NCBI GenBank assembly: GCA_964230645.1
Contig: CAXRHT010000002.1
Span: 512,001-576,000, forward strand
Source: Bdellovibrionales bacterium
Lineage (GTDB): Bacteria; Bdellovibrionota; Bdellovibrionia; Bdellovibrionales; JAGQZY01
DNA length: 64,000 nt
Direction of reading: 5' to 3'
Every line of letters begins with the position of its first letter. The first letter of the stretch is position 1. Below are positions 1-64,000 of the stretch, in pieces. The notes beneath the pieces were generated by a model, which worked only from the letters and a program-made list of their open reading frames with translations, did no database searches and was not told the DNA's origin. Both the position numbers and the translations under genes were made by a program.

Positions 1-101
1 TCCTTTTTCGCTGAGAGCTGTAGCTTAAGACCCGCGGTATCGCCTAAAAACTGGCCCTTCTTTATGTGCTTGAGCCTTCGCAATAAATTAGAGCTGTTCA
101 T
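1..101 (-). CDS. 5' part of a gene running off the window edge (MNSSNLLRRLKHIKKGQFLGD...)
   Basis: ATG at 101 with AAGGA upstream, open to the window edge, directly downstream of the 127..1155 gene. Confidence 0.35.
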   Translation of the reverse strand, partial: MNSSNLLRRLKHIKKGQFLGDTAGLKLQLSAKK

Positions 102-126
102 CACTTAACTTTTCCTTTTCACCAAT

Positions 127-1155
127 CTATCTAAACTCATGCTTTACAAAACTGTTTAATGTGACCGGAACCAGTTCGTATCCCTGTTTTTCACAATAAG
201 ACCTAAGCCTTTTCAAGCTTCGCTCAACACGCTTGAGATAGTGAGCTTGTACTAATTTTTGGGAATCGGTTCCCGTGGGCTTAAAATATTCCACGGCACT
301 TTCCTGGTGCCAACCGTAGTGAATATAGAGGTGACTCTCACTAGAGTTGAGTGCCTGTCTTTCAAGATCAAGAAATTGCCTAAAGAAAAGAGCCTCATCG
401 ACATAGTCCGCCAATGCAAAGTTATCGGGGAAGTAATACATCGTGTTTCCCTTAATCTTAGAGGCCCATGGAAGGGTCGACATTTTAACTTCTCCCCAGA
501 GTTTTTGGAGAGTTTTTACCAACTCGGTCTCTGGATAAAGCTCCGAGATTAATGAAGGAGGCACTGGCGAGCTATCGATATTGATTCCATTTTCTAGTAA
601 TGCTTTTTGGGTCTCAAGATTCGACATCCAGCCCCCCGCACGGAAGCTTTGAAGATTGCTAAAACCATTTTTTTCCAATAACTTCAAAGAATGGCTAATG
701 ATTCTGGAAGCTTCACTTTTACTATAAGCAGTGAGCGGAATATCCGAGCCTCTCTCCCCGCCTTGTTCCTTAGAAGAGCCTCCCCAAAATGAGGGTTTAT
801 TGCGGTAGTTCACTCTCGCAGACTTCACTAAATTTTCCCAGGCATGGATATGCAGGCCTAACTCGTCTTGAGGGCGAATCACCGATTGGATTTTTTCAGT
901 GATTTGGGTTTTAGATAAATTAAATTCTTTTTTCGTATAATAGGCGGGATTGAGAAAATGAATAACTGGATACTGCGGAAACTTCTTATTAAAATCTCTC
1001 ATAGCTTCAAGATTTTTTTCTCGTAGAGTATCTCCTTCCCAGTCTACACTCAAAAGAAGATAGACCTTGAGGAGTTTCTTGCTCGTTGTTTTCTTCGCTT
1101 GGCAGCCTGTGATTGCAAGAAAACAAATCCATAAAATGACGAGGTAGAATTTCAT
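127..1155 (-). CDS. Lipoprotein with polysaccharide deacetylase-like (CE4/NodB-like) fold
   Basis: Lipobox ITGC; SVDWEG, ELGLHIH, SFRAGGW and DSS motifs. Confidence 0.65.
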   Translation of the reverse strand: MKFYLVILWICFLAITGCQAKKTTSKKLLKVYLLLSVDWEGDTLREKNLEAMRDFNKKFPQYPVIHFLNPAYYTKKEFNLSKTQITEKIQSVIRPQDELGLHIHAWENLVKSARVNYRNKPSFWGGSSKEQGGERGSDIPLTAYSKSEASRIISHSLKLLEKNGFSNLQSFRAGGWMSNLETQKALLENGINIDSSPVPPSLISELYPETELVKTLQKLWGEVKMSTLPWASKIKGNTMYYFPDNFALADYVDEALFFRQFLDLERQALNSSESHLYIHYGWHQESAVEYFKPTGTDSQKLVQAHYLKRVERSLKRLRSYCEKQGYELVPVTLNSFVKHEFR

Positions 1156-1224
1156 AAAACTCCAAGGAAGGTCTTTTATCTTTTCAAAGGATACTCTGGA
1201 GTCTTGTGTTCGGTCAAAGAAAGC

Positions 1225-4200
1225 CTATTTCTGACCTTCTTCCCGAATAAGTTTTTCGATGGCCTCAAGACGCTTTTCAAGCTGCTCGTTTTGACTCTCA
1301 AGCTTTTTGACCTTTTCTTCATGCTCGATTTTCTGCCGGGCGAGGTCACGCTTTAAACGATCAACTTCTTTGGCCTCTTTTTTCTGCGTGGCAAAAAGTT
1401 TATCGATTTTTCTATTAAGCTCTTGAATGGCTTTGACCACAGGAGCGATCAGGTTGGAATAGATCATGGACTTTAGACCTTCATCATCAGTTTCAACAAC
1501 CTCTGGGAAGAGAGGCTCTACATCTTGAGCGATGAAACCAATCTGCTGCTTTTCTTCACGGTCCGTGCGGTATTTATAGGTCACCGGTTTTAGTTGAAGA
1601 ATTTTCTCAAGTGAAGAATCCATAGGTTGAATCTCTTCTTTCAAGCGACGATCGGAACTGTGAGTCCAACCGCCGGTGGTGTAGCGTCCATAGGTGGAAC
1701 CATTGTAAACCGTTAAAATTTCGTCTGGAGTATCGGTTCCAATACCAACGTTACCATCTTTATCGATTCGTAGTCGTTCACCCAGTAGATTAGAGTCTCC
1801 TGGTAGTGCTGTCCCCCCGGGATTCTGAGGCTTAATTGGAACAATGATGTGAGCATATGTCTCGGGGCCATCAAGGGTCCAAGTCACGTTGGCGGTGGTA
1901 TCCCCCGCTCTTATAGAGGCAGCCCCTTGTCCAAGACCTGACATACTACTGTTCCAAAGCTCTGTTTGACTTCCATCGGCAGTCATACTTGCCACAGAAT
2001 CGGAAGCAAGGACATCAAAGACATATTCATCGGTGGCACTGGAAACGCTTCCGGAAATAGGATCACCGTTTCCTGAGTTTGTCGAATGAGTTCCAAAGGG
2101 AGCCCCTTGGTCGACATTGTAAAAGTAGATAGCCCCCATTAAAACTTGGTCATTGCCGGACAAATTCAAAGACAAGGTATGAGTGCCGCTGGGTGGATTC
2201 AACATATACCACACCTCAGCACGGGTTGCAGATGAGTTACTTCGAGCATCCAGCAACGTTAATGCGATGCCGTTATAAGTCAGAGTTGTGACGGTATCAT
2301 TGGAGTCAATAGTAACCCCCACCATTAGTAGTCCATTCGCTTTTGTCGGAATTGTATGAGAGGTCGACATAGAGTCGGAATTAGTGACGGATGTTGAAAT
2401 ATTGGCATAATCCACGCCTATAGGCGCGGCAGAGGCTTCAGCAGTTCTAAAAATAATATCTCCTGATCCTCCACCACCAGTTCCGTTAGACGCATCGATG
2501 TAAAGATCTCCTCCAGGAACATCAAGTCCAGTAGCAGCAGCTCCTCGCAAACGAGTCGTTGTGGGAATCGCACCATCCCCTGTACCAAGCACAATCTCTC
2601 CGTCATTATCAACGGAAAGAACTTGGGTGGGCGTCCCGTCGGGTGCATCCAAAGAGGACGCAGCCCCACCAGCACTAACACAGCTCCAGAAATAACTGGG
2701 CCCAGCACTCATTTCAAGTTTTTCGTCAGGATCACAATGAGGAACGGCATCAGCTCCCATGACATCACCAGCAGAAGTACCAATCGAGGCTTGCAGATAG
2801 CCTGAGAGAAAATTAGAGGTTGTGATTCTTCTTAAAGCACCAGCCGAGGTATCGTGAATAAGAAGGGAGTCAGTACCCGCACGAACGGTTGTCGCTGTCG
2901 TACCGGATATATTAACTTCCACATCATTGGCATTGACGTTGATACCTGCTCCAGCACCGACGGCGAAACTTCGTGAAGAAGTAATATCACCGCCACCGTT
3001 AAGACCAGCGCCAGCGGTGAGGTTTACTGAACCATGATTGATATGTTCATTGGCTATAAAGCCAGAAAGATTGTCATGATCGATACTTCCCTCATTCACA
3101 TCAACGGACACTTCGTTAGCATTACTTAAGACACTCACTCGAACACTACCTGAAGATAAGGTTTTAAATTCAAGGTCTTCTGCACTTTTCTGTTTAAATA
3201 TGGCCTGCCCACCACCCACATTGGAGGCGGTATTGACTTCCCCACCCCCACCACCGGCAGGATCAATCCAAGAGGAACCATCGTAATATTTTAATTTGTT
3301 GGAATCAGCATTATCAAAAGCTAAGTCTCCAGCCTGCGGACTTCCTGGTAGAGCTTCCGGAGTCACACGTATTGGGCCATCTACATGTAAAAGACGCTCA
3401 GGAGCCGTTGTTCCGATACCGACATTACCTAAAGAACTGTCACCGTATATCGTATTTCCAATATTTATAAAGTTGGACGCCGAACCAAAGGGGACATCGG
3501 TATTTGTACCAATTAAGATATTATCTGACCCAAAGGTAAAATTAAAGTTTCCTGAATCCTTCCCAATAAAAATATTATTATCTCCAGAGCCCATAGCTGA
3601 ATTATAGCCCGCTTGATAGCCGATCCCAATATTGTAGTTACCAGTCTGAGCATATAACGTGCTGTAACCGACGGCCGTATTTCCTATCATATTCGCCTGA
3701 GGACCGTTGCCCGAACCGCCAATTGCCAACGAACCTACAGTTGTATTGTAGTCACCCGAATCTATGTCAAATCCTGCATAGGAACCAACTGCCGTATTCT
3801 CATTGTCTCCGTTTGACAGAGATCCTCCGGCTGATGGTCCGATGAGCACCACTCCAGAGTTGACTGTCGAAGATACTCCATCTCCCATCGTCAGAACATT
3901 CGAATTAGAAGTGGCATCATTCAGGTCATTGATTGATGACGCTCCACCACCCGCAAGAAGATCGGTCACTGCTCCTGCTTCATCACGAAATTTTAGTTTG
4001 TTATCAGCCGCATCAACATAAAGTTTATGATAAGTAGCTACATCTGTCGTTGGAGCGGTCATCTCTTTAAAAGACATTCCCCCTTCAAGAGTGAGCTTTT
4101 CGTTGGGACTTGTGGTTCCAACCCCAACATTTCCACTATCTCGGTGAATACTCATATGGGTCGTTGAGGTTCCAGATAAGTGCCCAATGAACTTTAAACT

Positions 4201-7200
4201 ATCACTTCCATTGTCGCCATCAAATTGAAGCTCGAAACCACTAGGAGTAGTAGCACTTGGCGTTTCAAATAAAGCTACGCTTGGAGTATCAAGGTCTCCA
4301 TTACCAGTAACTTGCAGTTGAGCTCCAGTCGATGACTGAATATGTACATTAGATTGAGGCACTGTTGTTCCAAAACCAACGTTACCATTTTGCGAGATTC
4401 TCATTCTTTCATTTGCACTTGTAGTAAAATAGATGTCGTTGTTGTTAATAGTTCGTATATGGATGTCTGCGTCCGAGGTTCGTAGAGTCATGCGACTGCC
4501 ACCAGCGTCGGCAGTATCGATGACGTTGTTTGGATTACCGCCGATGATCCGGCGATCTAGAGTTAAATCACCTGTCATCGGAATTGAGCCATCAGCAAGG
4601 AAATCCCCACTGCCGCCCCCGCCAGTCCAGCCTGTGCTGATATCCTGACAGTTATTTCCTGCCTCATCACAAATTTGCTCTGCGCGGATGGTTCCCGATA
4701 CATCAAGAAGTGAAGCTGGCACTGTTGTTCCAATACCAATATTCCCAACGCCGTCAATTCTTAAGCGTTCAACACCATCGGTTGAAAAACCAAGATTTTC
4801 AGATGTCGGATGAAAAACTCCTGTATTCGTGTCTCCGACAAAACTATAAGTCGGGTCAGTTTCAGAGCCAAGGCTACCGTCAATATTCGCGCCACCAACA
4901 TATTGCGAGCGAAAAAAGTTTTCACCCCATAACCAGCTCAAGTTTCCACCCATGCTCACCCAAATCTGGTCAGCACCAGTTCCTTGGAATCCCGTGTCTT
5001 CATCTCCATCAAATGCAATTCCGGGTAGAGCTGTTGTTCCGTAATCCGCTTGCAGAGCTCCTGTCATTGGAATAGACCCATCGGCTAAGAAATCCCCTGA
5101 GCCTCCGCTACCACCAGCTTCAATCCAAGTGGAACCATCATAAAATTTGAGTTTGTTAGAATCGGCGCTATCAAAGGCCAAGTCTCCTGCTTGTGGACTA
5201 CCTGGCAAAGCTTGTGGGTTTATTCTTATGGGACCATCGGTATGCAATAGTCGCTCAGGTGTTGTTGTTCCAATTCCTACACTTCCCAAATTATCAATTC
5301 TAAGTGCTTCAACGGCTGTTCCGTTATTTTGTGTGTTTATGTAAAAATAGGAATCAACAGCACCACTTGTTGCATCCAATGCGGCCGCTCCGATCTGGGC
5401 CACAGCCTGTTCGTTACCTTCAACGCTCGTCTCAACATAAAAGTCTTGATGAACTCCAATGCCCGCAGCTCCAACACCACCATCAAACGAGCGCGTCAGT
5501 CTTAAAGCCGCTCCACTTGAGTTTCCATTGTTAGTTCTAGCCCGATTAAAAACGGCATGCGACTCTCCAATTACATCTAACACCACATTTGGTGTACTCG
5601 TCCCAATACCGACATTACCTGAATTATAGAATACGTCACCGGCATTATCTGTCCACAATGAACCTCCAGCACTGCCTCCAGCATCGATCCAAGAAGAACC
5701 ATCATAAAATTTAAGCTTGTTAGAATCGGCACTATCAAAGGCTAAGTCTCCAGCTTGGGGGCTGCCCGGCAAAGCTTGGGGATCTATTCTTACAGCCCCA
5801 TCGACGTGCAACGGTCGCTCTGGTACTGTTGTACCGATACCAATATTACCTAAGGTATCAATAGTCATGGCCGTCGAATTGTTCGTTAAGAAATTTAAAT
5901 TTTGAGTATTTGTTGTCCCAACATCTAGAGATCCCGATGGAGCGTTACCACCGTCTATAACATAACCATCATCAGCGATAATCGCTTCGACTTCGGCATT
6001 TGAGAGAACAAAATTTGAACGAGTCATTTTTCTCAATGCTCCGACGGAAGCATCGTAAATTAATACTTCGTCACCGGCTGCTACTGAGGTCTCAGCAGTT
6101 TCATTGGTAATATCAACATTCACTCCAGTTCCATCCACCGTAATAGCGGAACCACCTGTTACTTCAATATCATTAGCGTTCACATTGATTCCGTTACCAG
6201 CGCCCACGGCAAGAGTTCTGTCGGTCGAAAGATCCCCTCCACCTGTAAGGCCACCTCCTGCGATAATTTGTGTAGAGCTTGCCACTTTACCACTATTGAG
6301 TTCAACGATAGCGGCTTGCAAGGTTGTCGCTGTTAGGGGCGTAGTACCTATGGGGATAGCTGTGGCATTGAACTGACTTTCATCAAGAGTTAAAGTGACA
6401 ACATCAGCCACAGTAGAAACACCAATTTTAGAATTGGCTGAAGCTATCGTTCTAAATTCAAAATCAACACCACTTTTTTGTTTAAATATAGGAGTCGCTC
6501 CCCCAACACTGCTAGCAGTATTGACTTCACCCCCAGAAGCTGTTCCAAAAGCCTCCCAACCGGTTCCATCACAAAAAGAAACCGTTCCTCCGACGTATTT
6601 TAGTGTACCTTGTTTTGTCGCACTACAAGCATCAAGGTCATCGCCAATTTGAACTCCACCGTCGACCTGCAACCTTGATTGAGGCGACGTTGTTCCTAGA
6701 CCAACATTCCCGGCGAAATAGTTTTTATCAGACGAGTGCATCTGAAAGACACCGTAGGTTTCATCTCCAGATAGATCTGCAATATAAAGCCCGGCAGCCT
6801 CACCGATTGTTCCTCCGCCAGAGTTGGAGTTCATTGCGTAAAAGTTGTAAGAAAAACCGATCGTTCCAGTCGACTCATTACTAATTGCAGAAAAAGTTCC
6901 AAAATTCGCTCCTGAGAGTCCAGGCCCAGTTTTTTTCACCTGAATGGAGGACCCATAAAGACCACTAACATCTCCGGCACCTGAGTGTTCCACCTCAATT
7001 GACGAGCCACTAATCGAACCACCAATAATTGAGTTGGCTCCTTGCCCACTCACTCGAGTTCTTCTTCCAATATAACTTGTGTTGGTTCCAGCTGAACTAG
7101 GATCAACGCTAAGCTCTAGTTGCTCAAGAAAATGTATGCCGCCATCAGCAACCGTCTGCTCTCCTTCGACATGAAATCTTGAATTGGGGTTGGTTGTACC

Positions 7201-9675
7201 TATACCTATATTTCCACCGTCTTTAACAATCAAACGAGTGGAAGTATCATCTTGAACAACAATATCGCGATTGTTAGCTGCGGCGATTGTAAAGGAACTA
7301 TTTCCGGTCGAGAGCTTACCCACTTGAGCACTGTTTCTAAAGAAAGAGAGAGCTCGCTCAGAATCGGCCGTGCCACCAAATTGAAAGTCTCCACCTTCAA
7401 CGTGAAAACGCTGTCCAGGTGTAGCAGTTCCTATTCCTACATCTCCACTATCGGTAACTACAAATGAGGATGTGCCATTATCTTGAATTTGAAAATTATT
7501 AGTAGATGTTAAATTGAAAATCACATCTGATGAATCAACATCGACATTTGAACCATTATTATAGGCATCATCTAAACTCTGGGACTCAGAGGTCAAGTAA
7601 CCTGCAGTACTGTGATCTCCCCAGGCAAAGGCTTGATCCCAGTCAGACGAATTATTAGTAATGGCACTGTAGGTACCGGGTGAGGTGCGAACTAAAATAC
7701 CATTTCCAGACCACACATTATCAAGTTCGGTTCCCGTAATGCTTTGTAGAAAACCTTCACTTGTTGCAAAAGCTCCCACTTCACTTTGACTTAACACGAA
7801 ATTTGCTCGTGTCATTTCTTTTAAATTTCCAGCATCAGAGCTATCGCGAATAAGTATAGAGTCCGTTCCTTGCACGGTCGCTTCATCAGCCGTTCCTGCG
7901 ATATCAACATTCACTCCACTGCCATCAACACTAATCCCACTACCCGCTCGCACTTCAATATCATTGGCGTTCACAGTGATTCCGTTACCAGCCCCGATAT
8001 CAAAAGTTCTATTAGCGGAAAGGTCGCCGCCACCGGTTAAACCAGCTCCGGCCGTTAAATCTCGGCTCTCAGAAACATAATCAACAGGCTCTTTATCGAC
8101 CCAACTCAATACTCCTGCACCACTGGTTGAAAGAACCTGTCCGGCGGTACCGTCAGCAACGGGAAGAGTCCAAACAAAAGAGGACGGGGCTGTGACTGTG
8201 TTGGGAGCTTTAAATCCTATGTATCTTGTACCAGTATCTTGAAAACGAATTTCTGTAGTGACTCCAGCATTAAGATCCATGAGAAGATTTCCAGTCATCG
8301 AATCCCCGGATTTTGCTAGTTTTTCAGAGCTCAACTCTTCAATCCCAGCTTGCACGTTTGTGGCTACATCAACATCGCCACCATAGGTGTTATCAAAATC
8401 TATTTGTGAAGCATCGTAGTCACCAGCTGTGGCAACAACATTTCCAGATCTTCCAAAAACTTGTGTTACTCCCGCATTCACATCTTGCCATGAAAGAACC
8501 CCACTGCCATCAGTTTGTAAGTATTGACCGGGATCTCCATCATTATTTGGTAGAGTAAGATTAACATTTCCACCCAAAGTGGCTGGAGATTTTAAGGAGA
8601 CATATTCCGTTCCATTGGCAGAGTTTTCAAGAAGACGCAGTTCCATCTCGTTATTAACTTGAAGGTTACCACCTGAAATTAGACCATTGGTCACACCAAT
8701 GCCTCCACCCACAGTGACATTTCCGCCGGTTGTAATTTCATTAATATTGGTAATATTTTGATTTCCCATGTTTATGGGGCCGCTCATTGTACCACCGGCA
8801 GTCGGAAGTTTCGTAGTGTCATCGATTACACTTGTGATCCACTGAGTTCCATCCCAACTGATCACTTTACCGACGTCAGCACCACCAGCAAGGGAACCAA
8901 TATTTGTGGTATCAACAGCTCGGCCTCCAATATAACTTCTAGCGTGGCGCACGTTCACAGCATCTGTATCAGCACTGGGATTGGGATCATCTAAATTTAT
9001 GATTTTCTGGTTGTTGTTATCAACATCGGCCGTTGGAGCTCCCACTGAAAAACTAGAGCTTGTCCCATCAAGTAGAGCTTGCAGCTCTGTCCAATTGGCA
9101 TCATTAAACACAAAATTAAGGTTGTTTTGGGTAAGGTTAAAGCCCGTTCCATTATTAATTCGTAGAAGCTCTGAAGCGGTAATACCACTCACACTGGCTG
9201 CGCTCGCAGCATATGGGACACTCACCACGTTGTGATCCTGAGCAATGGTCACAGGACCTGAACCATCATCAAAAGTGATTCTTAGTTTTCTCCCATCACT
9301 GGGGTCAGGAGTATAAGTCGGCCCCGCAACACAATCATCAGGGCTGACGGCTCCTGTGAAATTATTGAGAGCATTGGTAAGAGTGTTGAGGTCTTGAAAA
9401 CTACCATCTCCGGGTCTTGCACCCTCTCCAACTGTTACGGCAAAAATTCCATTGGAGTTAATCATATTAAGCGTATGAGACTCTTCGTAAAGCACACAAA
9501 GCTCTGGTTCTGGAGAGAGTATTTCAATTTGAAATTGGACGTTGTTAGCTTCAAGGGCCTGGCCATTGGGTTTAATGATTTGACCTTGATAGGTAAAATA
9601 AGCAGGCGCCGCCCAGGCAAAAGCCGGAAATACTACCGAAAGTAAAAATATTGAAACTATTCTTTTTACGTGCAC
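1225..9675 (-). CDS. Giant trimeric tail-fibre-like adhesin (Bdellovibrio MAT-type) with C-terminal peptidase S74 intramolecular chaperone
   Basis: Signal peptide; N-terminal FTYQGQI motif; many GNVGIGTTxP repeats; NTAVG repeats; SDRRLKEEI...IGFIAQDVEPLFPEVV S74 domain followed by a coiled coil. Confidence 0.9.
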   Translation of the reverse strand: MHVKRIVSIFLLSVVFPAFAWAAPAYFTYQGQIIKPNGQALEANNVQFQIEILSPEPELCVLYEESHTLNMINSNGIFAVTVGEGARPGDGSFQDLNTLTNALNNFTGAVSPDDCVAGPTYTPDPSDGRKLRITFDDGSGPVTIAQDHNVVSVPYAASAASVSGITASELLRINNGTGFNLTQNNLNFVFNDANWTELQALLDGTSSSFSVGAPTADVDNNNQKIINLDDPNPSADTDAVNVRHARSYIGGRAVDTTNIGSLAGGADVGKVISWDGTQWITSVIDDTTKLPTAGGTMSGPINMGNQNITNINEITTGGNVTVGGGIGVTNGLISGGNLQVNNEMELRLLENSANGTEYVSLKSPATLGGNVNLTLPNNDGDPGQYLQTDGSGVLSWQDVNAGVTQVFGRSGNVVATAGDYDASQIDFDNTYGGDVDVATNVQAGIEELSSEKLAKSGDSMTGNLLMDLNAGVTTEIRFQDTGTRYIGFKAPNTVTAPSSFVWTLPVADGTAGQVLSTSGAGVLSWVDKEPVDYVSESRDLTAGAGLTGGGDLSANRTFDIGAGNGITVNANDIEVRAGSGISVDGSGVNVDIAGTADEATVQGTDSILIRDSSDAGNLKEMTRANFVLSQSEVGAFATSEGFLQSITGTELDNVWSGNGILVRTSPGTYSAITNNSSDWDQAFAWGDHSTAGYLTSESQSLDDAYNNGSNVDVDSSDVIFNLTSTNNFQIQDNGTSSFVVTDSGDVGIGTATPGQRFHVEGGDFQFGGTADSERALSFFRNSAQVGKLSTGNSSFTIAAANNRDIVVQDDTSTRLIVKDGGNIGIGTTNPNSRFHVEGEQTVADGGIHFLEQLELSVDPSSAGTNTSYIGRRTRVSGQGANSIIGGSISGSSIEVEHSGAGDVSGLYGSSIQVKKTGPGLSGANFGTFSAISNESTGTIGFSYNFYAMNSNSGGGTIGEAAGLYIADLSGDETYGVFQMHSSDKNYFAGNVGLGTTSPQSRLQVDGGVQIGDDLDACSATKQGTLKYVGGTVSFCDGTGWEAFGTASGGEVNTASSVGGATPIFKQKSGVDFEFRTIASANSKIGVSTVADVVTLTLDESQFNATAIPIGTTPLTATTLQAAIVELNSGKVASSTQIIAGGGLTGGGDLSTDRTLAVGAGNGINVNANDIEVTGGSAITVDGTGVNVDITNETAETSVAAGDEVLIYDASVGALRKMTRSNFVLSNAEVEAIIADDGYVIDGGNAPSGSLDVGTTNTQNLNFLTNNSTAMTIDTLGNIGIGTTVPERPLHVDGAVRIDPQALPGSPQAGDLAFDSADSNKLKFYDGSSWIDAGGSAGGSLWTDNAGDVFYNSGNVGIGTSTPNVVLDVIGESHAVFNRARTNNGNSSGAALRLTRSFDGGVGAAGIGVHQDFYVETSVEGNEQAVAQIGAAALDATSGAVDSYFYINTQNNGTAVEALRIDNLGSVGIGTTTPERLLHTDGPIRINPQALPGSPQAGDLAFDSADSNKLKFYDGSTWIEAGGSGGSGDFLADGSIPMTGALQADYGTTALPGIAFDGDEDTGFQGTGADQIWVSMGGNLSWLWGENFFRSQYVGGANIDGSLGSETDPTYSFVGDTNTGVFHPTSENLGFSTDGVERLRIDGVGNIGIGTTVPASLLDVSGTIRAEQICDEAGNNCQDISTGWTGGGGSGDFLADGSIPMTGDLTLDRRIIGGNPNNVIDTADAGGSRMTLRTSDADIHIRTINNNDIYFTTSANERMRISQNGNVGFGTTVPQSNVHIQSSTGAQLQVTGNGDLDTPSVALFETPSATTPSGFELQFDGDNGSDSLKFIGHLSGTSTTHMSIHRDSGNVGVGTTSPNEKLTLEGGMSFKEMTAPTTDVATYHKLYVDAADNKLKFRDEAGAVTDLLAGGGASSINDLNDATSNSNVLTMGDGVSSTVNSGVVLIGPSAGGSLSNGDNENTAVGSYAGFDIDSGDYNTTVGSLAIGGSGNGPQANMIGNTAVGYSTLYAQTGNYNIGIGYQAGYNSAMGSGDNNIFIGKDSGNFNFTFGSDNILIGTNTDVPFGSASNFINIGNTIYGDSSLGNVGIGTTAPERLLHVDGPIRVTPEALPGSPQAGDLAFDNADSNKLKYYDGSSWIDPAGGGGGEVNTASNVGGGQAIFKQKSAEDLEFKTLSSGSVRVSVLSNANEVSVDVNEGSIDHDNLSGFIANEHINHGSVNLTAGAGLNGGGDITSSRSFAVGAGAGINVNANDVEVNISGTTATTVRAGTDSLLIHDTSAGALRRITTSNFLSGYLQASIGTSAGDVMGADAVPHCDPDEKLEMSAGPSYFWSCVSAGGAASSLDAPDGTPTQVLSVDNDGEIVLGTGDGAIPTTTRLRGAAATGLDVPGGDLYIDASNGTGGGGSGDIIFRTAEASAAPIGVDYANISTSVTNSDSMSTSHTIPTKANGLLMVGVTIDSNDTVTTLTYNGIALTLLDARSNSSATRAEVWYMLNPPSGTHTLSLNLSGNDQVLMGAIYFYNVDQGAPFGTHSTNSGNGDPISGSVSSATDEYVFDVLASDSVASMTADGSQTELWNSSMSGLGQGAASIRAGDTTANVTWTLDGPETYAHIIVPIKPQNPGGTALPGDSNLLGERLRIDKDGNVGIGTDTPDEILTVYNGSTYGRYTTGGWTHSSDRRLKEEIQPMDSSLEKILQLKPVTYKYRTDREEKQQIGFIAQDVEPLFPEVVETDDEGLKSMIYSNLIAPVVKAIQELNRKIDKLFATQKKEAKEVDRLKRDLARQKIEHEEKVKKLESQNEQLEKRLEAIEKLIREEGQK

Positions 9676-9987
9676 ACAAATTTATCGGCAGCAGAGATCA
9701 GAAATGAATAGTTAAAATACTTTTTATTGAGAATTCAGCGTGAAAATCTCAAGGCGATTCATTGAATTCAGTATATTGAGACATTTAGGGACTCAATTTG
9801 AGAGTTAAAAGTAAAAAAGTACACTTATCCTTTTTATTTCAGGCACTTAGAGTGTCTCTTTCCTAGACCAAAATCAAGAGAATATTCATTTTCAAAGGCG
9901 GACTTTTACCGAGAAATAAACCCGACTTTGCACTGCTAAAGACACTCACCTTTTGGCTATTAAACAAATTTAAATTAGAATCAAATC

Positions 9988-11040
9988 GTGGCAAAGTTTT
10001 TCCGAGAAACCAAAACATACTCCGAACTTAACCCTATTTCAGGCAAACAGTATTTTGTTTTCCTTCTTAAAACTCATATTCCCTTGGGGATCTCAGCTTT
10101 GCTCTTAGTGTTCTTACACAACTACCTTGCCGAAACGAATATTGGCCTTCAAACGTTATTTCTCCTCTTCTGCACTATTTCGTTTTTTGTTCTAGGAATA
10201 GTTGTAGGCGAACTCACAATTCAATACACGTGGGCTCGTTTAAAATCGATCGACCCTGAGTACCCGGGAGGATTACTTCACTCCATTTTGCTTTATGGAG
10301 CCCTTCCTTTTACTTTAACGACATTCTTTTTAATTTTTAAAAAGCCAAAATCAATGATGGGTAAATTGAATAAGCTCGTTTGGACTCTTCTAAAATTTTA
10401 CACGGCAACAGTTCTCTCACTACTGCTAGTTCTTGCGATTTTAGTTGATAAAAACGAAACAAGAGCAATGATTGGCACAAACGCCGCCTATTACCTTAGT
10501 GGTCCAGCGACGTTTTATATTTTGCATTTTCTCACTGAAACAGCTCAAGCCCATGAATTCAAAGATAAGACTCGTGATTTACCCTACGATAAGCTTTTTC
10601 CAAAACTTCAAGAAAGATGTCATACCCAAAGAACCTCCACTGTTTCTTACCAAATAGTTGGTGCAGCGGCCCTATTGAAAACAAAAAGTAAAAAAGATAT
10701 AGACCGAGACGAACTCTTCCGATTAAACAAAGATCTGTTAAAAATGGTAAATGAATGTTCACCCAGTCGATTAACCCTTAATTTATATAATCCTATTTGG
10801 GCATTTTCAGAAGTGACTCTAGCAGAGGCATCTGCCATGTTAATGGTTGAAAGATTTATTAACAATTTAACTATTTTAATTTTTTGGCCAGACAAAATCC
10901 CTCTCGATCGCAAAGGAAAATTGAGTGAAGTTCAAAAAAATAAAATTGAGGAATTAAAAAAAGCTTCACCTGTCTACCATAGAGCGAAACAATTAAAACA
11001 GTATCCAATTTTAAATTGGATTCATGAACTTTTGCATTGA
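9988..11040 (+). CDS. Hypothetical multi-pass membrane protein
   Basis: 350-aa ORF with about four N-terminal hydrophobic segments; AT-rich; no family recognised. Confidence 0.65.
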   Translation: MAKFFRETKTYSELNPISGKQYFVFLLKTHIPLGISALLLVFLHNYLAETNIGLQTLFLLFCTISFFVLGIVVGELTIQYTWARLKSIDPEYPGGLLHSILLYGALPFTLTTFFLIFKKPKSMMGKLNKLVWTLLKFYTATVLSLLLVLAILVDKNETRAMIGTNAAYYLSGPATFYILHFLTETAQAHEFKDKTRDLPYDKLFPKLQERCHTQRTSTVSYQIVGAAALLKTKSKKDIDRDELFRLNKDLLKMVNECSPSRLTLNLYNPIWAFSEVTLAEASAMLMVERFINNLTILIFWPDKIPLDRKGKLSEVQKNKIEELKKASPVYHRAKQLKQYPILNWIHELLH

Positions 11041-11072
11041 ATAAAGATCAGACCTACCGAGGGAAAGAAACT

Positions 11073-11258
11073 CTAGCAGCTCACTCTGTGTTTGGCTTTT
11101 TCGCACTTGTCTTTTTTGGAGCAAAACGCACAGTCTTCACCCATGATTTGGCCAAGTCCGCCGCAGGAGCCTTTGAGTCTTTTATTGGAAAAGATCACTC
11201 CCACTCCCATGAAAACGAAGAAAAGAGCGAGTACTAAAAATGTCACAACATAAATCAT
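11073..11258 (-). CDS. nqrM: Na+-NQR maturation factor NqrM (DUF539)
   Basis: TM helix then LKGSCGG...CAFC...C; directly after apbE. Confidence 0.88.
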   Translation of the reverse strand: MIYVVTFLVLALFFVFMGVGVIFSNKRLKGSCGGLGQIMGEDCAFCSKKDKCEKAKHRVSC

Positions 11259-12280
11259 AGTGGTTTTCCTCGTTTTTTAAACTCAGTGGTCATTTGCACC
11301 TGAGTTTGGGCCTGATCACTTTCCTTATCGGCAACGATCAATAAGGCGGCTATATCATTGCCCTCGGCGTACTTAAAAGCTTTTTCTGCCCCCATAACCA
11401 TGAGGGCTGTGGCTAGAGCGTCAGCTCTTACACATTCATCAGCAATTATACTAACAGATAATAGCTCACTTTGCACGGCCTGACCGGTTTTGCGATCAAT
11501 AGTGTGTGGGTAGGTTTTTCCCTCAGACTCAAAGTAGTTACGGTAATTACCAGAAGTCGCGAGCGCTCCATCTCTTAAAGCCATAATTTGTTGTACCGAT
11601 CGGCCTGATTTTGTAGGCTTTTCAATGGCCACCACCCAAGGCTCTCCGAGCTTTGTCCCTCTGGCACGAAGCTCCCCTCCAATTTCAACTAAGTGATTTC
11701 CAAGGCCTTCTTCTACTAGTAGATTGGAGAGAACATCCACTCCGAAACCCTTAGCCGAGGCTGAGAGATCCAGGTAAACCGAGGCTAGATCTTTTTTGAC
11801 AAGCCACATTTTGTTCTCTTTTTTTAATTGGATTTTTTCAAAGCCCACTAATTTTTGAGTGGCTTTGATTTCCTCAGGGCTTGGGACTTCTTTAGATTTT
11901 TTAGGACCAAATCCCCAAAGATTCACCAGTGGCCCAATGGTAGGATCAAAGGCTCCACTGGTTTTTTTTGCCAGGTCAAGAGACACAAAAAGAGTTTCAC
12001 CAAACCAGGGACTGATCTTCTGCCACTCTTTAGCTCTAGACTGATTAAAATTGGTGATTTCCGAATCGGCCTCATAGGTCGACATCTGACGGTTCACTTC
12101 TTTGAGAGCTTTGGTGATTTTAGCCTCAACCGGGATAGGATCAAAATCACTCAGCGCGGTGAACTTAACCAGGAAGCGAGTACCCATAGTGGCCCCCGAA
12201 ACTTCAAAGACTTTGTTTTTGTTCTCACTTGTACAACCAATTAAAAATAGAAATACGACAGAGAACAAAAATCTTTTCAT
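11255..12280 (-). CDS. apbE: FAD:protein FMN transferase (lipoprotein)
   Basis: TMGT, FDPTIGPLVNLWGFG, DLSASAKGFGVD, EIGGE and ATSGNYR motifs. Confidence 0.95.
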   Translation of the reverse strand: MKRFLFSVVFLFLIGCTSENKNKVFEVSGATMGTRFLVKFTALSDFDPIPVEAKITKALKEVNRQMSTYEADSEITNFNQSRAKEWQKISPWFGETLFVSLDLAKKTSGAFDPTIGPLVNLWGFGPKKSKEVPSPEEIKATQKLVGFEKIQLKKENKMWLVKKDLASVYLDLSASAKGFGVDVLSNLLVEEGLGNHLVEIGGELRARGTKLGEPWVVAIEKPTKSGRSVQQIMALRDGALATSGNYRNYFESEGKTYPHTIDRKTGQAVQSELLSVSIIADECVRADALATALMVMGAEKAFKYAEGNDIAALLIVADKESDQAQTQVQMTTEFKKRGKPL

Positions 12281-13500
12281 TACCCACCAAAGTCATCAAG
12301 CATGATGTCTTCCGGTTCAACCCCAAGGTTGATAAGCATATCAATCACACTTTTGTTCATCATAGGTGGTCCACAAATGTAGTACTCACAATCCTCTGGT
12401 GCTGGGTGATCTTTTAAGTAGTTGTCTAAAAGAACTTGGTGAATAAAGCCTGTGTAACCCGTCCAGTTATCCGACTCTAAAGGTTCAGAAAGGGCCACAT
12501 GCCATTCAAAATTGGGATTCTCTTTAGCAATTTCGTCGAAATCTTCCTCATAGAACATTTCTCTTTTCGAGCGAGCTCCGTACCAAAAACTCACCTTGCG
12601 ATCGGTTTTAATTCTGCGGAACTGATCAAAGATGTGAGAACGCATGGGAGCCATTCCCGCTCCACCACCGATAAAGATCATTTCTTTTTTTGTTTGTCTG
12701 GCGAAGAATTCCCCAAACGGCCCGGAAATGGTGACTTCATCGCCTGGCTTAAGATTATAGATGTAAGATGACATTTTGCCTGGAGGAGCGGCGACTTTTT
12801 GAGGAGGTGTGGCAATACGCACATTGAGCATAATCATGCCTTCTTCCTCAGGGTAGTTGGCCATAGAGTAGGCTCTGACCGTTTCATCAGGAACATAGGA
12901 CTCGTATTTCCACAGATCAAACTTATCCCAGTCCTCTCTGTATTCTTGGCCCACTTCAAAATCTTTAAATTTAATATTAAGTCCTGGAGGTCTTTCGATC
13001 TGAATAAACCCTCCTGCGCGAAACGGAACAGCCTCGCCCGCAGGAAGTTCTAACACCAATTCTTTAATAAAAGTGGCCACAGCATCATTAGACCGGACTT
13101 TACAAACCCATTTTTTAACCCCAAAGACTTCTTCAGGCACTTCGATTTTCATATCGCGCTTTACGGCCACCTGACAGGAAAGGCGGCAACCCTGACGGGC
13201 CTCTCCGATAGAGATATGAGACTTCTCGGTTTCAAGAATATCCCCGCCCCCTTCAAAAATGTTGACCTTACACTGAGCGCAGGTTCCCCCGCCCCCACAA
13301 GCACTGGATACAAAAAGTTTATTGTCAGCCAGAACATTAAGAAGTTTTCCTCCAGCGGGAACAGTGATGTCTTTTTCACCGTTGATGTTGATCTTAACAT
13401 CTCCTGAGGAAACAAGCCTTGATTTTGCGGCAAGAATAATAGCCACCAATCCCAAAACGATGGCGGTGAACATTGTTACGCCTATGATAATAACTGTCAT
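12280..13500 (-). CDS. nqrF: Na+-translocating NADH:quinone reductase subunit F
   Basis: [13 protein letters not shown] 2Fe-2S motif, [20 protein letters not shown]-terminal DDFGG. Confidence 0.98.
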
Positions 13501-13514
13501 CGCTTAAACCCCTC

Positions 13515-14123
13515 TTAGAGCTGAATTCCTGAAAATGCTAAAAACCCAAGGGCCATCAAACCCACCGTCATAAATGTAATTCCTAGTCCGCGCAGTCCCG
13601 GGGGTATGTCCGAGTACTTAAGCTTTTCCCTAATTCCAGCCAGTGCCATAATTGCAATAGCCCAACCAAAACCGGAGCCGAGCCCAAAAGTTACCGACTC
13701 AGCGAAGTTGTAGTCTCTTTCCACCATAAAAAGCGAGCCACCAAGAATGGCACAGTTCACGGTAATAAGCGGAAGGAAAATTCCCAGAGCGTTGTAGAGA
13801 CTTGGAACATATTTATCCAGAGTCATCTCAAGGATCTGTACCATCGCGGCGATCACCCCAATGTAGGAGATAAGCCCAAGGAAACTTAAGTCCACTCCTT
13901 CTACTCCGGCCCAGGTTAGAGCATTTTCTTTGAGTAGATAGTTATAAATTAAGTTGTTTACTGGCACCGTGATTGTTTGCACCACCACAACGGCAATTCC
14001 TAAACCGATAGCTGTTTTTACCTTTTTAGAAACGGCCAAAAAGGTACACATTCCTAAAAAGAAAGCTAGGGCAAGGTTTTCAATAAAAGCGGCTTTTATA
14101 AATAGATTAAAATAATGAACCAT
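13515..14123 (-). CDS. nqrE: Na+-NQR subunit E
   Basis: [13 protein letters not shown] and [12 protein letters not shown] motifs; operon position. Confidence 0.97.
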
Positions 14124-14128
14124 CTCTA

Positions 14129-14752
14129 TTAACTCTCTTCAATCTGTTCAGGTTTCCAAGTTCTCAAAGCCCAAATAAAAAATCCAATAAGGAAGAAGGC
14201 CGAAGGCGCAAGAAGTGCCAGACCATTGGGCTGAAAGGATCCACCTTCAGTCGTTGTTTTTAAAATTGTGTAACCAAGAATTTTTCCGGAACCAAAGAGC
14301 TCTCTAAAAGCGGCGACGAAAATAAGGACCACACTGTAGCCGAGTCCGTTTCCGATACCATCAAGGAGACTCATAAAAGGTGGGTTTTTCATGGCGTAAC
14401 CCTCAGCCCGCCCCATCACAATACAGTTAGTAATAATGAGACCAATGAAGACTGACATTTCTTTAGCCACGCCAAACACATAGGCTTTTAAAACCTGGTC
14501 AGTCATAATCACTAAAGAGGCAATGATTGTCATCTGCACGATAATACGAATACTTGAGGGGATATAGTTTCTAATCAAACTCACTGAAAAGTTTGAAAGG
14601 GCTGTCACCACGACCACGGCAATACACATCACAAGTGTTTTATCCATTTTTGTGGTGACCGCGAGAGCTGAACAAATTCCAAGAATTTGTAGAGCAATGG
14701 GGTTGTTATCAAAAAGTGGCTCAAAAAGGGCTTCTTTAACTTTCTTTATCAT
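14129..14752 (-). CDS. nqrD: Na+-NQR subunit D
   Basis: [18 protein letters not shown] and [13 protein letters not shown] motifs. Confidence 0.97.
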
Positions 14753-15531
14753 TGTTCACTCTTCCTAAGTTCGTTTTCAATAAATGGTTTGAATCCGTTT
14801 TCACCAAGCCAGTAACGTAAGAGATTCTCTACACCGTTACTGGTAATGGTGGCGCCAGAAAGACCATCGACTTTATACTCTTTATCTGGATCACTGGAAT
14901 CAACCGAGCCTTTAACCACTTGAATTTGTGGCTCTAGGTTTTCATCATAGATTTTCTTTCCAGCCCACTGCGCTTTCCAACTTGGGTTATCCACCTCTCC
15001 ACCAAGGCCCGGGGTTTCGGCGTGTTCGTAAAACCCAAGACCACGCACGGTCTGAAAATCCGGAGACATGGCTAAGAAACCATAAAGGGTGGACCAGAGG
15101 CCTTTCCCGTTCACGGGAAGGATGTACATTTGGATTTGCTCACCGTCCATGACCTTATAGATGCGAGCGTATTTTGAGCGACGCTTAATTTTGGCAAGAT
15201 CTGCGCTCCCTGCAATATCAACACTGAAATTAGGGTGCTTGGCCGCTTTCCTTTGATCAAAATTCTCAGGTGGATCTTCTAGCTCTTCTCCTGTGGCTAG
15301 ATCAATGATCTCAGAATTTACTTTTTCAAAGATCTCTAGCACTTCTTCTTTGTCGGCTTTTGGATCTTTCAAAAGACCTGAGGAGAGAAGCATATTCTTT
15401 TTCATATCGTATTTTTTATTGGCTTCCTGCAGAGGTTTCAAAAGTACCGCGGCACTAGCCACGAGTACGGAACAAACCACACACAAAATGGCTGCAATCG
15501 TTAGAGTTCCGGCTACACTATCCTTTTGCAT
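14749..15531 (-). CDS. nqrC: Na+-NQR subunit C (probable start ATG 15531)
   Basis: [17 protein letters not shown] and FMN-attachment motif DGLSGATIT. Confidence 0.95.
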
Positions 15532-16726
15532 AACGCATCTTCCTTCTTTTAATATTCGCAGACACCACAAAATAATCGATCAGCGGAGCAAACACGTTTC
15601 CAAATAAAATCGCCAACATCACACCCTCGGGGTAAGCCGGGTTGATTGAGCGCACAACAATGGTCATAAAACCAATCAGAGCTCCGTAAACCCACATCCC
15701 TTTTGTGGTCATGGCTGAACTCACGGGATCAGTAGCCATGAAAATACAACCAAAAGCAAATGAGCCAATCACAAGGTGCCACTCAGGCCCTAGTTGAAAC
15801 ATGGGGTTAGCGTCCGAGGCGAAAATCTTGAGAAGTGAAGACATCCCCACCATTCCAAGAGTCATGGAGAGCATAATTCGCCACGATCCAATGCCGGTGG
15901 CTATAAGAATGGCGGCACCGATTAGGCAAGCAAGAGTTGAGGTTTCTCCCATGGAACCTGGAATAAATCCAAGAAAAGAGTCCCACCATGAATAAGTCAG
16001 GTTGCTCGGTCCACCGTTAGCAGCTTCGGCTAGCATTGTGGCCCCAGAATAACCGTCAGCAGCAATCCAAACTTTGTTCCCTGAAATTTGGGCGGGATAA
16101 GCAAAGAAAAGAAAAGCACGGGCTGTAAGGGCGGGGTTTAAAAAGTTTTTGCCGGTTCCTCCGAAAATTTCTTTTCCAACAACCACTCCAAAAATAATTC
16201 CAACGGCCACCTGCCAAAGAGGAATGGAAGCTGGGAGGGTGAGTGGATAGAGAAGACCAGTGACAAGAAAGCCCTCGTTGACTTCATGTCTTCTGACGGT
16301 GGCAAAGACCACCTCGCACAGTCCTCCGGCCATATTGGCGACTAAAAAGACTGGGACAAAATAAAGAGCTCCCAAATAAAAACAACTCAAAATATTTTGG
16401 GGATCAACTGAAGGGTAGATGAAATGAAAGAGCATTCCACGCCACCCATCAACACTCTCCGCTCCCATTTTCATAAGAGCGATTTGAGATTGGTAGCCCG
16501 TATTATAGAGAGCCATGAAAATAGCTGGGATCAAAGCCACAGCCACTGTGATCATCATTCTTTTTAGATCGATACCGTCTCGAACATGAACCCCACCTTC
16601 GGTGGTTTCACCCGGGGTATAGAGAAAGGTATCAACGAGTTCGTAGAGGGGATAAAAGAATTCAAGCTTCCCCCCCTTTGCAAAGTGCTTATGTTGAGAG
16701 TCCAGAATATTGCGCAGGGGCTTCAT
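15518..16726 (-). CDS. nqrB: Na+-NQR subunit B
   Basis: [25 protein letters not shown] and flavinylation motif DGYSGAT. Confidence 0.97.
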
Positions 16727-18078
16727 AACACTTCCCTTTCAATTTTATCTAAATTCGTTCTTAGTAAGGCGCAGAAGTCGACTTTTCCAGGTGCCACAAA
16801 AGTACAGGGCCCGAGGTCTTCTTCGGCGATTTCAAGACAGCCAAGCTCTTGAGCGCCTTCGATATCTCCGGAAGCCAGAGCTCTTAAAAGCTGAGTGGGC
16901 AGAATATCAAGAGGCATGACTCTTTCAAACATTCCAATCGGCACCATGGCTCTTAAAGACCCATGAGTTGAGGAACCGAGAGAAAAGCGTTTTCCTGGCA
17001 TCAGTTTAGATAGATAAATTCTTTTTGTTGAAAATTTATCAAAGCCTGGTGATTGCCAGCCTAAGAATTCACGATTGTCGTCTTCTTCGATCGCGGTGAT
17101 TTGGTTGTGATACTGACCGAGGTAATCAAAAGAACCCTCAGCTTTTCTGCCCCAAAGAACGGAGCCTGAAATCACACGATTGGTTTTATCCGTTTTTAAT
17201 TCATTACTTGTTATTTCAGAGACTTTAGCCCCTCTTAAAACACGCACAAGTTTCGGGTTCTCAGCCTGTGGGCCTACAAGACTGATAACTTTGTCTTTTT
17301 TAAGGCTTCCATTTAAAAATAAGTGGCCGATAGCGATCACATCTTGGTAACCAATATGCCAAGAGACCGTTTCAAGATTCACAGGATCAAGAAAGTGCAT
17401 ATGAGTTCCGGCAAGGCCTGCAGGATGAGGGCCTTCAAACTCCGCCACTTCCACATTGGAATTGGTTTTTACATCTATGGCCTTTGCGACACAAAGATAG
17501 GTTTTTTCTTTGGGAAGTTTTGAGAGAATTTCAAGACCGGCTTCAAACTCTTCTTTTTTTTCATTAATGATAATTTCAGGATTGGGCGCTAAGGGATGAG
17601 TGTCCATGGCTGTGACAAAAAGACTTTTGGGTGTTGAACCCACTTTGGCTACTTTTTCAAAAGGTCTTTGCCGAAGAGTCATCCACTCCCCTGTTTCAAT
17701 CAGGGTTTCGCAAATCTCCTCACGGGAGTAAGACTCGGGCGCTTTGATTTTTACGCTATTAAGCTTTGTATCGGGCTGGCTAGAGTTAAGAGAAATAACC
17801 ATGGACTGGAAGGCTCTCTTCTCTCCACGATTAATGGCGACCACTTTTCCTGAAAATCTAGAACAAAAGATAAGACCTTCGTTCTTTTTGCAAGAAAAGA
17901 GCTTCTGCCCGGGAGAGACTGTCTCCCCTTCTTTCACATGTATACTTGGCTTCATTCCAATAAAGTCTGGACCAATCACTGCCACTTCGCTGGATTCTTT
18001 TTCAAAAATCTTGGAGTCTTCCACTTCACCGCAAATGGGCAGGTCAATCCCCTTCTTAAGACGAACTTTCTTAGACAA
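16723..18078 (-). CDS. nqrA: Na+-NQR subunit A
   Basis: [24 protein letters not shown] and [10 protein letters not shown] motifs; TTG start with GAGGTG RBS. Confidence 0.95.
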
Positions 18079-18301
18079 TTCGACACCTCAATCCTGTAAT
18101 AGAGGGCCACAACCTAATAAAACACTTGCTTCTTTTCAATAAAATTTCAGTATTTTATTAATTTGAGCCCATAATAGAGAGGCTTTTCCGTGGAATTCAG
18201 CAATTTAGATTATTTTTTAAGCAGCTTTTTGATCTGGCATTTTAAGCCCATAGTGTGCCATTGAGAAGAATTCGCAGAGACTCAAATTAACCAGAGTCCA
18301 G

Positions 18302-18892
18302 TCATTTCAGTTTTTTGGCTTTAAGAATCATATCTTTCCACAGATCTAACTCGTTGCAACTTACAATCTTTACACGATCGAACTGGGACTGCTCGGCATT
18401 GTCGTAGAAAGGAGCCACTTTAAATTCAATAAGGTCCTCACCTTTTTTAATATAGAAAAAGCAATGAGAAACCGGGCGACGGGTGGGAATCGGATTCTCC
18501 AAACGAAAGCCAGTAAAAGAAAAATCTTTGGTCTGAGTGTTTACAATACTACCCACAATGTCGACCATGACGGGAATACCTATGTAAAAACGCTCGTGTA
18601 GCCGGTTATCTACTGGTTTACCTATCAATTGATGCTCCAAGGATTTTCCGGAGCTGTTCTTATCGATGGTTGGAGGCTTTCTCAGCAGGCCATCTTGGTC
18701 TTTTAATATTTCGGTAATCATGTCTGTGAGCTTGAACCATTGATCCCTCTCGGCAATCCACACATTATAGTCCGCCCATTCACCAGTGCGAAATATTCGG
18801 CAAAGTCCATTGAACTGAGTCCAAGACAGACGTTCAACCAACGTTTTCGTGGGCTTATGATGTAGGTAATAGTGATGTTTGGTATCAAACAT
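18302..18892 (-). CDS. PilZ-domain protein (putative c-di-GMP receptor) with Trp-rich N-terminal domain
   Basis: RxxxR (RLHER) and DxSxxG (DFSFTG) motifs. Confidence 0.7.
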   Translation of the reverse strand: MFDTKHHYYLHHKPTKTLVERLSWTQFNGLCRIFRTGEWADYNVWIAERDQWFKLTDMITEILKDQDGLLRKPPTIDKNSSGKSLEHQLIGKPVDNRLHERFYIGIPVMVDIVGSIVNTQTKDFSFTGFRLENPIPTRRPVSHCFFYIKKGEDLIEFKVAPFYDNAEQSQFDRVKIVSCNELDLWKDMILKAKKLK

Positions 18893-19071
18893 GGCGCCCC
18901 CCCAGGTTCACTGAAATTATCTTAAACTAAAAACATTGATGCAAGGACTCTTCCACTAACTTTTCGATAGTTCCTCATTATTCCGACAAAAGGGTGGGAA
19001 GAAATGGGGGCTCTCCCCTTTTGATGCGTAACAAGACCTTCATGTTTTTGCGGAGGTGAAATGTGAATGAT

Positions 19072-19099
19072 AAAAAAAGCCCCCTACTTGGAGGGGGCT
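19072..19099 (-). terminator. Intrinsic terminator of katG
   Basis: AGCCCCCT/AGGGGGCT stem followed by a T run on the minus strand. Confidence 0.75.
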
Positions 19100-19120
19100 C
19101 TGATGCCAAATTTACACTTT

Positions 19121-21412
19121 TTAGGACTTTCTCAGGTCAAATCGATCGAGCTGCATCACTTTGGCCCAGGCTTTCACGAAATCTTCCACAAACTTTCTTT
19201 TGCCGTCATTTGAGGCATAGACTTCAGCAATGGCTCGAAGCTCTGAGCTGGAACCAAAAACAAGATCCACAGGTGTGGCAGTCCACTTTTGTTGACCCGT
19301 TTTACGGTCAACACCTTTGTAAATGCCTTTAGTTCCTGACTTCTTCCACTCCGTATCCATGTCCAGTAGGTTTACGAAGAAATCGTTACTAAGAGTTCCC
19401 ACTTTTTTGGTGAAAACACCGTGTTTGGTGCCATTGGCATTGGCCCCCAAGACTCTAAGGCCTCCAACCAGAACCGTCATCTCCGGAACTGTGAGAGTGA
19501 GTTTGTTGGCTTTATCGACAAGCATATAAACGGGTGAAAACTCGCTTTCTTTTTTATTAAAGTAGTTTCTAAAGCCGTCGGCTGAAGGCTCCAGATAACT
19601 AAAAGAAAGAACGTCGGTTTGCTCTTGGGTGGCGTCGGTGCGTCCTGCTCTAAATGGAACCTTAACATTGACTCCAGCACTTTGCGCGGCCTTTTCAACC
19701 GCAGCGGCTCCACCGAGTACGATCACATCAGCTAAAGAGACATGGCGACTGCTCCCAATGCTTTTATTGAAATCTTTTTGGATTTTCTCAAGCTTGCCTA
19801 ATACCTTAGAGAGCTCCTTGGGGTTATTCACAGCCCAATCTTTTTGGGGCTCTAAGCGAATGCGGGCACCATTGGCTCCACCGCGCATGTCCGTTCCACG
19901 AAAAGAGGAGGCCGAGGCCCAGGCGGTACGGATAAGCTCTTCACGGCTTAAGCCTGATTTCAGGATACGAGCTTTTAGCTGATTGGCTTGAGCGTTCGTA
20001 ATACTTCTCTTCTCAGCTTTTGGTACCGGATCTTGCCACTTAAAAGTTTTCTTTGGAACTTCGGGTCCGATGTAGCGTGCTCTTGGGCCCATATCACGGT
20101 GAGTGAGTTTAAACCAAGCCTCCGCAAAAGCTTGCTCAAATTCTTTCGGGTTTTCAAGAAAGCTTTTGGCAATCTTGTTGTAAGCGGGATCTTTTTTCAA
20201 GGCCAAGTCGGTCGTGAACATAATTGGCGCGTGACGTTTTTTAGGATCATGAGCGTCGGGAACGAGGTTCTCCGCTTGTCCGTCTTTTGGAACCCACTGA
20301 ATTGCTCCACCGGGGCTTTTTGTCTGCTCCCACTCAAAGTTAAAAAGGTTTGAGAGGTACTGCATGGAAAATTGCGTGGGAGTGGAGGTCCAGGCGCCTT
20401 CAAGACCACTGGTCACAGTGTCTTTGCCTTTTCCTGCTCCACACTTATTTTTCCAACCCATTCCTTGAGCTTCAATGTCACTTCCCGCGGGAGCTTCACC
20501 CACACAGTCATCAGGTTTATGAGCACCGTGGGCTTTACCAAAGGTGTGTCCTCCGGCAATGAGGGCCACCACTTCGCGGTCGTTCATGGCCATTCTGGCA
20601 AAACTCTCACGAATGCGGTTGGCGGACTCTTGAATGTCGGGCTTTCCATCCGGTCCTTCTGGGTTGACATAGATCAGTCCCATTTGCACAGCCCCTAAGG
20701 GCTTTTCAAGTTTACCTTCTTTGCCGCGACGTTTTTTTGTTGAGGCTAACCAAGAATTCTCAGGGCCCCAGTAAACAAGGTCCGGCTCCCAATCATCCAG
20801 GCGTCCCCCGGCAAAACCAATGGTATTAAAGCCCATAGATTCCAAAGACACATTTCCTGTTAAAACCATCAGGTCGGCCCAAGAGAGTTTCTTGCCGTAC
20901 TTCTTTTTAATCGGCCAAAGCAGTCTTCGGGCTTTGTCGAGGTTGGCGTTATCAGGCCAACTGTTAAGAGGCTCAAAGCGCTGCTGCCCTCCGCCGGCTC
21001 CACCACGACCGTCGTGCACTCGGTAAGTTCCAGCACTGTGCCAGGCCATACGAATGAAAAAAGGTCCGTAGTGACCGTAGTCCGCCGGCCACCATTCTTG
21101 AGAGGTTTTTAAAACTTTTTCGATATCTTTTTTGACTTGTTTAAGATCTAATTTTTTAAATTCCTGGGCGTAGCTGTATGAGCGATCCATTGGATTGGAC
21201 TCTTGGGCGTGCTGACGCAAAGGTTGCAGGTTCACCATTTCTGGCCACCAAAATTGATTGGGTTTGGCTAACCCTTCAGGCAATCCCTCACCCGGTTCAC
21301 CGGTCACAGTCTGAGGATTTTTTCCTCCCATCGACCAGGCTTGATGGGCACTTAAGAAAAGTGCCAGTGTTAAAACAATATTTGAGACAAAGAATAAACC
21401 AATCTTGCCCAT
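19121..21412 (-). CDS. katG: Catalase-peroxidase with N-terminal signal peptide
   Basis: [39 protein letters not shown] and [10 protein letters not shown] motifs. Confidence 0.97.
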
Positions 21413-21465
21413 AATTCCTCCTTCACAATTGCTCTGATCTTCTCCTTAAAAGCAATAGTCTACCA

Positions 21466-21501
21466 ATATTATTATTTTATCATGTGATAGATAGAAACTA
21501 T
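21466..21501. promoter_or_regulatory. OxyR/LysR-type binding site upstream of katG
   Basis: ATAG-N7-CTAT at 21487-21501 with a degenerate ATAT-N7-TTAT at 21466-21480. Confidence 0.5.
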
Positions 21502-21597
21502 CCAATAGGAAAGGCTTTCTGAATACCGTTTTGGTGTTTTGCAGGAGTGTGGCAAAACTCATTTTTGGTATTGCATGGAGACTCAAGAAGCCTCTTC

Positions 21598-21634
21598 GGA
21601 ATCCAGTATACCGTGCCCGGTATACGGGATACCG
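21598..21634 (+). repeat. Dispersed ~36-bp GGATACC/GTATACC element, copy 1
   Basis: GGAATCCAGTATACCGTGCCCGGTATACGGGATACCG aligns with 22079-22114 and 35154-35189. Confidence 0.55.
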
Positions 21635-21805
21635 TTTCGAATTCTGGCTCCCAATGCCCCACCAATTGATAATGCCTATTAAAATGCCTCAACCTGACCC
21701 ATTTTTTTTTGATCTGAGTAGAAAACGACACTGAATTCATTTTTTTGAGTTTTTTGGCCAACTCTCGTGTAAGGTGAACTCTGAACAAAATTACAAGAGG
21801 TTTTA

Positions 21806-22000
21806 ATGAATAAAGGTACAGTAAAGTTTTTTAATGGAAGTAAAGGTTTTGGTTTTATTACCCCTGAGGAAGGCAAAGAAATATTCTTTCACATTTCTGA
21901 AGTTCAAGGTATGGAGCCAAGAGACGGCGACAAAGTCGAATTTGAAATTGGCCAAGGTCAAAAAGGCCCATGCGCAACCGGCGTTAAGGTTATCAATTAA
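21806..22000 (+). CDS. Cold-shock protein (CspA family)
   Basis: [14 protein letters not shown] (RNP1), IFFHIS (RNP2) and KGPCA motifs. Confidence 0.96.
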
Positions 22001-22029
22001 TTCCTTTTGTTAAAAATCAAAATAATCAG

Positions 22030-22061
22030 AAAACCGACATCCAGAATGTCGGTTTTTTTTT
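22030..22061 (+). terminator. Intrinsic terminator of the csp gene
   Basis: AAAACCGACAT/ATGTCGGTTTT stem followed by a T tract. Confidence 0.8.
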
Positions 22062-22078
22062 GCAAAAGTTTGGAGGGT

Positions 22079-22114
22079 GGATACCATATGCTGAGACCGG
22101 TATTCTGAATACCG
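22079..22114 (+). repeat. Dispersed ~36-bp GGATACC element, copy 2
   Basis: GGATACCATATGCTGAGACCGGTATTCTGAATACCG aligns without gaps to 35154-35189. Confidence 0.6.
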
Positions 22115-22134
22115 GTCGGCTGACTGATTTCTAT

Positions 22135-22706
22135 TCGGATATCTGATATTAGTTATCTGTTATCCTGATATCAGATTTATCGATGAACCGCCTTCGAACC
22201 GCAGCTCTGAAGGAGGCCGCGAGGCCAGTCACTAATTTTAGCTAACAAAAATCGGTCTAAAAATTAAGATGGTGGTTAATTTGTTTCCTTACTTTAGTAA
22301 ACGTTCTTTTTTGCTCGCCATAAGCGCCCTTGTAAGCTTGTAAAGACTGGCTCCGAGTTGATCACCTACAGTAAATAACTCGGGTTTCTCGACACCTTCA
22401 AGCTTCAGGATAGCCTGACTCTCTCGAAAGGAGCCATAAGCAATTTCAAAAATTCTCAACCGATCTTTGCGGGATGATTTGGCATTGCCTTCTGCCAGAT
22501 TCAGAGAAACTGAAGATGCTGATCGTAAAAATTGATCTCTCAAAGGACCTGAAAGTTTTATTTTTTTACCAAGCTGGTAATATTCAACGGCTAAATCAAG
22601 GGTTCTAAATTTGGTCATTTTATTATCCTCCACAAGTAGGAATTGCAAAGGATGCCAAGAAGAGAGCCCTTCAGAGCTCTGAGCTCAGATATCCGAGCTC
22701 TGGAGT
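22135..22706. repeat. Heptad-repeat flanks and nested inverted repeats around the four-helix-bundle gene
   Basis: TCGGATATCTGA (22135-22146) is the reverse complement of 22685-22696; AGCTCTGAAGG (22203-22213) is the reverse complement of 22668-22678; 7-bp periodic units at ~22136-22178 and 22672-22706. Confidence 0.7.
22289..22618 (-). CDS. Four-helix-bundle protein (23S rRNA intervening-sequence protein / Avd-like family)
   Basis: LRDQFLRSASSVSLNLAEG...R...FEIAYGSFRE signature; ATG 22618 with GGAGG RBS. Confidence 0.88.
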   Translation of the reverse strand: MTKFRTLDLAVEYYQLGKKIKLSGPLRDQFLRSASSVSLNLAEGNAKSSRKDRLRIFEIAYGSFRESQAILKLEGVEKPELFTVGDQLGASLYKLTRALMASKKERLLK

Positions 22707-22728
22707 AAATGCCTCCGGCATTTACGAT

Positions 22729-22817
22729 TGGTGCCCCGGGCCAGACTTGAACTGGCACGACCCTTACGGGTCCCAGGATTTTAAGTCCTGTGCGTCTACC
22801 AATTTCGCCACCAGGGC
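22729..22817 (-). tRNA. tRNA-Leu(TAA)
   Basis: GCCCTGGTGGCGAAATTGGTAGACGC...CAGGACTTAAAATCCTG...GTTCAAGTC...GGGGCACCA; long variable arm; encoded CCA. Confidence 0.96.
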
Positions 22818-22862
22818 TCTGATGAGAAATGAAGATTCTAACCTCACATAAAATGTGCTAGG

Positions 22863-23630
22863 TTGTCACCTTATAATTTTGAGGTGATGATGATTTGGTC
22901 AAAACCAAGGTTCCAACACAGTTTTGAATTGCTTCCACGAGTGCTTAAAGAGGTAGCACCTCTGCTTCTTCCATTAAGCTTAGCACTCTGGGGCCTAGAA
23001 TATTACGTGGCTTGGGTGAATAAAGCGCGTTTTGATAATCCCATGGCCTCATCCATGCTCACAATTGTAGCACTGGGTCTTATTGGCATCCTGCTTCAAA
23101 GTATTGCCTCAGTGATTTGGCTTCTCTATGTGGCTCGAAGCACGCAGAGACAAATGAAAAACGGGCACGGTGAACATCCGCTCATCTTTTTAAAAAATCA
23201 TTTTCATCAAACCTTTATTGAGTCTATTCGCGCTTTTATCAGTATCGGGATTTACACTCTCTTTTTTATTCTTCCTGGAATCATTCGCTGGGTGAAACTG
23301 GTGTTCACCTGCTTTGTTTCAGCCTTCGATCCTGATTATTTAAAAGGTAAAAAGGATGCTCTTAAAGAGTCCTCAAGACTTGTCAAAGGCGCCTGGTTTC
23401 CGCTCTTGATACTTCTGATTGTCCAAGCCTTTATTCCCTATTTGTTTGAAGAGTTTGCCCTGGGAAATTATGGATTGAGCTCAGAGGAACAAGCTGGCAA
23501 GGCCCTATCCTTTAATTTTTTAAGTCTTCCTTTTTATCTAGTGGCCTTTATTTTAGAGGTTTATTTTGCCATCTACTTCAGTCTCACATTTTTTGCGCGC
23601 TGGAGTTTTAAAACGGAGAGGCCTCAGTAA
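22863..23630 (+). CDS. Integral membrane protein of unknown function (start may be ATG 22887 or 22890)
   Basis: About five TM segments; FILPGII and ALKESSRLVKG motifs; stop overlaps murI start. Confidence 0.75.
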   Translation: MSPYNFEVMMIWSKPRFQHSFELLPRVLKEVAPLLLPLSLALWGLEYYVAWVNKARFDNPMASSMLTIVALGLIGILLQSIASVIWLLYVARSTQRQMKNGHGEHPLIFLKNHFHQTFIESIRAFISIGIYTLFFILPGIIRWVKLVFTCFVSAFDPDYLKGKKDALKESSRLVKGAWFPLLILLIVQAFIPYLFEEFALGNYGLSSEEQAGKALSFNFLSLPFYLVAFILEVYFAIYFSLTFFARWSFKTERPQ

Positions 23631-24409
23631 TGCATATCGGACTTTTTGATTCGGGAGTGGGAGGACTCACCGTCTTATCAAAACTCAAAGAGCGCATCCC
23701 CAAGGCTCGCTTTACCTATCTAGGAGACACCGCACGTCTCCCCTACGGAAACAAAGCGCCAGAAACTCTTGAGCGTTACACCAAAGAGAATATTGAATTT
23801 CTCGATCAACAAAATGTGGATGCGATTGTGGTGGCTTGCCACTCGGCTTCAAGTGTCGCTTTAAAAATGCTTCACTCTCAAAAAGGCACGCCTATTTTTA
23901 ATGTGATTGCTCCGAGTTGTGAGCAAGCCATTAAGAATTCTAAAAATAAAAGAGTGGGCGTTGTCTCAACGAAAGCCACAGCCCGCAGTCTTGTCTACCC
24001 TAATTATATTAATAGCTTAGATGAAAACGTGGAAGTGCTCTCTCAAGAGTGCCCACTTCTTGTACCACTGGTGGAAGAGGGCATGATTGAAGATCCCATC
24101 ACCGAAATGATGCTCTCGCGCTATCTCAAAGAAATGCTCACTGAGCCTGTCGATACCTTGATTCTTGGTTGCACCCACTACCCTCTTTTGAAGGAGCCCA
24201 TCTCTAAGATATGTGGCGCGTCAATAACCTTGGTTGATCCCGCCGAGTCGGTGGCAGGAAGAATTTTAGATCAGTGTGAAATTAAAGATGATGAGCCAGG
24301 CCTGAAGGTTTTCCTAACCGATCACGCGCCTCACTTCATCAATCACGCCAAACAACTGCTCGGCGCCCTTGATTCAGAGCCCATTTTATTTCCCAAAAGT
24401 CAGGGCTAA
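23630..24409 (+). CDS. murI: Glutamate racemase
   Basis: FDSGVGGLTV, GDTARLPYG, VVACHSAS and LILGCTHYP motifs. Confidence 0.97.
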   Translation: MHIGLFDSGVGGLTVLSKLKERIPKARFTYLGDTARLPYGNKAPETLERYTKENIEFLDQQNVDAIVVACHSASSVALKMLHSQKGTPIFNVIAPSCEQAIKNSKNKRVGVVSTKATARSLVYPNYINSLDENVEVLSQECPLLVPLVEEGMIEDPITEMMLSRYLKEMLTEPVDTLILGCTHYPLLKEPISKICGASITLVDPAESVAGRILDQCEIKDDEPGLKVFLTDHAPHFINHAKQLLGALDSEPILFPKSQG

Positions 24410-24492
24410 GCCTCCCTTGAAACAGTGACAGGCCCTTTAGCTTTTGTTACACCTTGGAATTCGTTTTCACATTGATGCTAAAAGGAAAAAAC

Positions 24493-25155
24493 ATGGCTCA
24501 TTATTCAAATGCCTACGAATTTGGTCACACCTCAGATGGTTTAGCCATCCCTGCTTACAAGTTTGGAGATAAAGGCCCCAAGGTTTTAGTGATGGGTGGA
24601 GTCCACGGAGATGAGACCGAAGGAATCATTGCTGCCAATGGACTCTTGCAAAAATTCTCACGGTCTTTTCCCTATAAGCTCAATCTCACGTTGATTCCAA
24701 TTTTTAACTTGGACGGGGCCATTCGTTGTCAGCGTAAAAATGGCAGAGAGGTGGACCTCAACCGAAACCTCCCCACCCAGGATTGGTCAGCAGAAGTGGC
24801 CAAAGAAAAATACCACCCTGGCCCCAATGCCAACAGCGAGCCTGAGAATCAGGCCTTAGTGGATTTTATCTCTGAGGAAAAACCCACATTTATTATTTCG
24901 CTTCACTCCTGGAAGCCGATGCTCAATGTGAACGGTGATTGTGGAGCAGTCGCTGAGACTATTTCAAAACACACAGGTTATGTGATCACTCCGGACATCG
25001 GCTACCCCACACCCGGTTCTCTTGGAACTTATTGTGGGCTAGAAAGACAGATTCCTACGATCACCTACGAATTTGAAAGAGAAATAAAAGCTAAAAATAT
25101 TTTAGACATCCATGTTCCCGCCATTATCGAGGGACTTAAAAAGTTAGAGGTTTAA
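24493..25155 (+). CDS. mpaA: M14 zinc carboxypeptidase, murein tripeptide amidase MpaA-like
   Basis: GVHGDE, NxDG, DLNRN, SLHS, IGYPTPGSLG and TYE motifs. Confidence 0.8.
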   Translation: MAHYSNAYEFGHTSDGLAIPAYKFGDKGPKVLVMGGVHGDETEGIIAANGLLQKFSRSFPYKLNLTLIPIFNLDGAIRCQRKNGREVDLNRNLPTQDWSAEVAKEKYHPGPNANSEPENQALVDFISEEKPTFIISLHSWKPMLNVNGDCGAVAETISKHTGYVITPDIGYPTPGSLGTYCGLERQIPTITYEFEREIKAKNILDIHVPAIIEGLKKLEV

Positions 25156-25156
25156 T

Positions 25157-25960
25157 ATGAAAGAAAAAATCGAAGAAATCTTTGAACTTCCCAGTGACCA
25201 ACTCGAACAACACTCAGCCCTTATCGATGAGGCCATTGGCTTACTTGATTCCGGAAAACTTCGCGTGGTCGAGAATACAGGTGATGATTGGCAAGTGAAC
25301 CAATGGGCCAAAAAAGCCATCCTTCTTTATTTTCGAAGCCGCAAAATGGCTAAAATCGACTGCCCTCCTTTCAGCTACTACGACAAAATTCCTCTTAAGC
25401 AGTGGAGCGGTGACGAGAAAGTTCGTGTGGTTCCGCAAGCCTTGGCTAGACGCGGATCCTTCATTGATGAGGGGGCAGTGTTAATGCCCAGTTACGTTAA
25501 TATTGGAGCCTACGTTGGGAAAGGCAGCATGGTCGACACCTGGGCCACAGTGGGATCTTGTGCTTACATTGGTTCTGGAGTGCACCTTTCAGGGGGTGTT
25601 GGTATTGGTGGCGTTTTGGAGCCTCTTCAAGCCAACCCGGTGATTGTGGAAGATAGCTGTTTTATTGGAAGCCGAAGTATTCTTGTTGAAGGTGTTCACA
25701 TTAAAAAAGGTGCTGTGATCGGGGCTGGTGTAACCATTACCGGATCCACCAAAATTTATGATGTCTCAGGCTCTGAGAAAAAAGAGTACAAGGGTTATGT
25801 GCCAGAAAACTCAGTCGTCATTCCAGGGACTCAGGAAAAAGAGTTTCCCGCCGGAAAATTTAATGTGCCTTGTGCTTTGATTATTGGAAAACGCAAAGCT
25901 TCCACCGATGAGAAAACCTCTCTTAACGATGCTCTTCGTGAGTACAACGTTTCTGTGTAA
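25157..25960 (+). CDS. dapD: Tetrahydrodipicolinate N-succinyltransferase
   Basis: WAKKAILLYF, LMPSYVNIGAYV, DTWATVGSCA and GIGGVLEP motifs. Confidence 0.96.
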   Translation: MKEKIEEIFELPSDQLEQHSALIDEAIGLLDSGKLRVVENTGDDWQVNQWAKKAILLYFRSRKMAKIDCPPFSYYDKIPLKQWSGDEKVRVVPQALARRGSFIDEGAVLMPSYVNIGAYVGKGSMVDTWATVGSCAYIGSGVHLSGGVGIGGVLEPLQANPVIVEDSCFIGSRSILVEGVHIKKGAVIGAGVTITGSTKIYDVSGSEKKEYKGYVPENSVVIPGTQEKEFPAGKFNVPCALIIGKRKASTDEKTSLNDALREYNVSV

Positions 25961-25964
25961 GCCG

Positions 25965-26450
25965 ATGCCCTTTCAAGTTAACCTCAGTAAAGAGCGCTTT
26001 AAGTTTTCATCCACTCACTTTACCATCTTCAAAGACCACCAGGGCGAGTGCCTGCACGGACACAATTACCAAGTGTCCGTGGATCTCGATTTTCGCAATT
26101 TGGCTGAAGACACAGGCCTCAGTGCCGAGTTCTCGCAAGTGAAATATGAAGTGGATAATATTTGTAAACTTCTTGATGAAAAAGTTCTACTTCCCGCTGA
26201 CTCCCCTTATCTCGATATTACCGATAACAGCAAAAACTACGATGTGCAGTTTGGGGTGAAGTTTTACTCTTTTCCTAAAGTCGACTGTGTCCTCCTTGAT
26301 ATAGTCAACGTATCTTCAGAGTGTTTGGCTAAGTGGGTTCACCAAAAACTTTCTAAAGCCTATGTGAGTATCGGACTGGAATCTCTGTCGGTGACTGTTG
26401 AAGAATCCAGTGGTCAGGCCGTGACTTATTTTCTGGCTGAAGACGCTTAA
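25965..26450 (+). CDS. 6-pyruvoyl-tetrahydropterin synthase / QueD-family protein
   Basis: FSSTHF...ECLHGHNY and SSECLA motifs; probable start ATG 25965. Confidence 0.8.
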   Translation: MPFQVNLSKERFKFSSTHFTIFKDHQGECLHGHNYQVSVDLDFRNLAEDTGLSAEFSQVKYEVDNICKLLDEKVLLPADSPYLDITDNSKNYDVQFGVKFYSFPKVDCVLLDIVNVSSECLAKWVHQKLSKAYVSIGLESLSVTVEESSGQAVTYFLAEDA

Positions 26451-26625
26451 AATCTTATGATACACAAGCAATTATAAGCTTATTCTCTCAAATTAAAACT
26501 AATAGGGCTTCAATCCTTATTTCAGAGCAATTGTGTGGAAATCGACACGAACATTTTAAAAAAACCGGAATAAAAAAATATAGCCCTCCATTAATCTGAA
26601 GCTGTAAAACTTTAGGAGGTTTTCA

Positions 26626-27192
26626 ATGTTAACAATTCGCACAATGATAATCACTGCAAGCCTAATGATCCCTGCCACTGTGATGGCTGGTAATCAGGAC
26701 TCAAGCATGCACAACCAGAATAAACTGGAAAAACAACGTACGAGCGATAGTATGCAATCCAAGTACGGTACTACGGCCAGTAAAAAAATGAACCGGTCCA
26801 CAACGAGTTTCAACCAGTCCACTATTCGAACAGTACAACAAAAACTGAACGATAATGGCCATGAGATTGCTGTTGATGGAATTATGGGGAATGAAACAAA
26901 ACAAGCCCTCAGAGACTATCAAGGTAACAATGCGCTGGACTCAACCGGCAGTCTTAACTCGGATACGCTTGCGTCTCTAGGAGTGCAAACACCAGCCAAC
27001 AACACGAAAAACTCAAATGCAACTCGAACCAATCGTAGTCAAACTCGCCAACCAGCCAGTATTGACTCTTCGATGAACTCTGAAACTCAAGATGAGTTTG
27101 ATCGTCCAATGAAACAAGACGAAGACATGACTGACCCAATGGAAGATGACTTTACAGAGCCAATGGACACTGAGATTGATGACACCTATTAA
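26626..27192 (+). CDS. Secreted peptidoglycan-binding-domain protein with acidic low-complexity tail
   Basis: Signal peptide; VQQKLN...VDGIMGNETKQALRDYQ...TG.L...TL..L PG-binding motif; AGGAGG RBS. Confidence 0.85.
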   Translation: MLTIRTMIITASLMIPATVMAGNQDSSMHNQNKLEKQRTSDSMQSKYGTTASKKMNRSTTSFNQSTIRTVQQKLNDNGHEIAVDGIMGNETKQALRDYQGNNALDSTGSLNSDTLASLGVQTPANNTKNSNATRTNRSQTRQPASIDSSMNSETQDEFDRPMKQDEDMTDPMEDDFTEPMDTEIDDTY

Positions 27193-27218
27193 TCACACAG
27201 TTCATTAGTGTTTCTGTT

Positions 27219-27249
27219 AAAAGGGAGTGCAACCACACTCCCTTTTTTA
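27219..27249. terminator. Bidirectional intrinsic terminator
   Basis: AAAGGGAGTG/CACTCCCTTT stem between convergent genes. Confidence 0.75.
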
Positions 27250-27251
27250 TT

Positions 27252-28478
27252 TCATCCTCGAAGAATTTCGCTAGGCCTAAAAGAAGAAAGTTTTCTCATG
27301 GTAATACTGAGAGCAAAGTAGCTAAATAACACCCCAAAAAAGAGAATGCTTGCCACCTGCAAAAATTGAATTTCGGTGGGAATATTGGTTTCCTCGTAAA
27401 ATGCGGGCAGAACGTCATCAGAGAAAGTGTCGATACAAAGACTTAATATGATTCCCGTGATCACCCCGCCTAAGACCCCTGTTAAGGTTAAAAACAAACC
27501 AATTTTCACAAAAGTGTTGCGAGTCTCTGAGCGAGTCATTCCCATGGCTAGAAGGTTGCCAACATCTTTTTTCTTTTGAGTCAGCAAAAGAACCATGACC
27601 GAGATTATAGAAAGACCAGCGATCAGAGTGCTTAGACCCACCAAAAAACTCACTACGAACTTTTCAATCTTAAGAGCAAAGAAAAGGGAGGCATTGCGCT
27701 CCTTCCAAGTTTCAACCTGCACACCTTCACCCTTGATTTTTTCTTTGATGGAATCGGCTTGCTCAGGATCTTTGAGCCAGACCTCCAAAGCCAGGCGCCG
27801 TCCTAAAGTTTTTTGCAGCCTCGGGAAAGACTCTTCGAGGATATAATAAAAGGACTGACCATCGATTCGATCCACATCGGTGAGCAGGAAGCCTTGAACA
27901 TTTCCCTGCGAGAGGATGGGTATTTCACTGGCTGGCATAAACATGGTTTCTGGGGGAACGATCACCACATTGTCATCTCGAAAAAGACCGGTTTTATCAG
28001 CCAGTCCCACGCCCAGTATAATTTGACCGGGCTTTAAATTTTCAATTTTGTTTTTAAGGTCAGGATCTTTTTTACCGGCTTTTTTCTCTGCAAACTCTAA
28101 GAGTTGCAAAAGACGTTTTCTGGTCACACCATTGGCTGTGGCTCCTTGGACAAATCCGTCCGCCGTTCTGAGGATGACGTCCTGATGACTCATGGGAGCT
28201 TTCAGCTCCACATCCTCTTGTTCTAATTTTTTATAAACAGGATGAGAGGTGATTTCTTTGGCCTTTTTAACATCATCAAAATCCACCACCACATGGGGTT
28301 CAACCTCAAGAAGGCGATCTCGAATTGAGCGGTTAAATCCGTTCATAACACTGACGACGACAACCAGGGCCGCGACACCGAGCCAAATTCCAAGAATACT
28401 AATTCTGGAAATGGTTTTCACGAGGGACCCGGCTCGTTTTGACAGAATAAAGCGATGAAAAAACTCGAAGCTTAGCAC
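27252..28478 (-). CDS. LolC/LolE (MacB/FtsX-like) ABC permease
   Basis: GVAALVVVVSVMNGF, TWKERNASLFFALKIEK and LLAMGM motifs; no lolD in the window. Confidence 0.85.
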   Translation of the reverse strand: MLSFEFFHRFILSKRAGSLVKTISRISILGIWLGVAALVVVVSVMNGFNRSIRDRLLEVEPHVVVDFDDVKKAKEITSHPVYKKLEQEDVELKAPMSHQDVILRTADGFVQGATANGVTRKRLLQLLEFAEKKAGKKDPDLKNKIENLKPGQIILGVGLADKTGLFRDDNVVIVPPETMFMPASEIPILSQGNVQGFLLTDVDRIDGQSFYYILEESFPRLQKTLGRRLALEVWLKDPEQADSIKEKIKGEGVQVETWKERNASLFFALKIEKFVVSFLVGLSTLIAGLSIISVMVLLLTQKKKDVGNLLAMGMTRSETRNTFVKIGLFLTLTGVLGGVITGIILSLCIDTFSDDVLPAFYEETNIPTEIQFLQVASILFFGVLFSYFALSITMRKLSSFRPSEILRG

Positions 28479-28709
28479 GCCCTATTTTAGATTTGAGAGC
28501 TAAAAATAAGCAAGTCTTGGCTGACCAGAGCGTGGTGTCATACCGCTGAGCAGATGAATGTCCAAGGACACGAGAATCAATTTTTTCAATAAAAGGCTCT
28601 TCATAGAGTGATCCTATTTTTCAGGAGGGTTTTCTCAGACTTATCAACACTCGCACTCCTAGATTATCTAGCAAACATCAAGTAAGCTTTTCCTTTAAAG
28701 GAGTACCTG

Positions 28710-29702
28710 ATGAAAACTCTAATCCTTCTGTCTTTTTCTTTATGTCTGACAACGGCCTGTAGCCTTAATACCAAGAAACAGGACTATTCTTTTGATAGTG
28801 AACTCAGTCAATTTGAGTATCCATTTAAGATACAGAGATTTCATTTCTCCTCACAACGAAAAAAGCTACAAATGAGTTATGGCGACTTGGCACCTCAAAA
28901 GACCGAGAAGGTGGTTCTTCTACTCCATGGGAAAAACTTTGCAGGTTATTATTGGAATAAGATAGCAAAAGAGCTTATCGAAAAAGGCTACCGAGTTATT
29001 ATCCCCGACCAGATCGGCTTTGGAAAAAGCAGCAAGCCCGCTTATTATCAATACAGCTTCTCTCAACTGGTACTCAACACCATGAAGCTTATGGATCATC
29101 TAGAAATAAAAAACTACCAAGTGGTCGGCCATTCTATGGGAGGCATGTTAGCCACCCACCTCACCCAGCAAGATTCAAGAGTTGAGAAACTCGTTCTTAT
29201 CAATCCCATTGGTCTTGAAGACTACCTAAAGTACGTAGAAATTAAAGACCCAGAGTTTTTCTTTTCGATTGAGAAAAACAAAAGTGTCGAGCAGTTTCGA
29301 AACTATCAAAAGAAAAACTATTACGACGGAAAATGGAGTCCGCGCTACGAGGCGCTTCTGACACCCTTTAAAGGCTGGAAAAATGGTCCCGATTGGGAGA
29401 TAGTGGCCTGGAACAACGCATTGACCTATGGGCCCATATTCGCTGAGGAGATCGTCTCAAGCTTCAAAGATCTGGAAGTTCCTGTGGTGCTCGTACTAGG
29501 GACTAGAGATCGAACGGGACCTGGAAGGAACTGGAAGAAAAAGGGTGTGGATAGAAAACTGGGACAATATCAGAATTTAGGCAGTGAGATCAAAGCGCTG
29601 AACCCCAAAAGAATAACACTCCTTGAACTCAAGGGTCTTGGCCATATGCCACAGTTTGAGGATTATAAAAAATTCTCCAAGGTGTTCTACCCGCTTTTTT
29701 AG
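28710..29702 (+). CDS. Alpha/beta hydrolase lipoprotein
   Basis: Lipobox TTAC; LLHGKNF, PDQIGFGKS, GHSMGG and C-terminal GH motifs. Confidence 0.9.
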   Translation: MKTLILLSFSLCLTTACSLNTKKQDYSFDSELSQFEYPFKIQRFHFSSQRKKLQMSYGDLAPQKTEKVVLLLHGKNFAGYYWNKIAKELIEKGYRVIIPDQIGFGKSSKPAYYQYSFSQLVLNTMKLMDHLEIKNYQVVGHSMGGMLATHLTQQDSRVEKLVLINPIGLEDYLKYVEIKDPEFFFSIEKNKSVEQFRNYQKKNYYDGKWSPRYEALLTPFKGWKNGPDWEIVAWNNALTYGPIFAEEIVSSFKDLEVPVVLVLGTRDRTGPGRNWKKKGVDRKLGQYQNLGSEIKALNPKRITLLELKGLGHMPQFEDYKKFSKVFYPLF

Positions 29703-29703
29703 A

Positions 29704-30174
29704 TCACTTGAAAGAAAAGATCTTTTTGAAAAAACGAAAAATCGGGTTTTTGGCAAACTTAAAATGCCAGCGGTTGTAAAATTGGTAATTGGCAATAAGT
29801 TGAAGAGTCACTTTCTCGTCCACCTGCCTCACATCCTTTAAAAAAGTGATGGCTTGCCTGACCACTGTTTCATTGACCTTCTGATCAAAGCAAATCACCT
29901 CAGCCTTGCCTCCATCAATATCGTCATTGACGTAACCCGTTTTAACGCCATCGTATTCATTCCACTCAACCACTTGGTTAAAAATGGAAATTTGATGTTT
30001 CACAATTCTATCTTTGGCTTTCCAGAAATAAAGATCCGCAGGACCGGAGGAGCGAAACCAGTGACTTTCAATATCCATATTGCGGGTTTTGATCACATCA
30101 ATAGAAGCAAGCTTTAGGCTTTTGGCTAAAGATGGCAAATCATAATGTGTCAGCTTATGGGCTTGCATATTCAC
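29704..30174 (-). CDS. Hypothetical protein, last gene of the MCE operon
   Basis: Overlaps the stop of the MlaD-like gene; WFRS...ADLYFW. Confidence 0.7.
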   Translation of the reverse strand: MNMQAHKLTHYDLPSLAKSLKLASIDVIKTRNMDIESHWFRSSGPADLYFWKAKDRIVKHQISIFNQVVEWNEYDGVKTGYVNDDIDGGKAEVICFDQKVNETVVRQAITFLKDVRQVDEKVTLQLIANYQFYNRWHFKFAKNPIFRFFKKIFSFK

Positions 30175-31151
30175 TCGCTCTTACTTGCAGGTTGTCTTAG
30201 TTCAATTTTTTTCCGTTTCTTTTCTTCTTTTTGCACTTCTTCCACATTACTTTGTAAAAACCATGTTTTCTGCATCGCTTTTAAGGTAATGACCGCCTCA
30301 TCAAGGGCTCGCACAGCTTTTTTGGTGGCCGAGGGCATCTCTGGCCCAATGGTTTTAACCACCGGCATGATTTCTTTCATGTCTTGGGAGAGTTGATTCA
30401 GATTGGTTGTCAGCTTTAAAAGGTTTCCTGATAACTCCGGCATATCTTTTGACACCGAAGGCAGAGCCCTATTCATATGTTTTGAGATCACCTGGACTTC
30501 ATCTATGACTTTTTCAAGACGCTTTTTTTCGTTAAGGCTTGCTGAAAGAATGGAGACCTCTGAGGCCATCGAATTCATTTTCTCCATAAGTGGAAAGAGC
30601 TCATCAAAAAGCACAATTATTTGATCTGTTCTCTCATTGGATAAGAAAGCCTCAGCCAACTTTTGCAAGTTCTGCATGGTTGAGTCCAGTGACTCCATAT
30701 AAGCACCCAGCTTATTACCCCCAAGGATTTCAAGAAAGTCAGGAGACTGTTGGCTTGAAAGAATTTGTCCATCTTTCACAGGGTCCCCTTCAATTTCTCC
30801 ATCAGCGATTTCAAGCGCTTTTTCTCCGATGACAAAAGGTCTTGCTAGAAACACAATACTATTGGTGTTAATTCTCTTAGCAAATCTTTTTAATACCTTG
30901 AATTTAATAACTACTTCATTCGAAGATCGTAAATCCACACTATCGACCGATCCAATCCTTAACCCTGAGAAACGCACGGGAGTTCCTGGATGAATGCCTT
31001 CAGCAGTCTGAACATAAGTCACAAGATGAACCTTAGGATCAAACCATCCCTTTTTTATTCCCATTCCAATGGTGGCAATAACCGATAGAAAAACGGCCCC
31101 CAGCACAAATAATCCAGCCACCCTTTCAAATAAGTTAAACTTTACTTTCAC
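30171..31151 (-). CDS. MCE/MlaD-family protein with long helical C-terminal region
   Basis: N-terminal TM; AEGIHPGTPVRFSGLRIGSVDSV and VIGEK motifs. Confidence 0.9.
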   Translation of the reverse strand: MKVKFNLFERVAGLFVLGAVFLSVIATIGMGIKKGWFDPKVHLVTYVQTAEGIHPGTPVRFSGLRIGSVDSVDLRSSNEVVIKFKVLKRFAKRINTNSIVFLARPFVIGEKALEIADGEIEGDPVKDGQILSSQQSPDFLEILGGNKLGAYMESLDSTMQNLQKLAEAFLSNERTDQIIVLFDELFPLMEKMNSMASEVSILSASLNEKKRLEKVIDEVQVISKHMNRALPSVSKDMPELSGNLLKLTTNLNQLSQDMKEIMPVVKTIGPEMPSATKKAVRALDEAVITLKAMQKTWFLQSNVEEVQKEEKKRKKIELRQPASKSE

Positions 31152-31861
31152 AATGCTACCCTCAGGTTCTTATTAACTTCCACTTTATTGAGTCTCTTGC
31201 GCGATAAGATTATGTTCTGATCCGCTAGGCAATCGGAAAACTCTTCATCAAATGTCGAGAAAAAAACATGCTTTAAATTATAGATCTTGCGGTGATCATC
31301 AATGAGCTGCAAGAGATTGGCCTGAAGCTTTGTTGATAACAACAACTCAGGTGTATCTAAAAAAATCAGCTCAGGCTGTGTGACAAAGGCTCTCAAAATG
31401 AGTGTGCACTTTTGAGCGTTCGTTGAAACCTCTGCCGGTCTTTTATCGAGTTCATCGAAAATATCAAAATACTCCACACAGGTATTCATCCAGTCGGTCA
31501 ACTCTTTACCAAAAAAGAGTTTATGAAACTTCAAAGGCAGCTCTAGGTTTTGTCTAAGAGTCTGGTTATGAATGAGTCCCCTTGTCGAGAAGCCAAAACC
31601 AATTTTCAGGCGATACTTTAAGAACTCCTCAAAACTAAATTTTGAAACATCGTCGTCGTTAAGCAAAAACTCACCTTTATTAAAACCCTCTACTTGACTC
31701 ACACAATGAAAAAAGAAAAACTTTTCTCGATCATTGTTAAAAACAATTCGGCAATTTTGATTCATTGGAAAGACGAAATCACAATTCTGTAAGACTTCAC
31801 TGTCGTGATAGGCCATAGTGACTTTCTTAAACTGCATACTCTGGATTAGTGCTTCACTCAT
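31148..31861 (-). CDS. MlaF-like ABC ATPase homologue with degenerate catalytic motifs
   Basis: ABC scaffold (TLRQNLELPL, RPAEVS, RAFVTQPELIFLDTP) but no GxxGxGKS/T; lies between mlaE-like and mlaD-like genes. Confidence 0.75.
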   Translation of the reverse strand: MSEALIQSMQFKKVTMAYHDSEVLQNCDFVFPMNQNCRIVFNNDREKFFFFHCVSQVEGFNKGEFLLNDDDVSKFSFEEFLKYRLKIGFGFSTRGLIHNQTLRQNLELPLKFHKLFFGKELTDWMNTCVEYFDIFDELDKRPAEVSTNAQKCTLILRAFVTQPELIFLDTPELLLSTKLQANLLQLIDDHRKIYNLKHVFFSTFDEEFSDCLADQNIILSRKRLNKVEVNKNLRVAL

Positions 31862-32679
31862 AGCGGAATCCCAAGGTGAGTGAAGTACTCTAGATAAAAG
31901 TAAAGAGTTAAGAACATATAAAATCCAAGGATATAGACCGTACTGTTAACAACGGCTTTTGTGGTTACTTGCGGGATCTCATGGGGACTGCGTTCAACCT
32001 GCAGCCCTTGGTAACAACAGACCGCAAAGATTATAAGTCCACCCACGAGATTCTTTAAGAAAAACACAAAGATATCACTAAAATCGGCGGCTTGAGATAA
32101 AGAGGTAAAAAAGACGTCAAAGGGCATACCTTTAATCACGCGACAAACCATAGCACCCGAAAGAGCGGAAAAACTAACGAAGTAAAAGGCAAGGCAAAGC
32201 ACACTTATAACCCCACCAATGAGACGGGGAAAAATAACAAAGCTCATGGGATTAATGCCCATCGCTCTTAAAGCATCCATTTCTTTATTGACCTGCATCG
32301 AACCCAGTTCAGAAGCTACCGCTGTTCCCGATCTTGCAATCACTATCAATGCTGTCAGGAGCGGTCCAATTTCGCGCACAACAATCATCACCATAAATTT
32401 ACCAACGGCATCCACTCCACCGATAAAAGTCATTTGCATAATGGCCTGAAGCGCGATCAAAGCCCCCGAGCCAATGGCTAAAAAACCAATTAAGGGCATG
32501 GCTTGCCAGCCGGTGAAATAAATTTGGGCCGAGATCACTCCATAAAGAGTTCGCCAACCTTGATTTCGCCCCACCAACGTGGACCGAAAGCTCAGGTAGG
32601 TCATTAAAAACAATCTCCAGATGTAGTGGAGATTTTGAAAGACTTTCTGACCCATGCGATCAACAGTAGCGATCATCAA
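31858..32679 (-). CDS. mlaE: MlaE-family ABC permease
   Basis: VREIGPLLTALIVIARSGTAVASELGSM...E.DAL..MG..P and TTKAVV motifs. Confidence 0.92.
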   Translation of the reverse strand: MMIATVDRMGQKVFQNLHYIWRLFLMTYLSFRSTLVGRNQGWRTLYGVISAQIYFTGWQAMPLIGFLAIGSGALIALQAIMQMTFIGGVDAVGKFMVMIVVREIGPLLTALIVIARSGTAVASELGSMQVNKEMDALRAMGINPMSFVIFPRLIGGVISVLCLAFYFVSFSALSGAMVCRVIKGMPFDVFFTSLSQAADFSDIFVFFLKNLVGGLIIFAVCCYQGLQVERSPHEIPQVTTKAVVNSTVYILGFYMFLTLYFYLEYFTHLGIPL

Positions 32680-32881
32680 TTAACCTTTGTTAAACAATTC
32701 ATAAACACTTGTTCCTTATCGGTGGAATCTAATTTTTTTATTAAGATTTTAAGGGGTTAGGAAAGATTCTAGACTCTCAATTGGTCCTGATTTTTTAATT
32801 GATTTGTCTCAGTGAGAGTCATTGTATGGCATGAGAACTGAGAGCAAGACCAACGACCCAAATTCTGATAGAGTGATTACT

Positions 32882-33187
32882 ATGAAGGTAGGTCTCATTT
32901 TATTTTTCTTGGTATTTTTGTCTGGACTCACCCTCGCTCAAGCCAACTGTGAACCTAAAAAAAAGTGGCAGAGTTGTAAGAAGACTTCCGATTGCCAATT
33001 GATCCCTCCCCATCCTTGCCATGAATCTCATGGAATCAATAAAGACTTTTTGAAAGAATTTAAAAAATGGCACAAAAATCGTCATGCTGATGAGTTATGT
33101 ATGAGAAGACCCGACGCTCCGGCGGATGCTAATAAAGTTAAATGTCTAAAAAATCGATGCGCTTCTTTTCATTCAAAAGAACCATAG
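32882..33187 (+). CDS. Small secreted cysteine-rich protein
   Basis: Signal peptide (..TLAQA); CKKTSDC...PC...C...KCLKNRC pattern. Confidence 0.7.
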   Translation: MKVGLILFFLVFLSGLTLAQANCEPKKKWQSCKKTSDCQLIPPHPCHESHGINKDFLKEFKKWHKNRHADELCMRRPDAPADANKVKCLKNRCASFHSKEP

Positions 33188-33748
33188 ATCATAAAAAACA
33201 GTTTTAAATGTTTCTAAAACCACCCGTGTCCAGTGCACTTTGAACTTCCTCCCTACCGTTGAACGACGATAAATAGGGATTTCCTTGGGAAAATGGGAAC
33301 GGAAAGTTTGATAAGCCCGGTGCATATGAATGCGAGAGGTAATTAAGACTACATCTTTACAGTTAAGGGCTTCGACCAAAGGCAATGCCTGTTGAGCGTT
33401 ACCGTAGGTCGTTAAAGAGCGCTTTTCAAGGATGATGTCATCACTATCAATATCGCCATAAAATGGTTTTTGTGGGAATAGATCACGAAGTTCCGCCGAA
33501 GGGTTTACTCCTGAGATAATGATTTTTTTTATTTGTTTAAGATAAAGCAATTCAAAGGCATCCCCTATTCGGTTGGGACCGCCTGTTAAAACGACCCCAC
33601 AGTCGGCCTGATGATCCTCAAGCCAGGCTGTGATCGGATAGCTGCTAATGGTTTTTAGGTGACTCACAGAAAAAAGAGAAAGAAGGGCCGCAAGCACGAA
33701 AACATTAAAAAATATTACAATTGCGAGTATCTTTCTCTTTTTCATCAA
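33173..33748 (-). CDS. YdcF/DUF218-family protein
   Basis: VVLTGG..RI, IISG, EKRSLTTYGNA and LITSRIHMHRA motifs. Confidence 0.88.
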   Translation of the reverse strand: MMKKRKILAIVIFFNVFVLAALLSLFSVSHLKTISSYPITAWLEDHQADCGVVLTGGPNRIGDAFELLYLKQIKKIIISGVNPSAELRDLFPQKPFYGDIDSDDIILEKRSLTTYGNAQQALPLVEALNCKDVVLITSRIHMHRAYQTFRSHFPKEIPIYRRSTVGRKFKVHWTRVVLETFKTVFYDLWFF

Positions 33749-34126
33749 TTACTTACGAGCCAAAAGCTCCACTTCCACATTCACCCCTTTAGGAAGGGCT
33801 GCCACTTGAATACAGGAGCGTGCCGGAAAAGGCTCTTCAAAGTAGGTGGCGTAGATTTCATTTACTTTTTGAAAATCATTAAGATCGGTTAGAAAAATGG
33901 TCGACTTGATCACATCTTTCCAAGAGTAGTCGGCCGCCTTTAGGACTTCCTCTGCATTTTGCATCACCTGCTTGGTTTGCTCTTGAATGTCTCCTGTTAA
34001 AATATCCCCTGTTTCAGGAACAATGGGAATTTGCCCCGAACAGAACAATGTTCCATCCACTTCAAGAGCTTGTGAGTAAGGACCGACGGGAGCCGGAGCG
34101 GACTTGGTTTCAATAACTTTTTTCAT
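33749..34126 (-). CDS. ridA: RidA-family enamine/imine deaminase
   Basis: APAPVGPYSQA, CSGQIP and FPARSCIQVAALPKG motifs. Confidence 0.93.
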   Translation of the reverse strand: MKKVIETKSAPAPVGPYSQALEVDGTLFCSGQIPIVPETGDILTGDIQEQTKQVMQNAEEVLKAADYSWKDVIKSTIFLTDLNDFQKVNEIYATYFEEPFPARSCIQVAALPKGVNVEVELLARK

Positions 34127-34144
34127 GAAAGATCTCCTTTACTA

Positions 34145-34636
34145 TTAGAAATAAAATATAATTCCACCGCGGAGAGGATGATCCCCAATGGTACGAAAAA
34201 GAGTTCCATTGGAATCGCTACGAATTCCTACCCCCGCTTCGAAGGTAAAGCCTAAGCTCTCAAGGCCTGTGAAAAAGAACTCTCCTCCGAGAAAGCCCAT
34301 GAGCTCGAAGCCAGAGTTGTTCTCTCCTGCGATCTCAGTACTCAAAAGGCCCGCTCCTCCACCAATATAAAAATTCATATTACTTTCGGTAAAAATAATG
34401 CGGTAAAGCTTGGCCAGAAGACCGAAGCGAGAGTTATCTTGCTGGGTGTTCACCCCAACGGCTAGCGACATTCCGGTGCGAGAGTTAGGATAGTACTGCG
34501 CCGTGAGTGCTGGAAGGTCAGTGGAGAGTTGATTGGAATACCCCACACCCAAGCGGTTGGCGAGATCGACCCCAAAGGCTGTTGATGAAAAACATAATGT
34601 TGCTGAAAACACTAGCAGAATGCGTTTAAAGAGCAC
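34145..34636 (-). CDS. Small outer-membrane beta-barrel protein
   Basis: Signal peptide, alternating beta-strand pattern, C-terminal IIFYF. Confidence 0.75.
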   Translation of the reverse strand: MLFKRILLVFSATLCFSSTAFGVDLANRLGVGYSNQLSTDLPALTAQYYPNSRTGMSLAVGVNTQQDNSRFGLLAKLYRIIFTESNMNFYIGGGAGLLSTEIAGENNSGFELMGFLGGEFFFTGLESLGFTFEAGVGIRSDSNGTLFRTIGDHPLRGGIIFYF

Positions 34637-34755
34637 GTTCTCCCCTTTCTAATTGGAACTGAGAGTCTATTAAAGACCAATCTCAAAAAAATTCAACGAA
34701 TAACTCTTGATTTCCTGAATTTCTAAGGCTACTTGTACCCCCTACCCAAAAAAAT

Positions 34756-34831
34756 GGGGCGTTAGCTCAGCTGGGAGAGCGCGACGCTGGCAGCGTCGAG
34801 GTCGCAGGTTCGATCCCTGTACGCTCCACCA
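34756..34831 (+). tRNA. tRNA-Ala(GGC)
   Basis: GGGGCGTTAGCTCAGCTGGGAGAGC...CGACGCTGGCAGCGTCG...GGTTCGATCC...CTCCACCA; G3:U70 pair. Confidence 0.97.
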
Positions 34832-34834
34832 ATC

Positions 34835-34955
34835 TTTTCAAAGACGACCATGGGTCGCCTAAAAAAATCCCAGATAAAAAGAAATTCCATCAAAAATTAA
34901 AATATAAAGTGAAAGCAAAGCCCAAGCCAGGGCGACCCATGGTCGTCTTTGAAAA
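34835..34955. repeat. Perfect 25-bp inverted repeat with an A-rich 71-nt spacer
   Basis: TTTTCAAAGACGACCATGGGTCGCC (34835-34859) and its reverse complement (34931-34955); each arm is itself palindromic. Confidence 0.85.
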
Positions 34956-35141
34956 CCTTGGAGAAGCGAACAGTGCTCGCCCCAGCTCCCGAGGGTGTCG
35001 ATAGCCCTGGCAGCGGAGAGCCGTGCCCGCACTAAAATTGCCCCCAAGGGCAAATTTAGTGCGGAGCATGTTCGAGGCTCAGCCCGCGCAGGCGGGCTAT
35101 GTCGAGAACCGGCGGCAAGGCCGCCTGCCCGAACCAAGGCT
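34956..35141. other. GC-rich multi-hairpin non-coding segment (ncRNA or composite REP-like element)
   Basis: Hairpins CCGCACTAAA..TTTAGTGCGG, AGCCCGC/GCGGGCT and GGCGGC/GCCGCC; outer CCTTGG/CCAAGG pairing. Confidence 0.45.
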
Positions 35142-35153
35142 TAAAGCTTTGCC

Positions 35154-35189
35154 GGATACCGTATACCGAAGCCGGTATTCTGGATACCG
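35154..35189 (+). repeat. Dispersed ~36-bp GGATACC element, copy 3
   Basis: GGATACCGTATACCGAAGCCGGTATTCTGGATACCG. Confidence 0.6.
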
Positions 35190-35333
35190 TCCATTACCCT
35201 GTTTAGCTTTTGTGAATACTGAGAGCCACCCTATCCCCAAGAAGAATACCACTATGCCTATTAAAAATTATCGGCCCCAAAAGGAGCATGCTATCTAAAT
35301 CCTTAAGCAAAACGACATCTCGGAGGAGGAGAT

Positions 35334-35858
35334 ATGAAAGCATTTATTTCGATTTTTATAACAATGGTGTTAAGTCACATGGCCCAAGCTGATTCCATCA
35401 TCGGACAACCCGCACCGGGGCAGTGTAGTGACCTTCATAGGCTTGAGTGTCGACTAGGAAACAATGAATTATCCTTAACCCTGACTCTCAATGGCCCTGG
35501 AGCTGATGGCAAAAATGATGGCTGCGCTATTGCAAAAAAATATGTAGGACTGGTTGATATTATCGCTTCTGAAGGTGATCCACTGACAGACCACAGAATT
35601 GATTTTTTCCCAAAACTTAGCGGAGGAAACTATATTCAAATAATCAACCCTGTTGGCAAAGACATCTCTGAGTATCACGTTGAATTTTTTGATGAGATGG
35701 CTAAAGCCCTCTACAAAGACTTGATGGTGAACAATTTGAATCTCAGCATCACATACGATCGCAACTTTCAAGTTCTCGACATTCAAGGGGTTGTGGCTGG
35801 GGCTAAAGATAACGGCCAGAAATTTGCCTTCAGTGGCTCTCAAATGAGCTGCCAGTAA
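35334..35858 (+). CDS. Secreted hypothetical protein
   Basis: GGAGGAGG RBS; signal peptide ending AQA; four Cys. Confidence 0.8.
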   Translation: MKAFISIFITMVLSHMAQADSIIGQPAPGQCSDLHRLECRLGNNELSLTLTLNGPGADGKNDGCAIAKKYVGLVDIIASEGDPLTDHRIDFFPKLSGGNYIQIINPVGKDISEYHVEFFDEMAKALYKDLMVNNLNLSITYDRNFQVLDIQGVVAGAKDNGQKFAFSGSQMSCQ

Positions 35859-36176
35859 ATATCAAGACCCCCAATGTAGAGACTTCGGGGGTTTTCAACT
35901 CAACTTTTTTCTATCACAAACAACTTGAAGAATCCTCCTGATCAGATTCACTGCTGCAGCCAAAAAACAATAAGAGCAAATAATTTCATAATTCCCTTCT
36001 TTACTAACTTAGTGCATTTAATGGGTTTATGATGGGAAAATTACAATCTATTTCCCGAAAATCGCATCTTAAAGAGACAGTGAAGTCACTAGCATGTCAT
36101 CCACTGCCGGTTCGCTGCATCTTTGCCAGAAGTCGGTTTGGTAAAATAGCTTCGATAGGAGAGTTTTTAAAAAAAT

Positions 36177-36677
36177 CTACTTTTTTGCGAAACGAAAGAA
36201 TCGTTCAGGTACAAAATCAAGATCGAATTTTTTTCGACACTGTGGAAAGTTTCCACAATTTGATTCTGTGACTTTATCAGCCAGTCGATCAATATCCTCA
36301 TCGATTTTTTCCACTCTTTGTAAAACCTCGAACTCACTCTCACACTCTTCGCAGTAAAGAGGAACAAAGACACTTTCGACTTTAGAATTTTGCGGGAGAA
36401 ATCCCTCGATCAAATTAATCTGGTCCACTAAAATTCGATGACAATTGTGAAAAGAAATTTCACTCTTCACTCGATCATCAATTTCATCGACAAACCGCAC
36501 CCATTTTTTAATTCCAGAGGAATTTATTAAATCAACACCACCAAAATCAAAAATGATTTTATCTCCACTCGGAAATTCTGAGATCTCCGGCAAATCGGCC
36601 GATTCATCTAAAAAACCTTGGAGTTTTAGTACACCTGTACCATCTTTTGTTGTAGAAAATTCGTAGGAAAAACTCAT
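36177..36677 (-). CDS. STAS-like (anti-anti-sigma) protein with C-terminal Cys-rich domain
   Basis: LKLQGFLDE...FDFGGVDLINSSGIKKW STAS motif; CEEC...C...C. Confidence 0.8.
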   Translation of the reverse strand: MSFSYEFSTTKDGTGVLKLQGFLDESADLPEISEFPSGDKIIFDFGGVDLINSSGIKKWVRFVDEIDDRVKSEISFHNCHRILVDQINLIEGFLPQNSKVESVFVPLYCEECESEFEVLQRVEKIDEDIDRLADKVTESNCGNFPQCRKKFDLDFVPERFFRFAKK

Positions 36678-36723
36678 ACTTAATTCTAAGCACAATAGTT
36701 ATTGAAAACAACTTAAAATCATT

Positions 36724-38694
36724 TTAAGCCGCCTGATCGTCTGTAATGTCCGCAAATGACAGCACGATTTGAAGCTCGGCTCCCGGATAATCCTCATTGT
36801 TGAAGATATTTATTTCTCCACTGTACTTGGCAACGATGGCTGCGATGGCAGCCATTCCGACACCTCGACCACTAGTTTCGGACACATTTTGTGCGGTCGA
36901 TACCTGATCAAGAAAAACGACATTTTCAATTCGACCGACAACTTTTTGAGTGGCTTGATCGAGTTGATCGAATTTTTGTTTTAATTTCTTTGTATCCAGA
37001 CCGGCGCCAAAATCCTTCACTCGTAAATACAGTCTTGATTCCGATATGAAAGCACAAATTTCGATTTCAATATTGCGATTCAATTTTGGTAAGACGTAGC
37101 CATGATCCACGGTATTTTGAACCGCATGATGCAACAAGGTGGTAAGATCATTTTTTAAGTGAACCGGCCATTCTTTAACCTGATCGTCGATTAAAAAGCG
37201 ATCCCACTGTATACCTTGATTGCGCGTGATACTTTTCTTAATCATAGATAGAGGCTCAGAGAGAACCCACTCCCCAGAACTCTCTCTATTCTCAAAGATG
37301 CTTCTTTTTGCCTCCAAAAACTCTTCGCAAAGAAGATTGAAGGACTGAAAAACCTCAGACTGCGCAAAGTTTAAGTTTTTGTCTGCGATAATTTCACTCT
37401 CTAGCTCATGAACTCGCGCTGAAAGCTTTGAAAAGCCCAAACTGCGGGCTTCACCTTTAATGCCATGAAGATCACTGAGTAGAGAAGCTTTGTCAGGTTC
37501 CTGCTGGGAGGCCATCACAAAAAGCTCAAGCTTAGTCAAAAAACCTAGTGTGGAATTGAGTCCTACCTCTCTCACCGCAGATATGATTTCCCGCAAGTGA
37601 GCCTCGATTTTCCTGTGCCGCTCGAGGTCTTTTTGGGTTTTCTTTTCTTCGGTCACATCATCAACTGTGACAATAACCTTTTCAACGACATCATCGTTTA
37701 ATACCGCTGTCCAGGAAAGACGCAGCTCCCTCTTGTCACCATAAACAGAGGTCGAATAGTCCTGAGTGAGGTTATTACGATTTAATTCCCAATTGATTTC
37801 ATCTTCACCTAAAATATTTAGAAGCGTCGTCTTATTGATGTCTCTTTCTTCTTGCGTGAGACTAGAGTTTTTAAATAAAAAATCAAGGATCGACTCTCCT
37901 GTGGGTTCCATGGCTGTGAAGATCTTTTTCACTTGCCCAGAGTACTGACTGTCGACCTTCAAATCCCGGTCAAACATCAAAATCCCGATATTGACATTTT
38001 CAAAAATACTATCAATCTGTGATTTCTGATTTTTGATTGTGTGAAAGGCTTTTTCTAGAAGCTTTTCGTGTTTATCCGCCAAGGACTTTTCAATCCACAG
38101 GACTACGATGATAAGTCCTGTGATCATCAGCGTATCATTGATAATAAGAGAAAAATGAAAATCAGAGGAGTGAAGCCCTGTCACTGGAAGGACTTGTTTG
38201 TGGGACAAATAGTCTAAGATGGGTAACACCAAAAAAGTGAAAAAGGCCACCGGAATTCGAACTTTCAGAGAATATTTCGAAAAGGCTATAACGGAATAAA
38301 TTAAACCGAGGTAAATAAAATGGTAACCGTTAAAACTTTTGCCGAAAACAACGACTGCTTGCGCCGCATAGCCGACAATCATACACAATCCAAAAATGTG
38401 AGCCACTAAGATCTTACGGAGATAATGAAAAAGAGGGACGCCAAAACTAATCGACATCAACCCCCAATACCAATAGCGGTAAAATGGATCTAAACCGAGT
38501 TTTACCAGCTGGTTGGATAGGGCAAAGCCAAGGACAAGCCCTAAATAGACCATGACGTTACTATAAATAATAACGCGCTTAACTGAAGTGTCATGATGGG
38601 GCTCTACCCCTAGCCACACCGCCTTCTGTATACAAGCCTTGAAAAGAGATAATGCCTTTTTAATTTTTCCATCCATAGGGTAAACTATCCTCAC
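36724..38694 (-). CDS. Membrane-bound CheA-like histidine kinase (TM-PAS-Hpt-HATPase, no CheW domain)
   Basis: LHGIKGEARSLG Hpt motif; HAVQNTVDHG, DFGAGLD and STAQNVSETSGRGVGM CheA-type boxes. Confidence 0.85.
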   Translation of the reverse strand: MRIVYPMDGKIKKALSLFKACIQKAVWLGVEPHHDTSVKRVIIYSNVMVYLGLVLGFALSNQLVKLGLDPFYRYWYWGLMSISFGVPLFHYLRKILVAHIFGLCMIVGYAAQAVVVFGKSFNGYHFIYLGLIYSVIAFSKYSLKVRIPVAFFTFLVLPILDYLSHKQVLPVTGLHSSDFHFSLIINDTLMITGLIIVVLWIEKSLADKHEKLLEKAFHTIKNQKSQIDSIFENVNIGILMFDRDLKVDSQYSGQVKKIFTAMEPTGESILDFLFKNSSLTQEERDINKTTLLNILGEDEINWELNRNNLTQDYSTSVYGDKRELRLSWTAVLNDDVVEKVIVTVDDVTEEKKTQKDLERHRKIEAHLREIISAVREVGLNSTLGFLTKLELFVMASQQEPDKASLLSDLHGIKGEARSLGFSKLSARVHELESEIIADKNLNFAQSEVFQSFNLLCEEFLEAKRSIFENRESSGEWVLSEPLSMIKKSITRNQGIQWDRFLIDDQVKEWPVHLKNDLTTLLHHAVQNTVDHGYVLPKLNRNIEIEICAFISESRLYLRVKDFGAGLDTKKLKQKFDQLDQATQKVVGRIENVVFLDQVSTAQNVSETSGRGVGMAAIAAIVAKYSGEINIFNNEDYPGAELQIVLSFADITDDQAA

Positions 38695-38753
38695 TAGTAG
38701 AGTTATCGGAATTCTTCTCTCGATATATGAGAACTAGTTGGAAATGAATGTGA

Positions 38754-39326
38754 ATGGAGAATCAACATATGACCAAAGGCCAGTTCGAAGAAAGCCTGGA
38801 GAGCGCACTCATGAAATCTTCTCTGTCGAGAATCAAAACTTTCTGTCGGCAGGAGGATTTTCACCTCAACAAAAGTCCTGATGTTAGCAAAGATCACGCT
38901 CAAAAACCAAACCTCGTTCTTATTCTCATTTCCGGCCAAGATGTGCATATTACTCTTAAGGTATTTTTTGACGCAAAAAAATGCCCCTCTCTCACTGAGC
39001 AAACCCATGGACAATCCGATCAAGAGGATGAACAATCCCATCGCTCCGTTGACGTGGTAAAAGAACTTTCTAATTTGATCGCAGGCCACATCAAAATGCT
39101 TCTTGATCAAGCTGGCATTAATTGCGAGATCAGTTTGCCTATCTCCATGCGAGGTTATGATGAGATTTTCTTTAAAGATGATATCAATTTAGGTTTAAAA
39201 AAGAACCAATGGGAAATTTATCGCGAGTCAGAGAAATTGACATTCGTCTCTGTGGTGAGAAACTCCCTGGATAACGACATTGAACTTGAGTACGTAGAAG
39301 AATCAAGCACTATTGAACTGTTTTAA
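38754..39326 (+). CDS. CheX-like phosphatase-domain protein
   Basis: DVVKELSNLIAGHIK...ISLP (ExxN motif). Confidence 0.65.
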   Translation: MENQHMTKGQFEESLESALMKSSLSRIKTFCRQEDFHLNKSPDVSKDHAQKPNLVLILISGQDVHITLKVFFDAKKCPSLTEQTHGQSDQEDEQSHRSVDVVKELSNLIAGHIKMLLDQAGINCEISLPISMRGYDEIFFKDDINLGLKKNQWEIYRESEKLTFVSVVRNSLDNDIELEYVEESSTIELF

Positions 39327-39341
39327 AAAAGGATCCAATCA

Positions 39342-39707
39342 ATGGCAAAAATTTTAATTGCTGACGATTCAGAAACACTAAGAGTACAACTCCGCAATGA
39401 TCTGGAGAACGCCAAACACGAGGTCTTAGCGGCCGAAGACGGACTTGTCGCTATTAAAAAACTTCAGGAAAATTCAGACATTCAACTTTGTATATTGGAT
39501 GTTAATATGCCCGAAGCCAGCGGACTTGAGGTTTTAGAAAAAATGCGTGAAGAAAACTTGTGTCCGAAGGCATTGGTGTTCATGCTCACCACTGATTCAA
39601 GCCCGACCCTCAAAGAAAAAGGCAAGAGCTTAGGGGTAAAAGCCTGGATCACGAAACCTTATCAGAAAGAGTCTCTTTTAAACGTTATTGAAAAGTTGGT
39701 GGTATGA
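39342..39707 (+). CDS. CheY-like single-domain response regulator
   Basis: ILIADDS, LDVNMP, MLTT and WITKP motifs. Confidence 0.93.
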   Translation: MAKILIADDSETLRVQLRNDLENAKHEVLAAEDGLVAIKKLQENSDIQLCILDVNMPEASGLEVLEKMREENLCPKALVFMLTTDSSPTLKEKGKSLGVKAWITKPYQKESLLNVIEKLVV

Positions 39708-40900
39708 GATCGGATTTCTTAAGCAATGGATTCAAGGCCAGTGAGGAGCTTCTTTTATTATTAGAAGACGCTAAGAAAAAACTGGATTATTCAATCGATA
39801 AACTTCCCGGTATCTATTTTGTCTTCGATGAAGAGGGTGTGATTTACCGCAACAACTGGGAATTTTTAAAGTGTTTTGAAAAGTCTGAAGCTTTGAGTGA
39901 TAAAACCAAGCTCTTTGACCTTCTTGCTAAGGATGAAAAAGCAAGAATGCAAGAGTTAATGATGCTTAACCAAGAGCAATTTGAAAAGGTCATTGATCGT
40001 GAGTTTAGTTTTATCAATGGAAAAACCTATGCCCTTTCCACTTACGCCTGGAAAGTCTCCAAGTCCTCTAAAAAAGTTTTCTACACAGCTCACGGCCGAG
40101 ATGTTTCTGAGTTAAAAAATCTCTTACTTGAAAAAAATTATCTCATGAGAGAGGTGCAAGGAGCCGAACAAATCCAAAAGCTTATGCTTCCCGAACAAGA
40201 AGCCCAAATCGGAAAATCAGAAATTTCTTGTTTTTACCGCCCTGCTGCCGAGTGCAGTGGTGATTTTCTCCACTATAACGTTCATGACAATGGCCTTATC
40301 CTGTGGGCCGGCGACGTGACCGGGCATGGAGTGGGTGCAGCCATGATTTCAGGTTGTGTGCGCTCAGCCATTGCTTTGATGGAAGAGGATCCCGCCCAAT
40401 TGGATGTCTCTAAAGCCATGGAAAAAATCAACCGATCCCTTTTGAAAGTGGCCAATAACGAATATTGGATGTCTTTTCAAATTGTGGTTTTTGATTTTAA
40501 AAATAAAAAATTTCGATCCTGCCAAGCCGGACATACAGAAATCTACTGCTTGGATTTAGATCAAGTCCCCTTGGCAAAATGGCGAGATCTCAAAATTATT
40601 AACGCCGAACAATCTCACGTATTAGGAATGACCGAGGAGCCTAAGTTTATAGATTCCGAGCACGATCTCGACGCCAGCCGGATTTATCTTAGTTTCAGTG
40701 ATGGTCTTTACGAAACAACCAACAAAAAGGACGTTGTTTACGGAAAAAGAAGACTTCTTAAAGGCTTTCTCGAAGAGTATCGCAACAAACAAAACCTTAA
40801 GGCTTCAAAAGAAAAAGTGCTGGATAATATTTTAAATTTCTCTAATCACGCCCCACTGGCTGATGATCTCTCCTTTTGGGCTTTCTCCTATAAAGGCTAG
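39704..40900 (+). CDS. PAS-domain SpoIIE/RsbU-type PP2C phosphatase
   Basis: AEQIQKLMLP, CSGDF, GDVTGHGVGAA, SDGLYE and DDLS motifs. Confidence 0.9.
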   Translation: MRSDFLSNGFKASEELLLLLEDAKKKLDYSIDKLPGIYFVFDEEGVIYRNNWEFLKCFEKSEALSDKTKLFDLLAKDEKARMQELMMLNQEQFEKVIDREFSFINGKTYALSTYAWKVSKSSKKVFYTAHGRDVSELKNLLLEKNYLMREVQGAEQIQKLMLPEQEAQIGKSEISCFYRPAAECSGDFLHYNVHDNGLILWAGDVTGHGVGAAMISGCVRSAIALMEEDPAQLDVSKAMEKINRSLLKVANNEYWMSFQIVVFDFKNKKFRSCQAGHTEIYCLDLDQVPLAKWRDLKIINAEQSHVLGMTEEPKFIDSEHDLDASRIYLSFSDGLYETTNKKDVVYGKRRLLKGFLEEYRNKQNLKASKEKVLDNILNFSNHAPLADDLSFWAFSYKG

Positions 40901-41039
40901 AGAGAAAACAAACCGCGCTTTTTTTGTGCGGCTTGCAGACTCACTTCTTATCTTGAAAGATTTACCTCTCCCCTCATAAATCTTTCACTTCTCTTGCTAG
41001 GTCAGTGATTTTTCTAATGAACAGAGATAAGGATGGCTT

Positions 41040-41912
41040 ATGAATAGATATCTTATTAGCCTTACAATCGTTTACCTCACTGTTTCCGCATTCGGTGCAT
41101 CAGCCTCCACGGACTTCGCTTTTACCGAAGAGAATTGCCAAAAGCCCGACCTGATGCAACCAAGCTTCCACAAAGGACTCTTTTTTCCAAATGGTGAGTT
41201 AAGAGGTGAACGATCTCTGGCTTTACTCATGCCCGCTGAAGACATCGTAAGTTCCGCCCTCAGGGTTTATCAAAGAGACGAGAGGATGGCGCAAAGGATT
41301 TTTCTCGACTCTCAAAGTGGACAGTTTATTGGTGATCAAAAGTACTTGTTTGACCCCAAAACTCACAGCGAAGAGTTGTTTGGTCTTCCAAGAATTAATA
41401 TAGCCAGCGTCCTTGATCACTTACAAGAGATGTTAGCTAAAGGTTTTGCCCGAGTGATCTCCTACACCGATGCGGGACATTTGCATTTAAAAATACCCAT
41501 TGGGGTGAAAGAAGAAATTCTCGCCACGACCGACGATGAAAATGAACAGCTTTTAGCGATGCTGAAACATCCTGAAACTCTTTACCTCTACCATACTGCC
41601 GAAAAAGTAAAACTTCTCGATCACAATGACGAACCCTTAAGCCCTGAGCTTGGTTGGTGGTATCTTAATCGCAACGTTATTGGGTCACAGCTGGGTAATG
41701 AATCTATCTATACTGTGGTAAAGCAAGGAGATGGCTACAACACCTATAAGAACCCCGAGGGCTACACCGAATTTGGCCCAAGCATTTATATTCAAAGTAA
41801 TAAAAAAGGCTGCTTTCAAATCACTCATAAGGGGGAGCCTATTAATCTCGACCTTAGCTTTATGATGCCAGCCTCGGATCCTGAAGTTCTTGCTGCCTCT
41901 CCAGAGAGATAG
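41040..41912 (+). CDS. Secreted hypothetical protein
   Basis: Signal peptide; DAGHLHL and LYLYHTAE His-containing motifs. Confidence 0.75.
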   Translation: MNRYLISLTIVYLTVSAFGASASTDFAFTEENCQKPDLMQPSFHKGLFFPNGELRGERSLALLMPAEDIVSSALRVYQRDERMAQRIFLDSQSGQFIGDQKYLFDPKTHSEELFGLPRINIASVLDHLQEMLAKGFARVISYTDAGHLHLKIPIGVKEEILATTDDENEQLLAMLKHPETLYLYHTAEKVKLLDHNDEPLSPELGWWYLNRNVIGSQLGNESIYTVVKQGDGYNTYKNPEGYTEFGPSIYIQSNKKGCFQITHKGEPINLDLSFMMPASDPEVLAASPER

Positions 41913-41918
41913 CACGGT

Positions 41919-42140
41919 GGCACACTGCCTTCTTGTCGTCCTAAGGCACACTCCCTTTTTGTCGTCCTGAGGCACACTCCCTTTTTGTCGTCCTGAGGCA
42001 CACTCCCTTTTTGTCGTCCTGAGGCACACTCCCTTTTTGTCGTCCTGAGGCGAAGCCGAAGGACCTTAGAGCGATCGAGACTCCCAAGATCCTTCGGCTT
42101 CGCCTCAGGATGACATTGGAAATTAAGCCTCAGGATGACA
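41919..42140. repeat. REP-like cluster: 26-bp tandem array leading into an inverted palindrome pair
   Basis: GTCGTCCTGAGGCACACTCCCTTTTT units at 41935, 41961, 41987 and 42013; fifth start at 42039 continues as GTCGTCCTGAGGCGAAGCCGAAGGACCT; inverted copy 42087-42115; half-site 42127-42140. Confidence 0.9.
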
Positions 42141-42311
42141 GTGGGTTTTCCATAGTCTGGCACCTAGAAAAAGAAAGAAAACAAAGAGTGTCTAAAGTTT
42201 TGTCAGTCCTGAATTTATTATCTGATCTTACAATTTTTACCCCATTTAGACTCTGTCCTGATATATTGAGGCCAATCGAGCTTTGTCACAAATATTGTGA
42301 AAGGGACCCTC

Positions 42312-42716
42312 ATGTTAAAGACCCTCGGGTTAATGCTTTTTTTTATTTTGTTAAGTGTGAATACACAGGCCAATACCCAGTCCCGACTACAAAGTACGGC
42401 TCACTTTTTTGAAGAGCTCGGAGGCACAGAGGCTGAAGTACAAGTTCTCTTTTGCGAACCACTCAACGAAAACTACTTTAGTTTTTTAGAAAAGATTCGT
42501 GAGGGCTATTCCATGACGGCCACTCTCTTTGAGAGAGAAATCATTAAAGCGGAAAATACAGGTAAGAGCTGGCTGCAAGAGCATTTGCGCCAAGGAAGCC
42601 TTGAACTTCACCAGGAGTTTGAACAAGCGCTTGCTCTTATCAGTGAGATCCTTGAGGAGCAACGAGGCGAACTCAACCACCAAGATCGACTGCAGTGGTG
42701 TCAACAAGTCCGTTAA
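42312..42716 (+). CDS. Secreted helical hypothetical protein
   Basis: Signal peptide ending TQA; two Cys. Confidence 0.65.
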   Translation: MLKTLGLMLFFILLSVNTQANTQSRLQSTAHFFEELGGTEAEVQVLFCEPLNENYFSFLEKIREGYSMTATLFEREIIKAENTGKSWLQEHLRQGSLELHQEFEQALALISEILEEQRGELNHQDRLQWCQQVR

Positions 42717-42871
42717 TCAGCACTCACCTCTTTATCGAAGCACCTAAAACCTGTGTGTAGGAAATCCTCTTTCCCAGTAAATAATAATTAAAAGAATTCT
42801 ATCTCCTGGTCCACTGTCGGGTTTTACCCCTTCAGCCTAGAATTCTCGCCCCTCTCTCCCGATAAGAATCA

Positions 42872-43723
42872 ATGACTCGCATTTATTGTAGCTTTTTTTT
42901 GTTCGCCTTTTTTTTGATTCTAACGGCCTGTTCTAAACAGGTTCATAACACCCAGGCTCAAGTGGCCTCGGAGGTGACTCAAACTCCTGAGGATTCAAAT
43001 GAGGATCTTGACGAGCCTCTCCCCGAAGAGCCTGCGCCAAAGCTCTTAGGCACAAGCCTTTTTATAGGAGATTCCCTTTCGTCCAATACAGAATTTGCTC
43101 ACAGTATAGTGGATTTCATAAATAGTCCTGAGGACCACTGTGAGGCTTTCCAAGGCAGTACTCTTAATCAAGCCCAGTCCTATGCTCGACCGAGCGCGGC
43201 TGTTCGCCATTATGCCGAGCTGGGTTCAAACAAAGACTGGCTTTGTGAGCAAAAAACGATTTATCGCAATGGAACCGGGGTGAACTTTACAGGAGGAGAG
43301 CTTTGTCAGGGCACCGAGGGTGAAACTATTTTTGATAATCTTTTAGATGGTCATAAACCCCAAACACTAATTATTGCCCTTGGCACAAACAGCTTGGGTT
43401 TTTCAGCCACCTACATAGAGTCTGAAACCTCAAAAATGCTTACATCCATTGATAGCTCTAAAGAATGTTACTGGATTCTTCCAACCTATGTTTCATCTAA
43501 ATATCGAGATCGCATAGTAAAAACGAGAAATGCCATAAAAGCTGCCATTGAGAACACCAACAGTACCTGCATTCCTATTGATACCTTTGAAGCTATGAGA
43601 GTGCAGACTCAGTGCTCGTCTTTTTATGTGAGTGATGGAATTCACCATACAAATTGTGGCTCCGGTCTTTGGGCTGACGAGGCTATCAGTCAAATTTGTG
43701 CTTTAAACTCACCGACCCAATAG
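42872..43723 (+). CDS. SGNH/GDSL hydrolase lipoprotein
   Basis: Lipobox LTAC; FIGDSL, ALGTN and DGIH motifs. Confidence 0.85.
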   Translation: MTRIYCSFFLFAFFLILTACSKQVHNTQAQVASEVTQTPEDSNEDLDEPLPEEPAPKLLGTSLFIGDSLSSNTEFAHSIVDFINSPEDHCEAFQGSTLNQAQSYARPSAAVRHYAELGSNKDWLCEQKTIYRNGTGVNFTGGELCQGTEGETIFDNLLDGHKPQTLIIALGTNSLGFSATYIESETSKMLTSIDSSKECYWILPTYVSSKYRDRIVKTRNAIKAAIENTNSTCIPIDTFEAMRVQTQCSSFYVSDGIHHTNCGSGLWADEAISQICALNSPTQ

Positions 43724-44380
43724 AGGCAATATAAATTCAGCGAGAGAATCCATAACCACTGCAAGGTTTTTCTTAAAGTCTTCAGCCACGTTTTCTCTGG
43801 CGTTGTCTGTAATGCCCCTAATTTCATAATAAGGGATATTATTGAACTGCGCGCAGCGCGCACCCCCAGCAGATTCCCACGCCACGGCTAGGGCTCCTGT
43901 TTTTTCAAACAATGACTCAGCTCTTTTGACCGAAACAATGTCCTCATCACCGGAGGCAAGCGCGCCACGGTGAATATCATAGGGAAACTTCTTCTCGTCC
44001 TTGATGACAATAGGCGAAGTTTTAAATCTCGGACTCTTTGACTCAGGTGTAAAAAAAGAATGGTAGTCATGTTCGATGATCTCTTCGACAATTAAAAGGT
44101 CTAAAGGTTTAAGCTCCTTGGACAAGGCTCCCGCAGCACCGATGGTAATAATTCTGTCCACCGTCTTCAAATTTTGTAGCCAAAATTGCGTCTGGATTCC
44201 AAATTGAGTCTTGCCATGTCCACCTTGGGCCAAAACCAAAGCGTGTTCCTTGTTTTGATGGGCACTTATTTTTTTATCCCCACAACTTACTTGAAAAGAC
44301 TCGAAATTCACGCCTCTCTTTTCAAGCGCTGCCATCAAATATTTTCGTTCTAAGGATAGAGGGGTTAGTAATAAGGTCAT
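43709..44380 (-). CDS. MTA/SAH nucleosidase-like (PNP/UDP phosphorylase family)
   Basis: GGHGK, GAAGAL, ASGDED, AVAWESAG and IRGITDNA motifs. Confidence 0.85.
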   Translation of the reverse strand: MTLLLTPLSLERKYLMAALEKRGVNFESFQVSCGDKKISAHQNKEHALVLAQGGHGKTQFGIQTQFWLQNLKTVDRIITIGAAGALSKELKPLDLLIVEEIIEHDYHSFFTPESKSPRFKTSPIVIKDEKKFPYDIHRGALASGDEDIVSVKRAESLFEKTGALAVAWESAGGARCAQFNNIPYYEIRGITDNARENVAEDFKKNLAVVMDSLAEFILPLLGR

Positions 44381-44461
44381 AGTGCCTAGTAAAACATTTG
44401 GCTTAAAACCGCAATCGATACTATCCCCCTCTGACTCATTTCATCGATCAAAATTAGACAT

Positions 44462-44494
44462 AAAAAAACCCTACTTATGGAAGTAGGGTTTTTT
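44462..44494 (-). terminator. Intrinsic terminator
   Basis: AAAAAACCCTACTT/AAGTAGGGTTTTTT stem. Confidence 0.8.
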
Positions 44495-44519
44495 AATTTT
44501 TTTAAATTTAATTTTTAAA

Positions 44520-44813
44520 TTACTGACAAGTTGCTTTTGTGAAAACGTTGTCTTTGTATGCAGCAGCTTGAGCGATCATTTCACCATCAGCAGAATACAC
44601 AGTGTATACGAAAGCCGTCTTACCAGAAGAAGCTTTGGCTTTTGTTGTCACTCCGATATCAGAAGCAGCCACTTGCACTCCACAAGCTCTTTTTACTTTT
44701 CCTTTAGCCCACTCGCTTTTGTCTGGAAACTGCATATTAGGCATATCCATGTTTACGAAAGCAAAGGCACTTGTTGAAAAAAGGATGGCACAAATTGTTA
44801 CTAGTGTTTTCAT
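44520..44813 (-). CDS. Small secreted protein
   Basis: Signal peptide ending AFA; two Cys; own terminator; GGGAG RBS. Confidence 0.8.
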   Translation of the reverse strand: MKTLVTICAILFSTSAFAFVNMDMPNMQFPDKSEWAKGKVKRACGVQVAASDIGVTTKAKASSGKTAFVYTVYSADGEMIAQAAAYKDNVFTKATCQ

Positions 44814-45089
44814 AATTTTCTCCCTCATTAGGTACGTTGTTGCATTCTTTTTTTAATCAGCGCAGCATGCTTTTGCAAACAAAAACCCGGCTGCGAAAAA
44901 AACCTATAAAAAAGTAAAAAGGTGGCTAATTTGGTAGCGAAACTTCTACAAAGCCTTTAGTTTTCACAACGATTTCAATGGCTTAAAACAGGCCTCCAGC
45001 AACACTCCCAGTACCCTGACGGTGAAAGTCTTCCTGTTTTTTGACAAGGAGCACCACTATCTGTCAAAGATAACCCCCTTTCAAAAATA

Positions 45090-47084
45090 TCAAAACAGCC
45101 AACGCACACCTCCCACAAAGTTTCGGCCTGGTAGTAGCACTCTATCTTTCAAGAGGGAAACATGGTTTCGAGCTTTCACATCAGCAATGTTATTCACTTG
45201 AAAATACAGTTTTAGCAATGATTCTGAAGATAGTTTGAAAGTGTAGTTAAAATCAAAATTCAAAAGATTGTAACTAGATGTCGGCGTCTCTTGGGGAGCG
45301 GTTCGAGTTTGCTCAAAAACATTTCTCCAACTTAGGGAACTGGAAATGGCTTTCCGATCAAACTGCGCACCTAACCCTAGACGAATGGGAGATATCTGCG
45401 GCAAGGGTTCGTCGGTGGCCAGATTTTGACCATAAAGGTAATCCGCTGTGAATCGCAAACTCCAATAGGCATGGAGACGCTGACGCACCTCTAATTCCGC
45501 TCCATTGATTCGCGCTCTTTGCGATTGATAGTTGTATATCTCAAAGTCCTCGGGCGAATCTCCCGCGGTTCCACTCTCATCAGTATCGGCAAAAGTTCCC
45601 GAGGGATTTAAACTCACAAAGTTTGAGAACTCCTGATCAAAAACAGTGAAGCCCACATAAAAGTTTCGGGTCTTTCTTTTTATTGACCATTCTAATGCAA
45701 AGTTTGTTTCTTTTTCTAAGTCACTCTCCCCTACTTCAAAAATACCCAGAGCCAAATGGGGACCGTTGGAGAAGAGCTCTTGATAAGTGGGTGCTCTTTC
45801 ATTGTAAGAAAGATTAAAGCTAGTGGAGGTCTTTTGATTAAAACTATAAACGCCTCCAAGAGCAGCACTAGTAGTTAAAAAATCAGCGCTTTGATCCTGG
45901 GCTTGAGTGGGACCTTGATAGGCTTTTAGGTTAGTGCTCTCACCACGAAGGCCAAAGTTGAACTTAAAAGGTCTTAATTCAATTTCTTCAAAGGCAAAAA
46001 GAGCGATGGCTTCCTTGTCAGTCGTCGGTAAAAAGGCCTCTTCCCCCTGAGCGGAATACTCCAAAACTTGAGTCTGTAGGCCTAGAATTCCATGCCACCC
46101 GTCTTTATTGGCTTGGACTAATTCAACTCTTGATTCGTTACCCGTATTGTCAAAAATCGTTCCCGTCTCGCCACCTTCAAGTTCCGTGTGTTCATAGAAA
46201 GTTTGCGCAGATTTCACCCGAAGACCTGTAAAGAAGCCACTTAAACTTTTATGGCCAGCGAGATCAATACGACGTTGCTTCAGGTTGATATCAACATCAG
46301 TCTCGCTCACTACACCATAAGTATTTTCAAAAGAGGCATAAGAAACGCCCAAATAATTTTGTCGATCAAAAAAATAGGTCGAGCCAGCAGCCATGGCTCT
46401 CTGCTCGGTTTCAGAATTTTGAATTTCACCTTCCGGTGTGGCCGTGTTTCTGGCATTGGTGTACTGACCATCGACGTGAAACATCCAATCACTCACTCCG
46501 TAGTCTAATTTTCCCGAAACACTATTACCCTGGTTAACGGATTCGTATTTATCATCGAGGCCTCCATAGAGTCCTGGGAAATAGGACTTATGAATTCTTG
46601 AGTTGACGATATTAACCACTCCGCCCACAGCCGAGGAGCCGTAAAGGAGACTGATCGGCCCCCTCACAATTTCCACACTTTCTGAAGTCAGGGGATTCAT
46701 GGGAACCGCGTGATCCTCGCTAGTTCCGGAGGCATCCAGAATTCCAATTCCGTTCTGAAGAATACGAATTCTATCACCCTTAAGGCCTCGGATAACAGGT
46801 CTTGATGAGTTGGGACCAAATTGAGTGGAGTTCACTCCAAGCTCTTCTCTGAGGGTTTCACCGAGAGAGTTTTTGGCCTTCTCCATAAGCTCCTCACCAT
46901 GGAGATTGGTCACAGTGGGAATTGTATGGAGAATATCACTTCGCTCCTGGCCTCCCAGAACTTGAATGGGCCCTAGGTGGATAATGGAATCATGATGATG
47001 ATCACCATCCTCAGTGTGCTCCTCTTGAGCGTGAACAGAAAAAACGGACAGAAATACGGCTGAAATTAAAATAAATTGAGTCAT
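45090..47084 (-). CDS. TonB-dependent receptor, ZnuD-like (probable start ATG 47084)
   Basis: His-rich N-terminus HTEDGDHHHD; SRPVIRG, DHAV and EIVRGPISLLYGSSAVGGVVN motifs; C-terminal LPGRNF..GVRWLF. Confidence 0.9.
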   Translation of the reverse strand: MTQFILISAVFLSVFSVHAQEEHTEDGDHHHDSIIHLGPIQVLGGQERSDILHTIPTVTNLHGEELMEKAKNSLGETLREELGVNSTQFGPNSSRPVIRGLKGDRIRILQNGIGILDASGTSEDHAVPMNPLTSESVEIVRGPISLLYGSSAVGGVVNIVNSRIHKSYFPGLYGGLDDKYESVNQGNSVSGKLDYGVSDWMFHVDGQYTNARNTATPEGEIQNSETEQRAMAAGSTYFFDRQNYLGVSYASFENTYGVVSETDVDINLKQRRIDLAGHKSLSGFFTGLRVKSAQTFYEHTELEGGETGTIFDNTGNESRVELVQANKDGWHGILGLQTQVLEYSAQGEEAFLPTTDKEAIALFAFEEIELRPFKFNFGLRGESTNLKAYQGPTQAQDQSADFLTTSAALGGVYSFNQKTSTSFNLSYNERAPTYQELFSNGPHLALGIFEVGESDLEKETNFALEWSIKRKTRNFYVGFTVFDQEFSNFVSLNPSGTFADTDESGTAGDSPEDFEIYNYQSQRARINGAELEVRQRLHAYWSLRFTADYLYGQNLATDEPLPQISPIRLGLGAQFDRKAISSSLSWRNVFEQTRTAPQETPTSSYNLLNFDFNYTFKLSSESLLKLYFQVNNIADVKARNHVSLLKDRVLLPGRNFVGGVRWLF

Positions 47085-47094
47085 AGAGTCTTGT

Positions 47095-47142
47095 TGCAAT
47101 ACTTTTGCATTAAGGTCTAGACTTTTTTGCAAATATGTTGCA
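47095..47142. promoter_or_regulatory. Two TGCAA-N5-TTGCA palindromes (putative Fur-family operators)
   Basis: TGCAATACTTTTGCA at 47095-47109 and TGCAAATATGTTGCA at 47128-47142, in a 69-bp divergent intergenic region. Confidence 0.7.
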
Positions 47143-47153
47143 ATAAGTTATTT

Positions 47154-47753
47154 ATGAAATGGTCACTCCCATTAAGCCTTATATTGCATGGACTTCTGGT
47201 ACTCCCCTTTTTTTGGCCCCAAAGTAAAGAACCCACCTATAGCCAGGTTTCAACCATAGAACTTCTAGGGGCTCCGGCCCACAAACAAAAAAAGAGAGCG
47301 AAAAAAGTGCGGGGCTCAAAAAAGGTGAAAAAGCCAAAAGAAAAGAAAGAACAGGATTTTGCCAAATCCAGTGAAAGCACTCCGAAAGAGGGAAATGCCG
47401 AGGTCGACGCTCCCGAAATCGAAGGGGGGTCTCAGAGCGGAGGAACACGCTTGACCGTCGTAGCCCAGTACGCTCAAGACTTGCAACTCTTTATTGAGAA
47501 AAACAGATACTATCCCAGACGCGCCCTTGTAATGGAACAAACCGGAGTGGTTAAAGTAAAACTCACGATAGATGCTCAAGGCCATTTTACGGAAGTGGAG
47601 GTGGTAGAACCTTCCTCCCACGAGATTTTAAACCGAGCGGCAAAGAATCTAGTGACCGATTTGAGAAAATTTAAACCCCTGCCTTCCGTTTATCGAGGTA
47701 ATGGCACTTTCGTCATTCCTATTAACTACCAACTACAAAACTCAGGAATATAA
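47154..47753 (+). CDS. tonB: Energy transducer TonB
   Basis: SLILH TM motif; Lys-rich linker; YPRRA...QTGVV...SSHEILNRAA C-terminal domain. Confidence 0.88.
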   Translation: MKWSLPLSLILHGLLVLPFFWPQSKEPTYSQVSTIELLGAPAHKQKKRAKKVRGSKKVKKPKEKKEQDFAKSSESTPKEGNAEVDAPEIEGGSQSGGTRLTVVAQYAQDLQLFIEKNRYYPRRALVMEQTGVVKVKLTIDAQGHFTEVEVVEPSSHEILNRAAKNLVTDLRKFKPLPSVYRGNGTFVIPINYQLQNSGI

Positions 47754-47755
47754 TA

Positions 47756-48193
47756 ATGAACTTTGAAGAGTTAGAAAATCGATTGAGAGATAAAAAGATG
47801 CGAGTGACCCAGGCTCGAAAAGAAATCTTCTCCTTGTTACAAAAAAGCTCGAAATCTCTCACGCCCAAAGAAATTTTTGAGCAAATCAAAACCAGCAGTG
47901 GCACGGATTTAGCCTCCGTTTATCGTAACCTCACTTTGTTTCAAGAGATGGGGCTGGCTCACCGCTTTCAGGATGGTAGCTTCTCTAATTGCCATCACGA
48001 CCATCACGAACAAGATGGCCATCGACATATCCATTTTATTAGTCATTGCGTGGAATGTGGAAAAAAAGACGAGATTCAAAGTCACTCTAAAAAAGTTTGT
48101 TCGCTAGCTAATGAGATCGGCAAACTGAGCCACACTCTCACAACCCTAAACGAGGTTGTGGTTCAAGGACTTTGTACTAAATGCGATAAATAA
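47756..48193 (+). CDS. Fur-family metalloregulator (Zur-like)
   Basis: RVTQAR, ASVYRNL, His-rich loop, HFISHCVECG and GLCTKC motifs. Confidence 0.9.
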   Translation: MNFEELENRLRDKKMRVTQARKEIFSLLQKSSKSLTPKEIFEQIKTSSGTDLASVYRNLTLFQEMGLAHRFQDGSFSNCHHDHHEQDGHRHIHFISHCVECGKKDEIQSHSKKVCSLANEIGKLSHTLTTLNEVVVQGLCTKCDK

Positions 48194-48246
48194 AAATGCA
48201 AGGACCTAGACCCTTGCTTTTATTCTTATGCAATTTTGCTTTTTTA

Positions 48247-50184
48247 TTAACGGTACTGAACTTCTTCGACATCAAAACCATGACGAGACACCGAGTAATC
48301 CGACTGAATCCTTAGAATAATCTGCTCCCCCGAGGCTGTGGGAGAAAACTCTCCATCGTGATTGCCATCCCATTTGCCTAGAAGGTGGCCTGAGCCATCG
48401 TAAAAGTAAACGAAATCGTAATTTTTTTCGGTTTCAAAACGTGAAAACTTCACTCGAATCTCGGTGGCCCCTTCTTGTCTGAAAACCACTTCTTCATCCA
48501 AATTGTTTTCATAAGGATGGGCCGTTGAAACAGGATCACGGAAACTTCTCCACTGATCACCACGAGGCTCGTCATCGTAGTGCACTCGGTCCACATCAAA
48601 GCCATATCGATTCACAGAATAGTCACTGATAAATTGTACGATAATCGTGTCTCCTGATGCCACTGGAGAATAACTGTCATCGTGATTTCCAGTCATCTCT
48701 CCAAGTTCGTTTCCAGAACCATCAAAGAAAAGAACTTTATCGTAACCACTTTCAAGATCAAAGCGATCAAAATGAAGGGCCACTCTCGAAGCTCCTGGAA
48801 CTCTGAAAGTATAGGACTGATTGGTGTCCTCAAGATAAGGATGATCTGTGGAAAGACTTTCCCCACGACTGTCCCACTGGCTGGGGTCATCGAAGTTTTT
48901 GGGAGGCAGAGTGTTTGTTAATGCGTTATAAGCATTGATAAAACCATGACTCACTTTATTTCTAAGAGCGTTGGTAGGAATGGAAGTTCCAAGGATACGC
49001 GCTTTGATTTCCTGATAATTCATCCCAGGAGCATCCGCGAGTAAAAGGGCTGCTACACCTGCGACATGAGGGGAAGCCATTGAGGTTCCGCTCAAGCTTT
49101 TTAGTCCATTCACACCCGTACTTAAGATATCCACCCCAGGAGCTGCCACATGCACGGAACGTCTCCCGTAATTGGAAAAACTCGCCATGCGACCTCTTGA
49201 GTCGACCGCCGCCACCGAGATCACATTGGGAACCTGGTAGCTGGCAGGATAAGAGGGTCTTGAGTCATTATTATTGCGATTGTTTCCTGCCGCGGCCACA
49301 AAAAGAATGCCGGCCTGCTCGGCTCTTTCAATGGCGAGTTTGAGGTTTTCACTATAACCTCCCCCACCCCAGGAATTATTCATGATATCGACACCTTTAT
49401 CCGTGGCATAGTCGATCGCCTTGAGAGCATCTTCGAGAGTTCCTCCTCCTTGTCCCTTTAAGAACTTAAGCGCCATGATGCGAACATTCCAGTTTACACC
49501 GACAACACCAATACCGTTATTTCCTTGGGCTCCGATGGTCCCCGCACAGTGAGATCCGTGATCGTTGTCATCCATAGGATCACTGTCGCTGTTGGCGAAA
49601 TCATAACCATAAATATCATCGACATAGCCATTGCCATCATCATCAACCCCTGGTTGACCATTAAGCTCGGCTTGGTTTTGCCACATATTGTTTCTAAGAT
49701 CCGGGTCTCGGTAGTTAACCCCTGTATCAATAACGGCTACAACGACGTCACGACTTCCAGTGGTGATATCCCAAGCGGCCTCGGCATCGATGTCCACTCC
49801 GCCATTGTTTTTATTGGCGTTAACAAGGCCCCAAAGATCTTGCAAAAAGGCATCATCAGGAGTCCTGGAGGCTTCATATATATAGTTAGGTTCAGCAATC
49901 TCAACCATGGGATGAGACTTTAACTCTTCTAGAACAGAGTCGACTTGTTGAAGCATTGTTTTTTTAACAACCACTGTGCGGGAGTTTTCTGAAACCACTC
50001 TTTTCATTTCCGCATCCAAACTTTGCATCATTGTGCCCATGGACTGCTGACTCATGGCTCCCACTGCAGGCTTTAGTTTTACAACGAACTCCCCGGCCAC
50101 ATAGGGTGCGTCGACGGCACCGTAAGCAAATGCTGGTAAAAACCAACTCAATATTAACCCAATTAATCGTCCTTGATTATTCAT
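48247..50184 (-). CDS. Secreted subtilisin-like S8 protease with two C-terminal CUB-like domains
   Basis: VIDTG, HGSHCAG and SGTSMASPHVAG triad motifs; two HPY..N...F..F..E..YD...DG repeats. Confidence 0.92.
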   Translation of the reverse strand: MNNQGRLIGLILSWFLPAFAYGAVDAPYVAGEFVVKLKPAVGAMSQQSMGTMMQSLDAEMKRVVSENSRTVVVKKTMLQQVDSVLEELKSHPMVEIAEPNYIYEASRTPDDAFLQDLWGLVNANKNNGGVDIDAEAAWDITTGSRDVVVAVIDTGVNYRDPDLRNNMWQNQAELNGQPGVDDDGNGYVDDIYGYDFANSDSDPMDDNDHGSHCAGTIGAQGNNGIGVVGVNWNVRIMALKFLKGQGGGTLEDALKAIDYATDKGVDIMNNSWGGGGYSENLKLAIERAEQAGILFVAAAGNNRNNNDSRPSYPASYQVPNVISVAAVDSRGRMASFSNYGRRSVHVAAPGVDILSTGVNGLKSLSGTSMASPHVAGVAALLLADAPGMNYQEIKARILGTSIPTNALRNKVSHGFINAYNALTNTLPPKNFDDPSQWDSRGESLSTDHPYLEDTNQSYTFRVPGASRVALHFDRFDLESGYDKVLFFDGSGNELGEMTGNHDDSYSPVASGDTIIVQFISDYSVNRYGFDVDRVHYDDEPRGDQWRSFRDPVSTAHPYENNLDEEVVFRQEGATEIRVKFSRFETEKNYDFVYFYDGSGHLLGKWDGNHDGEFSPTASGEQIILRIQSDYSVSRHGFDVEEVQYR

Positions 50185-50479
50185 TGACCCCCCAAAAATT
50201 GAAATAAGATTTAATAGTCAAAAGAGTGTCCGTCGTCCCCTTGACGGATAAACTCCATTGTATCTAATAATTTAGACTTTCTTTAGGACGATGGGGTTAA
50301 AACAATTCCCACAAGTTCGCTCTTGCCTTAAATACTCTGTTGCCACCAAGACCTACGCCTGTAGCAACCCAAAGACGGCTTTGGAGGCCAATAATTTTAT
50401 TTTATCGATGGGTTAAGCGTTGAAAAAAGTCGAGGAAGTTCGTAATTAAAGAGTATTACTCAAGAAATAGGGAGGAAGA

Positions 50480-51235
50480 ATGGAGAAATGGACACTTATC
50501 ACAGGAGCCACTTCAGGAATTGGACGAGCCACGGCTTCCCTTTTGGCTAAAAATAAAACCTCCCTTATTTTAACTGGACGACGGTCGGAAAGACTGGCCG
50601 AAATCAAAACCCAATTGGAGGAAAATTTTTCCGCTAACGTTGAAACTCTTTGTTTTGATGTCTCCGATCGCAGAGCTTGCGAAAGTGTTTTTAAAGAAAA
50701 CGAAGAGCTGCTCTCTCAAACCCAAACCTTAATCAATAATGCGGGTCTTGCTCGCGGTGTTGAGCCAATGGACGAGGCCTCCATTGATGACTGGGAGGAG
50801 ATGATTAACACCAACGTGAAGGGGCTTCTCTACATGACTCGTCTTTGCCTTCCATTCTTAAAGAAAAATAGCCCTTCTCATATTGTGAATGTGGGCTCAG
50901 TGGCAGGAAGGTGGGCCTACCCGGGAGGCGGTGTTTACGCTTCAACAAAGTTTGCGGTAAGAGCCCTTTCCGAAGGTCTTCGCATGGACCTTAACGGCCA
51001 GAACGTAAGAGTCACTAATATTTGCCCGGGCCTTGTTGAAACTGAGTTCAGTAATGTGCGTTTAAAAGATGATAAAAAAGCCAAAGAAGTTTATGAAGGT
51101 ATGACTCCCTTAAAAGCCAAAGACATCGCCGAATGTATTTTTTGGTCTTTAGAGCGCCCCAGCCACGTCAACATTCAAGAAATGATCGTCTTTCCTACCG
51201 ACCAAGCCTCCGTAGGCATTGTGGACAGAAAATAA
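50480..51235 (+). CDS. Short-chain dehydrogenase (YdfG-like)
   Basis: ITGATSGIG, NNAG, YASTK and PSHVNI motifs. Confidence 0.93.
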   Translation: MEKWTLITGATSGIGRATASLLAKNKTSLILTGRRSERLAEIKTQLEENFSANVETLCFDVSDRRACESVFKENEELLSQTQTLINNAGLARGVEPMDEASIDDWEEMINTNVKGLLYMTRLCLPFLKKNSPSHIVNVGSVAGRWAYPGGGVYASTKFAVRALSEGLRMDLNGQNVRVTNICPGLVETEFSNVRLKDDKKAKEVYEGMTPLKAKDIAECIFWSLERPSHVNIQEMIVFPTDQASVGIVDRK

Positions 51236-51332
51236 TCTAATCAACGAAAGAAGACCGGCTCGATCCGACGGCCATCAAGATTCTAATAGAGTTGATCACG
51301 AAGACTAACTTCGAGACACTAAATTTCTTTTT

Positions 51333-51361
51333 TTGACAGTATGATGCGTGAGCAGTAATCT
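51333..51361 (+). promoter_or_regulatory. Sigma70-type promoter giving a probable leaderless transcript
   Basis: TTGACA (51333-51338), 17-nt spacer, TAATCT (51356-51361); ATG begins at 51368 with no RBS. Confidence 0.6.
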
Positions 51362-51367
51362 AAAACT

Positions 51368-51694
51368 ATGTTTTTCGATACTCGGAAACCCCTTTTATGG
51401 ATCTTCTTTGCCGCCATTTTGATGGTGAGTTTTGGCCCCACTCTGGCCAAAGTTCTTGAGAAGCGCCCGCTTAAATCAGCGCCTCTATCAAAGCTTGAGA
51501 CTTCCGTAGAGATAGAAAAAGAAAGCAGTGAAAAGGACGACTTTTCAGAATCCTTTGATTGGGACCTAAGCTTTCCAATCGACTCTCTCAAATTTGAGTT
51601 TATAAAAACCACTCTAGGTTTTGAAAATTTAATAATCATCCATAAAAATTCGTATCTTGGTTATTTTTTAAGAGCCCCTCCCTTTATCCAATAG
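51368..51694 (+). CDS. Exported leader peptide ending in the RAPP arrest motif
   Basis: N-terminal signal/TM segment, charged linker, C-terminal ...YFLRAPPFIQ*. Confidence 0.7.
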   Translation: MFFDTRKPLLWIFFAAILMVSFGPTLAKVLEKRPLKSAPLSKLETSVEIEKESSEKDDFSESFDWDLSFPIDSLKFEFIKTTLGFENLIIIHKNSYLGYFLRAPPFIQ

Positions 51695-51767
51695 TTACCT
51701 AAATTCTTTTTTCTAATTTTTGACTTGAACTGACTGATTCACAGTCTTTGATCTATTGGAGTATTCA

Positions 51768-52748
51768 ATGTTTGAATCTTTACTGGGTAATATCACCCAT
51801 CCACCCATCCTATTTTTCTTTTTAGGAATGGTCGCTGTCCTTTTGAAATCGGACCTAAGCATTCCGCCTGCTATTGGAAAATTTTTCTCCATCTACCTTT
51901 TGTTTGATATCGGCCTGAAAGGAGGAGAGGAACTCTTTCACTCTGGAATCACCACTGAGGTCATAAAAGTGATGGCCATCTGTATGCTGCTCTCTTTTGC
52001 CGTCCCTTGGATGGTCTATAAAATTCTAAGAAAAAAATTAGATATTGAAAATTCGGGAGCGATTGCCGCCACCTATGGCAGCATCAGTGCGGTAACCTTC
52101 GCCACGGCCATTTCATTCTTAAATTCCAAGGGTATTCACTTTGGTGGTTATATGGTGGCAGGTATGGCCCTTATGGAGTCTCCTGCTATTGTCTCTGGCC
52201 TTTTATTAATCGCTATTAACTCAAAACAAGTCAGTGAATCGGGGAAAGGCATCGATTGGAAAAAAGTATTACATGAAGCTTTTTTTAATGGTTCGGTCCT
52301 TTTGCTCGTAGGCTCTCTTGTTATCGGTTATCTCGGCGGCCAACAAGGAGAAGACGAATTAGCTCCTTTCGTGAATGGCATTTTTGCCGGTATGCTCTCC
52401 CTTTATATGTTGGACATGGGACTGACCGCAGGATCTAGATTAGGCTCCTTAAAACAATCGGGCCCCTATTTGGTCGGCTTTGCTCTTATATACCCACTTG
52501 TCGGTGGAATATTAGGTATTGCCTCAGCAGCACTTATAGGACTTGATGCCGGTGACGCACTTCTTCTGACCATACTAGCAGCTAGTGCCTCCTACATCGC
52601 TGTGCCCGCAGCCATGAGAATCTCTGTGCCCAAGGCCAATATGAGCCTACTACTTCCTATGTCCCTTGGAGTCACTTTCACTTTTAATGTGACCATAGGA
52701 ATTCCACTTTTTTACTTTAGCATTGAAAAACTTTGGAGTGTTTTATGA
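51768..52748 (+). CDS. SbtA-like (DUF897) sodium-dependent bicarbonate transporter family permease
   Basis: PPILFF, KSDLSIP, IGLKGG, YGSISAVTF, MESPAI and ASASYIAVPAAMR motifs; ATG 51768 after GGAG. Confidence 0.9.
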   Translation: MFESLLGNITHPPILFFFLGMVAVLLKSDLSIPPAIGKFFSIYLLFDIGLKGGEELFHSGITTEVIKVMAICMLLSFAVPWMVYKILRKKLDIENSGAIAATYGSISAVTFATAISFLNSKGIHFGGYMVAGMALMESPAIVSGLLLIAINSKQVSESGKGIDWKKVLHEAFFNGSVLLLVGSLVIGYLGGQQGEDELAPFVNGIFAGMLSLYMLDMGLTAGSRLGSLKQSGPYLVGFALIYPLVGGILGIASAALIGLDAGDALLLTILAASASYIAVPAAMRISVPKANMSLLLPMSLGVTFTFNVTIGIPLFYFSIEKLWSVL

Positions 52749-53014
52749 AATACGAATTAAAAATTGTTCACGATCGCCTTATTTCTATTAAACTAGATGA
52801 ATGGACCAAAGAAAACCGCATTGGTGGCTACACCACACTACTCGTGCATCAGTCTTTTGGAGCTCACCATGGGCGTTTCAATCTTGACAATCTGTCAGGT
52901 GAAAAATTCTTGAGTTTGTTGTATTTTGAGGAGAATCAAGAAAATCTAGCAAGAAGAATTAAAGCTGAAATGCAGGCAGAAGACTTCTTTGTGGTCTTAT
53001 CGGAGCTGTTATGA
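52745..53014 (+). CDS. Divergent PII-like / SbtB-like small protein
   Basis: ATGA overlap with the sbtA-like stop; IGGYT...GAHHG pattern; PII size. Confidence 0.6.
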   Translation: MKYELKIVHDRLISIKLDEWTKENRIGGYTTLLVHQSFGAHHGRFNLDNLSGEKFLSLLYFEENQENLARRIKAEMQAEDFFVVLSELL

Positions 53015-53655
53015 AAAATTACGGACGCCTATTGTTGTTAATCTCTATTCTTTTAACAAGCTCATTGGGTCAAGCCGCCCGATCGAACTCTGGAATGTGG
53101 CTTGGTATTTTTCCTCATTTCAAAATAGCCGATAAGCAAAGAATTTCCCTGCAAGCCGAAGTCCGTAAGATTGGAGAGGAGCCTTTTGCACTGATCCGCC
53201 CCTCATACCACTATAATTTATCCGATTATGTGGTCCTGGGTGCCGGTTATGACCTCTTCACAGTTAGAAACACGGAGCAAAGAGTTTGGCCGGAGGTGGT
53301 CCTTAAAACCGCCTCCCCTGTTCTGAGTCAAAATCTTTCTCTTCGCATAAGGCAGGAGTTTCGCTTTATCAACAAAACGAGTGCCTCAGCCGAGCGACTA
53401 CGGGTCATGCTGCAAACCCATTTTATACTTTCACGCAAACATGGCCTGAGCGCTTTTATCTTCAACGAAGCTTTTTACTCGCAGTCCACCTTCTCAGGTG
53501 GTTCAGGAGACTTTGATCGTAACTGGTTAGGAGCCCGCATGCGCGTTCGAGGCAAAGAGGCCTACTACGAATTTGGTGGATTCTGGGAAAAGGTGAACGA
53601 CGCCACCTACTCGAGTGGCTTTGTTGGCGTGTTGTGGCTTGGTAAAAAGTTTTAA
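53011..53655 (+). CDS. DUF2490-like outer-membrane beta-barrel
   Basis: Signal peptide; EQRVWPE, RQEFRF, RLR, NEAF and FDRNW motifs; C-terminal F. Confidence 0.75.
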   Translation: MKNYGRLLLLISILLTSSLGQAARSNSGMWLGIFPHFKIADKQRISLQAEVRKIGEEPFALIRPSYHYNLSDYVVLGAGYDLFTVRNTEQRVWPEVVLKTASPVLSQNLSLRIRQEFRFINKTSASAERLRVMLQTHFILSRKHGLSAFIFNEAFYSQSTFSGGSGDFDRNWLGARMRVRGKEAYYEFGGFWEKVNDATYSSGFVGVLWLGKKF

Positions 53656-53677
53656 GTTGTTGCCTTTGGCCCCATTT

Positions 53678-53833
53678 TTAAAGGGGGTCTTCCGCCGGAG
53701 AATAATGGATAGCCGGCGGACCTAAAATGTAATTTTTAACTGGATTATCAAAGCTTAAAAACACAATGAGAATAAAAACAGACAGAATAAAAGTGAGTAG
53801 AAGAGACTGTATTATTTTTCTTTTCTTACTCAC
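53678..53833 (-). CDS. Unannotated 51-aa single-TM protein coupled to the RND gene
   Basis: GTG overlaps the RND TGA (GTGA); GAGGGAG RBS; MSKKRKIIQSLLLTFILSVFILIVFLSFDNPVKNYILGPPAIHYSPAEDPL. Confidence 0.6.
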   Translation of the reverse strand: MSKKRKIIQSLLLTFILSVFILIVFLSFDNPVKNYILGPPAIHYSPAEDPL

Positions 53834-56800
53834 TTCTCTCCCTCTTCTCGAATGACGACCCTTTTAGGTTTTATAAGAAGGTGGGCACAAGGCACCAAAT
53901 ACAGAGTGAAGAATGTCGAGAGTAGCACCCCACCGAGCACGGTAAGAGCCATCGGTACCCGCGTCTCACTTCCCGGGCCATAGGAAAGGGCTGGGGGCAC
54001 AGCGGCTGCAAGTGTCGCTGTTGTGGTCATTAAAATCGGACGAAGTCTTGTTGGACAGGCCTCTTTAAGAGCGTTAGCGAGTGTTTGCCCTTGATCTCTT
54101 AATTGATTGGTGAACTCCACAAGTAAGATTGAGTTCTTTTTAACAATTCCCATGGTCAGTAGAATTCCGATCGCACTATAAACATTCAATGACTGCCCCC
54201 CAAGGACCAGGCCAATAAACGAGCCTGTAAGACCAAAGGGAATGGCTATAAACACAATCATTGGATCAATAAAGGAGTTAAATTGAATGGCTAAAACCAT
54301 ATAGGCAATCACTAGACCTAAAAGCATAATAAGGACTGTTTCTAAGAGTTTGCTCTCTGGTGTCTCGTCAAAACGCACATAGTAATCCTCTGGCAGAACA
54401 TCACTGGCAATTTTTCGTACAGCACTGACGGCCTCCCCTAGGCGCACACCTTGTGCTAAGTCAGAGTCCACCCTGAGGCCACGAATACGATCTTCGCGGT
54501 AAATTTGTTGAGGACCTTCGGTTTCAATGACATCGACTACTTCGGTAAGACGCAAAAGCTCTCCCCGATTGTTGCGAATCAAAATTTTACTTAAATCCTC
54601 TTTTCTCTGCCTGTCCTCTTCTTGAAGCTGCACCCAAATATCAAAACGACGGTTACGATCCGTATACTGTCCAGCGACCGTCCCTCCAAAGGTGGCATTG
54701 ACGATATTAGCAATTTCGCTCACCTCTACCCCTCGGGATATTCCCTTTTCTCGGTTGGGCTGAACGTGAACCTCAGGGAGAGTGAGAACATCATCACTTC
54801 TTGTCCCGACCATGAGGTCGGTCGCAAGCATCTTTTTTTGAATTTCGAAAAAATACTCTTTTTGTTTTTCAGGGTCAGGGCCGTTGATGGTAAATTCCAG
54901 AGGACTTCCTCGGCGACCTTGGAAGGGACCACCCGAGCGATCGCGAATAAAAAACTTCATATCCTCTATGGACTTTACTTTTTCGCGCAGATCGGCCCCC
55001 ACTTCAAATTGGCTCAGACTGCGCTCTTCCCGATTTTTTAAAACCACAATTCCAATCCCCCGATTAGATTGCCCTCCGCGCCCAAAGCCTCCGACCGCCA
55101 TATAATAGCGATCAACAGCGGGGTGTTTTGAGACAATGGCTTCAAATTCTTTGACCTTACGTCCAGTGTAGTCAAGGGAGCTACCATCAGGGGCCTGGAA
55201 GCTTGTAAATAAAATTCCGGTGTCTTGTGGTGGAGCAAATTCAGTGGGTAGGACTTTAATAAAGTAAAGAGATCCAACAAAGACAAGAATCGAAGTGACT
55301 ATAGGCATCCACGGTCGAGCCAAACAAGCATTGAGTGTTCGACTGTAAAAGCGAGTCAATCCTTCCATGGTTTTCTCAAAGAACCTTCCAAACCAAGTGG
55401 TTCGCTCTTCGAGTTTTAAAAACTGGGAGCAACGCATAGGCGCAAGAGTGAGAGCTTCTAGAGAACTCAAACAAACAGCGACAGCAATCGTCACGGCAAA
55501 TTCAAAAAAGAAACGACCCTCAATAGAATTCATAAAAGTAATGGGCACAAAAATCGATACCAAGGCTGCGGTGGTCGCAATCACAGCAAAAGAAATTTCT
55601 CTAGAACCTTTAAAAGCCGCGTTGATGCGATCCCACCCCATTTGCATATAGCGCACGATATTTTCGAGCATAATAATGGCATCATCAACGACCACCCCAA
55701 TAGCAAGGGCTAAACCAAGAAGGGAGAAAGTATTAAGAGTAAATCCAAAGAGCTTTATAAAAATAAAGGTTCCTATAATGGCTGTAGGAATCGCTAAAAG
55801 AATATTGATCGTGGCCGACCAAGAGCCTAGAAAAATCCAACAGACAAGAGAGGTTAAAAAAGCTGAGAGAAAAAGGGTATAAATCAGTTCATTGACCGAA
55901 TCTCGAATAAACTGGGTGCGATCAAAATTGATATCAAGGACCGTTCCCTCAGGAAGGTCTTTATTGATTTCTTTGATCCTTTGTTTGACTAGATCCGCTG
56001 TAGCCACAGCGTTGACTCCCGTTTGCTTTTGAACGGCCATCCCTAGAGCCCGGCGTCCATTGAAACGCGAAGTTCGTCGAAGATTCTCAATACCTTCATA
56101 AACTTGGGCCACATCTTTTAATCGAAGATCCAAATAATTAGGCACTCCCCCACGGCGAGAGATCACCATATTTTCAAACTCGTCGACCTTCTCGGCCTCC
56201 CCCATAAGTCTCATATTTTTTTCTTGGTCTTTGAATTCGAGTCGACCGGCAGGAAGCTCCTGATGCTCTCTTGCCACACTACTAACGATGTCACCAGCTG
56301 TGAGCTGATAGCGGCGCAATTTCTCGGCGTTCAAATCGACTCTTAAAAGAGGTTCATGATATCCAAAGGCTCTCGTCTCGGCTACACCCTCAACCGTTGA
56401 TATGCGGTCTCTAATACGGTCTCGATAAAGAATCATAAGCTCACGGTCACTCAGGGTGTCGGAACTCACGTTTAAATACATGAGCGGCTCATCGGCAGCA
56501 TTGGATTTTGTCACAACAGGCGGATCAACTGCATCCGGTAACTCCCTTTGCGCTCTTCCCAGCAAGGTTTGAACTTCTTGCAGAGCAAAATCAATATCTC
56601 GATCGATATTAAATTCTAACGTAATGTTGGCTGTTCCCCGATCAGCCGTAGCCGTTATATTGCGAATGCCTTCCATAGACACCAGAACATTCTCGGCACT
56701 TTCAATCACATCTTTTTCGATAATTTCTGGAGTGGCACCGTCGTAGCCGTAACTAATTGTGATTGTGGGAAAGTCCACATCAGGGTTGTCATTGATTCCA

Positions 56801-56895
56801 ATGGTTCGAAAGGAGATGGCGCCGAAAAAAATTAGGGCGAACATTATAATCCAGGCAAAAACAGGACGGCGGATTGAAAGACTCGACAGACTCAA
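53830..56895 (-). CDS. RND transporter (AcrB/MdtBC family)
   Basis: SIRRPV, GVVVDDAIIMLENI, GIVKKNSILLVEF and RLRPILMT motifs. Confidence 0.95.
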   Translation of the reverse strand: MSLSSLSIRRPVFAWIIMFALIFFGAISFRTIGINDNPDVDFPTITISYGYDGATPEIIEKDVIESAENVLVSMEGIRNITATADRGTANITLEFNIDRDIDFALQEVQTLLGRAQRELPDAVDPPVVTKSNAADEPLMYLNVSSDTLSDRELMILYRDRIRDRISTVEGVAETRAFGYHEPLLRVDLNAEKLRRYQLTAGDIVSSVAREHQELPAGRLEFKDQEKNMRLMGEAEKVDEFENMVISRRGGVPNYLDLRLKDVAQVYEGIENLRRTSRFNGRRALGMAVQKQTGVNAVATADLVKQRIKEINKDLPEGTVLDINFDRTQFIRDSVNELIYTLFLSAFLTSLVCWIFLGSWSATINILLAIPTAIIGTFIFIKLFGFTLNTFSLLGLALAIGVVVDDAIIMLENIVRYMQMGWDRINAAFKGSREISFAVIATTAALVSIFVPITFMNSIEGRFFFEFAVTIAVAVCLSSLEALTLAPMRCSQFLKLEERTTWFGRFFEKTMEGLTRFYSRTLNACLARPWMPIVTSILVFVGSLYFIKVLPTEFAPPQDTGILFTSFQAPDGSSLDYTGRKVKEFEAIVSKHPAVDRYYMAVGGFGRGGQSNRGIGIVVLKNREERSLSQFEVGADLREKVKSIEDMKFFIRDRSGGPFQGRRGSPLEFTINGPDPEKQKEYFFEIQKKMLATDLMVGTRSDDVLTLPEVHVQPNREKGISRGVEVSEIANIVNATFGGTVAGQYTDRNRRFDIWVQLQEEDRQRKEDLSKILIRNNRGELLRLTEVVDVIETEGPQQIYREDRIRGLRVDSDLAQGVRLGEAVSAVRKIASDVLPEDYYVRFDETPESKLLETVLIMLLGLVIAYMVLAIQFNSFIDPMIVFIAIPFGLTGSFIGLVLGGQSLNVYSAIGILLTMGIVKKNSILLVEFTNQLRDQGQTLANALKEACPTRLRPILMTTTATLAAAVPPALSYGPGSETRVPMALTVLGGVLLSTFFTLYLVPCAHLLIKPKRVVIREEGEK

Positions 56896-58133
56896 CGGAC
56901 ACGTCCTTTGGGGATGTCACCCACCAGGGCTTTCATTTGGGCCCATGTCATTTTCGTTTCAAAAATCTGTTGGGAGTAGGTTTTTCTAACGGCCAAGTAA
57001 TTGTCTAGAACTTGCAAAGCGTCCAGATCACTGACAAGTCCTCGGTCGGCTTCTTTTTGATGTTCTTGATAATTTTTCCGGGCCACTTTAACGGCCTCTT
57101 CAAACTGGTTCAAAGTTTTTTGATGGAGGAAGAATTGTTCTTTTAAAGAATCAAACTCAATTCGTTGTGAGCGTTTGATATCCACCAATTGAGCTTTGAT
57201 TTGTTTGGCCTGAAGTTTTCGAATTTGAATTTCTGAGGAATCGTTTCCTCCCTCATAGAGCTCCCACCTTGCATTGAGGGTAATATCCCAAGAGGAGTCC
57301 TGCAAAATCCCCGCGCGGTCTAAATAATAGTTGGCATTAGCATCCACTGTAGGAAGGTAAGAGCCTCGAGCGGAGGCAACCGCCCGCTCAGCATTTTCTA
57401 ATAAAATTTCTGTGGCTTTAACTTGCGGTGTTTCCCCAATCTGATTCTCCCAATTGTTTTTATAAGAGATTTTCCCGGGGTCTTGGTAATCAATCAGTTG
57501 AGGCTTTGTCTCTAACCCACAAAGAGTCTTCAGCTGATTAATGAAAACAATTTTTTGCCTTTCACTTTGTGATCTCTCCGCCAAAATTCGAGAAAGTTGA
57601 GACTGAGCGGCCAGAAGTTCGGTGGGTTTACTGCGTCCAATATTCACTCGGGACTTAAGAGTTCGAACTCGGTCCCTTAGAGACTTTTCCTGATCCAAAT
57701 AAATTTCCACGTCTTTCTGGGCCCGAAGGGCTTGATAAAAAGCCTGGGCCACCTGGGCAAAGAGAAGACGCAATTGCCTTCTCTTTTCTAACTCAGCAAT
57801 CTTGGGAAGCCTTTTGGCAATAGCAAGGTTGTAGTACTCCGAGCCCCCCTGAAACAGGGGTTGCGAGAGTGAAAGAAAAGCGGTGTGCTGGTAGGCTTCA
57901 CCAAAAGGACCCACATCCGCTTGATCTCGCCATACATTATTGGAGTTTGCTGATATGGTGGGAAGGACTTGAGCGTAGGCCTGATCTTTTTGTTCTTCAG
58001 CAATCTCAGTGGCCCACTCTCTTTCCCGAATGGTGGCTGTATTTTCAACGGCCGCCTGAAAAAAATCCTCGAGCGTTTGCGCCTCACCCCTCAGAGTCAC
58101 CCACTGTAAAAGAACCAGGAAAAAAGCAAACAT
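56892..58133 (-). CDS. TolC-family outer-membrane channel
   Basis: LPTIS, LSQPLFQG, YLPTVD and WELYEGG motifs; overlaps the RND start. Confidence 0.9.
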   Translation of the reverse strand: MFAFFLVLLQWVTLRGEAQTLEDFFQAAVENTATIREREWATEIAEEQKDQAYAQVLPTISANSNNVWRDQADVGPFGEAYQHTAFLSLSQPLFQGGSEYYNLAIAKRLPKIAELEKRRQLRLLFAQVAQAFYQALRAQKDVEIYLDQEKSLRDRVRTLKSRVNIGRSKPTELLAAQSQLSRILAERSQSERQKIVFINQLKTLCGLETKPQLIDYQDPGKISYKNNWENQIGETPQVKATEILLENAERAVASARGSYLPTVDANANYYLDRAGILQDSSWDITLNARWELYEGGNDSSEIQIRKLQAKQIKAQLVDIKRSQRIEFDSLKEQFFLHQKTLNQFEEAVKVARKNYQEHQKEADRGLVSDLDALQVLDNYLAVRKTYSQQIFETKMTWAQMKALVGDIPKGRVR

Positions 58134-58248
58134 AGCACCCTTTTAAAAGTCTTGTGATCGAAATTAAATCACTTGATTGAACATAGCACAGTCGCCCTCT
58201 TTTTAGATTCATCTTGGCGCTCTTGGCCCCTTGTGTTAGATAGCCGAC

Positions 58249-59124
58249 ATGGAAACTGGACCCCAAAAAAATATTTCTCAAATCAGCTATCAAGAGCTTT
58301 TTAAGGATTTGTTTGAGGCTGTCACCGACCTTGAAAAAAAATGGTTCAAAACCTGTCGGGACCTCTTACTAGTGCCAGAGAAAGTCATCCATTCCTACTT
58401 GAACGAAGGCAAGACCCAGTATTTTTCTGTGTTCCGCTTTTTCCTGATGTCTTTGTTTCTTTCCTTTATGGCTTATTTGTTTTTTTACCAGCCCGTGAAA
58501 ATTGGGGGCCCTCTTTATAACGACCTGCTAGAGGGCTTCAAGCAAGGGGTGGGCCTGAAAGGAGCCGAGGCGAAAAGAAATTATGTGATCGATATAGAGA
58601 AATACAATTTTTTCTTCACCCAGTTTAGCGAACTCTTTACCAGGGTAACAAAACTTCTCTCGGCTCTGATTATTCCCTCACTTCTTGTGGGAATTTTTTT
58701 ATTTTTTAGAAAAAGGCAGTTTAACTTTGCTTCCCTTTTGGTGATCTCTCTTTTTTTAGGGGCGCAAGCTTCACTTATTGGGGCTGTGACTTTAACCCTC
58801 ATTGGCCTTTCGATGAGTGGCGTTTTTGAGGGCTCGGTTGAAATCAGCCTTTTCGTTCTTTTTGTGGAATCTCTTTATTTTCTCTACGCTCTTTACCGAA
58901 TCAACCGTGGTGAAATCTCAAAGCCCTTTCTTAGAAGTTTTGGAGCCACTGTCTTTTTGACCTCTTTTTACAGCCTCATGTCGATGGTGGCGGCGATTTT
59001 CGTCTATCTCTACGTGGGTTCTACCACCCCTAGCTTTTTAGTTAAAACCTACTCGGTTCCCGAGAGCAAAGCGCCCGTTCAAGAAAGCCCTTTTTACCCT
59101 GGTGAGGAAAAGCTCGCTCAATAA
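58249..59124 (+). CDS. DUF3667-like membrane protein
   Basis: FKTCRDLLLVPEKVIHSYLNEGKTQYFSVFRFF followed by several TM segments. Confidence 0.65.
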   Translation: METGPQKNISQISYQELFKDLFEAVTDLEKKWFKTCRDLLLVPEKVIHSYLNEGKTQYFSVFRFFLMSLFLSFMAYLFFYQPVKIGGPLYNDLLEGFKQGVGLKGAEAKRNYVIDIEKYNFFFTQFSELFTRVTKLLSALIIPSLLVGIFLFFRKRQFNFASLLVISLFLGAQASLIGAVTLTLIGLSMSGVFEGSVEISLFVLFVESLYFLYALYRINRGEISKPFLRSFGATVFLTSFYSLMSMVAAIFVYLYVGSTTPSFLVKTYSVPESKAPVQESPFYPGEEKLAQ

Positions 59125-59292
59125 TGCGAGGTATAATGATGGAAGAGCAGGTTTCCACTGTCCTCCTGATTGTTTTTTTGTGAGGGCAATCTAGGCATTG
59201 GATTTTGAACCCCTGCGCCTGTTCCCTTTTTTGGATTTATGGTAAACCCCTATTCTATTTAAACAAGTTAACACTCTAAAAGGAGAGGAATT

Positions 59293-59898
59293 ATGTTAGT
59301 TGGTCAAAAGGCTCCTGATTTCAAAGCCACCGCTGCGGTTAAAGGGGATTTCAAAGATGTTTCACTCAGTGATTTTAAAGGGAAATACGTTCTAATGTTT
59401 TTCTACCCTTTGGATTTCACATTTGTTTGCCCCACTGAATTGATGGCTTTCCAAAACAAGCTTTCTGAATTCAAAAATCGCAACACCGAAGTGGTTGGTT
59501 GCAGTGTCGACTCTCAGTTCACACACGCCGCTTGGACTTCCACCCCCAATAATAAAGGTGGAATCGAAGGTGTTGAGTACCCTCTTCTTGCCGATGTGGG
59601 TGGTCATATCTCTAAAAAATACGGAGTTCTTGCTGGTGAGTTTGACAACGAAGACGAATCCTACACTCCAGCCAATGTTTCTTACCGTGGAATGTTCTTA
59701 ATTGATAAAAAAGGCATTGTGCGCGCTCAGGTAATTACTGATGAGCCGGTTGGAAGAAACGTAGACGAAGCCCTTCGTCTTGTGGATGCTCTGCAGTTTT
59801 TTGAAGAGAACGGCACGGTTTGTCCTGCGAACTGGCAAAAAGGCGATCAAGGTCTCAAGAAAACCCAAAAAGACTTGGGTGAGTATCTTTCAAAGTAA
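59293..59898 (+). CDS. ahpC: 2-Cys peroxiredoxin
   Basis: FYPLDFTFVCPTE, GRNVDE and VCPANW motifs. Confidence 0.95.
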   Translation: MLVGQKAPDFKATAAVKGDFKDVSLSDFKGKYVLMFFYPLDFTFVCPTELMAFQNKLSEFKNRNTEVVGCSVDSQFTHAAWTSTPNNKGGIEGVEYPLLADVGGHISKKYGVLAGEFDNEDESYTPANVSYRGMFLIDKKGIVRAQVITDEPVGRNVDEALRLVDALQFFEENGTVCPANWQKGDQGLKKTQKDLGEYLSK

Positions 59899-59927
59899 GG
59901 AAGCTCTATCTCAGCTTCGTTTATCAA

Positions 59928-59954
59928 AAGGCTCTTCATGGAAGGGCCTTTTTT
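59928..59954 (+). terminator. Intrinsic terminator of ahpC
   Basis: AAGGCTCTTC/GAAGGGCCTT stem followed by a T tract. Confidence 0.65.
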
Positions 59955-60765
59955 ATTTTACCTGATCAAGAAAAAACTGATTGAGTTTCTCTTCGTAAAA
60001 CCACCAAGTTTTGACAATGCTCCAAAAGTGACTAGAGTCGAATTCGTAGAGAGGCTCCGGGTTGAAAGCTTCCACCCAGTTTTTTTGATGCTCTGTTTTG
60101 ACCGTCTCGTCTTTGTTGGCGACAACAAGAGCTAGGCTTTTATTAGAAATGACTTCTTGATAGTTAAGTGCGTCCAGGTCGTCATCAATATTGGCGTTGA
60201 GTGCCTGGGCGTACTCCTCAGTGGATTCAAAACCAAACTTTTCTTTTCGTTTTTTACGGTACTCCTTGAGCGTGGATTCATCGGAGGTGGCAATCACTTC
60301 GTGAATGGGGCCCCCACCCGCGATTAAAAAACCGGCTTTGAGCTTTTCATGGCGACCAAGAGCTGTTGCACTATGAAGGGCTCCAACACTGGTTCCAACA
60401 ATTCCCATAAATGGAGCAGAAAAATTTTTTAAAACCGTATCGATGGCCTCTTGCCCACGGGAAAGGAGTTGTTGGTGGATTTCAAGAGATAGGGATTCTT
60501 CCCCTAGGCCCTGCCAGCCCTCGATGATCAAGGCTTCAAAACCACTCTGACAAAGACTGCCAGCATACTGTCGATCCAGAAAGTTACTTCCTCCTGTTGG
60601 GGGCATGATAAGAATCAGTCCCAATGAGTTTTCTGGAGAATAATAAGAAACTTTCACCTTATTGCTGCCTAGAACCATATCCTCGGCCCTACAGGAGGAG
60701 TGGCTTTTAGAAGCGCAACCCAGGTTAAACATGAGCAGACAAACGAACAGGCGAAAGTTTTTCAT
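59953..60765 (-). CDS. Alpha/beta-hydrolase-fold lipoprotein
   Basis: Lipobox NLGC; PPTGG, GTSVG nucleophile elbow, DETV and SH motifs. Confidence 0.75.
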   Translation of the reverse strand: MKNFRLFVCLLMFNLGCASKSHSSCRAEDMVLGSNKVKVSYYSPENSLGLILIMPPTGGSNFLDRQYAGSLCQSGFEALIIEGWQGLGEESLSLEIHQQLLSRGQEAIDTVLKNFSAPFMGIVGTSVGALHSATALGRHEKLKAGFLIAGGGPIHEVIATSDESTLKEYRKKRKEKFGFESTEEYAQALNANIDDDLDALNYQEVISNKSLALVVANKDETVKTEHQKNWVEAFNPEPLYEFDSSHFWSIVKTWWFYEEKLNQFFLDQVK

Positions 60766-60782
60766 AAGGTCTTACTAACAGA

Positions 60783-61139
60783 TTAAGACTTGGCTTGCCA
60801 GGAAAGACACCAGCCTTTTGACTTCACAAGCTTACCTTTAAAAATTTGGCAGGGAGCCATTTCTGCTTTCTTAAGTGCTTCTTTTCCAAGAGGGGCACAG
60901 TCTTTATCACCTTGCATACACACATTGTATTTTGCACAGTTGTTACAGAAAGCTTTTTTGTCTGATCTCATCTTCGAAGCTTTGCTGGCATCATGCTTAT
61001 ATTGCATGGCATTGGCGAGAGTATCTTTCTCACTGATCAGCTCCATTTTGGATTTCTTTTTACCTGCTAAGGCCACATTGGGAAAAAGGGCTAAAAGAGG
61101 AAGGCTACCAAGAGCTTTGAGGGATGTTCTACGATTCAT
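60783..61139 (-). CDS. Tat-exported high-potential iron-sulfur protein (HiPIP)
   Basis: NRRTSLK Tat motif; Y...CNNC...CQIF.GK.V...GWC..W. Confidence 0.85.
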   Translation of the reverse strand: MNRRTSLKALGSLPLLALFPNVALAGKKKSKMELISEKDTLANAMQYKHDASKASKMRSDKKAFCNNCAKYNVCMQGDKDCAPLGKEALKKAEMAPCQIFKGKLVKSKGWCLSWQAKS

Positions 61140-61270
61140 GGGATCTCCTTTTTTTCGAATTCCCTAGAAAGTTAAGTGCAAGTCAAATGAAAATCAATCG
61201 ATCACGCGCCGTATAGGATCGTTTACATGGCCTTGAACAAAATTACACAATTTGAAGGGGTTCAATGGGA

Positions 61271-61390
61271 GGATTCTTCGCTTCGCTCAGAATGACAGGG
61301 GGGACTCATTGTCATCCGGAGAAGATTCTTCGCTTCGCTCAGAATGACAATGGGGAATCAATGTCATCCTGAGGCGCAGCCGAAGGATCT
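61271..61390. repeat. REP-like palindrome cluster
   Basis: GATTCTTCGCTTCGCTCAGAATGACA twice (within 61271-61297 and 61323-61349); truncated TGTCATCCGGA at 61310; TGTCATCCTGAGGCGCAGCCGAAGGATCT at 61362-61390. Confidence 0.9.
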
Positions 61391-61424
61391 TGCGCGCGGG
61401 AATGTTAGCTAGGTTTAACCAATT

Positions 61425-62249
61425 TTAGTGAAAACCCTTCTCCATTAGCTGATGCATGGAGCTTGCTACCTCTTGGGCTTTTTGAGCAAAATCATCTTTC
61501 TCTGAAGCGTAGAGAATCGCGCGCGAGGAATTAATAATCAGTCCTCCTTGATTGTCCACGCGCCTTCCGTATTCAATCACAGATTCGAGATCCCCTCCCT
61601 GCGCTCCAACACCGGGAACCAAGAACCAAGCCTCCGGAAAACGGTCCCTGATCTTTCTGAGCTCTTTAATGGCTGTGGCCCCCAGAACTAAACCTAAATT
61701 TTCGTTTTTATTCCAGGAGTTTAGAGCTCTTTCTGCAACGAAAGTGTAAAAGGGCTGACCATCGCCAACGGTGAGGTTTTGGAACTCTTTGGCTCCCTCA
61801 TTAGAGGTACGACAAAGAACAAAGACACCCTTTTTCTTATATTTCGAAAAAGGAGTGATGGTATCGCCCCCCATATAGGGATTTACGGTCACGGCGTCGG
61901 CTTGATAGCGCTCAAAAGCCTCCATGGCGTACATTTCCGCTGTGGTGCCTATATCGCTGCGCTTAGCATCCAGTAAAATCGAGCAGCTCGGATAATTTTG
62001 TTTAATATATTCAATAATTTGAGCCAACGAGCTCTCAAGCCCGTAAGCAGAAAAGTAGGCCACCTGAGGCTTAAAGCAACAGGCAAACATATGGGTGTGA
62101 TCAACGATTTCCTTAAGGAAATTAAAGACTTCCTCTGGTTTGCCGCGCATGGGTTTTGGCATTCGGTCCAAATGAGGGTCTAATCCCACACACAAATAGG
62201 TTTTTTTTAGTTTCTGCTCTTTTAGTAACTTCTCGAAGAAATCGTTCAT
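61425..62249 (-). CDS. pyrF: Orotidine-5'-phosphate decarboxylase
   Basis: LCVGLDP, FKPQ, LDAKRSDIGTT, CRTSN, PGVGAQGG and INSSR motifs. Confidence 0.96.
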   Translation of the reverse strand: MNDFFEKLLKEQKLKKTYLCVGLDPHLDRMPKPMRGKPEEVFNFLKEIVDHTHMFACCFKPQVAYFSAYGLESSLAQIIEYIKQNYPSCSILLDAKRSDIGTTAEMYAMEAFERYQADAVTVNPYMGGDTITPFSKYKKKGVFVLCRTSNEGAKEFQNLTVGDGQPFYTFVAERALNSWNKNENLGLVLGATAIKELRKIRDRFPEAWFLVPGVGAQGGDLESVIEYGRRVDNQGGLIINSSRAILYASEKDDFAQKAQEVASSMHQLMEKGFH

Positions 62250-62388
62250 AACCCACCATAAAACTGACAATTTTTGTAAGAATGACTTATCCCCGAGCCA
62301 ATTTCAATGTGAGAAGCGAAAAAATAAGTTCAGAGCCCTCATTTTTGGCCTCCTTCTTGCTCATTTAATAGGAAAAAGGAGATCGAAA

Positions 62389-62517
62389 ATGCTTACCGTA
62401 TCTTTAGTTTTTACCTTAGTGATTCTCGTTTCGTTTGAGAATCTTTCTTCGGCTTTCATAGCCAGTGGGTCGTGGATTGCCTTATCCTTACTTATTTTTT
62501 CTGGAAGCCACTTCTAA
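62389..62517 (+). CDS. Unannotated 42-aa hydrophobic small protein
   Basis: AAAGGAGA RBS; MLTVSLVFTLVILVSFENLSSAFIASGSWIALSLLIFSGSHF. Confidence 0.4.
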   Translation: MLTVSLVFTLVILVSFENLSSAFIASGSWIALSLLIFSGSHF

Positions 62518-62561
62518 GAGCCGTCTGGACAATTATTTTTTCACAGTCTACAAAGTAAGCT

Positions 62562-63818
62562 GTGATCTTTATTAAACTTTACCCCTTTATTTATTCGCCG
62601 CTGTTATGGCTGGTTTCTTTTTTCAAGTTTCTCAATCCTAAGATTAAAAAGGGCTTTGAGCTCAGAAAACCAAAAGCGAAAACCCCTCCTTGGCTCGACT
62701 ATGAAGCCGGTAGCCAACCCCTTTGGTTTCATTGTGCCTCTGGAGAATTCGAGTACGCCAAACCTGTTATTCGCACACTCAAACAAAAATATCCGCAAGT
62801 AAAAATACTGGTCACTTATTTTTCGCCATCAGTGGTGAAGTCATTGCAAGGGTCTGAAGATGTGGATTTTTTCTGCCCGATGCCTTGGGACCAAAAGAAA
62901 CACTGGCGCCGATTTATAACGCATCACCAACCCCGAGCCCTCTTAGTGGCGCGAACCGATCTATGGCCCATAATGCTCTCTGAGACACAGAAACAAAAAG
63001 TACCGAGACTTCTTTTTTCAAAAACGGCAAAGAAGAATCGTAGCTTCTTTAAAAAGTTTATGGAAAAAAGACTTCTTCCCCTCTTTGATGATGTGTTTTG
63101 TGCCAGTGTTGTAGATCAAGAAAATCTACGCAGCCTTCTACCTCGCATGTCCTCCATTCACAACTCCGGTGACACGCGCTACGATCAATGCCTTTACCGT
63201 TTGCAACATGGAAATTCTCTCAAACCTTTAAAGAATTTCAATAAAAAAGTTTTTATCGCCGGCTCCACTTGGCCCAGTGATGAATTCATTCTTGTTCCTA
63301 CCATTAAAGAGCGCATGGTTGATGTCAGTTTTATTATCGCCCCTCATGAGCCCAGCAGAAAACATTTATTAAAACTCACCGAGCTTCTTGCGGGGAAAGG
63401 AATTGGTTACCAATTTTACTCAGAGACTCAGAGCTGGAACCCCAATGAAGTGCTTATAATTGATGAAGTGGGAATATTAGCCGATCTTTACGCTTGGGGA
63501 AATTATGCTTTTGTAGGCGGCTCTATGGATCGTAGTGTTCATTCGGTCATGGAACCTCTGGCGCAAGGACTGTTGTGTTTTGTGGGTCCTGAACATGAGA
63601 ACAATAGAGAGGCGATGATCTTTAAAGAGGAAAAAATAGATCATATGACGCCTGTGCAAGTGGTGAGCGACAGTGATCTCATGCTTCGACGCTTTGAAAC
63701 CCTTTACCAGTCTTGGAGCCCACAGCACCAGATGGATTTAAAAATGAAACTTCGTGAAAAAGCCGGAGCTTCAGAGATTGTATTAAAGTGGATTGAGAAT
63801 AATGTTTCTTTTAGCTAG
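62562..63818 (+). CDS. waaA: Kdo transferase
   Basis: WFHCASGE, VTYFSPS, GDTRYD, AGSTW, IAPH, GILADLY and HSVMEP motifs. Confidence 0.9.
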   Translation: MIFIKLYPFIYSPLLWLVSFFKFLNPKIKKGFELRKPKAKTPPWLDYEAGSQPLWFHCASGEFEYAKPVIRTLKQKYPQVKILVTYFSPSVVKSLQGSEDVDFFCPMPWDQKKHWRRFITHHQPRALLVARTDLWPIMLSETQKQKVPRLLFSKTAKKNRSFFKKFMEKRLLPLFDDVFCASVVDQENLRSLLPRMSSIHNSGDTRYDQCLYRLQHGNSLKPLKNFNKKVFIAGSTWPSDEFILVPTIKERMVDVSFIIAPHEPSRKHLLKLTELLAGKGIGYQFYSETQSWNPNEVLIIDEVGILADLYAWGNYAFVGGSMDRSVHSVMEPLAQGLLCFVGPEHENNREAMIFKEEKIDHMTPVQVVSDSDLMLRRFETLYQSWSPQHQMDLKMKLREKAGASEIVLKWIENNVSFS

Positions 63819-63823
63819 CGCTT

Positions 63824-64000
63824 TGTCATCCTGAGGTATAGCCACTTGTCATTTTGAGGTGCAACCACCTGTCATCCTGAGGCGTAGCCGAAGGATCTTT
63901 TAGCGAGAGAATATGCCACTGGAAAGATTCTTCGCTTCGCTCAGAATGACAAAAAAACGATAGTCATCCTGAGGTGCAACCATCTGTCATCCTGAGGCTT
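63824..64000. repeat. REP-like cluster with 23-bp tandem half-units, running off the window
   Basis: GTCAT units with 23-bp period at 63825, 63848 and 63871, and again at 63963 and 63986; full elements at 63870-63898 and 63925-63951. Confidence 0.9.

Follow-up and report, generated by a model that had tools for sequence, protein, structure and literature searches.

A candidate RAPP-type arrest leader with an acidic patch precedes an SbtA-like operon in a Bdellovibrionales bacterium

The closest described counterparts of the leader analysed here are the RAPP/RGPP secretory uORFs (Fujiwara et al. 2025, PMC12992588), which share with it a small size, an export signal (predicted in the present case), a RAPP near the C-terminus and a position directly ahead of a transporter operon. 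The accessible text of that study reports that RAPP alone is insufficient for arrest and names the source of the releasing force for RAPP leaders before non-export genes as an open question. Its main text makes no mention of SbtA, bicarbonate, carbonic anhydrase, acidic residues or membrane potential, and its top-30 table of RAPP downstream families is without SbtA, which the supplementary listing could still include; the raw list holds at least 15 SulP rows that the accessible text does not discuss. A second group, the metal-sensing DUF2946 arrest leaders CruR (Bordetella) and CutF (Rhodobacter), is reported to combine a signal, a sensor outside the tunnel and a Pro-Pro stall, with stalling turning the downstream genes on. 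The route to the ON state differs between them, in that CruR blocks Rho (PMC9426467) and CutF opens an SD stem-loop (10.1101/2025.02.05.636593); the CruR sensor motif is described as lying 45 residues from RAPP at a spacing that matters, and CruR as functioning without its export signal (PMC9426467). Unlike CruR and CutF, the present leader has neither Cys nor a DUF2946 match, carries carboxylates at the sensor position and is followed by genes of carbon-uptake type. SecM, ApdA, ApdP and VemP are likewise reported to have a RAPP-like stall that is released by export pull, and VemP to report Na+ supply indirectly via SecDF1; in the sources available, a fixed acidic patch is undescribed for these four. 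Here, the next gene encodes an Sbt_1 protein and is not secA, secDF or yidC, so direct feedback via the export machine would not apply. Engineered LepB-SecM constructs with D5 segments (Ismail et al. 2015, via 10.1101/310698) resemble the leader in placing an acidic stretch about 50 residues from the arrest site, where a D5 pulling-force peak is attributed to membrane potential, but are described as an artificial reporter on a membrane-anchored LepB scaffold in E. coli. Our literature search, mostly of open-access papers and at abstract level, returned no described arrest peptide that controls carbon-uptake genes or senses voltage by an acidic patch.

The locus lies on the forward strand of a 64,000-nucleotide window, the whole stretch of DNA that was analysed, to which all coordinates refer. 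A preliminary description had proposed that an SbtA-like operon is headed by an arrest leader of the RAPP type bearing an export signal, placing a 108-aa ORF without Cys at 51368-51694, its RAPP codons at 51671-51682 and a promoter just upstream; these coordinates are right, the proposal itself is supported, and the design recurs in relatives. The leader, taken from the ORF list and matched by a homologue (P0122), starts at an ATG (51368) without a Shine-Dalgarno sequence. Its first 27 residues (51368-51448) form a predicted Sec signal peptide or signal anchor, with a basic n-region, a hydrophobic core and a T-L-A end (a layout judged by eye) and a hydropathy of 2.9, and RAPP (R102-P105) stands three residues ahead of the stop. 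With a RAPP-like motif near its C-terminus and a length below 300 aa, the protein resembles the RAPP-type arrest uORFs, and its 108 codons probably serve as a leader on which ribosomes arrest. Pfam and NCBIfam searches of the leader gave no family match, a Pfam match to DUF2946 was absent, at E 0.1 for the leader and at cut-off level for P0122 and a further six leaders, and the CXXC/CxxxC metal motif of the DUF2946/CruR/CutF type is missing, there being no Cys. The nearest named Atlas clusters (SecM_small, CzcI and DUF6769, all at 0.92) are a lead only. P0122 is 67% identical, of the same length, and also has Gln directly before the stop; because both ends and LGYFLRAPP are preserved in it and the middle has diverged, the leader looks like a real gene under selection, beyond a chance ORF.

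A sigma-70-like promoter (51333-51361) consists of TTGACA at 51333-38, a 17-nt spacer and TAATCT at 51356-61, followed by 6 nt to the leader ATG. The -10 box is weak and a consensus scan did not list the promoter; the arrangement of TTG, 17 nt, a hexamer, 6-7 nt and an ATG without SD is nonetheless the best or joint-best match at all five leader loci of the phylum, four of them further loci with Pro-Pro leaders. In a relative's low-depth contig the -35 box and both spacings (17 and 6 nt) are retained, with five of the six bases before the ATG changed. Since the predicted start falls on the leader ATG, the leader mRNA is likely leaderless.

The order of the downstream genes also holds as it had been read. 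The first (51768-52748) encodes a 326-aa SbtA-like transporter, whose Pfam match (Sbt_1, PF05982; E 2e-115, 385.7 bits against a cut-off of 27) places it among the SbtA (Sbt_1) transporters. It shares Pfam family and gene order with cyanobacterial sbtA-sbtB but is distant in sequence, matching the Synechocystis SbtA structures at E 2e-23. Much closer transporters, P0002-P0005, have 79-82% identity. Control of cyanobacterial sbtA is reported to include SbtB, and transcription factors also take part. The second gene (52745-53014) encodes an 89-aa protein that is likely SbtB/P-II-like by indirect similarity: it is 24% identical (E 1e-11) to the same-position gene at a related locus (L049), itself with a sub-cut-off P-II match, and Atlas P-II clusters lay at 0.84. 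Direct searches gave no Pfam match for this ORF and no BLAST match to the neighbour at L001, and its single-sequence fold was unusable (pLDDT 41.5). The third (53011-53655) is a DUF2490 protein (Pfam E 7e-22) with a signal-like start, presumably an outer-membrane barrel. A beta-carbonic anhydrase lies near SbtA genes at 17 of 176 SbtA loci, within locus bounds as cut, and one non-cyanobacterial SbtA-like protein is reported not to have taken up bicarbonate in E. coli (PMC4275256).

What points best to the signal is an acidic patch kept at a constant spacing from the stall site, a stronger feature than the RNA helix discussed below and one absent from the preliminary description. By residue counts, the patch spans E44-D66 (51497-51565) with 10 D/E, and the densest acidic 10-residue window is centred 51.5 residues before Pro104. 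Among 23 leaders of SbtA, SulP or carbonic-anhydrase operons, the densest acidic window lay 43.5-59.5 residues before the stall Pro in every case (mean 51.1, SD 4.3), although six came from a profile that included acidic columns and are circular, several are kin, and the 40-62 window was chosen after inspection. Over 1000 shuffles, the window fell there in a mean of 9.1 of the 23 and never in more than 16. The distance follows the stall site (r 0.12 with leader span), not the signal (r 0.92). Metal-efflux leaders supply a control: at 40-60 residues, the 19 Pro-Pro leaders from 29 czcA loci carry on average 2.8 D/E and 3.6 Cys/His, where the acid-patch leaders have 7.6 and 0.2. This comparison suggests a simple rule for uncharacterised leaders, namely that the nature of the signal can be read from residues 40-60 ahead of the stall site. 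Three SulP leaders, identified by their context once the idea was on record, carry a net acidic charge of 6, 8 and 10 and no Cys/His at 40-60. The sensor window without Cys/His also supports the earlier suggestion of a signal unlike copper. Two of the 23 leaders (L392, 1; L401, 0) lack net acidity at 40-60, the acidic residues of L-K-I leaders lie farther out, at 60-90 residues, and czcA leaders also reach 26% D/E at 60-69 residues. Direct binding of CO2 by the patch was rejected on chemistry, as carbamates need amines.

Our best explanation, drawn from sequence comparison and put somewhat below an even chance, is that the leader acts as a RAPP-arrest ON switch released by membrane voltage or outside pH through the acidic patch. 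The SbtA-like operon would come on when a ribosome stalls at RAPP. By prediction the patch, some 50 residues N-terminal of the stall site, lies inside the Sec channel at that moment, where membrane voltage would pull it, free the chain and switch the operon off; acid pH would both weaken the voltage and protonate the patch. More speculatively, the proton-motive force would be divided differently between pH gradient and voltage as bicarbonate supply and outside pH change, which would give the leader an indirect reading of carbon status. The physiological direction, in which low voltage means that the transporter is needed, is one that we infer. Were the reading right, the locus would offer a concrete answer for one RAPP class, a charge pulled by membrane potential, an effect for which the descriptions that we found concern engineered constructs alone. 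It would further show control of carbon uptake in heterotrophs without a low-CO2 regulator of cyanobacterial type, and provide a portable voltage or pH reporter of 100 codons. The wider generalisation is more doubtful: a natural nascent-chain voltmeter, in which widespread arrest leaders with re-invented stall motifs read membrane potential or outside pH by an acidic patch in the Sec channel and set inorganic-carbon uptake (SbtA, SulP, carbonic anhydrase) in non-photosynthetic bacteria.

The same arrest leader may instead use its patch as a ligand site for a cation (Ca2+, Mg2+, Na+ or Zn2+), just outside the tunnel or in the periplasm, altering folding or pull as CXXC does with copper in CruR and CutF. 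This is rather unlikely, yet it draws on the 45-residue spacing reported for the CruR motif, on the reported sensing of periplasmic copper by CutF through a Pro-rich stall (10.1101/2025.02.05.636593), on the Cys/His that occupy the same window in metal-efflux leaders and on the Na+ coupling of SbtA in the Pfam description. CruR keeps its metal ligands in this window, so position alone does not single out voltage. Against a ligand site, the leader has no His/Cys to aid transition-metal binding, and apart from their D/E density the patches have no sequence pattern in common (alignments A2 and A3), so bulk charge fits better than a shaped site.

How a voltage-released stall would turn the operon on leads to the junction between leader and sbtA. 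It is quite possible that stalling blocks premature termination of the Rho type over a pyrimidine-rich, G-poor stretch that covers the stall site and stop (51674-51722; 13 C, 23 T and 3 G in 49 nt). By composition this is a possible Rho loading site and the host genome has a rho gene; the first 45 nt after the leader stop are not clearly unusual, as 8% of 116 control gene pairs are as pyrimidine-rich. Melting of a structure that covers the RBS is a possible route too, if a slightly less favoured one, and the rest of the probability goes to both routes together or to another. For such a structure, the preliminary description had named an 8-bp anti-RBS helix, correctly placing its arms and their exact complementarity: TCCAATAG (51687-94), the 5' arm, is the reverse complement of CTATTGGA (51753-60), which overlaps the GGAG RBS (51758-61). 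A small GACTG/CAGTC hairpin (51732-46, -4.2 kcal/mol) is present between the arms, as had also been noted; it matches a terminator weakly and was ruled out as an intrinsic one, with only three T behind it and a scan count equal to chance.

The preliminary description coupled this helix to an export monitor like SecM or VemP, in which general Sec pull releases the stall, the helix is the switch and the acidic residues would be a mere hydrophilic linker. We regard this form as unlikely, for all its reported precedents in SecM, VemP, CutF and a RAPP-like secDF leader. The helix is predicted to form (pair probability about 0.6-0.97), the gain in RBS opening is positive at all five leader loci (0.1-2.9 kcal/mol), and P0122 shares the Gln-stop ending. 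The complementarity exceeds chance modestly, two of 116 control gene pairs of the genome having 8 bp or more, but 16 of the 116 equal or surpass the predicted gain. When the 5' arm was blocked in folding, GGAG went into a competing local hairpin over RBS and ATG (51753-51782, -5.0 kcal/mol), for a gain of 2.0 kcal/mol. The helix z-score was -0.58, and synonymous recodings (40 per locus) did as well as the native sequence in 7 cases here and in 16, 35, 22 and 28 at the other four loci. Folding of 10 loci revealed no such helix in the four related leader loci, where conserved pairing had been expected, and no alignable intergenic regions were found among relatives; the relative's low-depth contig has no listed change at 51753-61 and one at 51764, within the local hairpin. 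An SD-sequestering stem under the stalled ribosome is predicted here, unshared by relatives and not above the recoding null. As a conserved element the helix drew little or no support from folding or from the genome and recoding nulls, and as a specific switch it is weakly supported by the folding models. An export monitor also leaves the position of the patch, fixed to the stall site, unexplained.

The distribution of the leaders bears on whether anything is sensed at all. In an SbtA clade (SH-aLRT 92), a leader-type ORF occurs at 11 of 26 loci, five with Pro-Pro and six ending L-K-I; the filter found none at the other 15, including three of the eight from the phylum. Pro-Pro is present in all six homologous leaders, with RAPP kept in P0122 and L048 and replaced by IAPP or LPPP in L049, L051 and L138. 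Within the host genome, RAPP, RGPP and RSPP are each absent from ORFs of at least 250 aa, against 4.5, 4.9 and 5.2 expected (about 15 summed); AAPP, SAPP and LAPP are near expectation, and KAPP (2 against 6.8) and RAGP (2 against 7.8) are also scarce. The leader filter run over the 3.8-Mb genome matched the 108-aa ORF alone. The ORF might encode a small protein for export, or a constitutive pause coupling translation to operon transcription, with nothing sensed. This reading would suit the clade loci where no leader was found and the lack of a family assignment. It is improbable given three unrelated C-terminal motifs (RAPP/IAPP, LPPP and L-K-I) in one slot, ligand-matched chemistry at a constant distance and the exclusion of RAPP elsewhere in the proteome. 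A chance ORF with chance pairing is close to negligible, for although R[AGS]PP stands near the end of six further short six-frame ORFs of the genome, none of them ahead of a gene, and the helix z-score is poor, the homologue and the architecture and promoter spacing kept in relatives largely refute it for the ORF, if not for the helix.

Beyond the clade, the remaining 124 SbtA loci gave two pattern matches, neither leader-like by eye, and no leader-type ORF preceded sbtA at the cyanobacterial loci fetched. A narrow R-x-P-P pattern over 47 SbtA loci recovered the present locus alone; a wider view found the others. No leader stands ahead of the host genome's own carbonic anhydrase and three SulP genes, and no Pro-Pro leader lies directly before carbonic anhydrase at 29 parsed loci of the phylum. 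A metagenome scan returned mostly distant homologues (45-60%) without leaders. Scanning 1.2 Mb from three Bacteroidia genomes without regard to context yielded four matches, one of them a convincing czcA leader, too few to judge the specificity of acidic leaders. Searched against 1.84 billion representatives, a profile built from six leaders matched six proteins, one of them new (P0129), which combines a C-terminal D-I-P-P-P with an acidic patch. Of eight other new leaders matched by profile, two lie ahead of genes of another kind, one for a Na+/H+ exchanger and one for an ABC transporter.

On comparative sequence evidence, the leader ORF (51368–51694, 108 aa, ending LRAPPFIQ) is a genuine gene. 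One homologue was recovered from three candidates (P0122); it is 67% identical to the leader and likewise 108 aa long, with the first 40 residues and the LGYFLRAPP segment nearly identical and the sequence between them diverged. RAPP, RGPP, and RSPP do not occur in this genome's ORFs of at least 250 aa (expected 4.5, 4.9, and 5.2), an avoidance reported for bacteria generally. Seven short ORFs in the genome end near R[AGS]PP, and the leader alone combines a strongly hydrophobic N-terminus with a following gene. When the 3.8-Mb genome was filtered for a signal, an acidic stretch, and the terminal motif together, the leader was the sole match. These observations back the preliminary description of a RAPP arrest-type leader preceding an sbtA-like operon, and the promoter, ORF, RAPP, complementary arms, and hairpin it listed were all found where it placed them.

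The leader is the first gene of the operon and is followed by an Sbt_1 transporter (51768–52748; Pfam E 2e-115), an 89-aa ORF with no Pfam match, and a DUF2490 gene (Pfam E 7e-22). The 89-aa ORF is likely SbtB-like based on its 24% identity (E 1e-11) to the same-position gene of another fetched locus (L049), the sub-cut-off P-II match of that gene, and its nearest Atlas clusters, which are P-II (0.84). Bicarbonate is a putative substrate of the transporter; a non-cyanobacterial SbtA-like protein is described as inactive in E. coli (PMC4275256). A consensus scan did not pick up the leader promoter; at all five Pro-Pro loci of the phylum, a hexamer that begins with TTG is separated by 17 nt from a second hexamer, which in turn lies 6–7 nt ahead of the leader ATG, with no Shine–Dalgarno sequence before that ATG in any of the five. 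In a relative's contig (depth 2.6), where codon changes agree with P0122, the −35 box is kept, a spacer insertion is balanced by a deletion, and the 6 nt directly ahead of the ATG differ at five positions without a change in spacing. Because this spacing recurs without a Shine–Dalgarno sequence and is kept in the relative, the leader mRNA is likely leaderless, in line with the earlier placement of the start site at or near an ATG lacking an RBS.

Of the SbtA loci, 150 extend 700 nt or more upstream of the gene, and 13 of these have a hydrophobic-start ORF whose C-terminus is Pro-Pro or L-[RK]-I. Eleven fall in one 26-locus SbtA clade (SH-aLRT 92) of a quick 124-row tree, built after random removal of ~60% of the metagenome loci and 30% of the early genome loci, and the two outside the clade are not leader-like by eye. 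Five clade leaders, all from Bdellovibrionota, end in Pro-Pro (RAPP in two, IAPP in one, and LPPP, a described arrest motif (PMC10987492), in two), and 15 of the 26 clade loci carry no leader ORF by the filter. The other six clade leaders occur in Cytophagales ahead of sbtA-like genes (L142 (=L001), L154, L155 (=L019), L156, L161, and L162) and end approximately L-x-x-L-Y/F-x-x-L-K-I; another of this type, L310, precedes SulP. Over all seven, the shared C-terminal motif is approximately L-x-x-L-Y/F-x-x-L-K/R-I, without Pro-Pro. These ORFs (108–147 aa) have a signal-like start and an E/K-rich stretch, the two tested have no Pfam match, and the spacers behind them are longer (110–560 nt), with several hairpins. 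They occupy the slot of the RAPP leader, and their C-terminal motif may be an undescribed arrest motif. The absence of a close copy of this genome's (G000) sbtA clade from the 25 same-family genomes searched (G001–G025), with the nearest homologues in other families and Bacteroidota, suggests that the leader-operon unit spread horizontally. The genome itself probably belongs to Bdellovibrionota, as a same-phylum genome (G067) has a transporter that the tree shows as identical to an NCBI protein assigned to Bdellovibrionaceae. The stretch is present in four runs of one study, labeled marine metagenome, which may include its source.

The leader carries 10 D/E within residues 44–66. In Bacteroidia, 2 of 29 parsed carbonic-anhydrase loci have a Pro-Pro leader immediately upstream. 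Such leaders also precede 6 of 17 extended operons, each of the six combining SulP with carbonic anhydrase, and 3 of the 25 additional SulP loci that were parsed, out of 30. A profile built from 17 leaders and searched against 121 Bacteroidia genomes produced 21 matches, comprising 11 training rows, two weak matches without a short ORF that were dropped, and eight new Pro-Pro ORFs. Five of the new ORFs are directly before SulP, one has SulP as the second gene, one precedes an ABC transporter, and one is an acid-patch leader (L397:1489–1851, minus strand) with a Na+/H+ exchanger gene ~450 nt downstream, an arrangement that fits a pH or voltage signal beyond carbon uptake. For 23 carbon-uptake leaders, with P0122 included by homology and the exchanger and ABC transporter ORFs left out, the densest acidic window is centered 43.5–59.5 residues upstream of the stall Pro (mean 51.1, SD 4.3), compared to 33 ± 11 residues when measured from the signal. 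This center falls within 40–62 in all 23 leaders, whereas 1000 shuffles placed 9.1 leaders in that range on average and never more than 16; the 40–62 window was set after inspecting the data, some rows are kin, and six leaders came from the profile that included acidic columns. Two of the 23 are not net acidic, and the acidic stretches of the L-K-I leaders lie 60–90 residues out, outside the ~50-residue rule. Two signal-plus-acidic ORFs directly before carbonic anhydrase (L179 and L209) are not Pro-Pro-ended; one ends L-P-L-R-C and the other carries P-P-P ~25 residues from its end.

A five-aspartate segment, tested in force assays with arrest peptides, has its dominant release peak ~50 residues from the stall site; the peak is lowered by indole and lost in simulations without membrane potential (10.1101/310698; the original study is cited by PMC7886326). 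As the natural patches occur at this distance, a voltage-release mechanism is proposed. The leader would be exported co-translationally, the ribosome would stall at RAPP, switching the sbtA-like operon on, and voltage acting on the patch carboxylates would release the stall. Cells raise the voltage once the pH gradient is dissipated. Bicarbonate dissipates this gradient (PMC11350587), and the consequent rise in voltage would close a negative loop; acid outside pH would act through the same mechanism, as it would lower the voltage and protonate the patch. The main rival is that the patch could be a cation site, as the CXXC of the metal-sensing leader CruR sits 45 residues from the stall site (PMC9426467). 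As a control, Pro-Pro leaders were found at 19 of 29 parsed czcA loci in the same genome sample; at 40–49 residues out these have 23% Cys/His and 6% D/E, and the first 14 carbon leaders have 1% and 34%, respectively. Acidic residues in the czcA leaders are most frequent at 60–69 residues (26%), farther from the stall site. These czcA/cusA leaders (L261–L280, Bacteroidia) mostly end W-Q-P-P and carry either Cys clusters (C-S-P-x-C-x-C-x-C-C) or stretches rich in His 40–70 residues upstream. By eye, 28 published ubiquinol-oxidase leaders have a hydrophobic segment and not an acidic run in the patch region, and about a third of 15 published SulP rows have an acidic run, the others having none (both PMC12992588).

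In each precedent compared, as described in the sources consulted, stalling turns the next gene on. The preliminary description attributed this output to an 8-bp anti-RBS helix between 51687–51694, spanning the leader stop, and 51753–51760, over most of the sbtA GGAG. With RAP in the P site of the RAPP stall (PMC10951233), a stalled ribosome would therefore cover most of the 5′ arm. Folding of the region predicts the helix at a pair probability of about 0.6–0.97 in windows with the RAPP codons and 0.05 when the window begins at 51683; the overall fold z-score (−0.58) is unremarkable. However, once the arm is masked, the GGAG and ATG are predicted to fold into a local hairpin (−5.0 kcal/mol), for a predicted net gain in start-region opening of 2.0 kcal/mol, which 16 of 116 control gene pairs equal or exceed; a perfect complement of at least 8 occurs in 2 of the 116. 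Four related loci have predicted gains of 1.5, 2.9, 0.1, and 1.8 kcal/mol, each via other pairings, synonymous recodings match the native gain in 7, 16, 35, 22, and 28 of 40 trials at the five loci, and Pro-Pro codons on their own yield anti-SD sequence. In a second low-depth contig, no change is listed for CTATTGGAG, and a single one falls where it disrupts the local hairpin, which favors the helix. The predicted helix is possible, but not established. An alternative output would be CruR-like, where arrest prevents Rho termination (PMC9426467); the sequence across the stall site is rich in C and poor in G, and rho is in the genome.

The leader would work like CruR, CutF, and VemP, as an arrest leader gating the next genes, but is neither a member of DUF2946 nor one of the Sec monitors. 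RAPP leaders ahead of many transporter kinds have been described (PMC12992588), with cation:proton antiporters and ubiquinol oxidases in the top-30 table; SbtA is in neither the available text nor that table, and the acidic-patch or voltage idea is not in the main text as available. The literature retrieved contained no description of a natural arrest leader that senses voltage or governs carbon uptake. The observation is real, and the locus adds the SbtA transporter family, a single clade with three stall motifs, a promoter that probably yields leaderless mRNA, and a matched metal-leader control.

Elsewhere in the window, a TonB-dependent receptor with an N-terminus rich in His and acidic residues is transcribed divergently from the genes for TonB and a Fur-family regulator rich in His (45090–48193), likely a zinc-uptake unit. 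An RND efflux pump and TolC-like gene (53830–58133, minus strand) are convergent on the sbtA operon, and neither between the two nor next to them lies a gene for a periplasmic adaptor. In several genomes of Bdellovibrionota, a short ORF that by eye looks HPF/raiA-like is present ahead of distant sbtA-like or carbonic anhydrase genes (L040, L042, and L246).
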